In this document: one piece after another, positions 1-64,000 of the stretch
Layout of the letters: every line of letters begins with the position of its first letter
How positions within the stretch are numbered: the stretch's first letter is position 1
Translations under genes and position numbers: made by a program
DNA from: Nitrospirota bacterium
Lineage (GTDB): Bacteria; Nitrospirota; UBA9217
Assembly: GCA_963790205.1 (NCBI GenBank)
Contig: CAWBNQ010000001.1
Coordinates: forward strand, 320,001 to 384,000
DNA: 64,000 bases
Direction: 5' to 3'
The notes under the pieces: generated by a model
Database searches by the model: none
The model's input: only the letters and a program-made list of their open reading frames with translations
Told to the model about the DNA's origin: nothing

Positions 1-2
1 TC

Positions 3-2570
3 AGCGACGTGGCGCACACGGCCGAGGACATGCTCGGCCAGTTCCGTTCGGGCTCCCTCCCCATCCGGAAAGACACGCTGAACTTTCTCTTCGACAGCGT
101 GGATGCAGCCAAGCTCATGGTTGACGGAGTAGCATCGGGAAAGTCCGAAGACGCCCTCGTCGTCGGCAGCATTACTCAATCGTACAAAGACATTATCGAA
201 AAAAATCGGTCAGCTCCGGCGGAGCTGTCGCCGTCGTCGCGGACCGCCGCTCCGACAGCAGAGAAAGCCGCGACTGCTTCGTCCCCACCGGCGGCGCCTT
301 CAGTATCGTCGCCGGTTTCGGCGCAGCCGGACGTCCCTCGGCACAAAGACGATCTTGACAGGGCATGGGAAGAGACCTTTGGCGTGGACGCGGAAGAACC
401 CATCCTCGTCGAGCCGCTGCCGGAGGAGCCCGGGATACGGGAAGCTCCCGAGCCCCCGGTAATAAGCACGGCTCCGGTCGCGGAAATGCCGCGCCATGAG
501 AATGCCGCTCCCCCTCCTTCGCCCCCTGCCGAAACGCCCGCACCGGCATTGCAGGCGGCCGGGGAACAGGCAGTGTTGTCTCCGGGGCCGGAGGGCCCAG
601 ACGCACCGACTGAGCCCGTCGAGGCTTCGCTGCAAGAGGAGCTCGAAGAGGCGAAGAAGGCCGGGGTCCATGAAAAAAGGAGTGTCGGCAGGCGCGCGAG
701 CGACACCGCCGATATCGAGAAGCAGTTTATCCGCGTCAATATCGAGCGGCTCGACAACCTCATGAACCTTGTCGGCGAGATGATCGTCAACAGGAACCGG
801 CTCGCCCGCCAGGTTGACTTCATTAAGACGCTCCGGGAAGAACTTGCTTTCAGCCAGAACCGCCTGCTTCACGAGATCAAGCAATTCGAGGAAAAATACG
901 AGTATACGCTGAACTACGGGGTGCCGGGTCCGCAGGTCGTCGAACCGTCGAACGACTTTATGGAGCTCGAGTTCGACCGGTACGACGACTTCAATCTCCT
1001 TTCGCGAAAACTCACGGAGATCACGAACGACACGAACGAGATCATGATGGAACTCGCGGGATTTTTCGACTCCTTCGAACTCGATACGGCCCGCATTGCG
1101 ACCATTACGACCAATCTCCAGGACGAGATCACCATGGCCCGCATGGTGGAGGTGGACCGGCTCTACCAGATGTTCCAGCGTCCGGTCCGCGATCTGTCCC
1201 AGGACGAGAACAAGCAGGTCAACATGGTGGTGTCCGGCGGCGAGACCAAAATCGACAAGACGATCTTCGAGATTATCTCCGACCCGCTCATGCACATGGT
1301 ACGAAACGCCATTTCCCACGGCATCGAGTCCGTGGACGAGCGCAGGCGGCTCGGCAAGGAGCCGGCGGGGTCGCTTATTCTGAAGGCCCGCCACGAAGGA
1401 AACAGCATCATCCTCGAAATAGAAGACGACGGCTGCGGCATGGACCCCGGGGTTCTCAGGAAGACCGCCGCGGACAAAGGATTTATGAGCTTTGCGGAGG
1501 CCCAAAATCTGAGCGACCTTGATGCCCTGAATTTGATCTTTCGCCCCGGCTTCTCAACGGCTAAAACCGTGGGCAAGGTTTCCGGCAGGGGCGTGGGCAT
1601 GGATGTGGTTTCCAACCACCTCGCGAAGATCAACGGCAGGATCGAGATCAAGACCGAAAAGGGCGTGGGCACCAAATTTCTCATCCGGCTCCCGCTTACG
1701 CTCGCCATCGCACAGGCGCTCATCGTGAAGTTCAGGGACCAGGAGCTGGCCGTGCCCATGAACCTCGTTGAGGAAACGACACGGTTCTCGTTCAAGGAGG
1801 TCCAGCGGGCGGCCGGCGAAGAGATGGTGAACCTGCGCGGCACGCTCATCAGGCTCCTCAGGCTGAACGAGCTGCTGGGGATGGGCAAGTTGCCGAGGAA
1901 AGAAGAGACGTTCCGCCATCCCACCCTGATCCTTGCCATGGCCGAAAAAAAGATCGCTCTTATGGTGGAGGACATTATCGGCCGGGAGGAAATCGTGGTG
2001 AAGTCCCTCGGCGATTACCTGAAGGGCGTCAAACTGTTTTCCGGAGCCACGATCTCGGGCGAAGGCAACGTGCGTCTCATTTTGAACGTTTCCTCGTTGT
2101 TCGGCGAAGAGGCCGCGGTGGCGACGAAGGCCACCTTTGCGGCAGTCAGGGAGGCGCCGCCGCCGGAGTCGGCGGTGCGACGGAAGCCGAGGGTTCTTGT
2201 TGTGGACGACTCCATCAGCATCAGGAAATATGTGCAGCGTTTCCTCGACCGTACGGGCTATGAAGTGGAAACGGCGCCGGACGGCATGGAGGCGCTCAAT
2301 ATCATGGGCAGGATCAAGTTTGACGCGGTGATTACCGACCTGGAAATGCCGGTCATGCACGGGTATGACCTGATTGCCGAAATGAAGCGGAACCCGGCAC
2401 TCATGAACATTCCCCTGATCGTGCTGACCTCGAGGGCCGGCGAGAAGCACCGGCAGAAGGCAATCGATATGGGCGCCCTGGACTACCTCGTAAAACCCTT
2501 TGAGGAACAGGAAATGCTCGGGGCGCTCAAAAAACTCCTGAGCGGAGTCGCTCTTGCGCATCGCCCATAA
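3..2570 (+). CDS. cheA: CheA-like hybrid chemosensory kinase (ChpA/PilL-type: end of Hpt, dimerisation, HATPase, CheW, REC); 5' end lies outside the window
   Basis: IRVNIERLDNLMNLVGEM, HMVRNAISHGIE, GFSTAKTVGKVSGRGVGMDVV, C-terminal REC (VLVVDDS...ITDLEMP); LEFDRY segment typical of pilus-class CheA; frame open from base 3. Confidence 0.93.
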   Translation, partial: SDVAHTAEDMLGQFRSGSLPIRKDTLNFLFDSVDAAKLMVDGVASGKSEDALVVGSITQSYKDIIEKNRSAPAELSPSSRTAAPTAEKAATASSPPAAPSVSSPVSAQPDVPRHKDDLDRAWEETFGVDAEEPILVEPLPEEPGIREAPEPPVISTAPVAEMPRHENAAPPPSPPAETPAPALQAAGEQAVLSPGPEGPDAPTEPVEASLQEELEEAKKAGVHEKRSVGRRASDTADIEKQFIRVNIERLDNLMNLVGEMIVNRNRLARQVDFIKTLREELAFSQNRLLHEIKQFEEKYEYTLNYGVPGPQVVEPSNDFMELEFDRYDDFNLLSRKLTEITNDTNEIMMELAGFFDSFELDTARIATITTNLQDEITMARMVEVDRLYQMFQRPVRDLSQDENKQVNMVVSGGETKIDKTIFEIISDPLMHMVRNAISHGIESVDERRRLGKEPAGSLILKARHEGNSIILEIEDDGCGMDPGVLRKTAADKGFMSFAEAQNLSDLDALNLIFRPGFSTAKTVGKVSGRGVGMDVVSNHLAKINGRIEIKTEKGVGTKFLIRLPLTLAIAQALIVKFRDQELAVPMNLVEETTRFSFKEVQRAAGEEMVNLRGTLIRLLRLNELLGMGKLPRKEETFRHPTLILAMAEKKIALMVEDIIGREEIVVKSLGDYLKGVKLFSGATISGEGNVRLILNVSSLFGEEAAVATKATFAAVREAPPPESAVRRKPRVLVVDDSISIRKYVQRFLDRTGYEVETAPDGMEALNIMGRIKFDAVITDLEMPVMHGYDLIAEMKRNPALMNIPLIVLTSRAGEKHRQKAIDMGALDYLVKPFEEQEMLGALKKLLSGVALAHRP

Positions 2571-2583
2571 TCTCGCTACCATT

Positions 2584-2994
2584 ATGAATGAAGGCACACG
2601 ATTTCTTATCGTATCACTCGGGGGCGAGAGCTATGCCATGCCGATCACGCGGCTGCTGGAGATCGCCGTGCCGCAGGCCATCAGGAAGGACGCAAACCTG
2701 ACGGAGGTGTTCGAAGGAAAGTTTGAATTCCGGGGCAAGTGGATCCCGGTATTGAATATCAAAAAAATTTTCCGGATCCCGGGCAAGCCGGGTACGTCGC
2801 TCCTGGTGGTCAAGAGCGCGAAAGGCGTTCTGGGGATGCTGGTCGACGCGGTCATGGAGATCATCGACACGGCGCAGAAGCCCGTTCCCGTGCCCAAGGG
2901 CGTCATGAACCCGACGCTGCGGTATTTCGACGGCATCTTACGGTACCGGGACGATTTGATCCTGCTTTTGAACGAGGACGGATTGCTGCCATGA
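2584..2994 (+). CDS. cheW: CheW adaptor
   Basis: GKFEFRGKWIPVLNI and GMLVDAVMEI motifs; directly after cheA. Confidence 0.85.
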   Translation: MNEGTRFLIVSLGGESYAMPITRLLEIAVPQAIRKDANLTEVFEGKFEFRGKWIPVLNIKKIFRIPGKPGTSLLVVKSAKGVLGMLVDAVMEIIDTAQKPVPVPKGVMNPTLRYFDGILRYRDDLILLLNEDGLLP

Positions 2995-3440
2995 AGAGCA
3001 GCTATCTGCTGTTTTTGCTTGGCGAACGGCTGTTCGGCGTAAAGCTCGTGGGCGCGATCGAGATCCTGCCCTGGCGTCCGTCCCGCAGGGTGCCGTTGTC
3101 CTATTCTTACGTCGAAGGACTGCTGGACTACCGGGGGACCGTGTATCCGGTGCATAACCTGGCGCAGCGGTTGGGCCTGGGCAAGCCGGGGCCGATCGGA
3201 TTCATTGCAGGCCGGAATGAGCCCGTAACGAATGGACAGAGCATCATCCTGCTTGAAGAAAACAGCGTGCCCTTCGGCATCGTGGTGGACAGCGTCATGC
3301 GGATGATGAGCCTCGAAGAGCCTGCCGTTGCTCCGGAAAAGGCGCCGGGCGTTGATCCGAAGTATGTCAAGGGGTTCTCGTACGAAGGGGACCAGGAAAT
3401 CGTGATACTCGACTTTGAAAGGTTGCTCCATGCCGATTAA
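2991..3440 (+). CDS. cheW: CheW adaptor
   Basis: VEGLLDYRGTVYPV and FGIVVDSV; ATG overlaps upstream stop (ATGA). Confidence 0.85.
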   Translation: MKSSYLLFLLGERLFGVKLVGAIEILPWRPSRRVPLSYSYVEGLLDYRGTVYPVHNLAQRLGLGKPGPIGFIAGRNEPVTNGQSIILLEENSVPFGIVVDSVMRMMSLEEPAVAPEKAPGVDPKYVKGFSYEGDQEIVILDFERLLHAD

Positions 3441-4572
3441 GATTTTATTAGCGGACAAAAGCATCACCATCCAGAAGGTGGTGGAGATGCTGTTTTCAGG
3501 GAAAGAATACGAGGTCCTCTGCGTGAGCGACGGAGAAACGGCGCTCAGCGAGGCGCAGCGGATCATGCCCGACGTGGTGCTTGCGGACATCGATCTGCCG
3601 CGCATGGACGGATACCGCTTTGCCGCACGGCTCAAACAGGAAGCCGCGCTTGCCCGGACGCCGGTGATTCTCATGATGAGCAGAGACGATGTCTTCGACG
3701 CGAACAAGGCGGGCCAGGCGTCGGTCGTCGACCATATTGCGAAGCCCTTTGAGTCCCAGGAACTCATCGGCAAGGTGAGGAAAGCGGTCTCCGCGGCTTC
3801 GCCGCCGCCTGCCGAACCGGCTGCTGCGGCGCGCCCCTCCGCTGCACAGCCGCAAAAACCGCCGGTAGCGCCGCCTGCTTCCGTTGTTTCAACAAAACCG
3901 GCTGCCGGGCCCAAGGAGGCGCCGCCCGCGGACATCTTCGATATTATCCAGGAGGCGCCCACGCATGCTGACCTTAAACGGACTGCTACTCCGCCGCCCC
4001 CGGAGGAGGAAGGCGTCTACGAGGTTGAGCCCGTGGTCGAGGTCGAGGAACCGCTGGCCCGTGAATCGGCGCGCGCCCTGCCCGTAGGCGAAAAAGCCAT
4101 GGAAGAGATGCGGGCCGGGCTGGGGCTGGGCGGGAAGGCCGGGCAGGCGCAACCGGAGATCGTGAACTTCGAGTCCCTCGACATGGCGACGGCCGCGGCC
4201 GGCGAATACCAGCCGCAGCAGACGCCGCCGCGACGTTTCGCCCCGGACTCGTTCGCGCCGCGCGAATATGTCCCGCCGCCTCCCGAGCCCGCGACCGCGG
4301 CGCCGGCGGCTTCGATGTCTGATGAGAGACTGCGAAGCATCGCTGAAGAGACCACCTCGCGGGTGGCGCGTGAGTATTTTACAAGCGCATCGCCGGACCG
4401 ACTGCCCACGGTGTCCGAGGAGATGGTTCGCCGGGGAATAGAAGAAGCGGCCTCGAAGATCGTACGCGAGCTAGCGCGCGAAGTGATCGAAAAAGTGGCC
4501 TGGGAAGTGATCCCCGACCTTGCCGAGATGCTGATAAAGGCCGAGATCGAACGGCTTAAAGTCGAGACATAG
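3430..4572 (+). CDS. romR: RomR-like polarity response regulator (REC, Pro-rich linker, conserved C-terminal helix)
   Basis: N-terminal REC, long Pro/Ala/Glu linker, C-terminal REVIEKVAWEVIPDLAEMLIKAEIERL; lies between cheW and valS. Confidence 0.78.
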   Translation: MPIKILLADKSITIQKVVEMLFSGKEYEVLCVSDGETALSEAQRIMPDVVLADIDLPRMDGYRFAARLKQEAALARTPVILMMSRDDVFDANKAGQASVVDHIAKPFESQELIGKVRKAVSAASPPPAEPAAAARPSAAQPQKPPVAPPASVVSTKPAAGPKEAPPADIFDIIQEAPTHADLKRTATPPPPEEEGVYEVEPVVEVEEPLARESARALPVGEKAMEEMRAGLGLGGKAGQAQPEIVNFESLDMATAAAGEYQPQQTPPRRFAPDSFAPREYVPPPPEPATAAPAASMSDERLRSIAEETTSRVAREYFTSASPDRLPTVSEEMVRRGIEEAASKIVRELAREVIEKVAWEVIPDLAEMLIKAEIERLKVET

Positions 4573-4589
4573 AAGATAAAGCTCACGAT

Positions 4590-4707
4590 CCAAGCTCCAA
4601 ATCCCAAATAAGCTCCAAAACGCCAAACATCAAATTTCAAACGTTTTGAATTTGGTTCTTGGATATTGGAATTTATTTGGGATTTGTAATTTGAGGTTTG
4701 TGATTTT
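4590..4707. repeat. Palindromic element built of ~7-nt units
   Basis: Perfect 14-bp inverted repeat CAAATCCCAAATAA (4598-4611) / TTATTTGGGATTTG (4673-4686); same 14-mers recur at 19049 and 19180. Confidence 0.85.
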
Positions 4708-4771
4708 AGTCAGGGGACAAGTTCCCCTCTTTTTATTCCTGTTGAGATCGAAACGAAGGAGAATACCGGGG

Positions 4772-7483
4772 ATGTCTTCACGAGAACTGCCCAAAGCCTA
4801 TGAGCCGAAATCCGTCGAAGAGCGGTGGTACGCCTTCTGGCTGGAAAAAAAATATTTCCACGCCGACGAGAACGCCGGCGGCACGCCGTACTGCATCGTT
4901 ATTCCGCCCCCGAATGTCACCGGCCAGCTTCACGTCGGCCATGCCTTTGACAACACCCTCCAGGACATTCTTATCCGGTGGATGCGCATGTCGGGAAGGA
5001 ACACGCTCTGGATGCCCGGAACGGACCACGCGGGCATTGCCACGCAGAACGTGGTCGAGCGCCAGCTTGCGAAGGAAAACATCGACCGCCATAGCCTCGG
5101 AAGGGAAAAGTTCATTGACGAGGTCTGGAAGTGGAAAAAAGAGTACGGCGGCAGGATCATCAGCCAGCTCAAGCGCCTGGGCGCGTCCTGCGACTGGGAG
5201 CGCGAGCGCTTCACCATGGACGAGGGCCTGTCGCGCGCCGTGCGCGAGGTCTTCGTGCGGCTTTATGAAGAGGGGCTCATCTATCGCGGCGAGCGGCTCA
5301 TCAACTGGTGTCCGCGCTGCCATACGGCGCTCTCGGACATCGAGGTGGAACACGAGGACGAAAAGGGCAAGCTCTACCATATCGCCTATCCCTTGAGCCA
5401 CGACCACACCATCCGCCTCACCGTGGCAACGACGCGTCCTGAGACCATGCTGGGCGACACGGCCGTTGCCGTGCACCCGCTCGATCCGCGGTATAAGGAC
5501 CTGATCGGCAAGACCGTCGATCTTCCGCTCACGAACAGGAAGATCCCGATCATCGGCGACTCGATCCTCGTTGACCTCGAGTTCGGCACCGGCGCGGTCA
5601 AGGTGACCCCCGCGCACGATTTCAACGATTATGAGGCGGGCCAGCGCCAGAAGCCGGAACTCCCGCGCATCAAGATGCTCGACGACAAGGCCCAGGTCCT
5701 TTCCGACATCCCGGACGCGCTCCCCGACGTGCTCAGGCAGATCGCGGGAAAGCCGGCCAAGAAAGCGCGCGGCATGGTGGTCGAACTGCTCCAGGAGCGG
5801 GGCTACCTCGTCAAGGCCGAAGACCACGCCCACTCTATCGGCAAGTGCTACCGGTGCAAGTCCGTGGTCGAACCCTATCTCTCGCCGCAGTGGTTCGTGA
5901 AGACCGGCCCGCTTGCCGAACCGGCGATCAAGGCCGTTGAAGACGGGCGCATCCGGTTTTTCCCCAAAGGCTGGGAGAACACCTATTTCGACTGGATGCG
6001 AAACATCAAGGACTGGTGCATCTCCCGCCAGATCTGGTGGGGCCACCGCATCCCGGCGTGGTACTGCGACGAGTGCGGCACGATCACCGTGAGCCGGACC
6101 GACGCGACGGCCTGCTCGAAATGCGGGAGCGGCAACCTCCGGCGGGAAACGGACGTGCTCGACACGTGGTTCTCCTCGGCGCTCTGGCCCTTTTCCACGC
6201 TCGGCTGGCCCGACAGGACCAAGGAGCTTGGCTTCTATTATCCGACGTCCGTCCTCGTCACGGGCCTCGACATCATATTTTTCTGGGTCGCCCGGATGAT
6301 CATGATGGGGCTCCACTTCATGGACGAGGTCCCCTTCAGGCACGTGTATATCCACGCGCTCATCCGGGACGCCGAGGGGCAGAAGATGAGCAAGTCCAAG
6401 GGCAACGTCATCGACCCGCTTATCATGCTCGAACAGTACGGCACCGACGCGTTCCGGTTCACGCTAGCGGCCTTTGCCGCCCAGGGCCGGGACATCAAAA
6501 TGTCCACGGAGCGCATCGAAGGCTATCGGAACTTCGCGAACAAGATCTGGAACGCGAGCCGGTTCGTGATGATGAACCTGGAAGAGGATTTTTCTCCAAG
6601 CGCCGGGCTCCTGACCCCGGACTCATCGCTTTCCGACCAATGGATACTCTCGCGCCTGAATTCGGTCTGCAAAGAGGTCCAGGCCGCGCTCACGGACTAC
6701 CGGTTCAACGACGCGGCATCGGCGCTTTATCAATTCATCTGGCACGAGTACTGCGACTGGTACCTGGAGCTCTCCAAGCCGGCGCTGATGGGCGACGTTG
6801 GCGCAGCATCCCGCAAAGCGACGCAAACAGTGCTCGTCCATGTGCTGGAAACAGCGCTCCGGCTTCTGCATCCGCTCATGCCGTTCATCACGGAGGAGAT
6901 ATGGCAGACGCTGCCCCAGGAAGTCAGAAGTCAGAAGTCAGAAGTCAGAAAAGAGTCAATAATGGTGTCGGCGTATCCTGTCGCGGATGAGAAGATGATC
7001 AATGCCGAGATCGAACAGGACATGCAGATGGTCATGGACCTGATCATGGCGATACGGAACATCCGCGGTGAGATGAACATCGCTCCGTCCATGCAGATAC
7101 GCGCCATCGTAAAGGTTGAGAATGCAATACTCGGTGAGCATCTTGAAAAAAGCGCCGGCTATGTCAAGACTCTCGCGCGCCTGAGCGAGCTGCGCATCGG
7201 CGTGTCCGAAGCCAAGCCGAAAGCGGTTGCCACCGGCGTTGTCAAGGGCGCGGAGGTTTATGTGCCGCTTGAGGGCATCATCGATCTCACGCAGGAGCGC
7301 GACCGGCTTATGAAGGAGATCGCGAAGGTCGCCAAGGACATCGAAGTGTTCTCGAAAAAGCTTTCGAACAAGAACTTCGTGGACAAGGCGCCGAAAGAAG
7401 TTGTGGAAAAGGACACAGCGAAGCTTGAGGAGTTCAAAGTAAAACGGGAGAAGCTCGAGCAGAGCCTGAAGGTGCTGGGATAG
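4772..7483 (+). CDS. valS: Valine--tRNA ligase
   Basis: PPPNVTGQLHVGHA (HIGH), KMSKS, DWCISRQIWWGHRIP, C-terminal coiled coil; start at MSSRELPK after AAGGAG. Confidence 0.98.
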   Translation: MSSRELPKAYEPKSVEERWYAFWLEKKYFHADENAGGTPYCIVIPPPNVTGQLHVGHAFDNTLQDILIRWMRMSGRNTLWMPGTDHAGIATQNVVERQLAKENIDRHSLGREKFIDEVWKWKKEYGGRIISQLKRLGASCDWERERFTMDEGLSRAVREVFVRLYEEGLIYRGERLINWCPRCHTALSDIEVEHEDEKGKLYHIAYPLSHDHTIRLTVATTRPETMLGDTAVAVHPLDPRYKDLIGKTVDLPLTNRKIPIIGDSILVDLEFGTGAVKVTPAHDFNDYEAGQRQKPELPRIKMLDDKAQVLSDIPDALPDVLRQIAGKPAKKARGMVVELLQERGYLVKAEDHAHSIGKCYRCKSVVEPYLSPQWFVKTGPLAEPAIKAVEDGRIRFFPKGWENTYFDWMRNIKDWCISRQIWWGHRIPAWYCDECGTITVSRTDATACSKCGSGNLRRETDVLDTWFSSALWPFSTLGWPDRTKELGFYYPTSVLVTGLDIIFFWVARMIMMGLHFMDEVPFRHVYIHALIRDAEGQKMSKSKGNVIDPLIMLEQYGTDAFRFTLAAFAAQGRDIKMSTERIEGYRNFANKIWNASRFVMMNLEEDFSPSAGLLTPDSSLSDQWILSRLNSVCKEVQAALTDYRFNDAASALYQFIWHEYCDWYLELSKPALMGDVGAASRKATQTVLVHVLETALRLLHPLMPFITEEIWQTLPQEVRSQKSEVRKESIMVSAYPVADEKMINAEIEQDMQMVMDLIMAIRNIRGEMNIAPSMQIRAIVKVENAILGEHLEKSAGYVKTLARLSELRIGVSEAKPKAVATGVVKGAEVYVPLEGIIDLTQERDRLMKEIAKVAKDIEVFSKKLSNKNFVDKAPKEVVEKDTAKLEEFKVKREKLEQSLKVLG

Positions 7484-7501
7484 CGGCTCCGTCCGGGAAT
7501 T

Positions 7502-8323
7502 ATGGAACAGATAAAAAAACTTATCGAGCACGCTCTTGCCGAGGATATCGGGTCAGGGGACATAACCACGGAGGCGATCATTCCCGAGACCTCTACCTCC
7601 TCGGCAGTCATGCTCGCAAAACAGGAGCTGGTGCTCGCGGGGCTCGATGTCAGCCGCGAGGTGTTTCTCCACCTCGACCCCGGCATTCAATTTACGGCCT
7701 ATGCAAAGGACGGCGAGAGGATGCACGCCGGCACGGAAATAGCCCGCCTGTCGGGAAACACGAGGGCCTTGCTCACGGGCGAGCGCGTGGCGCTGAACCT
7801 GCTCCAGCATATGTCGGGCATCGCGACGCTGACGGCCAAATACGTCGAGAAGGTTTCGGGCACGAAAGCCAAGATCCTCGATACGCGAAAGACGCTCCCC
7901 GGCTTGAGGCAGCTCGAGAAATATGCCGTGCGAATGGGCGGCGGGAAGAACCACCGCATGGGTCTGTATGATATGGTGCTGATCAAGGACAATCATATCA
8001 AGGCAGCGGGCGGCATCGCACAAGCGATTGAGGCGGCAAGAAGAAAGTCCGGTCAGTTCAAGATCGAAGTGGAGACCAAAAACCTTGAAGAAGTGCGTGA
8101 GGCCCTGGCCGCGAAAGTGGACATCATCATGCTCGACAACATGCCGATAGATACCATGCGCGAGGCGGTGAAGCTGATCAACAGCCGTGCGTTGGTCGAG
8201 GCGTCGGGCAATGTGACGCTCGACACCGCATGGCATATTGCGGAAACCGGGGTCGATTTCATTTCCTCGGGGAGCCTGACGCATTCCGCCCCGGCCGCGG
8301 ACATCAGTATGAAGATAAAGTGA
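7502..8323 (+). CDS. nadC: Quinolinate phosphoribosyltransferase
   Basis: EDIGSGDITT, DTRKTLPGLR, LIKDNHI, IMLDNM. Confidence 0.97.
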   Translation: MEQIKKLIEHALAEDIGSGDITTEAIIPETSTSSAVMLAKQELVLAGLDVSREVFLHLDPGIQFTAYAKDGERMHAGTEIARLSGNTRALLTGERVALNLLQHMSGIATLTAKYVEKVSGTKAKILDTRKTLPGLRQLEKYAVRMGGGKNHRMGLYDMVLIKDNHIKAAGGIAQAIEAARRKSGQFKIEVETKNLEEVREALAAKVDIIMLDNMPIDTMREAVKLINSRALVEASGNVTLDTAWHIAETGVDFISSGSLTHSAPAADISMKIK

Positions 8324-8420
8324 CAGGGGGCGGGGTTCAGGGTCAAGGGTTCGGGAACCGCAGGGATTCCGGGTTCTTCTCCGGACCCCCGTACCCCGGC
8401 CCCTGCACCCTGAATTACTT

Positions 8421-9398
8421 ATGTTTATGTACAAAGACAAGATACTGAACCTTCTGCGGCAATCCCGCTCCGGCTTTCTGTCCGGAGAAGAGCTGGCGAT
8501 GAAGCTCGGCATCTCGCGTACCATGGTATGGAAGCACATCAAAGCGCTGGAAGGCGAGGGGTTCGGGATCGAGGCAGTGCCGTCCCAGGGATACCGGATC
8601 ACCTCGGTGCCGGACCTTCTTCGGCAGGACGACATCAAGCGGGGGCTCAAGACACGGTCCATGGGCAAGGAAATTCACCTCTACGCCGAAGTCGTGTCCA
8701 CCAACATCCTGGCCATGGAGATGGCATCGAAAGGCGCTCCTGAAGGCACGGTGCTGATCGCCGAAACGCAGACGGGTGGGAAGGGCAGACTGGGAAGAAA
8801 ATGGATATCCCCAAAGGGTAATCTCTACTTCAGCGTGGTCCTGCGGCCGGACCTCCCGACGCACAAAGCACCGCTCCTTACGCTGATGGCGGCCGTGGCC
8901 GTGGCCTCGGCCATCAGAAAAACGTGCGGTGCGCAGGCCGTCATCAAGTGGCCGAATGATATTCTGGTATCCGGCAAAAAGGTCAGCGGCCTACTGACCG
9001 AAATGAGCGCCGAACCCGACCGGATCAGACACATCGCGCTCGGTATCGGCGTGGATGTGAACATGCCGCTCGGCGAGCTGCCTCCCGAGGTCCGCGAAGG
9101 CGCGACGACCCTTGCTGCGGAAGCAGGAAAGAAAATCGACCGGACGATGCTCCTTCAGCAGATCCTTCGTGAGCTTGACAGCAGATATCGGGTTTTGCTG
9201 CAGGACGAGGCCGAGGTATTAAGGGAGTGGGAAGAACTCAACGTGACCATCGGGAGAAGGGTATCGGTAAGCGGCCCGAGGGAAGCGCTGGAAGGCCTGG
9301 CGCAGGGGATTGATCGCGAAGGGAGACTTATCGTCAAGCTCGATGACGGCAGTCTTCGACAGGTCGCAGCGGGAGATGTGACGATCCTGAAAAAATAG
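8421..9398 (+). CDS. birA: Bifunctional biotin ligase/repressor
   Basis: N-terminal HTH (SGEELAMKLGISRTMVWKHI), QTGGKGRLGRKW, KWPND. Confidence 0.96.
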   Translation: MFMYKDKILNLLRQSRSGFLSGEELAMKLGISRTMVWKHIKALEGEGFGIEAVPSQGYRITSVPDLLRQDDIKRGLKTRSMGKEIHLYAEVVSTNILAMEMASKGAPEGTVLIAETQTGGKGRLGRKWISPKGNLYFSVVLRPDLPTHKAPLLTLMAAVAVASAIRKTCGAQAVIKWPNDILVSGKKVSGLLTEMSAEPDRIRHIALGIGVDVNMPLGELPPEVREGATTLAAEAGKKIDRTMLLQQILRELDSRYRVLLQDEAEVLREWEELNVTIGRRVSVSGPREALEGLAQGIDREGRLIVKLDDGSLRQVAAGDVTILKK

Positions 9399-9487
9399 TC
9401 GAGGGATAACCGCCGGCCGTCACCAGTCGGCAGTCATGACCCTTGACTGAAGACTTTCGACTGACGACCGAACACTTTGGAGGAACA

Positions 9488-10252
9488 ATGCTCTTAGCAA
9501 TCGACATCGGCAATACGAACGTGGTCCTCGGCGTGTTCGACCAGGAGAAGCTCGTCGAGAACTGGCGCGTGGGCACCAACACCCAGATCACGCCCGATGA
9601 GTACGCGATGATCTTCAAGGACCTGTTCGGCTTTGCGGGGCTCGAGTTCAAGCAGATCACAGGCGTCATCATCTCCACGGTCGTGCCGCCGCTCCTGCCG
9701 GTGATGATCGAGATGTCCAGGAAATATTTTCATCTCGAGCCCATGGTCGTGACGCACGAGCTCAAGACGGGCATCACCATGCGGTACGATAATCCGAAGG
9801 AGGTGGGCGCGGACCGGATCGTGAACGCCGCGGCCGCCTACAAGCTTTACGGCGGCCCGATCATCATTGTGGACTTCGGCACGGCCACGACGTTCTGCGC
9901 TGTCACGAAAAACGGCGAATACCTGGGGGGGGCCATCACGCCGGGCGTGAAAATATCGGCCGAGGCCCTGTTTCAGCGCGCATCGAAGCTGCCGCGGGTC
10001 GAGCTGGCGAAGCCTGCAAAGGTCATCGGCGCCGATACGATCAGCGCCATGCAGTCCGGGATCATCTATGGTTATGCCGGGCTGGTGGACGGTATCGTGG
10101 AGCGGATGAAGAAGGAGCTTTCGATGGAGGCCAAGGTGGTGGCAACAGGCGGCCTGGCGGACCTGGTCTCGCCGGAGACGAAAACGATCCAGGAAATAAG
10201 ACCACATCTGACCCTCGAAGGGCTGCGTCTTTTGTACGAGATAAACCGTTGA
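9488..10252 (+). CDS. coaX: Type III pantothenate kinase
   Basis: LLAIDIGNTN, GADR, VDFGTATT, ATGG; GGAGG before ATG. Confidence 0.96.
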   Translation: MLLAIDIGNTNVVLGVFDQEKLVENWRVGTNTQITPDEYAMIFKDLFGFAGLEFKQITGVIISTVVPPLLPVMIEMSRKYFHLEPMVVTHELKTGITMRYDNPKEVGADRIVNAAAAYKLYGGPIIIVDFGTATTFCAVTKNGEYLGGAITPGVKISAEALFQRASKLPRVELAKPAKVIGADTISAMQSGIIYGYAGLVDGIVERMKKELSMEAKVVATGGLADLVSPETKTIQEIRPHLTLEGLRLLYEINR

Positions 10253-10395
10253 AATATCAGACGGCTGTTCAATGCGTTCTCAAAGCTCTCTTGCTCCCTT
10301 CCCGAGAAAAATGGTATGCCTTGTTGGCACCCCACCTTGACGATTCACCTGTTTTATGATATTTTTGCTTTACTGAGTCTTTTTGGGGAGAGCGG

Positions 10396-10776
10396 ATGAA
10401 GATCCTTGTTGTTGACGACGAAGAAGGCGCACGGGAACTTTTTCATACCATACTGACCGATGAAGGCTACGAGGTTTCCCTCGCCAGCAGCGGCGAGGAA
10501 GCGCTCGCCCTGTTCAAGGCCAATGCTTTTCATCTCATCGTTACGGACATAAAGATGCCGGTGATGGACGGCCTGCAACTTTTGCAGGAGATCCGCAAGA
10601 CCGGCTCCAAGACCGACGTGATCATGGTCACCGCCTACGGCGAAGTGGAGAGCTACCTCAAGGCCATGAGCCTGGGCGCGGCGGAGTATATCAACAAGCC
10701 CATTCGCATCAAGGAACTCAAGCGGATCGTGCACAAGGTCCTGACGGAGCAGAAGGCGAGATCGGGTGGCAACTGA
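10396..10776 (+). CDS. Single-domain response regulator
   Basis: ILVVDDE, TDIKMPVMDG, VTAYG, YINKP. Confidence 0.92.
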   Translation: MKILVVDDEEGARELFHTILTDEGYEVSLASSGEEALALFKANAFHLIVTDIKMPVMDGLQLLQEIRKTGSKTDVIMVTAYGEVESYLKAMSLGAAEYINKPIRIKELKRIVHKVLTEQKARSGGN

Positions 10777-11801
10777 TGTCACGACTGCGCAAGGACCCCA
10801 TCGTAGGCCGATGGATCATTATCTCCAACGAACGGTCCAAGAAGCCCCAGGACTATTCTTTTGAAGAACCCATAGACGACGTCACCCCGGCCGAATGCCC
10901 GTTCTGCTCCGGCAACGAAGCAAAGACCCCCCCCGAGATCGCATCGTTCCGCGCCGAGAAGACCCTTCCCAATGCAACAGGCTGGTGGGTGCGCGTCATC
11001 CCGAGCAAGTTTCCGGTCCTCCATATCGAAGGCAGCCTCGAGCGCGAGGGGAGCGGCATCTACGATTGGATGAACGGCATCGGCGCTCATGAGATCATCG
11101 TCGAAAGCCCCGAGCACGCGCTCCGCCTCGAAGACCTGCCCGAGAGCCAGGTCGAGAAGGTCCTGTGGTCCTACCGCGACCGCATTCTCGACCTTGAGCG
11201 CGACAGCCGTCTCCGGTACGTGCTCGTTTTCAAGAACCAGGGCTGGACCGCCGGCTCGGTCCTGAACCATCCGCATTCCCAGATCATCGCCACGCCGGTC
11301 ATCCCCAAGTTCGTGAAGGAAAAGCTCGACGGCGCCAAGTCCTATTACGATTACAAGGAGCGCTGCATCTTCTGCGACATCATCAGGCAGGAGCTCTCGA
11401 GCCAGGAGCGCGTGGTCGAAGAGACGCGCCACTTTCTCGTCATCGTGCCCTATGCCCCCCGCTTTCCCTTCGAGACCTGGATCTACCCCAAGAAGCACCT
11501 CTGCTCCTACGTGGACATCACGAAGGAAGAGATCATGGATTTTGCGCGGACGCTCCGCACCACGCTGAAGCGTCTCAGCAAGGTGCTGAACAACCCGCCC
11601 TACAACTACATGCTCTATACCGCGCCGAACCGCGTGCCGCGCCGGGGCCACTGGCACACCCTGAACGACGACTTCCACTGGCACCTGGAGATCATGCCGC
11701 GGCTCACCCGCGTCGCGGGCTTCGAGTGGGGCTCGGGCTTCTACATCAACCCCACGCCGCCGGAAGAGGCGGCGAAGTATCTGCGGGACGTGAAGCTGTA
11801 A
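10776..11801 (+). CDS. galT: GalT-family nucleotidyltransferase (galactose-1-phosphate uridylyltransferase-like)
   Basis: LRKDPIVGRWIII, CPFC, HPHSQ, AGFEWGSG. Confidence 0.92.
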   Translation: MSRLRKDPIVGRWIIISNERSKKPQDYSFEEPIDDVTPAECPFCSGNEAKTPPEIASFRAEKTLPNATGWWVRVIPSKFPVLHIEGSLEREGSGIYDWMNGIGAHEIIVESPEHALRLEDLPESQVEKVLWSYRDRILDLERDSRLRYVLVFKNQGWTAGSVLNHPHSQIIATPVIPKFVKEKLDGAKSYYDYKERCIFCDIIRQELSSQERVVEETRHFLVIVPYAPRFPFETWIYPKKHLCSYVDITKEEIMDFARTLRTTLKRLSKVLNNPPYNYMLYTAPNRVPRRGHWHTLNDDFHWHLEIMPRLTRVAGFEWGSGFYINPTPPEEAAKYLRDVKL

Positions 11802-11878
11802 ACCCCGGCGCCCTATCGAGCTAACTCCCCTGCGTCACTGCCAGCTTATCTGATAATGATTGTCCGTTTAGGTTTCCG

Positions 11879-12215
11879 CCGCAAAGGGCCGCCGCGAATA
11901 TGTTTACCGCAAGCGCTGAAATGAAAAACCCCGACATCCATCCCTGAAAACAGCACTGTCATCCGCAACGATATCCTATTGCCCAAAGGCCCCTTTTCCT
12001 GTATAGTCCTATTCGAAAGGGGCTTGCGGATTTGTCCGGACTTGCCGCTTTTCATCCGAACAATCCTCGAAACAGGCACCACGCCCCGAATCAAGCCGTC
12101 TGTATAGCCCGACTTTAAAGAGAAAATCATTTGAAACCCCATAGGCTGCGGCGCTCAACAGCTTAGTCCAACCAGCTTCTTTCTGGTAATGCGCACAGAA
12201 AGAGGCCTGAACATT
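11879..12215 (+). mobile_element. Orphan right-end remnant of the recombinase/IS91-like element
   Basis: Colinear diverged copy of 14593-14924, including last transposase codons (KGPPRI), GCTTAGTCCAAC end motif and the GCTTCTTTCTG...CAGAAAGAGGC hairpin. Confidence 0.85.
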
Positions 12216-12543
12216 ATTTTAGAATTTCCGTGAGATATGCGCTTGCGAACATAACAAAAATAATGCAAGCAATTCCCTAGCGGGCATGTATTTTGCTAAA
12301 CTCTATAATTCCGGAAATCCAGAATTATAGAGGGGGCTACACAATTCCTTGTTGAACTAAGCCGCTGCGCGGCGGTGTTATTCGCATTCCAATAAGTCTC
12401 TCTACAATTCATCCCCGCATATCTCGATAGATTTTCTTCGTCTCGCTCCTTGCTTCATAATCCTGACCGTTCTACAATCTTCTTTCGCATCACCATCGGC
12501 GTCATGCCGTTGGAATTTCGATTCAACGGAAGGAGATTATGCA

Positions 12544-13401
12544 ATGGAAACGTTCAAAGAACAGATGCAGGGCGACATGGTGCTTCGAGGATTAGCCCCG
12601 AAGACGCAATCATTGTATCACCGGGCGGCGCGCGATATGGAACGCCATTTTAAAAAACCGCCCGACCTTTTGGAAGACGGCGATGTCAAAGCGTATCTGC
12701 TTTACCTCGTCCGGGATAAGAAGGTATCGCTATCCACCCTGAAGATAACTTACAGCGCGCTGCGGTTCCTCTATGAAACGACGCTGGGCAAAGGTTGGGT
12801 GATGGACAAGATTCCCTATCCGAAGACGACCAAGACACTTCCTATCGTTCTCGAACGGGAGGAGGTACAGGCCATGTTCGAAGCCACTCCCAGCCTGAAG
12901 CAGCGCGTGATGCTGATGGTGACCTACTCGGCAGGGCTCCGGGCGAGCGAGACCGCCCGGCTCAAGATCACGGACATCGACAGCAGCCGTATGCTGATAC
13001 GCGTGGACCAGGGCAAAGGCAAAAAAGACCGGTATACCCTTTTATCCCAGGTAGCGCTGGAAGCGCTTCGGGAATACTGGAAAGAATATAGACCGACGCA
13101 TTGGCTCTTTCCGGGAGAAAAGCCTGAAAACTACATTTCCATTAGCACCGTCCAAGAGGCGTTCAAACGCGCGAAGAAAAAAGCCGGCATCACGAAGCCG
13201 GCAAGTTGTCACACGCTTCGGCATAGCTTCGCCACACACCTGCTGGAGTCGGGAGCTGATCTGCACTATATTCAGCTTCTGCTCGGCCATGCGTCGGTGA
13301 GAACGACCACTATTTATCTCCACGTGAGCAAAAAGAACCTCTCAAAGATCGTGAGCCCTCTGGACTTAGGCCCCTTCTTAAATCCTCCACAAACCTCGTA
13401 G
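12544..13401 (+). CDS. Tyrosine recombinase (XerD/IntI-related, no IntI-specific insertion)
   Basis: GLRASE, GKGKKDR, HTLRHSFATH, LGH, TTTIY catalytic set; N-terminal SAM-like domain. Confidence 0.93.
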   Translation: METFKEQMQGDMVLRGLAPKTQSLYHRAARDMERHFKKPPDLLEDGDVKAYLLYLVRDKKVSLSTLKITYSALRFLYETTLGKGWVMDKIPYPKTTKTLPIVLEREEVQAMFEATPSLKQRVMLMVTYSAGLRASETARLKITDIDSSRMLIRVDQGKGKKDRYTLLSQVALEALREYWKEYRPTHWLFPGEKPENYISISTVQEAFKRAKKKAGITKPASCHTLRHSFATHLLESGADLHYIQLLLGHASVRTTTIYLHVSKKNLSKIVSPLDLGPFLNPPQTS

Positions 13402-13422
13402 CCTGCACACGCGACACCCGCG

Positions 13423-14616
13423 GTGTACACGCGAGATAGCCTACAGATCGAAGTCGCGGACATCTTTCGCCGGTACGGTCCTCTTTACCGGAACGCTCAT
13501 CCCATGCCCTTGAATCGTCTTCGCGCCATGCGGGCGATCGAGACCTGCCGCACCGCCGACCAAGGCGGTCACGTGGACGAATGCGAGCACTGCGGGACAA
13601 AAGTGATCTCGTACAACTCCTGCAGAAACCGGCATTGCCCCAAGTGCCAGTTCCTTAAAAAAGAGCAGTGGATCGAGGCCCGGGAAGAAGACCTGCTTCC
13701 CATTCCTTACTTCCATGTCGTTTTTACCATCCCCGATAAACTCAATCCCCTTGTGCTCCGGAACCAGGAGGCCCTCTACGGGATCCTGTTCAAGGCCGTT
13801 TCGGAAACCCTGACGGAACTCTCGAATACGCAGAAACACTTGGGCGCGGAAATCGGTTTTATCTCGATCCTGCACACCTGGGGACAGAACCTTATGGATC
13901 ATCCGCATCTCCACAACATCGTCACCGGCGGCGGATTGTCCAAGGGCGGACGGAAATGGAAATCATGCAAGAATGGCTTTTTCCTTCCCGTCAAGGTCAT
14001 GTCGAAACTCTTTCGGGGGAAGTTTCTCGCTTATCTGAAAAAACTCCGTGCCGAGAACAAACTTGTCTACCCCGGCGTCGTAAGCCATCTTGCGTCGCCG
14101 GGAGTTTTCAAGGCCTTCATCGCCGATTTGTACAAGAAGCAGTGGGTCGTCTATTGTAAGCCGCCGTTCGACGGAACAAAAGGCGTTCTTGAGTATCTCG
14201 GCAGATACACCCACCGTATCGCGATCAGCAATCACCGGCTCGTGAAGATGATGGACGACAAGATCTCCTTCCGGTGGCGCGACTACGCGGACAGCAACAA
14301 AAGCAAGATCATGACCGTGGACGCCGATGAGTTCATCCGGCGGTTCCTGCTTCATGTCCTGCCCGACCGGTTTGTCAAAATCAGGCATTACGGTCTGTTG
14401 GGAAACAGATGCCGCAGAAAGAAACTCGACCAATGCAGAGAGCTTCTGGCCTGCGTTGATCAGAACGAGGCGGAGCAGAAGACTGAGACGTGGCAGGAAG
14501 CTTTGCTCAGGATCGCCGGCATTGACGTGGCCAAATGCCCTGCCTGCGGCGAACGCAGAATGCGCACAATCGAGATCATGCAGCCCGCGCGCTGCAAAGG
14601 ACCGCCGCGAATATGA
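13423..14616 (+). CDS. IS91-family rolling-circle (Y2 HUH) transposase with zinc-binding domain
   Basis: YNSCRNRHCPKC, HTWGQNLMDHPHLH (HUH), YLGRY, IRHYGLL, CPACG. Confidence 0.94.
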   Translation: MYTRDSLQIEVADIFRRYGPLYRNAHPMPLNRLRAMRAIETCRTADQGGHVDECEHCGTKVISYNSCRNRHCPKCQFLKKEQWIEAREEDLLPIPYFHVVFTIPDKLNPLVLRNQEALYGILFKAVSETLTELSNTQKHLGAEIGFISILHTWGQNLMDHPHLHNIVTGGGLSKGGRKWKSCKNGFFLPVKVMSKLFRGKFLAYLKKLRAENKLVYPGVVSHLASPGVFKAFIADLYKKQWVVYCKPPFDGTKGVLEYLGRYTHRIAISNHRLVKMMDDKISFRWRDYADSNKSKIMTVDADEFIRRFLLHVLPDRFVKIRHYGLLGNRCRRKKLDQCRELLACVDQNEAEQKTETWQEALLRIAGIDVAKCPACGERRMRTIEIMQPARCKGPPRI

Positions 14617-15113
14617 TTACCACAAGCACTGAAATGAACAACCCGACTCCGACATCCATCCCCGAAAAAAGTCACGTCTTTCGCAACGATACCCTATTGC
14701 CCAAAAGCCCTTTTTCCTGTATAGTCTTTTACGAAAGGGGCTTGCGGAGCAGTCCGGAATCGCCGCTTTTCACCCGAACAAGTCTCACGCCCCTGCCAAT
14801 GCTGTCTCCGCGGACTTCGTTTTAAGCTGACAAATCATTTGAAATCCCATAGCGACGTGGCGCGCAACGGCTTAGTCCAACCAGCTTCTTTCTGAATAAA
14901 GCGTTCAGAAAGAAGCCTTAACATTGGCTCCGGGATAAATCAACTCACCGCCAACCAGCAGTACAAGCTGACAATGACCGCTTAACTTCCAGAGGGAGGA
15001 GCGTGAGAATTACATATATGTTAATCTCGGCTTCTTCAGATTAGACAATCATAGTATTGCTCATGAGACAGTTTAAATATCCGGTGATTTGATTCACCCA
15101 GGAATGATGAAAA

Positions 15114-15377
15114 ATGAAATTATTTTTAGCGATAATTTTAATAGCCCTACTAGCTATTGGCGTAATCTTAGTTTCTCGTTGGATGTTTAGAGGAATCAAG
15201 TCAGAGAAAATCAGATTGTTCTTAATCATGTTTATGGGCTTCGCGATATTTTTTAAGGTCGGCATCATTTTAAGTTACTTTATTAGATCTCCTCACGTTT
15301 TAATTGCATTACCAATAGTTACCGGCAGTACAGGTGCCCTAATAGCATTCATTTCGTATAAATATCAGTCAAAATGA
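15114..15377 (+). CDS. Small AT-rich membrane protein, putative gene cassette
   Basis: Three hydrophobic segments; much lower GC than flanks; stop 6 nt before an attC-like site. Confidence 0.6.
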   Translation: MKLFLAIILIALLAIGVILVSRWMFRGIKSEKIRLFLIMFMGFAIFFKVGIILSYFIRSPHVLIALPIVTGSTGALIAFISYKYQSK

Positions 15378-15383
15378 AAATGC

Positions 15384-15442
15384 TTCCAACATGCGCATCC
15401 ACAGCGACGCGCCAAAGGCGGCGCGTGACGCGCGCGTTCAAT
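15384..15442 (+). other. attC-like recombination site
   Basis: TTCCAAC...GTTCAAT, 59 bp, imperfect palindrome ATGCGCATCCACAGCGACGCGCC-AAA-GGCGGCGCGTGACGCGCGC with unpaired bases. Confidence 0.75.
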
Positions 15443-15479
15443 GTCTTTTGGAACTCTTGATATCGGAAGGTACACAGAG

Positions 15480-16109
15480 ATGGGAATAACAATATACGCG
15501 TCGGGGAAAATTAACAGCATAGACGACATTCCGCGTTTGATCGACGACCTGAAAGGGGCCTCCGAGGAATGCGATTGGAAATATCACATCATAAATGACG
15601 ACTTTGCCGTGCAGCCGAACGCGGCATTGGCTCCGTACAATGCGAGCGATCGTGCGATCACGATAGAAGGGTCCCTCGGGTTGAAAGGGATCATTTTGAA
15701 CGTGGATCCGAAAGCGGAGCCGTTCGCCGTCTTGTTCGATTGCAACGGAGTGCTGACGGACATGATGCAGCAGCTGTCCTGGATCAACGACAATGAGCAG
15801 GGAGAACGTTTTACCTCTTGCAAGATGCAGTTTGCGGACATCGACGCTCACATCCACATTGTTGAACTCCTGGACAGTCTCAAGAAGAAATATATTTCAG
15901 ACCTCTTCGTGAGCGATGAAGGCGCATATTGGGAGAGTCGCGAACGCAGGCTGTTGGCGGAAAAACGGGTCGCCCTGGGGCACTACCTGCGCCATGCCGA
16001 AAAGGTGATCGGCAGCATCGAGGTTTCAAGCGCCGCCGCTCGTGACGCCGAAAGTATTGCCGCGCGGATCGAGGAGGCGTTGCTGAAATCGGAGAAGGAA
16101 GACGGATAA
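15480..16109 (+). CDS. Hypothetical protein following attC
   Basis: Long ORF starting MGITIYASG; no family confidently recognised. Confidence 0.7.
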   Translation: MGITIYASGKINSIDDIPRLIDDLKGASEECDWKYHIINDDFAVQPNAALAPYNASDRAITIEGSLGLKGIILNVDPKAEPFAVLFDCNGVLTDMMQQLSWINDNEQGERFTSCKMQFADIDAHIHIVELLDSLKKKYISDLFVSDEGAYWESRERRLLAEKRVALGHYLRHAEKVIGSIEVSSAAARDAESIAARIEEALLKSEKEDG

Positions 16110-16125
16110 TACCTTTCGCAGCGTC

Positions 16126-16356
16126 TCATAGACCGGCCTGATAGGACAGGACGTCTTCCGCTTCCTTGTTGAGCTTTGCCGATTTTTTGTTGAGGATTTC
16201 AAGGTCGGCGAGGTCGCGTTTTCTGTGAACCCTGCGTTCGATATACTCCCTGACGGCTTTTTCAATAAATTGCGACGTGTACATTTTGCCGCCGAAATCC
16301 TCGTTGATGTTCTTCATCAACTTTGAGTCGAGCGTTATGGAAATCTTAATTTTCAT
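16126..16356 (-). CDS. Ribbon-helix-helix (CopG-like) antitoxin-type protein
   Basis: KIKISITLD beta strand and SQFIEKAVREYI helix; palindrome TAGTAT-GAAT-ATACTA at its 5' end. Confidence 0.72.
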   Translation of the reverse strand: MKIKISITLDSKLMKNINEDFGGKMYTSQFIEKAVREYIERRVHRKRDLADLEILNKKSAKLNKEAEDVLSYQAGL

Positions 16357-16424
16357 AGTATGAATATACTACCCAATATCTACCGTATCAAGCATTCCTT
16401 GGCAGTGTTTCTCTCCCACCTTTG

Positions 16425-18363
16425 CTACTTCGACTGCGCCCTCGTATAGTTCAACATCCCGCCTGCAAGCAGGATATCCCGCTGCCTCGCGCTGAGCGAG
16501 GACTTGAGCGTAATATTCTTGCCACCCGAGGTCTTCAATACGAAGTCCGCGCCCTTCGCAAGGACTGCCTTGATGTCCCTGATCTCGACCTTATCGTTCG
16601 CGCCAACTGCATCATAGTCCGCCTCGTTCGCAAAGGTGAGCGGCAGGATGCCGAAGTTGATGAGGTTGGCAGCGTGGATGCGCTCGAAGGATTTGGCGAT
16701 AACGGCCTTGACTCCCAGATACATGGGGCAGATGGCTGCGTGCTCCCGGCTTGATCCCTGGCCGTAGCTTGCTCCGGCGATGACGATATTGTGGATTCCC
16801 GCCTTTTTGTTCTCAAGCGCCTTCTTCGAGAACGCCGCGTCAACGCCCTCGAATACGAACTCGGCGTACTTCGGGAATGTTCGACCGGTATTTCAACCGT
16901 GATCCGGCCGGCATGATATGGTCGGTGGTGATCTTATCGCCGACCTTGATCGCGACCATGCCTTTGATCGTTTCCCGAAGCGGCTCGGCAGCGGGTGGGT
17001 CGCCGATGTTCGGGCCGCGGTAGACCGTGACGGAAAGCGGGTCTTTCGACGGCGGCAAAATCATGCTGTCGTCGATCCAGAACTGGTCCGTTATTGCAAC
17101 GCTCGGATAGGGAATGCCGAGGTCGCGGGGGTCGGTGATCCCGCCGGTGAGGGCAGCGGCCACGGCGCTTTCAGGGCTCGCGAGATAGACTTTCGCGCTT
17201 TTTGTGCCTGAACGTCCCTCGAAATTCCGGTTGCTCGTCCTGATCGAGACGGCGTCGGTCTTCGGGGCCTGGCCGGCGCCGATGCAGAAACCGCAGGTAG
17301 CTTCGAGCACCCGCGCGCCGGAGGAGATGATGTCGGCCAGCGCGCCGTTTTTGGCGATCATCTCGAGGACCTGGCGCGAGCCGGGGGCCACGCCGAAGCT
17401 TACGTTCGGGAAAACCCTTCTGCCTTTGAGCATCGAGGCCACGATCATCAGATCGCGATACGATGAATTCGTGCAGGAGCCGACCATGACCTGGTCGACC
17501 TGTGTGCCGGCAAGCTCCTTCACCGTCCCGATATTGTCCGGAGAATGCGGCTTGGCCATGAGCGGTTCGACCTTGCCGAGGTCGAGCTCGATTACCCGGT
17601 CGTACTTCGCATCGGGATCGGCCAAAAGCTCAGTCCACTCGGCGTCTCTGCGCTGGGCTTTCAGAAACGCTCGTGTTACCTCATCGCTCGGGAAGATCGA
17701 CGTGGTGACGCCGAGTTCGGCGCCCATATTGGTGATCGTTGCGCGCTCGGGCACGGTAAGCGACTTCACCCCTTCGCCCCCGTATTCGATCACGCTTCCC
17801 ACGTTGCCTTTGGTCGTGAGCATTCGGAGGATCGTGAGAATGACGTCCTTGGCCGAAACCCACGGCTGAAGCCTGCCGATCAGATTCACCTTGACGACCC
17901 GGGGACAGGTAAGATAGAAGGGCCCGCCGCCCATTGCCACTGCCACATCGAGACCGCCCGCGCCGATGGCGATCATGCCGATGCCTCCACCGGTGGGCGT
18001 ATGAGAATCGGAGCCCAAAAGCGTCCCGCCCGGCCGTCCGAAGCGCTCGAGATGGACCTGATGGCAGATGCCGTTTCCCGCCTTCGAATAGTAGATGCCG
18101 TAGCGCGACGCCACGGTCTGTAGATAGCGGTGGTCGTCGGCGTTCTCGAATCCGTCCTGAAGCGTGTTGTGGTCCACGTAGCTCACCGAGAGCTCCGTCT
18201 TGGCCCGCGGAACGCCCATGGCCTCGAATTGAAGATACGTCATGGTGCCGGTCGCGTCCTGGGTCAGCGTCTGGTCGACCCTGATCGCAATCTCAGTCCC
18301 GGCTTCGAGCCTGCCTTCGGCCAGATGGGCTTCCAGAATTTTGTAAACGAGGTTCTTTCCCAT
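16425..18363 (-). CDS. Aconitate hydratase (putative), split by a 1-nt frameshift near 16874
   Basis: DQTLTQDATGT, GICHQ, GSDSHT, GSCTNSS, CGFCIG, TDHIMP; continues in another frame as KYAEFVF...GQGSSREHAA...AKSFERIH. Confidence 0.9.
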
Positions 18364-18561
18364 GCGGAGACTCCTTCGTAAGATGAAACGTCCGCGACAT
18401 TATATTTCAAGAGCAGGGATAAGGCAACTGGAAATTGCTTCACCGCGTCCGTCTTGACACGAGCCGCCCTGCAAAGATAAAAAAAATGTGCTATAGTAAT
18501 TCCATGTGACTTCGGCAGCTACAACCATTTCCCATCTTAGACAGGGCAAAGGAGGCGCAGC

Positions 18562-18987
18562 ATGGTACAGAAAGCGAGTCCCAAACTCACGGAGCTCTTA
18601 AACAAGGCAATAGCAGGGGAACTGCAGGCAATCGTTCAGTATATGTGGCATCATGTCATGGTGAAGGGCATGAACGCCGGATCCCTTTCCGGTGTATTCG
18701 ACAAGGTAGCCATGGACGAGATGAAGCATGCCGAAAAGATCGCCGAGAGGCTGTTCTATTTCGACGTGAACCCCACGACCAAGCCGAACCCGATCGCAAC
18801 GGGCGGCGACCCCACCCAGATGCTCAAGGCCGACACCACGGCAGAGGAAGAGGCGATCGCTCTGTATAAGGACATCATCAAACAGGCCGCTTCGGAGGGC
18901 GATGAGACCACGCGGCTCCTTTTTGAGGAGATCCTTTCCGAGGAAGAAGGCCACCACGATACGTTTACCACGCTTTTGGGACAGTAA
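18562..18987 (+). CDS. bfr: Bacterioferritin/ferritin-like diiron protein
   Basis: ELQAIVQY, DEMKHAE, EEEAIALY, EEEGHHD. Confidence 0.85.
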   Translation: MVQKASPKLTELLNKAIAGELQAIVQYMWHHVMVKGMNAGSLSGVFDKVAMDEMKHAEKIAERLFYFDVNPTTKPNPIATGGDPTQMLKADTTAEEEAIALYKDIIKQAASEGDETTRLLFEEILSEEEGHHDTFTTLLGQ

Positions 18988-18988
18988 A

Positions 18989-19028
18989 ACGTCGAATGGG
19001 GCCGGAAGCGTCCGGCCCCATTCGACGT
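18989..19028. terminator. Perfect 18-bp stem hairpin after bfr
   Basis: ACGTCGAATGGGGCCGGA-AGCG-TCCGGCCCCATTCGACGT between convergent genes; no clear U tract. Confidence 0.65.
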
Positions 19029-19029
19029 A

Positions 19030-19215
19030 AGCACCAAATCTCAAGCATCAAATCCCAAATAAATTTCAAGCCACCAAAAAACAAATTCCAAACGATTGTC
19101 GAATTCCAGGTAACCGTATTCCCGCGGTGCTGATACGAACCTTCATTTGCTGCAGGGAACTTCAATTGAAATTTAGACTTTATTTGGGATTTGCGATTTG
19201 TTATGTGGAATTTGC
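19030..19215. repeat. Second heptamer-type palindromic element with a ~65-bp dispersed repeat in its centre
   Basis: CAAATCCCAAATAA 19049-19062 / TTATTTGGGATTTG 19180-19193; inner 19101-19166 resembles 19842-19910. Confidence 0.8.
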
Positions 19216-19222
19216 CCGCATC

Positions 19223-19684
19223 CTATGGCATCTTGAATTCCTTGCCAACGATACGCACCGTGAGCACGGGGCACGGGGCCTTGCGCACGACCTTTTCCGC
19301 AGTGCTGCCGAAGAGCATATGGTCAATACCGGTCCTGCCGTGAGTGCCGATGACGATCAAATCCGTGTCCTTCTCCTTGGCTGTCTTGATGATCTCCACA
19401 AAGGGCACGCCGCGAACGACCAGCTTTTCGACCTCTTTGACTTTTGACGAGACCTCAGTGGCCCACTTGTCCATTTCCTTCCCCGCGCTTTTTTGCATGT
19501 CCTCAACGAGATCGGTCACCGAGAGCGATGAAGGGATGTACCATTCCGCGATACTGATGTCCTGGATGACATAGAGGAGGATGAGTTTGGCCTTGTAGTC
19601 GCGAGCTAAAGAAACGGCATGGTCCATCGCCGCCCGGGCGCCGTTGGAAAAGTCCGTCGGGAACAGAATGGTTTTGATCTGCAT
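19223..19684 (-). CDS. Universal stress protein
   Basis: [36 protein letters not shown]. Confidence 0.95.
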
Positions 19685-19841
19685 GGAAGCCTCCTCGCCC
19701 CTGCTGTCTGTGCTAAGTTCTAAGTTTAGCTCCTGTCCGGCGCGCTGTCAAACGAAATAAGCATGACCGAACGCCCGCTCGTCACCCTACACAGTGTAAT
19801 GGTCCTGCCGCATATCTGCGCGGTGCATTGCGATGATACGT

Positions 19842-19910
19842 GAATTCCGGAGTGAGCGCATTCCCCGCGGATGCCTATACGAACCTTTATCCGATGCAGG
19901 AAGCTGCAAT
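19842..19910 (+). repeat. Dispersed ~65-bp repeat
   Basis: GTGAGCGCATTCCCCGCGGATGCCTATACGAACCTT core, near-identical to reverse complement at 31926-31973. Confidence 0.8.
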
Positions 19911-20046
19911 ATTTGCTTGACTGGCAGGCGATGCCTCCCTACAATGGAAGCATCGGTTTTGGGAGCGCTGAATGCGCAGCCCGCCATGCGCGAGCAGTCC
20001 TGTTGTTGCATAACCGTGCAACCACAGGGCGCCAAAGGATCAAGAA

Positions 20047-23000
20047 ATGGACCTGCATCAAATCATCAGTTATCCGCTCTACGCAGGAGGTGTCCTTGAA
20101 ATAATTCTCGGGATCGCTCTTCTCAAGAAGGCGCCTCGCCAGGGCCGGGCCATACAGGCGTGTGCGGGTCTTTTTTTTGCCGCGGCCGCTTTCGTACTGT
20201 TCACGGCCATATCGTATTCTCTCGAAGCCGAGGGACGAGGCTACAACTTCTTCAATCGCGCCTCCTGGATCGGCTGGTTCATGATCCCCGCGGGCCTGCA
20301 GTTCGCCTACTATATGGAGGACGAGAACAGCCCCGCCGCGCGCATCGTAGGCTATGTCCTCTATCCGTTCTGGGGCCTGGTCTTCGCGCTTACCATGCTC
20401 ACCGACCTGGTGGAACCGGGAGACCCGTCGCTGATACCCTTTGTTAGCATCGACGGCCCGCTGGAAAAACCCCTGCGGATCCTCGGCTCCCTCATGGCCA
20501 TATGGCTCCTTGTTGAGCTCTACCGCGCCAAAAACCGGATGAGCGGCAACAAGAAAGCGCAGTTCAACCTGTTCTTTTACGGCACGCTCTTCTTCAACAT
20601 CGGCTGTATCCTGATAGCGGGCGTCCTCCCGCTTTTCTGCGCGATCAACCCGGCGTTTACCGCTTTCTTCAGCCTCCCCTGGGTGGTGATCACGTATTAC
20701 GCGATCACCCGGCACCGGCTCTTCGATCTGCGGCTCCTGGTTTCCCGTGCGCTGAACATTACGATTCCGTCGGTCCTGTTCTCCGCCCTCCATCTTGTCC
20801 TGTTCAAATTATTATCGCCATCCCTCGGAGACTCCCTCGCGATCCTGCTTTCGCTGGCGGTCATCGGGTTGATCTTTTTCGGGACCCGGTTCAGCAGGAC
20901 CGTGCAGCAGTGGGTGCAGAAGCTGGTATTGCAGGACAAGTACGATTACCAAAGCGTCCTCAGGGAGTCCATTAAGGCCCTGGTTACGATCCTGAATCAG
21001 GACGAGCTCCTTGCCTATCTCATTCACAGCATAAAAAAAAGCATGGGCGTCGAGAGCATATGCCTCGCGCTCAAGATGGAGGGAGGCCGGATAGCCCAGC
21101 TCTATGGCGATGGAGCGCTTGCACAGGCGAAGCAGGACCGGCCCTTAAGCGATGACATGATTGAATGGCTGCGCCGGGTCAATCATGTCGTGGTCAGGGA
21201 TGAGCTTGAAAGCATGGAACCACGCGGCGAAAACCGTATGATGCAGGCATACCTGACGGAGCTGGGCGCCGAGATAATCGTGCCCCTGGTCTACAAGGGA
21301 GACATCAAAGGGGTCATCGTGCTGGGGCAGAAAGGGAATGGGGATCCCTATGTGCAGAGCGATATCGACCTTTTGGAATCGCTCGCCGGCCATGCCGCCA
21401 TCGCCATCGAGAATGCACGGTTGTACGAAGAGGCCCGGCGGACGAAAGAATCTTTTCTCGCAAGCGAGTCGAAGTTCCGCACGCTGGCGGACACTGCCGC
21501 CATAGCAATCTTTATCCATCAAGGGGGCAATTTTCTCTATGCGAACCGTACCGCTGAAATCATCGGAGGGTATACGATTGATGAATACCTGACCATGAAT
21601 TTTATGAGCCTGGTCCATCCCGATTATGTGGAAATGATCAAGACCCGGGCACGGGAGCGACTGGCCGGCGGCCAGGCGCCCCCGCAGTACGAATTCAAGA
21701 TCTTGAGGAAAAACGGCGAGGAACGGTGGGTCCTCATGACCGCGGGCGTCACGAATTATGAAGGAAAACCCTCGGTCCTCGGGACCCTCATCGATATCAC
21801 GGCGCGCAAGCTGGCCGAGGAAGAGCGGTACCAGGTGTCCCTGCTGATCGAGAACAGCTCCGACTATATTGCAATGTCGGATATGGACGGGCACATGCTT
21901 TTTGTGAACCAGGCAGGCCGAAAACTCGTGGGGCTCGACAGCAATGCCGACGTGAGAAAATTGACTGCCGACGATTTTTACTTTCCGGAAGATATTCCCG
22001 TGCTCCGGGAGAACAGACTGAATAATGACTGGCGAGGCGAGTTCAGATTAAGGCACTTTAAAACCGGCGCCCCTATCCCCATCGAGTGGTATATTTTTAA
22101 CGTCGCTGACAAAGAAACGGGGAGGCCGATTGCCCGCGCCGCTGTCATGCGCAACATCGCCGATTTGAAGCGCGCCAGGGAAGAACGGGAGCGCTATTAT
22201 CAGGAGCTGCAGGCAGCCACACAGTCCCTCCGGGAGAGTGAAGCCAAATTCAGGACGCTTGCGGAAACCACCACGGCAGCGATCTTCATTCATCAGGGAC
22301 AAAAGCTCGTGTATGCGAACTCAGCCGGCGAAACCATGATCGGCTATACGCGAGAAGAGCTGCTCCAAGAGGATTTTTGGGCGCTGATCCATCCTGACTA
22401 CCAGGAGCTCGCAAAAGTGCGGGGCCAGGCGCGCATGCGGGGAGAGCGCGTGCCGAAGGAATATGAATTCAAATTTTTGAGAAAAAACGGAGAAGAGCGC
22501 TGGGCCGCCACGACCGCAGGAGTCATAGAATATGGCGGAAAACCGGCCATTATTGCGACCCTTTTCGATATAACGGACTGGAAGCGCGCGGAAGAAGCCA
22601 AGGTTAAATTTTACGAGGAGAGCGTCAGGCAGTACCAGGAACGGATCGAAGAAGAGAAAAGACACCGTCTTGAAAAAGAGAAGATCCTCATGGACCTTCA
22701 CGACGGCATCGGCGGCATCACGACGAACATCAGTATTCTTTCGGAACTGGCACAGAAAGCGACGGACGGGGAAACCGTTCAAAAGACCCTTTCTACCATA
22801 TCAAGGCTTTCGCGGGAAGGGATATCCGAGATCCGAAGCTTCATGCACAGCCTCGACAGCAAGGAATTAAACTGGCGTACGCTTGCGGTTGAGTTGAGAA
22901 ACCAGGGCACCAACATGGTCGAGCCCCACAAAATTAAATTTGCGATAGAGACCTCCGTAGAGGACATGCAAGAGCAGCCGGGAAGCCTCATCTGGGTCAA

Positions 23001-23289
23001 TATGTTCAAGATCTATAAAGAGGCGCTGACGAATATCATAAAACATTCGAAGGCCACCTCGGCCAACGTGGCGTTTCGCGCCGGCCGGGACGGCATTTTT
23101 CTTGTTATTGAAGACAACGGAGTCGGTGTGCAGGGCGGCAGGACCGGCGGCAGGGGGCTGTCCCATATGAAAACGAGGGCCGGGGAAATAGGCGGAACAA
23201 TAATCATTGCCGCCGACCGGGGCACCCGGGTGAGCTTTGAGCTTCCCTTACCCTTAAAATACCCCGCTGAGGGTATGGTAATACAATAA
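20047..23289 (+). CDS. Membrane sensor histidine kinase (multi-TM, GAF, 3 PAS, HisKA_3-type, HATPase)
   Basis: Hydrophobic N-terminus, AIAIENARLY, repeated PAS/PAC (VHPDY, KNGEERW), MDLHDGIG, EALTNIIKHS, DNGVG. Confidence 0.93.
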   Translation: MDLHQIISYPLYAGGVLEIILGIALLKKAPRQGRAIQACAGLFFAAAAFVLFTAISYSLEAEGRGYNFFNRASWIGWFMIPAGLQFAYYMEDENSPAARIVGYVLYPFWGLVFALTMLTDLVEPGDPSLIPFVSIDGPLEKPLRILGSLMAIWLLVELYRAKNRMSGNKKAQFNLFFYGTLFFNIGCILIAGVLPLFCAINPAFTAFFSLPWVVITYYAITRHRLFDLRLLVSRALNITIPSVLFSALHLVLFKLLSPSLGDSLAILLSLAVIGLIFFGTRFSRTVQQWVQKLVLQDKYDYQSVLRESIKALVTILNQDELLAYLIHSIKKSMGVESICLALKMEGGRIAQLYGDGALAQAKQDRPLSDDMIEWLRRVNHVVVRDELESMEPRGENRMMQAYLTELGAEIIVPLVYKGDIKGVIVLGQKGNGDPYVQSDIDLLESLAGHAAIAIENARLYEEARRTKESFLASESKFRTLADTAAIAIFIHQGGNFLYANRTAEIIGGYTIDEYLTMNFMSLVHPDYVEMIKTRARERLAGGQAPPQYEFKILRKNGEERWVLMTAGVTNYEGKPSVLGTLIDITARKLAEEERYQVSLLIENSSDYIAMSDMDGHMLFVNQAGRKLVGLDSNADVRKLTADDFYFPEDIPVLRENRLNNDWRGEFRLRHFKTGAPIPIEWYIFNVADKETGRPIARAAVMRNIADLKRAREERERYYQELQAATQSLRESEAKFRTLAETTTAAIFIHQGQKLVYANSAGETMIGYTREELLQEDFWALIHPDYQELAKVRGQARMRGERVPKEYEFKFLRKNGEERWAATTAGVIEYGGKPAIIATLFDITDWKRAEEAKVKFYEESVRQYQERIEEEKRHRLEKEKILMDLHDGIGGITTNISILSELAQKATDGETVQKTLSTISRLSREGISEIRSFMHSLDSKELNWRTLAVELRNQGTNMVEPHKIKFAIETSVEDMQEQPGSLIWVNMFKIYKEALTNIIKHSKATSANVAFRAGRDGIFLVIEDNGVGVQGGRTGGRGLSHMKTRAGEIGGTIIIAADRGTRVSFELPLPLKYPAEGMVIQ

Positions 23290-23304
23290 ATTTTATGCTA
23301 AAGT
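23260..23304 (+). promoter_or_regulatory. NarL-like 7-2-7 site abutting a putative -35/-10 promoter
   Basis: TACCCCG-CT-GAGGGTA, then TGGTAA-17nt-TAAAGT, 7 nt before the ATG. Confidence 0.5.
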
Positions 23305-23311
23305 GATCGTT

Positions 23312-23935
23312 ATGAAACTCATAATTGTCGAAGATGACCCCATTTTGCTTGAAAGCCTTAAACTGATCCTGGGCGGCGAGGCGGGGATAACCGTTGCCGG
23401 CGCCTTCAGCAGCGCGGAAGATGCATTGCGCGCGCTCAGGAAATCATCACCGGACGTCATGCTGACCGATCTCGGCCTGCCCGGCATGTCGGGGATAGAG
23501 CTTATCAAAAAAGCGAAAGACGACATGCCGTCGCTTGAGATCATGACACACACGGTCTTCGAAGACCGGGAAAACGTATTTGCCGCGATAAAAGCGGGGG
23601 CTTCGGGCTATATCCTTAAGGGCAGCAGCCCGCGGGAAATCGTGGAGGCAATCCACGAAATCCACAAGGGTGGCGCTCCCATGAGCCCGAAAATCGCCAG
23701 GAAGGTAATCCATGAGTTTCAGGATGAGAATGCAGAGGACCAGTATATCTTAAGCCAGCGGGAACGGGATATCGTCAAGTGCATCGAGCAGGGGCTCACC
23801 TATAAGGAAATATCCCTGCGACTCAAGATCAGCTCTCATACGGTACATACCCATATAAAAAATATCTACGAAAAACTCCAGGCCAAAGACCGGGGTGAAG
23901 CCCTTGTTAAGGCAAGAAAAACAGGAATTATCTAA
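23312..23935 (+). CDS. NarL/LuxR-family response regulator
   Basis: REC plus LSQRERDIV...ISSHTVHTHIKNIYEKL HTH. Confidence 0.95.
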   Translation: MKLIIVEDDPILLESLKLILGGEAGITVAGAFSSAEDALRALRKSSPDVMLTDLGLPGMSGIELIKKAKDDMPSLEIMTHTVFEDRENVFAAIKAGASGYILKGSSPREIVEAIHEIHKGGAPMSPKIARKVIHEFQDENAEDQYILSQRERDIVKCIEQGLTYKEISLRLKISSHTVHTHIKNIYEKLQAKDRGEALVKARKTGII

Positions 23936-24034
23936 CCGACGCATCCTCCTCCGCAGTTTAATCCGCCCCCGGACATCAATCGGCAGCCGCAGCAAACCCC
24001 TGGTTTTTCAATGATTCCCCTGATACCCTGAAAA

Positions 24035-24079
24035 TACCCCGACCCGGCGATTTACATTCGCCGCCAGAGAGAGTAATAA
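24035..24079 (+). promoter_or_regulatory. Second NarL-like site plus sigma70-like promoter
   Basis: TACCCCG-AC-CCGGCGA then TTTACA-17nt-TAATAA. Confidence 0.45.
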
Positions 24080-24166
24080 TTTCGACAGGCTGGTGGGGTG
24101 TGCTGAATCCATACCTGCCGCTTATCGTGCGACAGCCAGGAGTATGGCTACTGTCAGGCTGTTGAT

Positions 24167-24391
24167 GTGCCGGAGGAGCTTATGAAGCCAATCGAGAATA
24201 TTGACAACATTCAAAGAGAAATACGAGGAACAAGCCTGGAAAATTATCTTCTCATGGATGAACAAGAGAAGGATGTTGAAATCCAGAAAGCTGTCGCCCG
24301 TCTTCAAAAGCGTATTCAAGAAATACTGTATATACTCGAAAAGGACATGCCCCACGCGGGTGGTGTGAACGCCGGGAAGAAAAGCGGATAG
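24167..24391 (+). CDS. Small hypothetical coiled-coil protein
   Basis: GGAGGAG before ATG 24182; charged amphipathic sequence; downstream of a predicted promoter. Confidence 0.5.
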   Translation: MPEELMKPIENIDNIQREIRGTSLENYLLMDEQEKDVEIQKAVARLQKRIQEILYILEKDMPHAGGVNAGKKSG

Positions 24392-24647
24392 CCTCCCGTC
24401 CCAGAGAGCACGCAGCCTTCCAGCACACCCCCTCCTGAGCAGACGCGGGACGAATCCGCCTGTTCTGCCAATGCCCTGCCTGCTACCCGTGATACGGTTT
24501 TGCCGCCTGATATGTCCCGCAGGAAGCGACAATGTAATCACGGTATGCCCGCCATCACGACCGTTCAAAAATACCACCCTGCGCTGCAAGTACCGACGCA
24601 AAGGTCAAAAAAGACAGTTATGCGCCCACCCGCGCGGAAAAAAGTGA

Positions 24648-24676
24648 TTGACAATTTTTTCTCAGGCTGTTATAAA
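24648..24676 (+). promoter_or_regulatory. Sigma70 promoter of ilvE
   Basis: TTGACA-17nt-TATAAA, 9 nt before the ATG. Confidence 0.7.
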
Positions 24677-24685
24677 TGTCGCTCT

Positions 24686-25627
24686 ATGCTTCAGGCCACC
24701 GAGAAAATATGGATGAACGGCTCGTTCGTGAAGTGGGACGAGGCCAAGGTGCATATCCTGACGCACTCGCTCCACTACGGCACCGGGGTTTTTGAGGGCA
24801 TCCGCTGCTACAAGACCGATGCCGGTCCGGCGGTATTCAGGCTTCAGGAGCATGTGGACCGGCTCTTCGACTCGTCCCACATCCTGCAGATGCAGATCCC
24901 GTTCAACCGCGAGGCCGTGGCCGAGGCAATTCTTGAAACCATCCGTGTGAACAAGATCGACGCGTGCTACATTCGGCCCCTCGTCCACATCGGCTACGGC
25001 GCCATGGGGGTCTTTCCCAAGGAGAATCCTGTTCAGGTCTCCATCGCCGTCTGGCCCTGGGGCAGCTATCTCGGTGAAGAGGGGCTCAAGAACGGCATCC
25101 GCGTCAAGATTTCGTCCTTCATCCGCCCCCACGTGAATGCCACCATGGTGCGTTCCAAGACCACGGCCAATTATGCAAACTCGCTCCTGGCGAAGCGCGA
25201 AGCGCTCAAAGACGGCTACGACGAGGCCATGCTGCTCGATACCGACGGCTACGTTGCCGAGGGGAGCGGCGAGAACGTATTCATGGTGCGGAAGGGACTG
25301 ATCAAGACGCCGCCGCTCACCTCCATCCTTGAAGGCATCACGCGGGACACGATCATGCAGCTCGCCACGGAGCGCGGCATGCGCCTTGTGGAAGAGCGTT
25401 TCACCCGGGACGAACTCTATATCGCCGACGAAGCGTTCTTTACCGGCACGGCGGCGGAGATCACGCCGATCCGGGAAGTCGACAACCGGCAGATCGGAAA
25501 AGGCAAGCCCGGCCCGGTCACGGAAGAGCTTCAAGCCACGTTTTTCGACATCGTGCACGGGCGGGACAGCCGGCATGCAGACTGGCTCACGTACGTATCT
25601 GCAAAGCAGCCGGCGATGAAGAAATAA
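24686..25627 (+). CDS. ilvE: Branched-chain amino acid aminotransferase
   Basis: [34 protein letters not shown]. Confidence 0.96.
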
Positions 25628-25734
25628 TATCTCTGCCACAGGGCACCCGGAGGTCACAGAGATAAAAATCAAGATTGTTAATCCGGTTTTCTCCGTGTTC
25701 CCTGTGAACTCTGTGCCAAAGCGTTTTAACAAGT

Positions 25735-25819
25735 GCCGAAGTGGTGGAATTGGTAGACACGCACGTTTGAGGGGCGTGTGGGGCAACCCATGGGGGTTCG
25801 AGTCCCCCCTTCGGCACCA
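25735..25819 (+). tRNA. tRNA-Leu(GAG)
   Basis: GCCGAAG...CTTCGGC-ACCA acceptor stem, TTGAGGG anticodon loop, long variable arm, GGTTCGAGTCC T-loop. Confidence 0.97.
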
Positions 25820-25875
25820 TTTTTTTCCGCCTCCGGCAGCGCGGCACGCCATCTCGTTTTCCTGAATTCATCAGA

Positions 25876-27495
25876 ATGAAAACTCACCTCTCTATAGCGA
25901 CAAGAGGCTTAATCCTCTGCATGGTTCTTTTGCTTCCTGCCGCATCATTCTCCCAGGAACCCGTCAGCAATACTCCTCTCGGCATTATTTCCGTACCGCT
26001 CGCAAACGTGCATCAAGAACCGTTGCCCAAATCCGGCCTGGTGACGCAGGTGCTCATGGCCGACGAGGTGCGCATCCTTGAGAAGCAGGACTACCGCTAC
26101 CGGATCTCCATTCCGGACCAGGACAATGTCGAGGGCTGGATCCAGCAGGAGGCTGTTTATATTCCGAAGGACAAGGGCCGCCACTATCTCAACCCCGAGC
26201 GCTCCTGGATCGTGATCGCCGTGCCCAAGACAGAAGCGCTTATCCTCGACAAGACCGGCGATCACAAGGTCCCGCTCTACGCAGGAACGCAACTTCCGGT
26301 GCTCGAAAGAAAACCGGACGGTCTCAAGGTGCAGTTTCCTGACCGGTCCGTCGCGATCATCAAATCCGCCGACACAATGGCTGTAAAGCCCTCAGACCCG
26401 CTTGCCAATGACACCACTCCAGAAGATATCGCAAAGACGGCGCGAAAGTTCCAGGGCGTGCGCAATCTGGCGGGCGGCCTTACGGCACAGGGCATGGATA
26501 CTCGCGGCCTCATCTATATCGTCTACCGGATATACGGCATACCCATCGGGACAGAACGGGCGTCGTTTCAGACGACGGCCGAAAAAATAAATAAAAAGGA
26601 CCTCCATCCGGGCGATGTCCTTGTATTTTACGGCGAGAGCGAGGGCCTCTTCCTTGGAAACGGCAGGTTCCTTCAGTCTTCGAAAAAACATGCTGTCCAG
26701 GTCGCGGGCATTCATGACCGGAGGTATGCCAACGCTTTGCAGTACGGGCTGAGGATAATCGGCGCAGACCCGGATCAGCACAAGAGGCCGGCCGAGATGA
26801 CGGCGGATGAAATTCTTCTCACCCAAGCGAGGATCGCGCGGCTTTCTCTCGGTAAACGCATCTCCTACTGGGCCGGCCGTTTCATCGGCACACCCTACGA
26901 TCCCGATCCGCTCGGGTTGTATGTCCGCACGAACCGCATTGTTGCCGACGAGAAGGCAGACTGCATGTATCACGTCTTTCGGTCCGTCGAGCTCGCCCAA
27001 AGCAGCACGCCCGGCGAGGCAATCGACAAGGCGCTTGATCTTCGGTTCATGACCAAGGGGACGCTCGTCGACGGTCTTGTCACGAACTACGACCAGCGCT
27101 TTCAGTACGGCGAGGACATGGTCTACAGCGGCAAGTGGGGCAAAAATATCACCGCAGAGCTCGGCAGGACAAAGAAAATCGCAGGTTCTCGCGGCAGGGA
27201 CGAGGTAGATATCCTGCCGAAGAACGTCCTCGCAACGCGGGCCCTCCAGAAAAAGCTTCAGGATGGCGATATCGTCTACTGGGTCAAGGACCCGAAGAAG
27301 CGCGCTGTCGAAGAGATCGTGGCACATCTCTCCATTGTGCACATGAAAGCCGGCAAACCTTACGTGATCCACGCTGCAGGCGACAAAGACCGCGCGGACC
27401 GTCCGGGCGGCGGAGCGGTCAAGGAAGTCCTGTTCGCCGACTATGTGCGAAACATGCGCTTCGTCGGCGCCTTCGTGACCCGGTTCGAGCAGTAG
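25876..27495 (+). CDS. Secreted cell-wall hydrolase: SH3-like domains, degenerate NlpC/P60 domain, DUF1460-like amidase domain
   Basis: Signal peptide; VEGWIQ; GGLTAQGMDTRGL; second domain FIGTPY, ADCMYHV, AHLSIV, IHAAG. Confidence 0.72.
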   Translation: MKTHLSIATRGLILCMVLLLPAASFSQEPVSNTPLGIISVPLANVHQEPLPKSGLVTQVLMADEVRILEKQDYRYRISIPDQDNVEGWIQQEAVYIPKDKGRHYLNPERSWIVIAVPKTEALILDKTGDHKVPLYAGTQLPVLERKPDGLKVQFPDRSVAIIKSADTMAVKPSDPLANDTTPEDIAKTARKFQGVRNLAGGLTAQGMDTRGLIYIVYRIYGIPIGTERASFQTTAEKINKKDLHPGDVLVFYGESEGLFLGNGRFLQSSKKHAVQVAGIHDRRYANALQYGLRIIGADPDQHKRPAEMTADEILLTQARIARLSLGKRISYWAGRFIGTPYDPDPLGLYVRTNRIVADEKADCMYHVFRSVELAQSSTPGEAIDKALDLRFMTKGTLVDGLVTNYDQRFQYGEDMVYSGKWGKNITAELGRTKKIAGSRGRDEVDILPKNVLATRALQKKLQDGDIVYWVKDPKKRAVEEIVAHLSIVHMKAGKPYVIHAAGDKDRADRPGGGAVKEVLFADYVRNMRFVGAFVTRFEQ

Positions 27496-27672
27496 GCCTT
27501 TCCCGACGCGGATTGTCCTCACTTTCAGTTTGACATTTCCGCAACTTCTCTGTTATCCTCTGTCATATAATACGGTAGTCAGACCGGCGTCGGAAACCAG
27601 AAGTCGTACGGAATGTTCCTCTTCTGGTTTTCACTCCGCACTCCGTATTCCGCAACTCTTCAAAGGAGCCCC

Positions 27673-29206
27673 ATGCTCTCCAAAGTCATCAGTTCGGCAG
27701 TACTTGGCATCGACGCCTATTCTGTTGAAGTTGAAGTTGATATTGCGAGCAGGGGACTTCCCTTCTTCTCCACCGTGGGACTGCCCGACGCCGCCGTGAA
27801 AGAGAGCAAGGAGCGGGTAAGGGCCGCTCTCAAGAACACGGGCTTCGATTTCCCCTTGAAACAGGTCGTCGTGAACCTGGCGCCTGCGGACATCAAAAAA
27901 GAAGGCTCGGCCTTCGACCTTCCCATCGCCGTCGGGATGCTCATTGCCGAAGGCGTCCTGACCCAGGAGATGGTGAACGGCTTTCTCCTCGTGGGCGAGC
28001 TCTCGCTCGACGGCCGGGTCAAGCCCGTTCGCGGGCGCGCTCTCCATGGCCGTGCTTGCGAAGAAGGCAGGCTACCGCGGCATGGTGATCCCGGCGGACA
28101 ATGCCGAGGAGGCGGCCGTCGTCGAATCGGTGCCCATTTACGGCATGCAGACCCTGCCGCAGGTGGTGGAGTTCCTCTCCGGGAATGCCCTTGCCGAGCC
28201 CGTGCACATCAACATCCAGAGCGCCTTCGAAACCTACTCCGCGTACCAGGAGGATTTCTTCGAGGTAAAAGGACAGGAGCACGCCAAGCGCGCCATCGAG
28301 GTCGCCGCGGCGGGCGGGCACAACATCATCATGATCGGCCCGCCGGGCTCGGGCAAGACCATGCTCGCGCGAAGACTGCCGACCGTGCTTCCGCAGATGA
28401 GCTTCGACGAGTCGATCGAGACCACGAAGATCCACAGCATCATGGGCCTCCTCAGGAAAGGCCAGCCGCTCATCGCGACGCGCCCCTATCGTTCGCCGCA
28501 TCATACGATCTCCGATGCGGGCTTGATCGGAGGCGGCCAGATCCCGAAACCCGGAGAGGTGAGCCTGTCGCACAACGGCGTCCTCTTTCTGGACGAGCTG
28601 CCGGAATTCAAGCGAAATGTGCTCGAGGCGCTCCGCCAGCCGCTTGAAGACGGCCAGGTCACGATCTCCCGGGCCATAACGTCGCTTACCTATCCCGCGT
28701 CACTGATGCTGGTTGCCGCCATGAACCCCTGCAAATGCGGGTTCCACGGAGACCCCTTCCATCAGTGCCTCTGCACGCCTCACCAGATCCAGACCTACCG
28801 CTCCAAAGTCTCGGGCCCGCTCATGGACCGGATCGACATCCATATCGAAGTGCCGGCGATAAAATTCAACGAGATCTCCTCCGACACGCAAGGCGAGCCG
28901 TCGTCGTCCATCCGCCAGCGCGTGACGGGCGCCCGCGCCATCCAGCAGGAACGGTTCAGGAGCGACGGCATCTACGCGAACGCGCATATGAAGCCGCGGC
29001 ACATCAGAAAATACTGCAAGATCGACGCTGACTGCCAGGCCCTCATGGAAGCCGCCATGAACCGCCTGGGGCTTTCGGCCCGCGCGTATAACCGCGTCTT
29101 GAAGGTCGCCCGCACCATCGCGGACATCGAGGGCAGCGGCCGGATCGCGTCCGAACATGTCTCCGAGGCGATCCAGTACCGGAGCCTGGACAGGAGGGTG
29201 AGCTGA
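27673..29206 (+). CDS. comM: ComM/YifB Mg-chelatase-like ATPase, split by a 1-nt frameshift near 28034
   Basis: [55 protein letters not shown]. Confidence 0.93.
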
Positions 29207-29325
29207 AGTCCGTACCGGGCGCCTCGCCACCGCTTCCTTCCCGCACTGAAGATTCCTGTTGACATGGTTTCCCCGGACAGGTAGTATCCTGAAAAAAATC
29301 AACCATTCCCGCGGTTGTCCTCTCT

Positions 29326-30789
29326 ATGCTGTTCAACTCATACGAATACATGTTCGTTTTCCTGCCCCTGGCGGTCGTCATCTACTTTCTGCTCAACCGG
29401 CGCCGGTATACGAAGGCGGCCACGACCTGGCTCGTCCTCGCCTCGCTCGTCTTTTACAGCTGGTGGAACGTCAAATACCTGGCCCTGATCATCATCAGCG
29501 TCCTCGTCAATTTCGGCGCCGGCTCGGCACTGGCCGGCACGGGAAGGCGCCGTCCGGACGACCGCTCCCGGAAATACGTCCTGCTTGCCGGCATTCTTTT
29601 TAATATACTTCTGCTCGGCTACTATAAATATTCCGGCTTCTTTGTCGCCAACCTCAACGCTCTCACGGGTCTCAACATCACGCTGCAGAAGGTCATCCTG
29701 CCACTCGGGATCAGCTTCTTCACCTTTACCCAGATCGCCTATCTGGTGGACACGTATAAAGGCACTGCCCGTGAATACGATTTTCTCAATTATTCCCTGT
29801 TCGTCACGTTTTTCCCACATCTGCTTGCCGGGCCCATCATCCACCACAAGGAAATGATGCCGCAGTTTGCAAGCGTTCGCAACAAGGTCCTGAATTATCG
29901 GAACCTGTCGCTCGGCCTGTTCCTTTTTTTTATCGGCCTGTTTAAAAAGATCGTTATAGCGGACCAGCTCGCTCCGGTCGCAAATGCCGGGTTCGACGCC
30001 ATGAAGTCCCTGACGTTCGTCGAGGCCTGGGTCACGAGCCTGTCGTATACCCTTCAGCTCTATTTTGACTTCTCCGCATACACCGACATGGCGCTGGGCG
30101 CGGCCTTGCTGTTCAATATCAGGCTCCCGTTCAATTTCAATTCGCCGTACAAGGCCCTGGACATCGCCGATTTCTGGCGGCGCTGGCATATGACCCTGAG
30201 CCGCTTCCTCCGGGATTATATCTATATCCCGCTCGGCGGCAACAGAGAGGGGACCGTTAAAACGTACCGAAACCTGATGGCGACATTCCTCATCGGAGGC
30301 CTGTGGCACGGCGCGGGCTGGACCTTTATCTTCTGGGGCTTTTTGCACGGCGCCGGGACCCTGATTCACCGTGCCTGGTCCCGGATGAACGTCCGGCTGC
30401 CCCGCGTGCTCGCCTGGTTCATTACGTTCAACTTCGTGAACGTCGCGTGGGTTTTTTTCAGGGCCCGGTCGTGGCCGGATGCGATAAAAGTGGTGAAAGG
30501 GATGGCCGGGGTCAACGGCGTGATGCTTCCGCAGGGCGCTGCGGCAAAACTGGGCTTTATTCGGAAATACGGAGTAACGTTCGGCGAGATGTTCTTTAAG
30601 AATATCCACCACAACGCATGGGTTCTCCTCATAGTTTTACTGGCCGTCTCCGTCCTTGCGAAAAACTCCGATGAGCTGGCGAAAGAATTCCGGCCGGGGT
30701 GGACCTCCTTTGCGCTCGTTGTCGCAATCACGGTCTACTCGCTTTTGAGCATGGACAAAGTGTCCGAATTCCTCTATTTTAATTTTTAG
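29326..30789 (+). CDS. MBOAT O-acyltransferase (AlgI/DltB-like)
   Basis: LPLGISFFTF, YFDFSAY, FWRRWHMTLS, GLWHGAGW, FLYFNF. Confidence 0.94.
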   Translation: MLFNSYEYMFVFLPLAVVIYFLLNRRRYTKAATTWLVLASLVFYSWWNVKYLALIIISVLVNFGAGSALAGTGRRRPDDRSRKYVLLAGILFNILLLGYYKYSGFFVANLNALTGLNITLQKVILPLGISFFTFTQIAYLVDTYKGTAREYDFLNYSLFVTFFPHLLAGPIIHHKEMMPQFASVRNKVLNYRNLSLGLFLFFIGLFKKIVIADQLAPVANAGFDAMKSLTFVEAWVTSLSYTLQLYFDFSAYTDMALGAALLFNIRLPFNFNSPYKALDIADFWRRWHMTLSRFLRDYIYIPLGGNREGTVKTYRNLMATFLIGGLWHGAGWTFIFWGFLHGAGTLIHRAWSRMNVRLPRVLAWFITFNFVNVAWVFFRARSWPDAIKVVKGMAGVNGVMLPQGAAAKLGFIRKYGVTFGEMFFKNIHHNAWVLLIVLLAVSVLAKNSDELAKEFRPGWTSFALVVAITVYSLLSMDKVSEFLYFNF

Positions 30790-30820
30790 ATTGTGAATGT
30801 TAGATTGTGAATGTTAGATT

Positions 30821-31882
30821 ATGAATATGACCAAGCATAGGACGTGGGCGTTTGCGTTCCTGGCGGTCCTGGCGGCTTTTCTGGCGGCGAATTTCGTTAT
30901 CTGGAAAAGCTTTACCGCGGACATGCTGAATGCAGGGGAGTACGTTACTCCCGATCTCGTCCGGCTGGCGTATATTTCCGGATCGACATTGCGCAGAAAG
31001 GCGGGGTGCACGCTGCCGAAACGGCACATCGAAAGCGCGGAATTTTCAGGCCAGCGAGTGGACGTCCTGACGATCGGAGACTCCTTTTCCAATAAAGGAG
31101 AGGTCGGGCCGAATCAGCTCTATCAGGACTGGCTGGCAACGGAGCACAACCTGACGGTCGTGAATGTGCGTCCGCTCAACGGCCTGGACGAGTTCGAAAC
31201 CCTTATCGTGTTGCTGAACAGCGGCTACCTCGACCTGGTGCGACCGCGCGCGGTCATTCTGGAAACCGCAGAACGGTACTGCATCGGCAGATACACCGGG
31301 GGCGTTGATTTCGGCCTTACGAAACCGCGTGAAGAGATCGAAGAACAGTATGGAAGGCCCGAGGGAAAACACAGCCTGCCCGTAATGAGCTTTGTAAATA
31401 TGAGCAATGTCAAGTTCCTGGCCAACAGCATCCTGTACAAATTTTCGGCAAACGCGTTTTTTTCGCAGGTCTACATCAAAGACCTCTCCGCCCCGTTTTT
31501 CAGCGTTCCCCGGGCCCGGCGGCTGCTTTTTTTTCGCGAAGAACTGAGCAGCATCCCTTTCGCCACCGCGCGCTCGGTCGGGGTGCTCAATGAAAACCTG
31601 AATGTGCTGGCCCAACGAATGAAACAGAAGGGGATTACCCTCTATTTCATGCCGGCGGCGAACAAATACACCATCTACAGCGATTATATCGTCGATAATC
31701 CTTATCCCAGAAGCGTCTTTTTCGAACTGCTGCGCGGACTGCCGAAACACTATGTCTTTGTGGACACCAAAGCGATTCTGCTCGAGGAAGTAAAAAAAGG
31801 CGAGAAAGACGTTTACTATCCCGATGATACCCATTGGAGCTGGAAGGCATCGAAGAAAATCGCCGAGAGCATGAAGTTCTGA
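30821..31882 (+). CDS. AlgJ/AlgX-like SGNH O-acetyltransferase
   Basis: N-terminal TM anchor, IGDSF and DDTHWS; follows MBOAT gene. Confidence 0.75.
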   Translation: MNMTKHRTWAFAFLAVLAAFLAANFVIWKSFTADMLNAGEYVTPDLVRLAYISGSTLRRKAGCTLPKRHIESAEFSGQRVDVLTIGDSFSNKGEVGPNQLYQDWLATEHNLTVVNVRPLNGLDEFETLIVLLNSGYLDLVRPRAVILETAERYCIGRYTGGVDFGLTKPREEIEEQYGRPEGKHSLPVMSFVNMSNVKFLANSILYKFSANAFFSQVYIKDLSAPFFSVPRARRLLFFREELSSIPFATARSVGVLNENLNVLAQRMKQKGITLYFMPAANKYTIYSDYIVDNPYPRSVFFELLRGLPKHYVFVDTKAILLEEVKKGEKDVYYPDDTHWSWKASKKIAESMKF

Positions 31883-31906
31883 AGGTTGAAACATTACCGT
31901 ATTTGC

Positions 31907-31973
31907 ACGCATTTCCCGAAACGAAATGAAGGTTCGCATAGGCATCCGCGGGGAATGCGCTCACCCAGAATTC
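31907..31973 (-). repeat. Dispersed ~65-bp repeat, third copy
   Basis: Reverse complement reads GAATTCTGGGTGAGCGCATTCCCCGCGGATGCCTATGCGAACCTTCATTT. Confidence 0.8.
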
Positions 31974-32100
31974 ACCTGCCCCGCACTCGACTGCGCCCAA
32001 AACTACCTCCCCCAGAGTTGACGATTTTCCGGAAAAAGACTATAGTAACCTCTTGAGAAGCGGTTTTCCCCGAGTATTGCCCCACAAGGAGACGCGATCC

Positions 32101-33810
32101 GTGAACGATATTCTCCCCTCATCGCCGGAGGACTCAAAAGGCCCCACCCTGTCAATCATCCCCCTCGGCGGCATCGGCGAGATCGGCATGAACATGACCG
32201 TGTTCGAATACGGCGACGACATGCTGGTTGTCGACGCGGGCCTCATGTTTCCCGATGCCGAGATGCTCGGCGTGGACATCGTGATCCCCGACTTTTCCTA
32301 TCTTCTCGAGAATAAGGACCGCGTACGCGGAATCGTGCTCACTCACGGCCATGAAGACCACATCGGCGCGCTCCCCTTTCTCCTCAAGGAGCTCAACGTC
32401 CCGATCTACGGCACCCGGCTTACGCTGGGATTCGTGAAAGAAAAGCTCCGGGAGCATGAACTCGACACCGTTGCGCAGCTCACCGTTGTCAAACCCCGGG
32501 ATGTGGTGGAACTCGGGAGCTTTCGCGTGGAATTCATCCGCGTGACCCACAGCATCGTCGACGGCGTGGGCCTCGGCATCACGACGCCGGCGGGCCGCGT
32601 GGTGCACACCGGGGACTTCAAGATCGACCCCACGCCGGTCGACGGGCAGGTCATGGACCTCCGCACGTTCGCGGAATACGGCGATAAAGGCACGCTCGTA
32701 CTCCTGTCGGACAGCACGAATGCGGGCCAGGGCGGATACACCTTTTCAGAGAAGGAGGTCAGGCGCGGGCTCGAGGACATCTTCAGCCGCGCAAAGGGCA
32801 GGATCGTGGTCGCGACCTTCGCCTCGAACATCCACCGCGTGCAGCAGATCATCGACGTGTCCGTTATGTACAACCGGAAGGTGATCCTGAACGGGAAGAG
32901 CATGATCGCGAACGCCCAGATCGCGCTCGATCTCGGCTATCTCAGGATCCCGCCCGACACCTGGCACAAGATAGAGGCGCTCAAGACCCTGCCGGACGAG
33001 CAGGTCGTGATGATCACCACGGGCAGCCAGGGCGAGCCCATGAGCGCGCTTTCGCGCATGGCCGCGAACGAGCATAAACACTTCCAGATCAGGAAAGGCG
33101 ACACCATCATTCTTTCGTCCAAGATGATCCCCGGCAACGAACGCGGCATTACGCGGATCATCAACCACCTCTTCAAGCACGGGGCCGAGGTGTTCTACGA
33201 GAAGGTGTCCGAGATCCACGTCTCGGGCCATGCGTCCAAGGAAGAGCTGAAGCTCATGCTTTCCCTCATCAAGCCGAAATATTTCATCCCCGTGCACGGA
33301 GAGTACCGGCACCTCGTGTACCACTCCCAGCTTGCGAGGAAGGTGAACATCCCCGAGGAGAACATCTTCATCCTCGAAAACGGAGAGGTGATGGAATTCA
33401 CGGAGAACAGCGCCCGGCGCGCGGGGCGAGTGAACGTCGGCCGGGTGTACATCGACGGCAAGACCGCCGGCTCCACCGCGGACGCGGGCGTGGACACGGT
33501 CGTTCTCAGGGACCGGATGAAGCTGGCCCACGACGGCGTGGTGATCGTGATCCTCGGCATCGAGAAGACTTCGGGCAAGGTGGTCTCGGGACCGGACATC
33601 GTGTCGCGGGGCTTCGTGTTCGAGGACGCGTCGCAGGAGCTTTTGGCCGAGGTGAAGGACGTGGTCATGGACACGCTTACGCTCATGATCCCCGAGGCAA
33701 AGGGCGACTGGTCCCTCGTCTCCGCCCGCGTCAGGAGCGCGCTCAAGAAGTTCATCAACAAGCGCATGGAGCGGCGGCCCATGATCCTGCCGATCATCAT
33801 GGAGATCTAG
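32101..33810 (+). CDS. rnj: Ribonuclease J
   Basis: PLGGIGEIGMN, THGHEDHIG, HTGDFK, TGSQGEP, HVSGH. Confidence 0.97.
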   Translation: MNDILPSSPEDSKGPTLSIIPLGGIGEIGMNMTVFEYGDDMLVVDAGLMFPDAEMLGVDIVIPDFSYLLENKDRVRGIVLTHGHEDHIGALPFLLKELNVPIYGTRLTLGFVKEKLREHELDTVAQLTVVKPRDVVELGSFRVEFIRVTHSIVDGVGLGITTPAGRVVHTGDFKIDPTPVDGQVMDLRTFAEYGDKGTLVLLSDSTNAGQGGYTFSEKEVRRGLEDIFSRAKGRIVVATFASNIHRVQQIIDVSVMYNRKVILNGKSMIANAQIALDLGYLRIPPDTWHKIEALKTLPDEQVVMITTGSQGEPMSALSRMAANEHKHFQIRKGDTIILSSKMIPGNERGITRIINHLFKHGAEVFYEKVSEIHVSGHASKEELKLMLSLIKPKYFIPVHGEYRHLVYHSQLARKVNIPEENIFILENGEVMEFTENSARRAGRVNVGRVYIDGKTAGSTADAGVDTVVLRDRMKLAHDGVVIVILGIEKTSGKVVSGPDIVSRGFVFEDASQELLAEVKDVVMDTLTLMIPEAKGDWSLVSARVRSALKKFINKRMERRPMILPIIMEI

Positions 33811-33902
33811 TGAATATATCCTTGACGCTACCCGCCTGATGCGAGATTGCCAAATTCCGCTTAACGTGGTATCTTAATATCATCAAGAGAGCGAGGTGTG
33901 TG

Positions 33903-34097
33903 ATGGGTAAGAAAGACGTATTGATGGACGAAATCGGGCAGGTTCCCGAACCATTTCTCGACGAGGTGCTTGATTTTGTCCGTTTCATTAAAGCGAAAAC
34001 AGCAAAGGAAAAAACCGACATTACCATCGCAAGCGAGTCATCCTTAAAAAAAGACTGGCTGAGGCCGGAGGAGGATGAGGCTTGGCAAAATTTGTAA
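33903..34097 (+). CDS. DUF2281-like small protein (antitoxin-associated)
   Basis: EVLDFVRFIK and SESSLKKDWLRPEEDEAW. Confidence 0.75.
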   Translation: MGKKDVLMDEIGQVPEPFLDEVLDFVRFIKAKTAKEKTDITIASESSLKKDWLRPEEDEAWQNL

Positions 34098-34125
34098 AAT
34101 GCGAACTCCCGCATGAGGTGAGCAC

Positions 34126-34467
34126 ATGAGCATCGTCAAGGAAGCAAATCCCGTCGCGGTCAAGATAGCGAAACAATTCGCGGACGCGGTGCATGACCTT
34201 GTTCCCAGGGCGATTGTAAAGCTATTCGGCTCGGCGGCCCGCGGCGAAATGGAGGAGCTGAGCGACATTGACATCTATGTGGAACTGCCCGATGCCGCGG
34301 CAACCGACGCCGTCAGGGAAAAGATCAACGACCTTGCCTGGGAAGTAGGTTTTGCTCACGACAGAGTGATACAGTCGGTGGTTTATCAGAAAAGCGAGAT
34401 TTGGGAAAGCCCCCTCCGGTCATCGCCCTTTATCAAGGCCGTGACGCAAGAGGGCATCCTCTTATGA
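34126..34467 (+). CDS. Minimal nucleotidyltransferase (MNT)
   Basis: LFGSAARG...SDIDIYV. Confidence 0.88.
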   Translation: MSIVKEANPVAVKIAKQFADAVHDLVPRAIVKLFGSAARGEMEELSDIDIYVELPDAAATDAVREKINDLAWEVGFAHDRVIQSVVYQKSEIWESPLRSSPFIKAVTQEGILL

Positions 34468-34892
34468 GAAATGCCGACACCGTAGCGCTCATAAAACACA
34501 ACCTCCAAAAGGCGGATGATTCAATAATACAGGCGAACGCCCTTCTCAATATTCAGCAACACTTCGGCGCGGTTAATCGCGCCTACTACGCCATTTTCTA
34601 CGCCGTACTCGCTATTCTGCTCGCCAAAGATCTCGGCAGTTCGAAACACTCCGGGGTCCTTTCCCTCTTCGATCGTGAGTTTGTCAAAACAAATGAAGTA
34701 GACAGAAAGTGGTCCAAAATTTTTCACGACGCGTCCGGACTGAGGGCGACGGGAGATTACGCAAGGCTTGCCGATGTAACCGCTCAGCAGGCAGCTAAGA
34801 CGATTCAAAATGCCGAGGAGTCGTCTTCTGGGCAAGGGAATGGCTTGCGGAGCGAAAGTGGCTCTAGCGGTCGCACAAACTACCTGCCTTAA
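34464..34892 (+). CDS. HEPN-domain protein; likely 1-nt deletion near 34821 (natural stop probably 34867)
   Basis: NRAYYAIFYA, SKHSGV, RATGDY; coupled to MNT by ATGA overlap. Confidence 0.82.
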   Translation: MRNADTVALIKHNLQKADDSIIQANALLNIQQHFGAVNRAYYAIFYAVLAILLAKDLGSSKHSGVLSLFDREFVKTNEVDRKWSKIFHDASGLRATGDYARLADVTAQQAAKTIQNAEESSSGQGNGLRSESGSSGRTNYLP

Positions 34893-34937
34893 ACCCATTT
34901 CGGAAAGAGACGAGGGTGAACCACCAACAGGTGCCGA

Positions 34938-37900
34938 ATGCATGAGAACTTGATCGAACGATATCTGACTGACCTGCTGGAGGTGCGCGGCACGCGTTCC
35001 AATGCGCCGGAGACGTCATTCTATCCGGCTTTGGAGCACCTGCTTACTTCCCTGGGGAAAAGCCTCAATCCCAAGGTCCGGTGCGTTATCAATCTGGCGA
35101 ATCGAGGCGCAGGCCTGCCGGATGGTGGGTTATTCACTGCCGATCAGTTCAGCCGCAAAGCACGCGATGCAGAGGACAAAGACAATCCCTTTCTTGCGCA
35201 AAACCCCTCTCGCGGAGTGATCGAGGCAAAGGCCCCTTCCGCTGATATCAACGAGCTTGCTGGTTCCGAGCAGGTCGAGCGTTACTGGAAAAAGTACGGG
35301 ATGGTACTCATCACGAACTTCCGGTCTTTCGCTCTCATCGGAAAGAATCCGGCGGGACAACCGTCGGTTCTCGAATCCTTTTCCTTGGCGGAATCAGAAA
35401 AAGAGTTTTGGCAGCTTGCGGCCCATCCGCGTAAGACCGCTGATGAGCAAGGAGAGCGGATGCTGGAATATCTCCGCCGTGTCCTTCTGCACAACGCGCC
35501 GCTTGCCGAGCCCAAAGATGTCGCGACTATCCTTGCCTCGTACGCTCACGATGCCCGGCTGAGGATAGAGCAGGCGGACCTCCCCGCCCTGCAGAACCTG
35601 CGCAAGGCGCTCGAAGACTCGCTCGGTCTGCATTTCGAGGGCGAGAAGGGCGAACACTTCTTCCGGTCGACTCTGGTGCAAACGCTCTTCTACGGTGTTT
35701 TTTCCGCATGGGTCCTCTGGGCGCGCAGAAAAGATACCGGGCAACCGAAAAAATCCTTTGCCGATAAGATCCACGAATCGCAGGCGCCCTACACGGTTTC
35801 GGGTCCCTTTGACTGGAAAGCCGCCCACTGGCTGCTCCGCGTTCCGATGCTCCGCGCGCTGTTCGTGCAGGTGGCTGATCCTGCCCGGCTCGGTGCGCTC
35901 GGCCTCATCGAGGCTCTCGACTGGACCGCCGCGGCACTGAACCGCGTGGATCGCGCGGCGTTCTTTCATTCCTTCGACGAAGGCCATGCCGTGCAGTATT
36001 TCTACGAGCCCTTCCTGCACGCCTTTGATCCCGAGCTGCGCAAGGAACTTGGTGTCTGGTACACGCCCGAGGAGATCGTTAATTATCAGGTCGAGCGCGT
36101 TGATGCCGTTCTCCGGTCGGAACTGAATCTGCCCGACGGCCTCGCCGATCCGAAGGTTGTCGTTCTCGATCCCTGCTGCGGGACCGGCGCATATCTTCGC
36201 GCGGTACTTCGCCGCATCGCGGTGACGCTCCGCGATAAAGGGGGCGATGCCCTCGTTGCGAATGACCTCAAGAAGGCGGCAATGGAGCGCGTCTTCGGCT
36301 TCGAGATTCTTCCCGCGCCTTTCGTTATCGCGCATCTCCAACTTGGTTTGGAACTCGAAACCCTCGGCGCGCCGCTAAGCGACGTGGGCGATCCTCCGGA
36401 GCGTGCGGGTGTTTATCTTACGAACGCGCTCACTGGCTGGGAGCCGCCGAAGGAAAAGCCGAAGCAGATCGCGTTCCCGGGATTCGCAGAGGAACGCGAT
36501 GCAGCGGGAAAGGTGAAGCAGGAAAAAACCATCCTCGTTATAATCGGCAATCCGCCGTATAATGCGTTCTCCGGCGTCAGTCCTGAGGAAGAGAACGGCC
36601 TAGTCGAACCCTACAAAAAAGGCCTGATCTCCGATTGGGGAATAAAGAAGTTCAACCTCGACGACCTCTACATTCGTTTCTTCCGTCTGGCCGAAAAGCG
36701 CATAGCTGAGCACAGCGGGCGTGGTGTTGTGTCGTTCATCTCGAATTTCTCTTACCTGGGCGACCCTTCGTTCGTCGTGGCGCGCCGCAGGTTCCTCGAC
36801 GAATTCGATGCGATCTGGCTGGACTGCATGAACGGCGACAGCCGCGAAACCGGCAAGCTAACGCCGGAGGGCAAACCCGATCCATCGGTATTCTCAACAG
36901 AGTGGAACCGCGAAGGCATTCGCGTCGGCACTGCCATTGGCTTGTTCGTAAAACGTGGCCGCACTCATGAAGCCGACGCAGCGGTTCGTTTTCATCATTT
37001 TTGGGGTACGGCGAAACGAAACGATCTTCTCACCAGCCTCAAAGCAAAAAACTTTAACGCGCAATACGAGACAGCCAATCCGCAGAAGGATAACCGTTGG
37101 ACGTTCCGACCGTCAGACGTCACAACGGCGTATCTTGGATGGCCTAAGCTGACCGATCTTTGCGCTGAAGCTCCGAGCAATGGATTAATGGAAAAGCGTG
37201 GCGGCGCGCTGATGGCAGATGACCGCAAGGCTCTCGAAGCGCGAATGAAGCGCTTTTTTGATAAGAATGTGTCTTTCGAGGAATTGAAGGATGAATTGCA
37301 TCCTCTAACATTCGATGCAGCGGCACACGATGCGCGTAAGGCGCGCGAGAAAGTTCTTAAGGCAGAAGGATTCCTTGAAAGCCGTCTAATCAGATACGCT
37401 TTACGCCCGCTCGATCATTGTTGGTGTTACTACACTGGAATCAGTTCAATCTGGAACCGACCTCGACCCACGCTCTGGCCGCAGTGCTGGGAAGGTAACA
37501 GTTTTCTCATGACACGACCATCCGGAGTCGCGCATCCGGAGGGGTTGCCATTATTCTTGACGAGCACGTTAGGCGACAACGACTTTCTGAGAGGTCATGC
37601 ATACTACTTCGCTTTACGGCTTAAGGTTGGGCTTGGCCAGAAAGCTTCTCGGAGAGCGAACGATAAGCTTGCCCTTCCCGGAATGGAACACGACGCCGAG
37701 AAGATTACCGCCAACCTCTCACCCTCAACGCGCTCCTATCTAACATCGCTTGGCTTGCCTGAACCGGACACAGATCAGAAGACTGCTGAATTGATCTGGT
37801 ATCACGCTTTGACAATCGGTTATTCACCGGCATATCTTTCCGAGAATGCTGACGGCATTCGGCAGGACTGGCCGCGAATTCCGCTGCCGATGAAGAAAGA

Positions 37901-38411
37901 TGCGTTGCTTTCTTCCGCAGGCCTCGGGCGACAGGTCGCGGCATTGCTGGATACTGAATCGCCGGTGCCCACAGTAACAACGGGCAAGATACGTGACGAT
38001 CTCAAGAGCATTGCTGTGTTCGAGCGCACGGATGGCAAACAGGCTAATCCAACTTCCGGTGATCTTGATCTCACCGCTGGCTGGGGTCATGCGGGTAAGG
38101 GCGGTATCACCATGCCCGGCAAAGGATTGATTCGGGAGAATGGCGACGCGCTCGACATCTATCTGAATGAAAACACCCGCTGGCGGAATGTGCCGAAAGC
38201 TGTGTGGGATTACACCATCGGCGGATACCAGGTCATCAAGAAGTGGCTTTCATACCGCGAAAAGGATTTGCTCGGCAGGGGTTTGACGCCGGAGGAAGTG
38301 CGCTACGTGACTGAGATGGCACGCCGCCTTGCTGCGCTGATCGCATTGCAACCTGCGCTGGACGACAACTATCGGAGCGTGATCAAAACGACATATCATT
38401 GGACAAAATGA
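34938..38411 (+). CDS. Single-polypeptide restriction-modification enzyme (nuclease, N6-adenine MTase, specificity domain; Type IIG/IIL or ISP-like without helicase)
   Basis: LPDGG...VIEAK, GVWYTPEEIV, LDPCCGTG, IGNPPY, C-terminal IGGYQVIKKWLSYR. Confidence 0.88.
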   Translation: MHENLIERYLTDLLEVRGTRSNAPETSFYPALEHLLTSLGKSLNPKVRCVINLANRGAGLPDGGLFTADQFSRKARDAEDKDNPFLAQNPSRGVIEAKAPSADINELAGSEQVERYWKKYGMVLITNFRSFALIGKNPAGQPSVLESFSLAESEKEFWQLAAHPRKTADEQGERMLEYLRRVLLHNAPLAEPKDVATILASYAHDARLRIEQADLPALQNLRKALEDSLGLHFEGEKGEHFFRSTLVQTLFYGVFSAWVLWARRKDTGQPKKSFADKIHESQAPYTVSGPFDWKAAHWLLRVPMLRALFVQVADPARLGALGLIEALDWTAAALNRVDRAAFFHSFDEGHAVQYFYEPFLHAFDPELRKELGVWYTPEEIVNYQVERVDAVLRSELNLPDGLADPKVVVLDPCCGTGAYLRAVLRRIAVTLRDKGGDALVANDLKKAAMERVFGFEILPAPFVIAHLQLGLELETLGAPLSDVGDPPERAGVYLTNALTGWEPPKEKPKQIAFPGFAEERDAAGKVKQEKTILVIIGNPPYNAFSGVSPEEENGLVEPYKKGLISDWGIKKFNLDDLYIRFFRLAEKRIAEHSGRGVVSFISNFSYLGDPSFVVARRRFLDEFDAIWLDCMNGDSRETGKLTPEGKPDPSVFSTEWNREGIRVGTAIGLFVKRGRTHEADAAVRFHHFWGTAKRNDLLTSLKAKNFNAQYETANPQKDNRWTFRPSDVTTAYLGWPKLTDLCAEAPSNGLMEKRGGALMADDRKALEARMKRFFDKNVSFEELKDELHPLTFDAAAHDARKAREKVLKAEGFLESRLIRYALRPLDHCWCYYTGISSIWNRPRPTLWPQCWEGNSFLMTRPSGVAHPEGLPLFLTSTLGDNDFLRGHAYYFALRLKVGLGQKASRRANDKLALPGMEHDAEKITANLSPSTRSYLTSLGLPEPDTDQKTAELIWYHALTIGYSPAYLSENADGIRQDWPRIPLPMKKDALLSSAGLGRQVAALLDTESPVPTVTTGKIRDDLKSIAVFERTDGKQANPTSGDLDLTAGWGHAGKGGITMPGKGLIRENGDALDIYLNENTRWRNVPKAVWDYTIGGYQVIKKWLSYREKDLLGRGLTPEEVRYVTEMARRLAALIALQPALDDNYRSVIKTTYHWTK

Positions 38412-38479
38412 CCGGGGAGTACGAACCGATGGAGTCTTAAAGCTTTCACACGCTACCGGCTGCACAGCATGGAGGCTCA

Positions 38480-40963
38480 ATGGTCAACAACAACCACAAG
38501 ACGTTAGACAACTTCAAATACGACAAGCTCGCTGAGGACCGGGAGTCCCTCAGGCATTCGCTCTCCAACCGTCTCATCTACTCCATGGGCAAGGACCCGA
38601 TCACCGCGACCCACCGCGACTGGCTTCACACCACGGCCTACTCCGTGCGGGAGCGGCTGATCGAACGCTGGATGGAGACCATGCGCAGCTACTACCATTC
38701 GGACGCGAAACGCGTCTACTACCTCTCCATGGAGTTTCTGACCGGTCGGCTTCTTGCAAACAGCCTTTTCAATATGGGTTTCTACGACGAGTGCCGCCAG
38801 GCGCTCGCGGACCTGGACCTGGACCTCGACCGTATTCGCGAGCTTGAATCCGACGCGGCCCTGGGAAACGGCGGGCTCGGCAGGCTCGCCGCCTGCTTTC
38901 TTGACTCCATGGCAACGCTGGGTCTGCCGGGATACGGCTACGGCATCCGCTACGAATACGGCATGTTCAACCAGCGCATCGAGAACGGCCAGCAGATAGA
39001 GCACCCGGACAACTGGCTGCGTTACGGGAACCCCTGGGAGTTCCCGCGCCCCGAAGTGCTCTTCGCGGTCAAATTCGGCGGCAAGGTCGTGCAGTTCAGG
39101 GACGAACAGGGCCAGGTCCGCTTCCATTGGGTCGATACCGAGGACGTCATGGCCATGGCCTACGACACGCCCGTGCCCGGCTACGACACGAGCACGGTGA
39201 ACAACATGCGCCTCTGGACCGCGAAAGCGACGCGCGATTTCAACCTCAAGTACTTTAACGAGGGGAACTACATCAAGGCCGTCGAGGAAAAGAACGAATC
39301 GGAGAACCTCTCGAAGGTGCTCTACCCCGACGACACCACGCAGATGGGCCGTGAGCTGCGGCTCAAGCAGCAGTATTTCTTCGTCTGCGCCTCGATCCAG
39401 GACATCATGAGGCGTTTCACCAAGTATCACCCGCACCTGGATGAACTGCCGGACAAGGTAGCGATCCAGCTGAACGATACCCATCCCTCGATCGGCATCC
39501 CGGAGCTCATGCGCGTCCTGATAGACATTCATCACCTCGAATGGGACCGCGCCTGGGACATCACGCAGCGCACCTTTTCCTATACGAACCACACGCTCAT
39601 GCCCGAGGCGCTCGAGACCTGGCCCGTGAAACTCTTCGAGGAAATCCTGCCTCGTCACCTGCAGATCATCTATGAGATCAATTACCGCTTTCTTGAAAAC
39701 GTGCGGCACCATAGCCCCGGGGATACGGACCTGCTCCGGCGCCTGTCGATCGTGGACGAGGGAGGCGGGAGACGGCTCCGCATGGCGCACCTGGCCATTG
39801 TCGGGAGCCACCGGGTGAACGGCGTCTCGCAGATCCACACGGACCTCATGAAGAAGACGATCTTCGCGGACTTCGAGCGCTTTTTCCCCGGCAAGATCAT
39901 CAACATCACGAACGGCGTCACGCCGCGGCGCTGGCTGCAAGAGGCGAACCCCGCCCTGTCCTCTCTCATCACGTCCCGCCTCGGCAAAGGATGGCTGTGC
40001 GAGCTCTCGGAACTGAAGAACCTCGCGCCGCTCGCCGAAGACGCGGAGTTCCGGCAGCGGTTCCGCGACGTGAAGCGGGAGAACAAAGAGCGGCTGGCCA
40101 AGATCATCAAGATGCGCCTCAAACTGATCGTAAACCCGGCATCGCTCTTCGACGTGCAGATCAAGCGCATCCACGAATACAAGCGGCAGCTCCTGAACGT
40201 GCTCCACATCGTGACCCGCTACAACCGCATCAAGGAAGGCCGCGCGGAGAATCCCGTCCCGCGCACGGCGATCTTCAGCGGCAAGGCCGCGCCGGGCTAC
40301 ACCATGGCCAAGCTCATCATCAAGCTGATTCACAGCGTGGGAGATGTCGTGAACAACGATCCCGCGGTCGGCGATCTGCTCAAAGTCGTGTTCATACCCG
40401 ACTACAACGTCTCGAACGCCGAAAAGATCATCCCTGCCTGCGACCTTTCGGAGCAGATCTCGACGGCCGGCACCGAGGCCTCGGGCACGGGCAACATGAA
40501 GCTTGCATTGAACGGCGCGCTCACGATCGGCACCCTCGACGGCGCAAACATCGAGATGAGGGACGAGGTAGGCAGCGACAACTTTTTTATCTTCGGGCTC
40601 AGCGCGGAAGAGGTTGCGGCGCAGCGGGCACAAGGCTACAATCCCTGGGACCTCTATAACACCAATGCCGAGCTCAGGAAGGCCCTCAACGTGATCGCCG
40701 GCGGCTACTTCTCGCCCGGCGCGCCTGACCTTTTCCGGCCGGTAACCGACGCCCTCACGCACGGCGGCGACCATTTTCTCCTGCTCGCGGATTACGCTTC
40801 GTACATGTCCTGCCAGGAGCGCGTGGATGAGCTTTACCGCAATAACGATGAGTGGAGCAAACGCGCCATCCTGAACGTCGCCAATATGGGCAGGTTTTCG
40901 AGCGATCGTTCGGTCAAGGAATACGCCGAGGGCGTGTGGAAGGTGAGAGCCGTGAAGCACTGA
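38480..40963 (+). CDS. glgP: Glycogen/alpha-glucan phosphorylase
   Basis: LGNGGLGRLAACF, QLNDTHP, KRIHEYKRQ, EASGTGNMK. Confidence 0.98.
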   Translation: MVNNNHKTLDNFKYDKLAEDRESLRHSLSNRLIYSMGKDPITATHRDWLHTTAYSVRERLIERWMETMRSYYHSDAKRVYYLSMEFLTGRLLANSLFNMGFYDECRQALADLDLDLDRIRELESDAALGNGGLGRLAACFLDSMATLGLPGYGYGIRYEYGMFNQRIENGQQIEHPDNWLRYGNPWEFPRPEVLFAVKFGGKVVQFRDEQGQVRFHWVDTEDVMAMAYDTPVPGYDTSTVNNMRLWTAKATRDFNLKYFNEGNYIKAVEEKNESENLSKVLYPDDTTQMGRELRLKQQYFFVCASIQDIMRRFTKYHPHLDELPDKVAIQLNDTHPSIGIPELMRVLIDIHHLEWDRAWDITQRTFSYTNHTLMPEALETWPVKLFEEILPRHLQIIYEINYRFLENVRHHSPGDTDLLRRLSIVDEGGGRRLRMAHLAIVGSHRVNGVSQIHTDLMKKTIFADFERFFPGKIINITNGVTPRRWLQEANPALSSLITSRLGKGWLCELSELKNLAPLAEDAEFRQRFRDVKRENKERLAKIIKMRLKLIVNPASLFDVQIKRIHEYKRQLLNVLHIVTRYNRIKEGRAENPVPRTAIFSGKAAPGYTMAKLIIKLIHSVGDVVNNDPAVGDLLKVVFIPDYNVSNAEKIIPACDLSEQISTAGTEASGTGNMKLALNGALTIGTLDGANIEMRDEVGSDNFFIFGLSAEEVAAQRAQGYNPWDLYNTNAELRKALNVIAGGYFSPGAPDLFRPVTDALTHGGDHFLLLADYASYMSCQERVDELYRNNDEWSKRAILNVANMGRFSSDRSVKEYAEGVWKVRAVKH

Positions 40964-41042
40964 CGCGCGGCCCCGGCCTTCTGCGAAGACGCGTGCCGTC
41001 CGGGCTTGCCGAACCCGCGAATACCCGTATTGTCTCAGCGCA

Positions 41043-43979
41043 TCATTGCCGCAACGCATCCTGCCGGGGCGCAACGCGCTCCAGGCCGGGCGCGTTGCTT
41101 GCCGCGAGGAGGTCGACGAACACGTTCACGATTGACGGATCAAACTGTGAGAGTGAACACCGTTTAAGCTCATTAATCGCTTCGTCTATGCTGAATGCAG
41201 TTCGATAGGGCCGTTCACCCGTCATGGATTCAAAAGCGTCCGCAACGGCGAGGATCCTCGCCCAGAGCGGTATGCGTTCCCCCTTCAGGCCGTCCGGATA
41301 ACCCGTCCCGTCAAACCGTTCGTGGTGGTGTTTGATGCAGGGGATTACGCGGTTCAACTGCTTGATCGGCTCCAGGAGCACCACGCCCCGGAGCGGGTGG
41401 TTTTTTACGGCCTCATACTCCTCTTTCGTAAGTGCGCCGGGCTTGTTCAGAATGACATCGTAAATCCCAATCTTCCCTACGTCATGGAGCAGACCGCCCA
41501 GCTCCAGGTCCTTGAGGTCGCCTTCCTGAAAGCCCATTTTCCCCCCGATCTGGAGCGCGTAGCGCGTGACCCGCTCGGAGTGGCCCGCGGTCCAGGGAGA
41601 TTTGGCGTCGATGGCGTTGGACAGCGACTTTACCGTTCCAATGAGAAGTTCCTGCAGATCGGTCACCAGACGCGTATTTTCCAGGGCAACGCCGATCAAG
41701 GCAGCGAGTTTTTCGAGCGTCGAAAGGTTCTCCGGCGTGAACGCAGCCTTCCGTTTACTGTCCACCCCAAGGACGCCGACCGGAGCTCCCTTTACGATAA
41801 GCGGCACCCTGATATGAGAAACGAACCCCTCCTGAAGCAGGTTCTGCTCTTTCGGCAACAAAAGGTCGAGCTCCTCCTTATTCCCCACACACTGGGGCCG
41901 GGCCGTCTTGACGACCTCCGTTGCCGAGGTGTCGCAGAAGGGCACAAAGGGCTTGTGCGATGAGCCGGATATTCCATTGCCCGTTGCCTGGATGAACCCC
42001 TGCCGATCGCGGTCCACGAGCAGGATGCCCGCCCTGTCGCAGGGAACGATCCGGGAAATGTTCCTCGTGGTCGTCTCGAGAATTTCGTGGGGTTCCAGGC
42101 TCGAAAGAATGCTCCTGTCGATCTCGTGAATGACCTGGAGCGTTTCGATCTTGTGGTTCAGCTCCAGGGACTGCTCCATCGTGGTCCTATACAGCTGCGC
42201 CTCGTCGAGGGCGAGTGAAATCTGGCGGGAAAGCCCCTCCACGATTTTGTGATCTCGCTCCGCGAATTTCTTGTCGGTCCGGTAGCAGGCAATGATGAGG
42301 CCGAGCTGGTCCGTTTTGCCGATCAGAGGAATGACGACGAGCGTCTTCAGGCCGCTGTGCATCCAGACGGCCGTTTTGGCCGGCAGCGGCGTATCACCCG
42401 CCCCCTCGGCGTTCGTCAAGGACGTTACGGTCGCGGATACGTCTTTGTCCGAACTTGAGAACCGCACCAGGAGCGGACCCTTCAGCTCCAGAACACGTTT
42501 TATGAAATCTACGCTTCCGTCAAGCGGTTCGGTCCTGAACAGCGGGACCAGATCATGATCAAGACCGTGCTGCTGGCACGGTTGAAAGACCTTTCGGTCC
42601 CCCGTCCAGAGATAGGAGACACAGGCATCGCACGCCAGCACTCTGCTGCCGCAGCGGGTGGTATGCTCCAAGAGCTTGTCGACGTCCATGGTATAGGCGG
42701 TGGTTTCGGCGATCATGAGAAGGTTTGCCGTGATTTCCATCTCCTGTTTGATGTTCTCCTCGACAAGCTTCATCTCCGTGATGTCTTCAAGGATGTGAAC
42801 GGAATAAAGATAATTGCCGCGGTCATCATGGACCGGATAGTATCGTGCGCGGAAGATTTTGCGCAGCGCGGGCACGGGAATTTCTTCGTCGGGCGCCTGC
42901 TTCCTTCCGCCGCAAAAGGCCGGTGTCGGTTCGCAGCTCCTGAACGGCGCGTCCATTTTGGGGAACACGGCATGGTAAGGCTTGCCGATGAATTCCTTGT
43001 ATGTCATGCCCGCAGCCTCGCAATACGCGCGGTTCGCCCTCATAATCCGGAATTCCCGGTCATGGATGAAAACAGGGCTCGAGATGGCGTCGAAGGTGAC
43101 CTCCCACTCCCTTTTTGCACGGGTGCTGTTGTCCAGTTCCCGCTTCAGCTTTTCCTCGCTCTCGCGCAGCGCCTTGTTGACACGCAGCAGCTCCTGCTCC
43201 GCCTGCTTGCGCGCGGTGATATCGGAAGCCAGTCCGTCGTAGGCGATCAGACGCCGCTGCGGATCACGACGGGGCACCGGCGTGTTTTTGATCCAACGGA
43301 TGCTGCCATCCTTGTGGATTATGCGATGCTCGAGGGGGAGAGGGGTTTTGCCTGAAAACACCTTGCTGGTCATCTCCAGGACGGCCTGCCGGTCGTCCTC
43401 GTGGACCATCCGGTACCACAGGAAAGGATCCCGCGCGTATTCCTCCGAGGTATATCCGGTCACCGCAACGCAACTGGGGCTGTGCCGCGAAGCGGCGGGC
43501 CTTCCATTCTCAACCTGCACGGTATACACGTAATCCGTGACAGACTCGAGGAGATGCCGATAACGCGCGTCGCTCTCCGTGAGGGCGCGCTCGGCAACCC
43601 GACGATCGGCGCTGGCGGCGATGATGCTCAGCAGCTTGTCGCAACCGACCGGGTCTTTTTTCACGCAGTCGCAGGCGCCCAACTGGAGCGCCCGCCTTGT
43701 CCATGCTTCGCCCAGCCCATCGGTCAGGACGACCGTAGGGACCGGTCCAGCGTGCTTCAGGCTCGCCGCAAGGATTTCTTCGCGATGATCGGAATCGTCG
43801 TCGAGGTCGAGGAGAACCACATCAAAATCCTCGCTGCCCAGCCGCGCGACGGCGGCATCGACGCCATGGACCGGTACGAACTCAAAGGTCCTCGAATCCC
43901 GGTCAAGCACCTCGCCTGTCAGACCCGCGCCATCGATTCGGTTGTTGACCAGTAAAACGGTGTACGTTTTCTCATGCAT
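41043..43979 (-). CDS. REC-PAS-PAS-GAF-GAF-HD-GYP cyclic dinucleotide phosphodiesterase
   Basis: GHSERV, LLHDVGKIG, HHERFDGTGYPDGL, AVADAFE. Confidence 0.92.
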   Translation of the reverse strand: MHEKTYTVLLVNNRIDGAGLTGEVLDRDSRTFEFVPVHGVDAAVARLGSEDFDVVLLDLDDDSDHREEILAASLKHAGPVPTVVLTDGLGEAWTRRALQLGACDCVKKDPVGCDKLLSIIAASADRRVAERALTESDARYRHLLESVTDYVYTVQVENGRPAASRHSPSCVAVTGYTSEEYARDPFLWYRMVHEDDRQAVLEMTSKVFSGKTPLPLEHRIIHKDGSIRWIKNTPVPRRDPQRRLIAYDGLASDITARKQAEQELLRVNKALRESEEKLKRELDNSTRAKREWEVTFDAISSPVFIHDREFRIMRANRAYCEAAGMTYKEFIGKPYHAVFPKMDAPFRSCEPTPAFCGGRKQAPDEEIPVPALRKIFRARYYPVHDDRGNYLYSVHILEDITEMKLVEENIKQEMEITANLLMIAETTAYTMDVDKLLEHTTRCGSRVLACDACVSYLWTGDRKVFQPCQQHGLDHDLVPLFRTEPLDGSVDFIKRVLELKGPLLVRFSSSDKDVSATVTSLTNAEGAGDTPLPAKTAVWMHSGLKTLVVIPLIGKTDQLGLIIACYRTDKKFAERDHKIVEGLSRQISLALDEAQLYRTTMEQSLELNHKIETLQVIHEIDRSILSSLEPHEILETTTRNISRIVPCDRAGILLVDRDRQGFIQATGNGISGSSHKPFVPFCDTSATEVVKTARPQCVGNKEELDLLLPKEQNLLQEGFVSHIRVPLIVKGAPVGVLGVDSKRKAAFTPENLSTLEKLAALIGVALENTRLVTDLQELLIGTVKSLSNAIDAKSPWTAGHSERVTRYALQIGGKMGFQEGDLKDLELGGLLHDVGKIGIYDVILNKPGALTKEEYEAVKNHPLRGVVLLEPIKQLNRVIPCIKHHHERFDGTGYPDGLKGERIPLWARILAVADAFESMTGERPYRTAFSIDEAINELKRCSLSQFDPSIVNVFVDLLAASNAPGLERVAPRQDALRQ

Positions 43980-44028
43980 AGGTCCTTGCTCAAATCACGG
44001 ACATGACGCACCGGTCGCGCGGGCTCAC

Positions 44029-44418
44029 CTAAAAGTTGACGGCTCTGTCCGAAAGCGGGCTTTCCATGGCAGCCTCTATGACCTTCCTGAGTTCATGGGC
44101 AACAACCGGCTTGTTCATATATTCAAATACGCCGAGACTCAGGGTCTTGATATACGTTTCTATGCTGCCGCACGCGGTGACCATGATTACCGGGAGGTTG
44201 GGGAAAAACATCTTGACGTTGGCGACAAAAACGATGCCATCCATATCGGGCATTTGATACTCGGAAATGATGAGATCGATCTGGAAGTCATCGCGCAGGG
44301 CTGACAACGCTTCCGCGCCCGTCTGCGCCACGATGACCTGGTACCCGCATTTGTTCAGGATGTCGACAACGCAGTCCCGAGCAACAGGAGTATTATCCAC
44401 CACAAGAACGGTTTTCAC
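44029..44418 (-). CDS. Single-domain response regulator (Glu at the phospho-acceptor position)
   Basis: VLVVDN, LIISEYQMPDMDG, YMNKP. Confidence 0.82.
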   Translation of the reverse strand: MKTVLVVDNTPVARDCVVDILNKCGYQVIVAQTGAEALSALRDDFQIDLIISEYQMPDMDGIVFVANVKMFFPNLPVIMVTACGSIETYIKTLSLGVFEYMNKPVVAHELRKVIEAAMESPLSDRAVNF

Positions 44419-44491
44419 AGTATTTCCTCTTCTACGGTTTCCGGGCCGAGCGAATGTGCGACATTCTGCGTCGAATTGCCGAGTGTCGACA

Positions 44492-44692
44492 TCAGGAAAA
44501 GTTTGCTATAATGCCGTCGGACTCAACGGCATCCGTGAACCCGCCCTTTTTTGACGACGGGGAGAAAAAAGGGCATTTTTTATGTTTGTCCTGCGTGCAG
44601 TATTCGTTGAGCTCGAACATACTGGGGATATAGACCGCTCCCAGGCTTCTGCACGACAGGATGCGTTTTCCTTCCAGGAAAGAGCACTGCAT
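44492..44692 (-). CDS. Small Cys-rich protein
   Basis: Four spaced Cys (MQCSF, LSCR, EYCT, HKKCPF); fits operon spacing. Confidence 0.6.
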   Translation of the reverse strand: MQCSFLEGKRILSCRSLGAVYIPSMFELNEYCTQDKHKKCPFFSPSSKKGGFTDAVESDGIIANFS

Positions 44693-44721
44693 GCGTTCCT
44701 CCAGGCCGCCACCGCGGGCTG

Positions 44722-45231
44722 CTATGCCGCCTCCGTCAGCGCCGGCTCCGAACGGCCCGCTTGCACCGCGGCAAGTTCTTCGGCGGAAAAAACCTTGTCG
44801 ATGTCGAGGATGATGATGAACCGTTCGTTGTGCTTTCCCATGCCCTTGATGAACTCCGTGTTCAATCCCGTTCCGATCTTCGGCGCCGGTTCGATACTAT
44901 CGGGACCGAGGTCCATCACCTCCTGCACCGAATCCGCAAGAGCTCCCAGGGTCGTTCGTTCTCCGTCCACGTTCACCTCCGTGATGATGACGCAGGTGTC
45001 CACCGTCCTGTCCGTTTTCGGCATGCCGAACTTGAGCCGCAGGTCCACCACCGGCACCACGGCGCCGCGAAGGTTAATGACCCCGCGCAGGAAGTCCGGC
45101 ATCTTCGGCACTTTCGTAATCGTCGAAAAGTCCAGTACCTCGCGGACCCTGGAAATGTCGAAGGCAAAAATCTCATCAGCGAGCTTGTACGTCAAATACT
45201 GGGTCGTGACCGCACGTTCCGCTGTATTCAT
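44722..45231 (-). CDS. cheW: CheW adaptor
   Basis: QYLTYKL, GVINLRGAVVPVVDLR, LADSVQEV. Confidence 0.95.
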   Translation of the reverse strand: MNTAERAVTTQYLTYKLADEIFAFDISRVREVLDFSTITKVPKMPDFLRGVINLRGAVVPVVDLRLKFGMPKTDRTVDTCVIITEVNVDGERTTLGALADSVQEVMDLGPDSIEPAPKIGTGLNTEFIKGMGKHNERFIIILDIDKVFSAEELAAVQAGRSEPALTEAA

Positions 45232-45306
45232 GGCAGTCTCCTGGATAAAAGGTTGAGGTTGAGGTCCAGGCTGGGAAAAAGAATCTCCTGACCTCAGCCT
45301 CCGTTT

Positions 45307-47383
45307 TTAGAATTTTTCAAACTCGGAGTCTTTGCCGTCACCATCATCTCCGCGCCCTTGTTTCAGGTTCAGCGCCACGCCGGAAGGCTTGACCACAGCA
45401 CGCGGAGAAACCAGCGGCTGCGACTGGCCCACGGCATGGGGCAGATGGGCGACGTGTATCCCGCCCCTTGTCTTCTGGATGTGCCCGATCTTTTCGTACT
45501 TCTTAATATCCGCAAGTTTAAGTTTTCTCGTCTCCTTCCGCTCCTGTCCGTCCACCTTGAAGAACGATATCGTGTCCTGGAGCTGTTCGGCCTGGGAGGA
45601 AAGCTCCTCCGACGTGGAGGACATTTCTTCCGCGGCCCCCGCGTTCTGCTGGATCACCTGGTTCAGCTGCTGGATCGCGCTGTTGATCTGGTCCGCGCCG
45701 CCGGACTGTTCCTTCGAGGCCGCGCTGATCTCCTGCACCAGCTCCGCGGTCTTCTGGATATCGGGCACGAGCTTGGTGAGCATGGCCCCGGCCCGCTCCG
45801 CAACATTCACGCTCGACGCGGACAGCTTGCTGATCTCTCCCGCGGCGGTCTGGCTCCGCTCGGCGAGCTTCCGCACCTCGGCCGCCACCACGGCAAAGCC
45901 CTTGCCGTGTTCGCCGGCCCGGGCCGCCTCGATGGCCGCGTTCAGGGCGAGCAGGTTCGTCTGGCGCGCGATCTCCTCGATGATCGAGATCCGGGAGGCG
46001 ATGTCCTTCATGGCGGCCATGGCCTCGGTCACCGCCTTGCCGCTCTCGATCGCGTCTGCCGAGGACTTGAGGGCGATCTTCTCGGTCTGCTGGGCATTGT
46101 CCGCGTTCTGCTTGATCGTGGCGTTCATCTCCTCCACGGCGGAGGACGCTTCTTCGGCGGACGCCGCCTGCTCGGTGGCGCCCTGCGACATCTGCTCCGA
46201 CGCCGGCGGAGAGCTGCTGGCTCCCGGCCGCCACGTTGTCCGCCGCGGTCTTGACATCGGTCACCACGGTGCGGAGCTGTTCGAGCATCGCGGCAAGGGA
46301 TTTCCCGAGCGTGTCTTTTTCCGAAAGGACCTTTACGTTCCCGTTCAGGTCTCCCGCTGCTATCGCTTCCGCGGCCCGGGCAAGCGCCCTGAGGCTCTGG
46401 ATGACCTTGTTCAGGCTCGCGACGATCTTGGCAATCTCGTCCTGACGCTCGGCCACCACCTCGATCGAAAGGTCGCCCTCGCTGAAGGCATCAAGTTGCT
46501 TGACCAGCATGTCCACCTGTCTCTGCAGATAGTCGCGCTGTTCATCCGCTTCCCGTTGAAGGCGCTTGACCTCGGAAATGTCGATGATCACCTCCATGCC
46601 GCCGTACGGCTTGCCCTGCTCATCGAGGAGCGGCGAACACGCCGCCTGCACGGGCACCTTCTTGCCGCTTCTGGTCTCCGCCACGGTCTCGCCGATGATC
46701 GCCTGGCCCGTGCGGAAACAGTTCTTGAGGGTGCAGTTGTCCGTGCCGCAAAGGGGCGTCCTGCACAACTGGGCGCAGGTCATCTTGCCGACCACCTCGT
46801 CCCTCCGGTAGCCCATGGCTTTCAAGGCAGCGTCATTGACCGACGTGATCACGAGGTCCCGGTCCGCGACGAACATGGGGGCGGCGATGGATTTGAGGAT
46901 GTTGTCGATCTCCCACTTGGCGCGCGCGACATCGGTCTGGTCGATGATCACCTCCATGCCGCCGTAGACGTTCCCGCGTTCGTCGAGCAGCGCTGAGCAG
47001 GCCGCCTTGATGGGGAACTTCTTTCCCCCCCTTGTCTCCGCAACGGTCTCGCCGATGATGGTGCCGCCGGTGCGCATGCAGTTTTTGAGCGTGCAGCTTT
47101 CCGTGCCGCAGAGCGGCGTTTTCGCCAGTTGGGCGCAGGTCATCTTCCCGACAACCTCGTCCCGCTGATAGCCCATCGCCCTGAGCGCGGCGTCATTGAT
47201 GGCCGTGATCATCAGGTCCCGATCAACGATATAGATCGGAGCCGCGCTGAAGGTTAAAACCGCGTCGGACCGCATGACTTTCTCCGGCCGTCCGGCGCGG
47301 CTGATTACCGGTGTCCGTGAACGCCCACGCTGCTTCCCATTGCCATTGCCAGGTTTTCTTGCCGTCTTCAACAGTGCTTTCAT
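45307..47383 (-). CDS. Soluble chemoreceptor (two Cys-rich PAS, HAMP, MCP signalling domain), split by a 1-nt frameshift near 46201
   Basis: [40 protein letters not shown] in 3' part; tandem PAS and HAMP in 5' part; no TM segment. Confidence 0.9.
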
Positions 47384-47490
47384 GGCGGTTCCTCCCTATG
47401 ATGATGCTGTTATGAAGAGCGTCGCGTCAAAAGTGCACATGCCGCAGCGATATTCTGCACAGCCGAGGACTTTGACGCATCGTTTGCGCA

Positions 47491-47886
47491 CTATCGTTCC
47501 GGGTCGCAGTCAGTCCACAGGCACCCTGTTTTACATTCCTGCCCGGCCCCGGAGCAATGAACATATTCGGCCGCTTCCGCGGCCCGGTGGAACAAAGCCG
47601 TACGGTCGCCGGCAAGCGCGAAGTCCTTTCTCAGCTCATGCGACACCCGAAAGGCCGTGCACAGCAGCTTGAGGCAGCTCATGTCGATGGACGTGACCTG
47701 TTCGCAGTTCACGATCAGGCGGTCTACGCGGTCGAGGACGCGGGCCAGATGCGTCCGCAATTCCCCTGCCTGGAATTCGGAAAGGCTTCCCTGGAGCGTC
47801 AAGATGCCGAGGGTCCCTGAATTCCGTACAGCAAGATGTATCATGTTCATCGAATCAGGTTGAGCCACTGTACGCATTCGCAACAC
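47491..47886 (-). CDS. STAS-domain protein (start may be 47850)
   Basis: LTLQGSL, VNCEQVTSIDMSCLKLL; Cys-rich tail. Confidence 0.8.
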   Translation of the reverse strand: MLRMRTVAQPDSMNMIHLAVRNSGTLGILTLQGSLSEFQAGELRTHLARVLDRVDRLIVNCEQVTSIDMSCLKLLCTAFRVSHELRKDFALAGDRTALFHRAAEAAEYVHCSGAGQECKTGCLWTDCDPER

Positions 47887-47964
47887 ATTTGAAAAGGCTT
47901 TTTCAGTAAACTGCTGCTGCTTGTGGAAGATTGTGGAACGCGGCCGAACGTTACCTGATCATTG

Positions 47965-47980
47965 AGCAAGAGCTGTGCCG
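47965..47980 (-). promoter_or_regulatory. Sigma54 -24/-12 promoter
   Basis: Minus strand CGGCAC-AGCTC-TTGCT; TGCA-containing dyads upstream (about 48034-48086). Confidence 0.7.
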
Positions 47981-48400
47981 ATTCTGATTAAGTTGTTTTT
48001 ACTGGAGAATGTTCTTGAGTAGCGAGAAAAGCGCATTGCAATTATCCATAGTATTGCAGAATGCACGTGCGTATTGTTATACTGCAGAAATCGGGTGATA
48101 ATGCGGAGGGTTGTCAGATTGCGGGAAAGGTAACTACTCAGGTCAGCCATTTTGCTTCAGCACAAGGCGTGTCGGCGTGCTTTGTACTGCAACGCTGCTG
48201 ATATCCGTACCCATAGAGGGGCAGCGCTTTCGCGACGCACACGCTGCCTGACTGAAGCGGCGTTCCAACGACTATTGCGACGTGCTTTTTTGCGCCGGTG
48301 CTCAGCGGCGGACCTGAGTAATTATCGGAAAAGAATATCACGATGAAAATGAAGGCTTTGGTCGTCTCCGGTTTGTCCCGACCGTGGGGGCTTGTGCGGA

Positions 48401-49750
48401 TTAGGACGTAATGCCATTCTGCTTTATCTTCCGCATGAGCGTTGAATAGTCTATCTTGAGTATTGCCGCGGCCTTCTTCTTGTTTCCCTTTGTGGATCTG
48501 AGGGTCTGATGGATGGCCTGCTTTTCAATTTCCGAGAGGCTCAGGCTGGAGAGTCCGCCGGCCAGTGGTTGTTCGGGACCCGCGTGTTCCGGAGTAATGA
48601 GAAACTCAATTCGTTCGGGCATAATGATGTCGCTCTCGGAAAGGAGCACCGCCCGCCTCATTACATTTTTCAGTTCCCTGACGTTGCCCGGCCAGGGATA
48701 CCGTCTGAGCAGCGTTTCAGCATCCGGGGAGATCCCCCGAACCTGTTTTTTCAGCTCTGTTGCCGCTTCATGGCAAAACCGCTGCGCCAGAAAGGGAATA
48801 TCTTCGGTCCGCTCCCTGAGCGGGGGGATAATGATCATGAACTCGCCGAGCCGGAAAAACAGATCTTCACGGAATTTTTTTATCGCCACAGCCTGATTGA
48901 GGTTCGTATTGGTCGCGGCAATGATCCGTGCGTTTATGTTCACCGGTTGTGTGCTCCCGAGCGGAGTGGCTTTTCTCCCCTCCACCACTCGGAGAAGCTT
49001 GCTTTGCACAAAAGGGGACATGTTCTGCACTTCATCGATGAGCAGGGTGCCGCCGCCGGCAATTTCGAACAGGCCCTGTTTTTTCTTTTCAGCGCCGGTG
49101 AACGCGCCCTTCTCAAAGCCGAACAGTTCGCTCTCCACCAGGGTCTCCGGTATCGCCCCCATATCAACCGCAATGAATGGGCCTTTTTTCCGCGCGCTCA
49201 GGTTGTGGATCAGGTTTGCTATATAGGACTTGCCCGTTCCGGTCTCTCCCTGGATGATAATCGAGAATTCGCTCCAGGCAACCTGGCGTATCTGCTCAAT
49301 GACTTTTTTGATGAGCGGACTCTTCCCCAGCAACCATTCCAGGGATTCCTCCATCTCGATATTCAGCTGCTGGACCTTCTTTTCCAGTTCCCGTTTCTCA
49401 AGCGCCTTGTTCAGTGTTATGATGAGATGGTCGAAATCAGGCGGCTTGAGCATGAAATCAGTTGCCCCGAGCTTGATGGCCGCAACCGCGGTCGACACAT
49501 CGCCGTGCGCCGTAATAACGATAATCGGCATGGCAGGGTCGATCTTTCTTATTTCACGCAGGGTCTCATTCCCGTCCATGTCGGGCATTTTCAGGTCGAG
49601 GAGCGCAAGGTCTGTCTTCATTGTTCGGACAAGATTCAAGGCCTCATGGCCTCGGGAGGCCTCGATCGGGAAGAACCCCTCTGCCTTCAGGATATCAGAG
49701 AGGACCTCCCGTATTTCAGGGTCGTCATCTATAATAAGTATTCTATACAT
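48401..49750 (-). CDS. NtrC/AtoC-family sigma54 activator
   Basis: REC, GETGTGK, ESELFG, GAFTGA, WPGNVREL, Fis-type HTH. Confidence 0.96.
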   Translation of the reverse strand: MYRILIIDDDPEIREVLSDILKAEGFFPIEASRGHEALNLVRTMKTDLALLDLKMPDMDGNETLREIRKIDPAMPIIVITAHGDVSTAVAAIKLGATDFMLKPPDFDHLIITLNKALEKRELEKKVQQLNIEMEESLEWLLGKSPLIKKVIEQIRQVAWSEFSIIIQGETGTGKSYIANLIHNLSARKKGPFIAVDMGAIPETLVESELFGFEKGAFTGAEKKKQGLFEIAGGGTLLIDEVQNMSPFVQSKLLRVVEGRKATPLGSTQPVNINARIIAATNTNLNQAVAIKKFREDLFFRLGEFMIIIPPLRERTEDIPFLAQRFCHEAATELKKQVRGISPDAETLLRRYPWPGNVRELKNVMRRAVLLSESDIIMPERIEFLITPEHAGPEQPLAGGLSSLSLSEIEKQAIHQTLRSTKGNKKKAAAILKIDYSTLMRKIKQNGITS

Positions 49751-50095
49751 GAGTTATGGACCATTGCGAGCGTCGATAGGCGGTGCTGTAAGATCCTTCC
49801 GCGAGGTGTACGGAGGACATATGTGAACTCTTTCAGTGCCATTGTGGCGATTATAACAAACACCTATTCCAAATACAATATGGAATTTAGGAACGAAAGA
49901 AGAAAGACGCACCAGCAATCTAGGCTACTCCCATTCCCCTCTGCAGAACCTGATCCGAAGCTCTCAGGAACTATGTAAAAAACTGACAGAGATGCGGACG
50001 TCCAAATGCCTTTGTTTATGAGTGATCTCATGGCGGGTTATTACAGCTTCCGCCCCCAACGCTGCGCCATCCACGTTATAATGTAAGGAAGAGAC

Positions 50096-51694
50096 GGGCT
50101 GTTGCCCAAAGGACTTCCCGCGAACGATCAAGCGCCTTGATGCGTAAAGAGGTCTAAGCTAATGACGGGCAATATCGGTTCTGTCTCAAGGGAACATGCA
50201 AAATGAGCGATCCGAAAGCCTTTGCCACTGTTCTTTGAACAACGAGCAGCCGTACCGCAGCTGCTTTCTTCGGCTTGGAAGCATGCGCTATTAGCACTTG
50301 CATGTTCTGGATGGCACAGGTCATATATTCCTGGACCCGCATTCGCCAAAGGCCTCGCCAGCGTGCTTGATCGAAGCCGTATCGGGTGCCCCTGGCAAAG
50401 GATCGCTCCATCAGGTGTTGTCTGGTTTTGATGTCGTACCGTGCATTGGCTGATCGACTGATTGCACGCATGCGCTCCAGAACATTCTGCCGGAGATGAC
50501 GCTTGATCGTTCGGCCGGACTTGTTTTTCGTGCATTGCTCTCTAAGCTGGCACGCTGCGCAGACTTTCCTGGGCGCTGCGTAATCCCGGCTTTGTCTGGC
50601 TATATGCAGCGACTTCGGCTTGAGCTGAGTTCCTGCCGGGCACATATAGGAGTCGGTGGCAGGATCATAGGAAAATCTATCTTCCATAAAGATGTCGGTT
50701 TTCGCTATGCGATTGATCGCCACGTCTCGTAAATCCGGGATATGCGCCTTTATGCCCTTGTCATGGCAGGCAAGGAAGTTGTCGATCGTTCCGTACTTAC
50801 TGTCCGCAACAACCGTTTCGGCCTCGACTTCCGTTGTTGCGTGGTGTTGCTCAAGCAGCGAAAGCATCAGATGGGCTTCGTTCACATCGCCGGGCGCTAC
50901 GTCGGTTGCAGTGATGATTTCTTTTTTACCGTCAACGGCCCGATGCACTTGGTAGGAAAGTTTGGATTTCCCCCGGTTCACCAGGGCCGCGTCCGGGTCG
51001 GTGGTGGAGATATAGCGGTTGTTCTTTTTTTCGTAGGTCCTGGAAGGATCAGTGCTTTCGGTGCGTTCTTCCAAGCGGGCTTCCAGCTTTTTATAATTTT
51101 TGTGCAACTGATGTTTCAGGTTCCGGGTATCGAGAACCGAACTGTTGGAGGCATTTGCATCCACCAGACTGGAGTCGACGAAGATCTTGCGGCCGTCAAT
51201 AAGACCGGCTTCCGCGCACTGCAGAACAATACGTTCGAAGAACCTTTGAAAAACATCGAGGCCCCATTTTTTGCGGGCCTTGGATAGCACGCTATGGTTG
51301 GGAATTTCAGAATCAAGGTCATACCCGAGAAACCAGAGCCAATCCATACGCTCTGGCAGGGTGTCCATCAGCTCCCGCTCCGAGCGGACATTATAAAAGA
51401 TCAGGAGTAGCATCAGTTTCAGGATAATTGGTGGTGGCACTGAAACGTTGCCGTTGTTGCCGTACAAGTCCTTGACTTCGTCATAGGCGAAGTTGAAATC
51501 GATCAGCGTATTGACTTTTCTCAAAGGATGGTTCTCACGAACCCGTTTTTCTATATTGATGCCGATATAGAACAAGCTGCTTTGAGGCGGTTGCTGCAAT
51601 CCCATCATGGCTATTGGCTCCTGATGTCGTGATTGACGTCGCAGCAATATAGCATTACTGAGTGGCTTTCTCAATATCATTTGGGCAACAGCCC
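50096..51694 (-). mobile_element. IS1182-family insertion sequence
   Basis: Perfect 15-bp inverted repeats GGGCTGTTGCCCAAA (50096-50110) / TTTGGGCAACAGCCC (51680-51694); GAGAC on both flanks. Confidence 0.88.
50154..51608 (-). CDS. IS1182-family DDE transposase
   Basis: HPLRKV, SERELM, VDSSLVDANAS, STTDPDA, VADSKYG, YMCPAG. Confidence 0.9.
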   Translation of the reverse strand: MMGLQQPPQSSLFYIGINIEKRVRENHPLRKVNTLIDFNFAYDEVKDLYGNNGNVSVPPPIILKLMLLLIFYNVRSERELMDTLPERMDWLWFLGYDLDSEIPNHSVLSKARKKWGLDVFQRFFERIVLQCAEAGLIDGRKIFVDSSLVDANASNSSVLDTRNLKHQLHKNYKKLEARLEERTESTDPSRTYEKKNNRYISTTDPDAALVNRGKSKLSYQVHRAVDGKKEIITATDVAPGDVNEAHLMLSLLEQHHATTEVEAETVVADSKYGTIDNFLACHDKGIKAHIPDLRDVAINRIAKTDIFMEDRFSYDPATDSYMCPAGTQLKPKSLHIARQSRDYAAPRKVCAACQLREQCTKNKSGRTIKRHLRQNVLERMRAISRSANARYDIKTRQHLMERSFARGTRYGFDQARWRGLWRMRVQEYMTCAIQNMQVLIAHASKPKKAAAVRLLVVQRTVAKAFGSLILHVPLRQNRYCPSLA

Positions 51695-51737
51695 GGAGAC
51701 AGGTGACTCTGATACCGATATCCGGGAAGGTGCAGCC

Positions 51738-52769
51738 ATGAAAGCGCTCTACTACGATGAACAAAAAGGGTACAAGGCGATCAAGATCGGGGATTTTCCA
51801 ATCCCGGAGATGAGCGAGGACGAGGTCTTGGTCAGGGTAAAAGCCTTCTCGCTCAACCACCTCGATGCCTGGGTCATGGGCGGGAACTACCCGGTCAAGG
51901 TCCTTCTGCCCCACATCTTCGGCTCCGATGCATCCGGCATTGTCGAAAAGGCCGGCAAGGCCGTTCACCATATCAAAGCGGGAGATGAGGTGATCGTCTT
52001 TCCCGGGCTTTCCTGCGGGCATTGCGAGAAATGTCTCAGCGGACTCGATAACGAGTGCAACAGCTTCTCGATCTTAGGCGTGCTGACGAACGGCGCGTCG
52101 GCGGAATACGTGAAAGCTCCCGCTGAGAATATCTTCAAGAAGCCCGACGGCCTCTCCTTCGAGGAGGCGGCGGGCATCGGCATTACCTATGCCACGTCAT
52201 GGAATTCGCTCGTTCTACGTGCCGGCATCAGGCAGGGCGATACGGTATTGATACACGCGGCAGGAAGCGGCGCGGGAACAGCGCTTATCCAAGTGGCGAA
52301 ACTGTACAATGCCACGGTCATCACCACCGTGGGCGACGACTGGAAGATCGGGAAGGCGAAGGAGCTGGGCGCGGACCATGTCGTCAACCACCGCAACGAG
52401 GATTTCGTTGAGGCGGTAAAGCGGATAACCGGGGGCGGGCTCGCGGACATCGTCGTGGACCACGTGGGGGCTGCTACCTTCAACAAGTCCCTCTCGTGCC
52501 TCACGCGCGGCGGCAAGCTCGTGACGTTCGGCAATACGAGCGGCGACGAAGTGCCGATCAGCCTTCGTTACATCTTTGGGAAGAACATTACGGTTCACGG
52601 CGTCTACGTGGGCCCGAAGGCGGCGATGGTCCGGCTTCTGAAGCTCTTTCCGCATAAGCTCAGGACCGTCGTCGATTCGGTGTTCGAGTTTGCCGACGCA
52701 AAGGAGGCCTACGAGAAACTCCTCTCCCGGCAGTTCTTCGGAAAGATCGTGGTAAAGGTTTTATCCTGA
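51738..52769 (+). CDS. Zinc-binding dehydrogenase / quinone oxidoreductase (MDR family)
   Basis: LNHLD, GSDASG, CGHCEKCLSGLDNEC, HAAGSGAG, GKIVV. Confidence 0.92.
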   Translation: MKALYYDEQKGYKAIKIGDFPIPEMSEDEVLVRVKAFSLNHLDAWVMGGNYPVKVLLPHIFGSDASGIVEKAGKAVHHIKAGDEVIVFPGLSCGHCEKCLSGLDNECNSFSILGVLTNGASAEYVKAPAENIFKKPDGLSFEEAAGIGITYATSWNSLVLRAGIRQGDTVLIHAAGSGAGTALIQVAKLYNATVITTVGDDWKIGKAKELGADHVVNHRNEDFVEAVKRITGGGLADIVVDHVGAATFNKSLSCLTRGGKLVTFGNTSGDEVPISLRYIFGKNITVHGVYVGPKAAMVRLLKLFPHKLRTVVDSVFEFADAKEAYEKLLSRQFFGKIVVKVLS

Positions 52770-52952
52770 AAAGGGCATTTAGACACGGAAGAATCGGATT
52801 TAATATTATGGTAAAAGCGGATGAAAAGAGGGTCGATATTCGTTATAGCCCTCACCCCATGGATGAACTGCTTTTCCGGAAAAATCCGATTTGATCCGAC
52901 CCTTATCCGCATTCATCCGTGGCAAATGCCGCTTCCAGGTTATCCTGTTCGT

Positions 52953-53852
52953 TCAAGACCCGGGAAAATTCCCGATCACCGTAAGCGCCTTCGGCACGAC
53001 CTCGATCTCGAAACGAGTTTCACCATTGCCATAGATCTCGCCGTCGACATGGACCGGCACCGGGCCGGTGGCTTCTACCTTCAACGTTGTTGTTCTTAAA
53101 AGGGCCGCGTAATTTTTTGCCCGCTCGATCGTTCCCCGGAAGACCTTGGGCAGGTGCCAGAGCAGGACGGGAATGCGCAGGGGCTTTACGATCGTGACAT
53201 CCAGAAGCGCATCATTGATCTTCGCATGCGGCGTCAGCTTGAATCCCCCGCCCACGGTCGTGCCGTTCCCCACGGTGAGAAGAAAAATGTCCTGGTTGAA
53301 CACCGTGTTGTTTATCGTTATTTTCAGCGGTACCGCATCATATTTCCCCAGGGTTTTGAGCAAAGCGCACAGGTATAGAAAGAGCCCCCGTTTGGAATGG
53401 TTGATCGTATAGCTCGCACGGTTCACGGCCGCATCGAAGCCGATCCCCACGCCGTTCGCAAAATACGTCCCGTTGACTTTTCCCACATCGATCAATCCGG
53501 CATCACCCTTGAGCAGTATGTCGACGGCCTTGCTGACATTGGTGGGGATGCCAACGGATTTGATAAAATCATTACCCGAGCCTGCCGGGATGATGCCGAG
53601 GGGCCTGTTCGAGAATATCATGCCCGGTATGATCTCATTGATGGTGCCGTCGCCTCCGATGGCCACGATGACGTCGAACTCTTCGAGCGCCTTTCGTGCG
53701 ATGTTCGCCGCGTCCCGCGGACCTTTCGTAAGTTCAAGGTCGAAGGTCGCGCCCCGGCCCTTGAGCAGTTCCAGTACCCGCACGATCATTTCTTTTGATC
53801 TTCCCCGTCCGGCAGCAGGGTTGGCGATCAATTTGTATTTTTTTGTCATCAT
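52953..53852 (-). CDS. YegS/DagK-family lipid kinase
   Basis: NPAAG, GGDGTINE, PAGSGNDF, HVDGE. Confidence 0.94.
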   Translation of the reverse strand: MMTKKYKLIANPAAGRGRSKEMIVRVLELLKGRGATFDLELTKGPRDAANIARKALEEFDVIVAIGGDGTINEIIPGMIFSNRPLGIIPAGSGNDFIKSVGIPTNVSKAVDILLKGDAGLIDVGKVNGTYFANGVGIGFDAAVNRASYTINHSKRGLFLYLCALLKTLGKYDAVPLKITINNTVFNQDIFLLTVGNGTTVGGGFKLTPHAKINDALLDVTIVKPLRIPVLLWHLPKVFRGTIERAKNYAALLRTTTLKVEATGPVPVHVDGEIYGNGETRFEIEVVPKALTVIGNFPGS

Positions 53853-54007
53853 AAAAGGAAAGAATGCACGTTCATTATAGATAAGGAGACGTCCATTAGT
53901 CAATCGATACCGCGCGAAAGCATTAAAATCTTGAAATCCTCCAGGCTTTGTGAAATAATGCAACCAGGCGGCGAGATGCGGTTTTCGACGCGGCGCAGGG
54001 AGGACGC

Positions 54008-54466
54008 ATGTTCCTGACCATCCTTCTCATCATCCACGTCATTTGCGTCATCATCTGGATCGGCGGGGTCGCTTTTGTGACCATGGTGATCTTCCCGATG
54101 ATGTATCGCACCGGGGGCTCGCTCGAAAAGGCGCTCCTGTTCCAGGGCGTCGAGCACCGGTTCGGGGGCATGGTAAAGTGGCTTATCGCGGTCGTCGGCG
54201 TGACGGGTTTCTGGATGCTCTCCGCGAAATACGGGTTCAACATCCTGCTTGAGCCCCATGGCTTCGGCATCATCCTCATGCTGTTCGCCTGGACCCTCTA
54301 CACAACAGTCCTCCTTTTTGAGCGGAAAATATTCGGCAGGCTCTTCGCCGACCCGGAAAAGATCGACATGAACAAGGCGCTCAGGATGATCAACGCGATG
54401 CACTGGTTCCTTCTGATTATAAGCTTTTCCGCCGTTGCGGGAGGCGTGTGGTTCGGGCACAATTGA
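54008..54466 (+). CDS. Four-TM membrane protein (CopD-like N-terminus)
   Basis: HVICVIIWIGG and four hydrophobic helices. Confidence 0.7.
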   Translation: MFLTILLIIHVICVIIWIGGVAFVTMVIFPMMYRTGGSLEKALLFQGVEHRFGGMVKWLIAVVGVTGFWMLSAKYGFNILLEPHGFGIILMLFAWTLYTTVLLFERKIFGRLFADPEKIDMNKALRMINAMHWFLLIISFSAVAGGVWFGHN

Positions 54467-54499
54467 TTGCGGATTGCGGAATGCGGAATGAAAATGACT

Positions 54500-54550
54500 T
54501 CCCCTCACCTTAATCCTCTCCCTGCCGGGGAGAGGGCAGGGGTGAGAGGC
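54500..54550. repeat. REP-like hairpin element
   Basis: CCCCTCACCTTAATCCTCTCCC-TGCCG-GGGAGAGGGCAGGGGTGAGAGG. Confidence 0.65.
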
Positions 54551-54589
54551 CTGTTCTGATGAAAATTTAAAGCACCGAGATGGTTATAA

Positions 54590-55399
54590 ATGATTTTATT
54601 TGAAGCAATTATCCTGGGCATTGTCCAGGGTATCACGGAGTTCCTGCCGATCAGCTCCTCGGCCCACTTGATCCTGATACCCTGGATGTTCGGGTGGCGG
54701 GGAACGCTGATCGACAGCCTGAACTTCGATGTGGCGCTTCATGCAGGGACCCTTGTGGCAATCCTGGCGTTCTTCTGGCGCGACTGGCTTGACCTGCTCA
54801 GAAAATTCTTTGCAGGAATGAATGACGGGACCTGGAAAACGGGGGAGGGAAGGCTGGTATGGTTCATTGTCCTGTCCACGATCCCCGCCGGCGTTCTCGG
54901 CGTGAAATACGAGCACGTGGTCGAGGAGAGCTTCCGGAACCCGCTTTTGATCGCTGCGTCGCTTATCGTTATCAGCATCGTGATGTGGGCCGCGGACCGG
55001 TTCAGTGCAAAGACCGCAGGCATGGACCGTATGACGCTCGGCAATGCGGTGTTCATCGGCTGCGCCCAGGCCACGGCCCTTGTCCCGGGGGTCTCCCGCT
55101 CGGGAAGCACCATCATTGCCGGGCTTTTTGCCGGATACACGCGTGAGAGCGCTGCCCGGTTTTCCTTTCTGCTTTCCACGCCGGTCCTTGCCGGGGCCGC
55201 AGTGCTGAAGCTGCATAAGCTCCATCTCGCGCCGGGAGAGGCGCTCCCCTTCGCAGTGGGGACGGTCTGTTCCGCAGTGGTTGGATATTTGAGCATAAAA
55301 TTTTTTCTTCAATATCTGAACCGGCATTCGCTGAACCTCTTTGTGTGGTACCGGCTTGCGCTGGCCGCGGCGGTTTTGGTGCTGTGGGCGGTGAGGTGA
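54590..55399 (+). CDS. uppP: Undecaprenyl-diphosphate phosphatase
   Basis: GIVQGITEFLPISSSAHL, PGVSRSGSTI, ARFSFLL. Confidence 0.96.
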   Translation: MILFEAIILGIVQGITEFLPISSSAHLILIPWMFGWRGTLIDSLNFDVALHAGTLVAILAFFWRDWLDLLRKFFAGMNDGTWKTGEGRLVWFIVLSTIPAGVLGVKYEHVVEESFRNPLLIAASLIVISIVMWAADRFSAKTAGMDRMTLGNAVFIGCAQATALVPGVSRSGSTIIAGLFAGYTRESAARFSFLLSTPVLAGAAVLKLHKLHLAPGEALPFAVGTVCSAVVGYLSIKFFLQYLNRHSLNLFVWYRLALAAAVLVLWAVR

Positions 55400-55606
55400 T
55401 GGGGACTTGCGTTCAAACAGTTTAAACCGTTCAACCGGTTCAAACAGATAACAAAGAGAACACCTTATAGATAACATCTCTTGCCACAGAGACTCAGAGA
55501 GCGCGAAGCAATGCCAGCAATTCAGCTATTTGCTCTTGTGAGTAAGTTCCGCTTAAACAGCTTAAACCGCTTGAGCAGTTTGAACGGTTAACTAAAAAAG
55601 GAGTCT

Positions 55607-57799
55607 ATGGCGGTTTCCGCGGAAAAACATAAGCAGTGGAACGAGGTGGTCGGGCTGCTCCTCTTTGCAGTGGGGCTCCTGATCATGCTCAGCCTAATCT
55701 CGTACAGCGCGTCCGACCCCTGCTTCAGCGTTTCCAGCGCGGGCGCTGAAACGCACAATTACATCGGGCTCATCGGCGCTTATCTTTCCGACGTGCTCCT
55801 GTATCTCTTCGGCCTGTCCTCCTACTTCATTCCGCTCTTTCTCTTCGGCTATGCCGTGTTCCTCGCGATAGGGGGCAAAGCCGTGCACCCGCGCCTCAAA
55901 AAGATCGGCGGCCTCGTTCTCTTTTTTTCCGCAGCGGCCTTCTTCGGGTTTCAGGGAAAAACCGTCCGTCTTTTCGAGGAAGAGGTCCCTTCCGGAGGCC
56001 TGCTCGGCAGCTTTCTTGCCTCTCTCCTCTCAACAGGATTTTCCGCCGCCGGCGCGTACATCATCACGATCACTGCCATCGTTATTGCTCTCATGCTGCT
56101 CACGCCGTTCTCGCCGCTCAAGGCCCTGGCCTGGCTCCGCAAGCTCACCGGCCGCGCGCTGGAACAACTGGACCTCATCATCACGCTCTACCGGGCCCGC
56201 AGGGAAAAAGCGCGCGAGGCCAGGCAGCGGCCGGTGCTTCCGAAGGAGCCGCCGAAGATCGTCGAGACGCAGAAGCAGCCGACGGCGCGGGAACCCCGGC
56301 CGGAAAGACCGCCCAAGCCGGTCCAGGCGACCTTCGAGTTCATGGCAGGCGCGGACGGCAAGGGGGCATATCAGCTCCCGTCACCGGACCTGCTCGATCC
56401 GCTGCCGCCGGTCACGAAGAAGGCCTCGAAAGAAGACATGCTCGCCCAGTCCGAACTTCTGGCCAGAAAGCTCATGGACTTCGACATCCAGGGCCGCGTG
56501 ACGCAGGTCTATCCCGGCCCCGTGGTCACCATGTTCGAGTTCGAGCCCGCCCCGGGCGTCAAGGTGAGCAGGATCGTGAACCTCAGCGACGACCTGGCGC
56601 TTTCCATGAAGGCCGCGTCCGTGCGCATCGTGGCGCCGCTTCCGGGCAAGGCCGCGGTAGGCATCGAGGTCCCGAACAACACGAGAGAGACGGTCTATTT
56701 CCGCCAGATCCTCGAGTCCCCGGAGTATTTGTCCCACAAGTCCAAACTGAAGGTCCCGCTCGGCAAGGACATCTTCGGCGTGTCGGTGGTATCCAGCCTC
56801 GACAAAATGCCGCACCTGCTCGTGGCGGGCGCCACGGGGTCGGGCAAGAGCGTGGCCATCAACTCCATCATCCTGGCGCTCCTGTATAACGCGCGTCCGA
56901 ACGAGGTGAAGCTCGTGATGGTGGACCCCAAGATGCTCGAGCTTTCCCTGTATAACGACATCCCGCACCTCCTGACGCCGGTGGTGACCCAGCCGAAGAA
57001 GGCGGCGGAAACGCTCCGGGCGCTGGTCGCCGAGATGGAGCGCCGCTACCGCCAGCTTGCGGCCAAGGGCTCGAAGAACATCGAATCCTACAACAAGGCC
57101 GTGTCCGAGGAGGAACGCCTTCCTTTCATCGTGGTCATCATCGACGAGCTCGCGGACCTCATGATGACCGTGCAGCGCGAGGTCGAGGACTCGATCATGC
57201 GCCTGGCGCAGATGGCGCGCGCCGCGGGCATCCACCTGATCGTCGCCACCCAGCGGCCGAGCGTGGACGTGATCACCGGCCTCATCAAGGCCAACCTCCC
57301 GGCCCGCATCTCCTTCCAGGTCTCGTCCAAGACCGACTCCCGCACGATCCTCGACGCGAACGGCGCAGAGAACCTCCTGGGCATGGGCGACATGCTCTTT
57401 CTTCCTCCCGCTTCCGCGCACCTGGTCCGGGTCCACGGCTGCTTCGTGTCCGAGGCCGAGATCAAGCGCGTGGTCGAATTCGTCAAGAAGCAGGCCAGGC
57501 CGAACTACGAGCTCCTCCAGCAGCGCGTGAAGGAAGTTGCCGAGGCCGAAGTCGCGGAAGTCGAAGAGGGCGAACGGGACGAGTTCTACGATCGCGCTGT
57601 CGAGCTGGTGCAGCTGAACGGCCAGGCCTCGACCTCGTTCCTCCAGCGGCGCTTGCGCGTGGGCTACAACCGCGCGGCCCGCATGATCGAGATGATGGCC
57701 GAAGACGGCATCGTCGGCCCCGCCGACGGCGCCAAGCCCCGCGAGGTCCTGGTCCGGAAGAACATGGACGGGACCGAAAGAAACCTCGACGATATCTGA
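55607..57799 (+). CDS. ftsK: DNA translocase FtsK
   Basis: N-terminal TMs, PHLLVAGATGSGKS, IDELADLM, ATQRPS, gamma domain LQRRLRVGYNRAAR. Confidence 0.97.
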   Translation: MAVSAEKHKQWNEVVGLLLFAVGLLIMLSLISYSASDPCFSVSSAGAETHNYIGLIGAYLSDVLLYLFGLSSYFIPLFLFGYAVFLAIGGKAVHPRLKKIGGLVLFFSAAAFFGFQGKTVRLFEEEVPSGGLLGSFLASLLSTGFSAAGAYIITITAIVIALMLLTPFSPLKALAWLRKLTGRALEQLDLIITLYRARREKAREARQRPVLPKEPPKIVETQKQPTAREPRPERPPKPVQATFEFMAGADGKGAYQLPSPDLLDPLPPVTKKASKEDMLAQSELLARKLMDFDIQGRVTQVYPGPVVTMFEFEPAPGVKVSRIVNLSDDLALSMKAASVRIVAPLPGKAAVGIEVPNNTRETVYFRQILESPEYLSHKSKLKVPLGKDIFGVSVVSSLDKMPHLLVAGATGSGKSVAINSIILALLYNARPNEVKLVMVDPKMLELSLYNDIPHLLTPVVTQPKKAAETLRALVAEMERRYRQLAAKGSKNIESYNKAVSEEERLPFIVVIIDELADLMMTVQREVEDSIMRLAQMARAAGIHLIVATQRPSVDVITGLIKANLPARISFQVSSKTDSRTILDANGAENLLGMGDMLFLPPASAHLVRVHGCFVSEAEIKRVVEFVKKQARPNYELLQQRVKEVAEAEVAEVEEGERDEFYDRAVELVQLNGQASTSFLQRRLRVGYNRAARMIEMMAEDGIVGPADGAKPREVLVRKNMDGTERNLDDI

Positions 57800-58084
57800 G
57801 GCTGTTTCGTTAATCTGCCCGCTTTTTCTTAATAGCGCTTTATTACTGACAACGATCTTGTGCCCGTACGCCTCTGGTTCACGGACAACGCGTCGCGGGA
57901 AAAGACCAAAGCTGCCAGCGGAAGGTGGAGCCCTGAGAAGCGCCGCTGGTTTGTAAAATTCGGTAAAATCGCGGGCACGCCGCTGGAAAAGCATATGCAT
58001 ATAGATGGTTCATAGAAGTTTGTTAAACATCAATCTGAAAGCCCTTGAAAAGGGTACGCCTGAAAAAAAAGCATAGCAGAATCG

Positions 58085-58142
58085 AAATAACGAGCGCGTC
58101 GAGTGAGTCGCAAAAAGCACGCTCCTCACGCGCGCGTTAGGC
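58085..58142 (+). other. attC-like recombination site
   Basis: AAATAAC-GAGCGCGTCGAGTGAG...CTCCTCACGCGCGC-GTTAGGC, 58 bp, canonical GTTAGGC core. Confidence 0.8.
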
Positions 58143-58425
58143 AGTTTGAAGCTTGAGCATAGCGTAGGGGCTTCCCTTCAGTTTCGCCTTAAGCAGGACG
58201 GCGAGATCCTAGAGTCTCGGCGGCGCGTTGATTTGAATTACAAACTAAACCATGAATCTTATGCTCGAAGGAAACAATAAATGACCGATTGGAGCACAGC
58301 AATCTGCGAAACAAACGAAATTAAAATGCACTACACGAGAACTGGAGGAAGCAAGCCCCCTTTAATTTTGCTACACGGATTAACTGCTAATGGAGTCTGC
58401 TGGACTGCTTTGGCACATGCTCTAG

Positions 58426-59758
58426 CAGGCCGCTGAAAAAGTGGCCTTCAGTTTAAAAAATTCTATTCGGAGCTTGATTTTTATCCTACTGCAAAGCCTA
58501 TGACACACTTTGTAGCTCATTCAAGATCGCCTTTCGGCACCCATTATCGGGATTCTACTGCGCTTTTGCTATGTAGCAGCCGCAGTTCGCCGTTGGATAT
58601 TTACTATTCGCAGCAGGTTGTATGCAGCTCCGACGAACAAGGCTTGAAGGTGGGTTCGATCTCTTCCCTTGTACCGTGTCCGCCTGAAACCGCCGATGCT
58701 CTTGAGCCATCCGAAGATCTCTTCCACCCGTTTTCGGATTCGCTGGCTGATGTTGTATCCTTCGTGCCGCGTGGTGCGTCCATCTATGGCAGAGCCGCCT
58801 CTTCTTTCGGTGTTGGCCGCAACATGCGGCGTGATCTCTCTGCCCCGCATGGCCTCAACAAAGCCCTGGGTATCGTAGCCCTTATCGGCACCGATGGTCT
58901 TGGGTTTAACGCGTTTCCGCGCCTGACGGGTAAGCATATCCTTGGCCGCCTCCCGTTCCGCATCACCCGTTGCCGGGGTAACGGTGATGTCGACCAGCAG
59001 GCCGTTTCGGTTCTCCATCAAGGCATGGGCGCCGAAAGAAAGCTTAGCCTCCTTGCCCGCGCTCTTCTTCATCAAACGAGACTCGGGATCAGTGGTAGAA
59101 GCATGAGTCTTGTTCGACCGTTTCTCACCCCGAAAGTTCACCGTGGGATTTCCCGGATCATCGTCCGTCGTCGGGCGGTCCGAAGGGTCCTCGTCCTTGG
59201 GACGGAAGCTCTTCAGACTGGCGCAGGCCTCAATAAGGCTGCCGTCCACCGTAAAATGATCATCCGAGAGCAGCCCGCCTTTCCGGGCGATGTTAACCAC
59301 ACGATCAAAAAACTTCACGGCCACCCGATGTTCCAGAAGCCGATCCCGGTTCTTCGTGAACGTCGTGGGATCGAAGGACGACTCTTCCAGGTCCATATCC
59401 AAAAACCAGCGGAAGAGAATGTTATAATCCACCATTTCGCAGAACTGGGTTTCGGAACGCACCGAGTACAGGGCGATCAAGAGCTGGGATTTCAGCAGCC
59501 TCTCCGGCGGGATCGACGGCCGCCCCATGTTGCTGTACATGGAGTCGAAGACCGGCGAAAGCTCTGCAAGAACCGTATCCGCATGGGCTTTGATCGCCCG
59601 CAGAGGATGCTGGGCCGGGACACGCTGTTCAGGAGAAAAGTAACTGAACATCCCGCTCTGAATCTCGTTTTCACCGCGCATGTGGCCTCCTTGTCAACTG
59701 CCGTTGCGCCACTATACGCATTTACATCACGTTTGAAAAGGACTTTTTCAGCAAACTG
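58426..59758 (-). mobile_element. IS5-family element, 1333 bp
   Basis: Inverted repeats CAGGCCGCTGAAAAAGT / ACTTTTTCAGCAAACTG (14 of 17); CTAG duplication at 58422-58425 and 59759-59762. Confidence 0.93.
58569..59681 (-). CDS. IS5-family DDE transposase
   Basis: HPLRAIK, GRPSIPPERLLK, VDGSLIEA, GADKGYD, RKRVEEIFGW. Confidence 0.94.
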   Translation of the reverse strand: MRGENEIQSGMFSYFSPEQRVPAQHPLRAIKAHADTVLAELSPVFDSMYSNMGRPSIPPERLLKSQLLIALYSVRSETQFCEMVDYNILFRWFLDMDLEESSFDPTTFTKNRDRLLEHRVAVKFFDRVVNIARKGGLLSDDHFTVDGSLIEACASLKSFRPKDEDPSDRPTTDDDPGNPTVNFRGEKRSNKTHASTTDPESRLMKKSAGKEAKLSFGAHALMENRNGLLVDITVTPATGDAEREAAKDMLTRQARKRVKPKTIGADKGYDTQGFVEAMRGREITPHVAANTERRGGSAIDGRTTRHEGYNISQRIRKRVEEIFGWLKSIGGFRRTRYKGRDRTHLQALFVGAAYNLLRIVNIQRRTAAAT

Positions 59759-60440
59759 CTAGAGGGAGAATATGACGTAATCATGCCCGATGCTAGGGGT
59801 CATGGAAAGTCGAGCGTGCCTGACTATGGATACCGATACGAAGACCATGCAAACGATGTCGTCGGTCTTATTAAGGCTCTCGGATTTCTTCCTCCGATTC
59901 TGATCGGACACTCCATGGGAGGTATGACTGCAGCCGTGGTGGCAAGTCGTAACCCAAAGCTACTCCGTGGCCTAATCTTGGCTGATCCAACGTTCTTGAG
60001 TCCAAAAGTTCAGCGCGAAGTTTGCGATAGCGATGTGCCCGATCAGCATCGGCGAATTCTCAATACATCATTGGATGAAGTGGTGGCAGAAGCCCGAATT
60101 AGACACCCTGATCGGTCATCGGATACCATCGAGCTAATCGCCCGGGCACGACTTCAAACTAGTATGGCGGCTTTCGACGTTCTCAGGCTACCAAACCCTG
60201 ATTATAAGCAATTGGTGAGTGCGGTTGATGTTCCAAGCCTGCTCGTATTTGGTGATAAAGGTGTGGTTTCGTCTGTTGTTGCCGAAGAGCTGCAACGTCT
60301 TAATCCGAGATTTCAGGTTGACCAGATCCCGGAAGTTGGCCACGGACTCCACTATGACCGGCCCGAGCACTTTGCGGCTGTCGTCAAATCCTTCTTATGT
60401 TCAATTGGTACAGTAACTGAGCCACGCGGAACTTTGTAAC

Positions 60441-61380
60441 CTATAGGGTCACGTCTTGTAACTTGACAATTGCGTTGTGCTGTGATATCGTCGCGACATT
60501 ATGGCCCGTCCCCTTCGCATAGAGTATCCCGGTGCTGTTTACCACGTCACCTCCCGCGGGAACGAAAAGAAGCCTGTCTTCAAGGACGAGCAGGACCGTC
60601 TGAACTTCCTCAATACTCTCCAGCATGCCGGCAAACGCTACAACTGGATCTGCCACGCTTATTGTCTCATGACCAACCATTACCACCTTCTCATCGAGAC
60701 CCCGGACGGCAATCTATCCATCGGCATGAGACAACTGAACGGCGTCTACACGCAGCTCTTTAACAATTGGCATGGCAGGACCGGTCACCTGTTCCAGGGA
60801 CGATACAAAGCCATTCTCATCCAGAAGGACAGCCATCTCCTTGAGGTTTGCCGGTATGTGGTCCTGAATCCTGTGCGGGCCAAGATGGCTGAGACGCCGG
60901 AGGAGTATCGCTGGTCCAGCTACCCGGCTACGGCGGGCAGAGCAAAGCCCCATCCGTGCCTCACCACAGACTGGGTATTGGGCCAATTCAGCGGGAAGCG
61001 GGGCAAGGCGGAGCAAGATACCGGCAGTTCGTCAAATGGGGGATCGGCAAACAATCCGTCTGGACCGACGTGCGGGGCCAGACGCTACTCGGTGAAGAAG
61101 ATTTTGCAGACCGCTTTATAGATCATCTCAGGAAGCATAAAGAGGTGCCCGAGATCACCCGGAGTCAAAAATACCTGAAGAGGCCGGCCCTGGAAAAGCT
61201 GTTTTCGGAAGACATTTTACGGAATAAGCGCAAGCGGAACCGGCGCATAGCCGATGCGGTAGAACGCCATGGGTATCTTCAGAGAGAGCTCGCGGATCAT
61301 CTGAGATTGAACTATGCAACCGTCAGCAGGTTGGTGAGCGCTCAAGAGCAAATATCAAATAACAAGACGTGACCCTATAG
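60441..61380 (+). mobile_element. RAYT/Y1-transposase element bounded by perfect 19-bp inverted repeats
   Basis: CTATAGGGTCACGTCTTGT (60441-60459) / ACAAGACGTGACCCTATAG (61362-61380). Confidence 0.85.
60501..61372 (+). CDS. REP-associated-type tyrosine (Y1 HUH) transposase with C-terminal HTH, 1-nt frameshift near 61018
   Basis: MARPLRIEYPGAVYHVTSRGN, LMTNHYHLL, GHLFQGRY, YVVLNPVRA, YRWSSY; tail QRELADHLRLNYATVSRL in shifted frame. Confidence 0.9.
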
Positions 61381-61425
61381 ATTTGCTATAGATTTGCTAT
61401 AGATTCTATAGATTCCTATAGATTC
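61375..61425 (+). repeat. Five tandem CTATAGATT units with 0-2 nt linkers
   Basis: Units start at 61375, 61386, 61397, 61406, 61416; two more at 61811 and 61829. Confidence 0.92.
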
Positions 61426-61810
61426 TTTACCGCCATGACACACCGACGGATGACGCCGAAACCGCTCAGCGGGATAATAGAAGAAGTCAACACCGCCCTC
61501 CGCGGCTGGGTTGGCTATTTTCATTACCGCAACAGCAGCAAGGCACTTCAGCACCTCAAGTTCCATGTTGAAGCGCGAGTGCGCACGCATCTGCGGAAGC
61601 GGCATAAGATCAAAAGTAGGGCCACGGGGTTTACCAGGTTCACGAACAGGTCTTTGTACGAGAAGTATGGGCTCTATAAAGTGCCGACAACAGCGGGCTG
61701 GACGAAAGCGCATGCCTTGCGATGAAGAACATCGGAAAGCCGTGTGCGGGAAAACCGCATGCACGGTTTGATGAGGGAGGGCTGGTCAATATGACCGTTC
61801 TCTACTCTAC
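61426..61810 (+). mobile_element. 3' fragment of a group II intron (maturase tail, domains V and VI)
   Basis: ORF with VNTALRGWVGYF ending 61725; DV GAAAGCCGTGTGCGGGAAAACCGCATGCACGGTTTGATGAG; ends CTCTACTCTAC. Confidence 0.9.
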
Positions 61811-61853
61811 CTATAGATTCTCCTGACCCTATAGATTCTCCCCAGAATATTCA

Positions 61854-61890
61854 TTGACTGCAGGTATATTTAAGGTATAATTTCTATACC
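61854..61890 (+). promoter_or_regulatory. Promoter and operator of the brnTA cassette
   Basis: TTGACT-16nt-TATAAT; dyad GGTATA-ATTTC-TATACC over the -10. Confidence 0.65.
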
Positions 61891-62160
61891 ATGGAATTTG
61901 AGTTCGACCCCAAGAAAAGCGACAGCAACAAACAAAAGCATGGGCTTGATTTCTATGAAGCCCAAGCCTTATGGGACGATCCTGATTTTATTGAGATCCC
62001 CGTTCAGACCATTGATGAACCACGCTGTCTGGTGATCGGAATGATAGAGGGGAAACACTGGTCGGGAGTCATCATCTATCGAGGTGATAAAGTAAGAATT
62101 ATATCGGTACGCCGATCAAGGAAAGAGGAGGTGGAGATATATGAAAGTGAAAGCGCGTGA
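61891..62160 (+). CDS. brnT: BrnT-family toxin
   Basis: FEFDPKKSDSNKQKHGLDF, RIISVRRS. Confidence 0.92.
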   Translation: MEFEFDPKKSDSNKQKHGLDFYEAQALWDDPDFIEIPVQTIDEPRCLVIGMIEGKHWSGVIIYRGDKVRIISVRRSRKEEVEIYESESA

Positions 62161-62371
62161 TTTCGACAAGAAATTCGATGAAGGTGCAAATATTACAAAG
62201 CATCTTGATCTGAAGAAGGCAAAAAGACCCGAGCAGGAACAGAAAAGAGTGAACGTCGATTTCCCTGTGTGGATGATTCAATTATTGGACAAAGAGGCAA
62301 AACGCCTGGGAGTCCCCCGCCAGTCGATTATCAAAGTCTGGGTAGCGGAGCGACTTGAAAAAGCTTCGTGA
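62141..62371 (+). CDS. brnA: BrnA/CopG-family antitoxin
   Basis: FDKKFDEG, RVNVDFPVWM, RQSIIKVW; overlaps toxin. Confidence 0.88.
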   Translation: MKVKARDFDKKFDEGANITKHLDLKKAKRPEQEQKRVNVDFPVWMIQLLDKEAKRLGVPRQSIIKVWVAERLEKAS

Positions 62372-62374
62372 ACG

Positions 62375-62430
62375 TTTTAACCACGCCGTCGAGAGGGTCA
62401 TTGAGGGGGCCCCTCACGGCGGCGTTGGGG
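62375..62430 (+). other. attC-like recombination site
   Basis: TTTTAAC-CACGCCGTCGAGAGGGTC...GCCCCTCACGGCGGC-GTTGGGG, 3 nt after the brnA stop. Confidence 0.8.
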
Positions 62431-62493
62431 TTTTTCATTTTTGCATTGTTTCGCGGCAATTAAAAAATATTTATCGTTTTTTAAGAGGTGAGC

Positions 62494-62964
62494 ATGGTAA
62501 TAGATTACATCCCGTACCTAATCCCGCTGTGGATTACTGCCCTCTTTTTAATCAATGATCAAATTCGAAAAGGATCACTTAAAAAAACACAAGCACATTA
62601 TAGCGAGAAATTTTTCACGAATCGTCCGCCCATCGAAACTTTTAAAGCAATAATGGCATTCGCGACGCAAAACCGATATCGCATTGATGACTTCGACGAA
62701 AAGCATCTTGCAGTAATATTAAACGAAAGAATGTCATGGAATAGCTATGGCTCCCTCTATCCGATTTATGTTCATGAGAAGGCAAGCCGAACCGAGGTGA
62801 AAGTTGGTATAACAAGCAAGGCCGGAAAATTTTTTCTAATTAGTCCGTTCACTCAAAGAGTCCTGACCCTACGTCTAGAGCGGATGCTCAATGCTGTTAA
62901 AGGTGCGGTGTTCGCATATGGAATAGAAAAAGAAAGCGAAAATGCCGAAGGCCAAGGACATTAG
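62494..62964 (+). CDS. Hypothetical cassette protein with N-terminal TM
   Basis: AT-rich ORF between two attC sites; GAGGTG before ATG. Confidence 0.75.
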   Translation: MVIDYIPYLIPLWITALFLINDQIRKGSLKKTQAHYSEKFFTNRPPIETFKAIMAFATQNRYRIDDFDEKHLAVILNERMSWNSYGSLYPIYVHEKASRTEVKVGITSKAGKFFLISPFTQRVLTLRLERMLNAVKGAVFAYGIEKESENAEGQGH

Positions 62965-62984
62965 ACCGCAACTCGACACAATGA

Positions 62985-63043
62985 TCCCAACCACGCCGTC
63001 GAGAGGGTCGCTGAATGATGCGCCCCTCAGGGCGGCGTTCCTG
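62985..63043 (+). other. attC-like recombination site
   Basis: TCCCAAC-CACGCCGTCGAGAGGGTC...GCCCCTCAGGGCGGC-GTTCCTG; left arm identical to the 62375 site. Confidence 0.8.
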
Positions 63044-63235
63044 TGCTGATTACAACCAGTATCTCACGCATTTTCTAAGCGCTCGGCTCTGCAAGATTGT
63101 GGGTGTGGCCAGCGTCTGTCTAATTCAGAATGAAGTGATTGATTCAGATCGAAAAATATAGAGTGGATTTCATCCTGAAACAGTTGTGGTTGCGCCGCCT
63201 GTGCATTAGGGTACGCTTAATGGCGAAAGGTGGAA

Positions 63236-63853
63236 ATGAAAAAAGGAATATTTGTAATAGTGCTTAGTGCGCTTTGGCTCACGACGGTGCATGCAGAAAC
63301 ATATGAAAGCCAATTTGGATTCAGTGTCGATCTCCCTTCTCACTGGAATGTTGTCAATATGAAGAACCTGAAAAATAATCCAGAGAAATACTACAGCGCG
63401 CACAATGACAAATCAAAGAATATTGACGATAGCCTCTCGGAAAAATATAAAAAAGAAATACTGAAGGGGAAGGTCGAAATTTATGAGAATTTATCGACCA
63501 ATTACGACAATTTTACCGATAACATTTACGTTCAAATGGATCATGGTGAAATGAAGCCACTAAAAGCAATGGAGCCGGCAATTTGTAATGTGAGTATGTT
63601 AAAAGCTGCTTTTTCACGGTCGTTTGGCAGGGACGTTACCATATACGCCTGTAGAGTCGTTAAGGTGTCGAGCTATGATGCCATTTACATGGACTTTGAT
63701 GGTGCGTATCGGGGAACTCGATCCATTCAATATCAAATATGGAAGCCCTCAAACGATATTATTATAATGACCTTAACAACCAAGAATAAAACTCTAAATA
63801 AACTCAGAGACGATTTTACCGCTATTATTTATTCCCTTAGCGTAACTAAGTAG
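63236..63853 (+). CDS. Secreted hypothetical cassette protein
   Basis: Signal peptide MKKGIFVIVLSALWLTTVHA; AT-rich; FGFSVDLPSHW. Confidence 0.78.
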   Translation: MKKGIFVIVLSALWLTTVHAETYESQFGFSVDLPSHWNVVNMKNLKNNPEKYYSAHNDKSKNIDDSLSEKYKKEILKGKVEIYENLSTNYDNFTDNIYVQMDHGEMKPLKAMEPAICNVSMLKAAFSRSFGRDVTIYACRVVKVSSYDAIYMDFDGAYRGTRSIQYQIWKPSNDIIIMTLTTKNKTLNKLRDDFTAIIYSLSVTK

Positions 63854-63861
63854 TCATCGTG

Positions 63862-63912
63862 AGCTAACCAGCGGGAGAGAGGGCGTTTCGTGCCTCTCAC
63901 TCGCATATTCTC
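63862..63912 (+). other. Degenerate attC-like site
   Basis: AGCTAAC-CAGCGGGAGAGAGGGC...GCCTCTCACTCGC, with ATT where GTT is expected. Confidence 0.5.
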
Positions 63913-64000
63913 CATCGCCGTCTTTTGGCCGCTCTTTAAAAGGATGCTATGTTTTGCCGTAAATGCGGAACCGAGCATAGAAAAGGATTTACCAGGTGTG

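What the first reader, a model, noticed from the sequence alone, without database searches (positions are those of the whole stretch)
60441..61841. RAYT-type Y1 transposase with perfect terminal inverted repeats and iterated copies of its own end bracketing foreign DNA
Seen: the transposase gene is tightly bounded by a perfect 19-bp inverted repeat ending in palindromic CTATAG, with the stop codon inside the right repeat. That end is followed by five CTATAGATT units with 0-2 nt linkers, then 385 bp of unrelated DNA, then CTATAGATTCTCC-TGACC-CTATAGATTCTCC, which partly rebuilds the TGACCCTATAG end. Established: IS200/IS605 Y1 elements use subterminal hairpins rather than terminal inverted repeats; classical RAYTs are flanked by GTAG/CAGA-led REP hairpins; E. 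coli TnpA-REP cuts ssDNA at C|T. Inference: the irregular units, all starting at CT, look like repeated HUH cut-and-rejoin events rather than slippage, i.e. an element that lays down a short tag and deletes or captures neighbouring DNA. Best candidate here for an undescribed system.
Basis: partly seen in the sequence, partly recalled or inferred. Interest (0 to 1): 0.85.

Follow-up and report, generated by a model that had tools for sequence, protein, structure and literature searches.

The report
Transposon end that stutters its tail
A known but untested kind of small jumping gene often has short, uneven repeats piled up just outside its ends, likely because its enzyme nicks about ten bases out, a polymerase copies inward and the nick is resealed; the 'foreign' DNA here is the cut-off tail of a mobile intron that inserts at those same ends.

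Summary
The sequence features are real. The element is a TIRtron (HUH/Y1 subclass 2.1, named in 2013), so inverted ends are not new. The end repeats are a family-wide trait. The first 7 flank bases recur within 45 nt at 44 of 147 homologous ends, against 166 of 19,960 random sites. A related strain has 21 fewer bases in this array and 10 more at the left end. Unit outer boundaries cluster 7-12 nt beyond TGACCC (48 of 55), while inner boundaries scatter, and units reach 902 nt. Only 3 of 55 junctions fit C|T at both cuts, so the proposed C|T tag mechanism fails. The 385 bp is the 3' end of an endonuclease-less group II intron whose lineage inserts at TGACC^C; two other genomes show the same tail-bracketed fragment. 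Most likely mechanism (inferred, untested): nick outside the end, inward strand-displacement synthesis, reseal to the phosphotyrosine, which occasionally traps aborted intron cDNA. This scan earlier noted similar one-sided duplications and intron targeting on other DNA. I found neither in seven paper searches.

The parts
60436..60445 (+). Left 10-nt tail outside the GGGTCA core; its outer edge is the inferred nick site
   Evidence: A related strain carries one extra copy of exactly this 10-mer; in copy C14a the junction with a truncated IS630 lies 10-11 nt outside the core
60441..60459 (+). Left perfect 19-bp inverted repeat (core GGGTCA at 60446-60451; imperfect pairing runs to 60473)
60501..61372 (+). 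TIRYT gene (HUH/Y1 nuclease, subclass 2.1, with C-terminal helical HTH-like part); one base missing near 61017 in this assembly
   Evidence: Y1_Tnp E 2.3e-12; intact copy 290 aa, NF047646 over cut-off; model's best match TnpA-REP 4ER8; frameshift
61362..61380 (+). Right perfect 19-bp inverted repeat, holding the stop codon and the TGACCC core (61370-61375)
61375..61425 (+). Five tandem copies (11, 11, 9, 10, 10 nt) of the right tail
   Evidence: three 10-nt copies in a related strain
61426..61810 (+). 3' fifth of a group II intron: maturase remnant 61435-61725, domains V-VI 61735-61810; matches a full-length relative from position 1529 of 1913 at 89%
   Evidence: single copy in the genome
61811..61841 (+). 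The intron's 3' exon: a second copy of the tail, then a unit that begins at TGACC
   Evidence: sequence; same layout in L014 and L147

Best explanation
This is a TIRtron whose ends carry tandem copies of their own ~10-nt outer tail, and its HUH enzyme likely makes them by nicking 9-10 nt outside the TGACCC core, letting a polymerase copy inward from the nick, and resealing the new strand to the enzyme-held end. Steps: (1, inferred) the C-terminal helical domain binds the inverted repeat. (2, inferred from junctions) The tyrosine nicks the strand that runs from the flank into the element, at a set distance rather than at a set dinucleotide; this leaves a 3'-OH on the flank and the enzyme on the element's 5' end. 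(3, inferred; chemistry shown only for TnpA-REP) The 3'-OH is extended inward, displacing the bound strand. (4, inferred) Synthesis stops or is cut, mostly at the edge of the core or 6 nt inside, sometimes hundreds of bases in, and the new 3'-OH attacks the phosphotyrosine. Each round adds one unit next to the repeat. These would be abortive starts of a rolling-circle-like transposition. Shown: a group II intron lineage without an endonuclease domain inserts at TGACC^C. Inferred (about 45%): when an intron RNA is attached there, inward copying runs into it, aborts and is resealed the same way, leaving tail-intron piece-tail as in this window.
For: Repeats at 44 of 147 homologous ends vs 166 of 19,960 random positions and 15 of 1,828 non-TIR TGACCC words. 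In the same genome: 6 of 28 TIR ends vs 1 of 62 ends of four other IS types, and that one abuts a TIRtron array. Outer boundary +7..+12 in 48 of 55 junctions (SD 1.9) vs inner -40..+1 (SD 9.5); 22 of 26 for units that start 4 nt or more inside, where my minimum match length sets no floor. 24 of 58 junctions have no microhomology and 15 have filler bases. Long one-sided units of 49-372 nt and a 902-nt near-whole element end at +9..+13; a 1,024-nt unit holding a non-element gene ends at +8 of a solo end in this genome; a joint going back 512 nt from the right tail stands in runs X1 and X7. Strain differences at both ends of this locus, with the two distal units shared. Catalytic motifs near-invariant: NHYH in 59 and YxxxNP in 59 of 61 homologues. 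Intron: 14 of 15 distinct 5' exons end in GACC or GTCC, and a domain I word complementary to them (the likely EBS1) changes with them (GGTCA with TGACC, GGACG with CGTCC); its protein has RVT_1 and GIIM only. Of 13 genuinely truncated intron pieces, 8 begin at a TIR tail and 3 of these have the same tail on both sides (my reading). Precedent: a nick-prime-rejoin model was proposed for BIME amplification (PMC3333891 Fig. 7B legend), and an added 3'-OH oligonucleotide resolves the TnpA-REP phosphotyrosine in vitro (PMC8266576).
Against: No biochemistry was run. The nicked strand is inferred from asymmetry only. About 70% of ends show no repeat (103 of 147). 5 of the 8 TIR-joined intron pieces have different tails on the two sides; this needs transfer between ends or adjacent deletion, and adjacent deletion after a prior end duplication would also explain the 3 matching cases. 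The outer boundary spreads over about 6 positions, looser than a typical HUH site. Tails of the near-identical copies in this genome agree over only 3-8 nt, so 'the tail travels with the element' is likely but not shown; no empty site was found. Filler such as TG is not explained by simple copying. Only 2 of 92 motif hits from viral contigs had repeats (these were not checked to be real ends). Related genomes are not independent samples.
Confidence: 0.6

Rival explanations
1. The enzyme repeatedly re-inserts or exchanges its end locally (end-to-neighbour strand transfer between sister copies, including adjacent deletion), with no displacement synthesis. The intron piece is what remained after a duplicated end deleted into a full-length intron.
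For: The C14a end abuts an IS630 broken off mid-gene at +10/+11; 5 intron pieces join a tail different from their own 3' exon; full-length introns sit in ends that also carry duplicated units (L283, L293).
Against: It does not by itself explain why the short units so often stop at the core edge or 6 nt inside (28 and 15 of 55); it needs three steps for tail-intron-tail. It can coexist with the best explanation.
Confidence: 0.18
2. Host replication slips or switches template at a protein-bound repeat or small hairpin; the nuclease chemistry plays no part.
For: In the close clade the tail resembles GGGTC and could fold back on the core (28 of 59 vs 6% in controls); some units have T-run length changes (L095); perfect 11-nt repeats could expand by slippage once seeded.
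Against: 24 of 58 junctions have no microhomology; distant relatives have repeats at a similar rate (23 of 88) without the GGGTC-like tail (6 of 85); predicted hairpins are marginal (0 to -1.7 kcal/mol); other IS ends in the genome lack repeats.
Confidence: 0.1
3. The arrays are scars of failed intron retrohoming: a cut at TGACC^C and a second cut about 10 nt on, filled in.
For: The commonest inner boundary equals the intron insertion site, and ~10 nt matches the bottom-strand cut of endonuclease-bearing introns (recalled).
Against: This intron's protein has no endonuclease domain; 26 of 55 units start 4-40 nt inside the repeat; intron relatives were found in 24 of 301 genomes of the phylum and only as this fragment in this genome, yet repeats occur at ends in loci titled Gammaproteobacteria, Thermotogae and Bipolaricaulota too.
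Confidence: 0.06
4. One reading: the enzyme cuts at C|T as E. coli TnpA-REP does and lays down a fixed tag by cut-and-rejoin.
For: In this clade many units begin at CT (16 of 55 inner boundaries are compatible); TnpA-REP cuts at C|T (PMC3333891).
Against: Only 3 of 55 junctions allow CT at both cuts; in distant relatives the base after TGACCC is C in 74 of 88, so no CT exists there; the unit differs from end to end.
Confidence: 0.06

Closest known systems
TIRtron / TIRYT (Di Nocera et al. 2013, PMC3733652, passages read); TnpA-Y1 subclass 2.1 (Quentin et al. 2018, PMC6006769, abstract, passages and first part of section 15 read)
   Same: Y1/HUH gene with C-terminal helical extension between terminal inverted repeats with a GGG(G)TCA-type core; motifs NHYH, FQ, YxxxNP, SS; solo repeats elsewhere in the genome.
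   Different: The passages I read describe no outer tail, no one-sided duplications, no nick position and no intron. Here 5 copies at 97-98% identity sit in one genome, whereas Quentin's table gives a mean intragenomic identity of 49% for the subclass.
REPtron / TnpA-REP and the BIME amplification model (Ton-Hoang et al., PMC3333891; PMC8266576; passages read)
   Same: Same fold (4ER8 is the best structural match); a nick, primer extension and rejoin model for tandem growth was proposed there.
   Different: No GTAG-led hairpins; the footprint points to a set distance from a repeat instead of C|T; the whole gene is multi-copy, whereas REPtrons are said not to move as a unit.
IS91 / Helitron rolling-circle HUH transposons (recalled; only search listings seen)
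   Same: Nick at an end, displacement synthesis, variable stop, one-sided products.
   Different: Y2 enzymes with unlike ori and ter ends (recalled); here one Y1 enzyme and two equivalent inverted ends, both of which gain units.
RmInt2 homing into the inverted repeats of ISRm17 (PMC4615759, passages read)
   Same: Endonuclease-less group II intron that targets the terminal repeats of a mobile element.
   Different: Different host element; the passages read do not mention truncated copies ('truncated': 0 occurrences), whereas here 5'-truncated pieces are joined to the element's tails.

Membership tests
TIRtron / TnpA-Y1 subclass 2.1 | Y1 HUH core with NH[YF]H, [WF][EQ], YxxxNP and SS motifs | tested here: met
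   Read from the intact copy; conserved in homologues; Pfam and NCBIfam hits; fold
TIRtron / TnpA-Y1 subclass 2.1 | Gene bounded by terminal inverted repeats unrelated to GTAG REPs | tested here: met
   TGACCC-type end found at most homologous loci, not found at 28 locus sides
TIRtron / TnpA-Y1 subclass 2.1 | GGGGWSAS motif in the repeat (majority of described members) | tested here: inconclusive
   This clade reads AGGGTCAC (one change); distant homologues mostly have the fourth G (74 of 88)
TIRtron / TnpA-Y1 subclass 2.1 | C-terminal HTH domain | tested here: inconclusive
   HTH_23 and HTH_37 only below cut-off (E 0.007-0.05); model has three confident helices at 243-288; the domain was not searched alone
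REPtron (classical RAYT, subclasses 2.2/2.5) | Flanking GTAG-led REP hairpins | tested here: not met
   No such hairpin among the 25 longest inverted repeats listed or in the flanks as read
REPtron (classical RAYT, subclasses 2.2/2.5) | Cleavage at C|T | not testable with these tools
   Junction footprint argues against it: 3 of 55; no assay
IS200/IS605 (subclass 1.1) | Short core-only TnpA with YxxxQ motif, subterminal hairpins, no terminal inverted repeats | tested here: not met
   290 aa, YVVLNP, terminal inverted repeats (table of PMC6006769)
Group II intron (the 385-nt piece) | Domains V-VI and maturase X domain | tested here: met
Group II intron (the 385-nt piece) | Complete ribozyme and RT gene | tested here: not met
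   Only the last ~385 of ~1913 nt; full-length relatives in other genomes
Group II intron (the 385-nt piece) | Assignment to an intron class (C, D, E, F ...) | not tested
   No tree was built; an earlier scan note suggests class E for such introns

The most novel reading that the evidence does not exclude
TIRtrons are a third mode of HUH transposition: a Y1 enzyme that measures about ten bases from a double-stranded terminal repeat, opens a priming nick at either end and reseals whatever the polymerase has copied. The result is an in-situ 'copy and seal' machine that amplifies adjacent genes, supplies the primer that an endonuclease-less intron lacks, and ligates reverse-transcribed DNA into the chromosome.
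Probability: 0.3. Interest if true: 0.8.

Novelty: new variant of a known kind. Interest (0 to 1): 0.6.

Why it matters
Subclass 2.1 occurs in about 15% of the prokaryotes sampled by Quentin et al., and only two works in the library use the name TIRYT; I found no experiment on it in the searches run. The junction footprint names a strand, a position (+8 to +11) and a product, so the open question of what these enzymes do becomes a simple oligonucleotide assay. If right, it gives genomic support to a nick-prime-rejoin model so far proposed only for BIMEs, a source of local gene duplication, and a chemical link between a DNA transposase and a retroelement. A nickase that reseals newly made DNA could be of use for genome writing.

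Tried and rejected
Target-site duplication between left and right flanks: 1 of 23 and 1 of 32 elements vs 8% and 7% for shuffled pairs; rejected. Empty site: contigs laid on the C5 copy gave none, because another IS end follows at that spot. No RNA holder listed. All runs laid were contigs, so no read-level array heterogeneity could be seen. A 14-mer scan of viral contigs gave mostly unverified hits (2 of 92 with repeats), and the intron pattern had no hit there. A hairpin of tail plus core as the general signal: holds as a sequence bias only in the close clade, and the energies are marginal. Sequence search of PDB found nothing; the fold search did. Plasmid collection: one hit at 44%. The first IS-end control used a wrong IS5-like boundary and was redone. 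Paper searches listed nothing on end duplications or introns at TIRtron ends; the library lacks most subscription journals, and I did not open the supplements or see Figure 9 of PMC3733652, which may show such flanks.

Full report
Observation. The window holds a Y1 transposase gene (60501-61372, frameshifted near 61017) between perfect 19-bp inverted repeats (60441-60459 and 61362-61380). Five uneven CTATAGATT units follow (61375-61425), then 385 nt, then two more units, the second led by TGACC. The 385 nt is the 3' end of a group II intron: a GIIM remnant and Rfam RF00029 ending exactly at 61810.

The element. The genome (closest relatives are titled Nitrospirota) has five copies at 97-98% identity, one of them truncated, plus diverged pieces, and 28 repeat-like ends against 0 in a reversed-genome control. 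An intact copy encodes 290 aa. It passes NCBIfam NF047646, keeps the subclass 2.1 motifs and folds like TnpA-REP 4ER8 (pLDDT 87; E 8e-7). Y1 genes between terminal inverted repeats were named TIRYT/TIRtron in 2013 and mapped to subclass 2.1 in 2018. The missing base is present in the other four near-identical copies and in run contigs. Those contigs pool all copies, so a private mutation and an assembly error cannot be told apart.

The repeats are a family trait. I collected ends by protein homology, not by repeats. One search gave 154 distinct ends; 28 locus sides had no recognisable end. I dropped 2 ends of the own genome, 2 motif hits that were not at a repeat and 3 with short flanks, leaving 147. 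The first 7 nt after TGACCC recur within 45 nt at 44 of 147 (24 of 76 left, 20 of 71 right; 21 of 59 close, 23 of 88 distant relatives). The rate falls to 1 of 146 at offset 50; controls are 166 of 19,960 random positions and 15 of 1,828 non-TIR TGACCC words. Other IS ends in the same genome give 0 of 13, 0 of 29, 0 of 14 and 1 of 6, and the one hit is an ISL3-like end that abuts a TIRtron array (IS family labels other than the Pfam hits are my recall). The unit differs from end to end. Contigs from two peat runs of one study, a different strain by SNPs, show this locus with three 10-nt units on the right and one extra 10-nt unit on the left, and a 6-nt extra unit at a left end with the C5 flank.

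Where the junctions lie. One search found 60 duplications at non-viral ends. Of these, 58 start at or inside the repeat edge, and 3 were set aside for long microhomology. In the remaining 55 the outer boundary is +7 to +12 in 48 (mean +8.8, SD 1.9). The inner boundary is at the core edge in 28, 4-8 nt inside in 15 and deeper in 11 (SD 9.5). My test needs an 8-nt match, which sets a floor for edge-starting units; for the 26 units starting 4 nt or more inside there is no such floor, and 22 still end at +7 to +12. CT at both cuts is possible in 3 of 55. Longer units follow the same rule: 49, 82, 129, 164, 233 and 372 nt and a 902-nt near-whole element end at +9 to +13 (234 ends examined). In this genome a solo end on C3 closes a 1,024-nt tandem unit with a ~300-aa non-element gene at +8. 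At copy C14a the end abuts an IS630-like element broken off mid-gene, with the joint at +10/+11. Left and right flanks show no target duplication. In the close clade the tail resembles GGGTC (28 of 59 vs 6%); in distant relatives it does not (6 of 85).

The intron. Relatives occur in 24 of 301 genomes of the phylum and in 20 metagenome stretches. Full-length copies are about 1.91 kb and encode a 444-aa protein with RVT_1 and GIIM only. Of 15 distinct 5' exons, 14 end in GACC or GTCC. Most read by eye as TIRtron or miniature-element ends (L271 and L130 are doubtful), and a domain I word complementary to the exon changes with it. So the lineage inserts at TGACC^C, the start of the commonest unit. 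For truncated pieces I left out those cut by a contig or locus edge and those that continue into other intron sequence (L128, L138, L139, L141, L144, L150, L289, L293, L301). Of the 13 left, 8 start at a repeat tail or core. The window, L014 and L147 have the same tail on both sides; L143, L290, L292, L298 and L299 have different tails. Five show no end (L125, L126, L285, L296, L304/L306) (classification by my reading).

Mechanism. A narrow outer boundary, a broad inner boundary, little microhomology and units up to element length are what a nick outside the end, inward displacement synthesis and resealing would leave. HUH chemistry gives a 3'-OH and a 5'-phosphotyrosine, and a 3'-OH can resolve it (passages of PMC3333891 and PMC8266576); Fig. 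7B of the former proposes this sequence for BIMEs. The same reaction on a site that carries a half-inserted intron RNA yields tail-intron piece-tail in one step. All of these steps are inferred. Local end transfer with adjacent deletion is the main rival and probably also occurs; it could produce the intron junctions too. Slippage, intron scars and C|T tagging fit worse (see rivals).

Novelty. The element class is known and the intron habit has a precedent (RmInt2 in ISRm17 repeats). The end footprint was not found in seven searches. My nick-extend-reseal idea was noted before I opened the scan's notes. Those notes report a similar idea for subclass 2.3 and introns at such ends on other DNA; they are AI notes and not independent support. 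Verdict: new variant of a known kind, interest 0.6.

Noticed in passing
window 61891-63853: BrnT/antitoxin pair and two unknown ORFs separated by two attC-like repeats (62379-62433, 62989-63039; label recalled). Three integron integrases over cut-off lie on other contigs, none in the window.
   Followed up: partly
window 58426-59758: IS5/IS1182-type DDE element flanked by CTAG splits an alpha/beta hydrolase gene (58281-58436 and 59783-60439); the hydrolase stop lies in the TIRtron's left tail.
   Followed up: partly
G000:C1:543329, C14:361811, C3:182140: The same 1.6-kb IS (ends GGGCTGTTGCCCAAA) sits at the same point inside three TIRtron repeats, so a second element seems to target these ends.
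   Followed up: no
G000:C3:129170-131670: A gene with a CxxC motif (DsbA-like by recall) is present in two full and one partial tandem copies, with units closed by a solo TIRtron end at tail +8; copies are 90-93% alike.
   Followed up: partly
window 61384, 61395; L078, L079, L081; G000:C1:543300: A TG filler recurs between units in unrelated loci, as if TGACC had lost ACC; unexplained.
   Followed up: no
L272, L275, L307, L321: Gene-less miniature elements of about 40-70 nt with inverted GGGTCA...GACCC ends; each has a full-length intron in one end.
   Followed up: partly
L289 and L294: The same intron 3' flank in two metagenome contigs, one with a plain 10-nt unit and one with a TGACC-led unit.
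   Followed up: no
L013:1820-1990: A different group II intron end lies just upstream of the closest homologue's start codon, where the left repeat would be.
   Followed up: no
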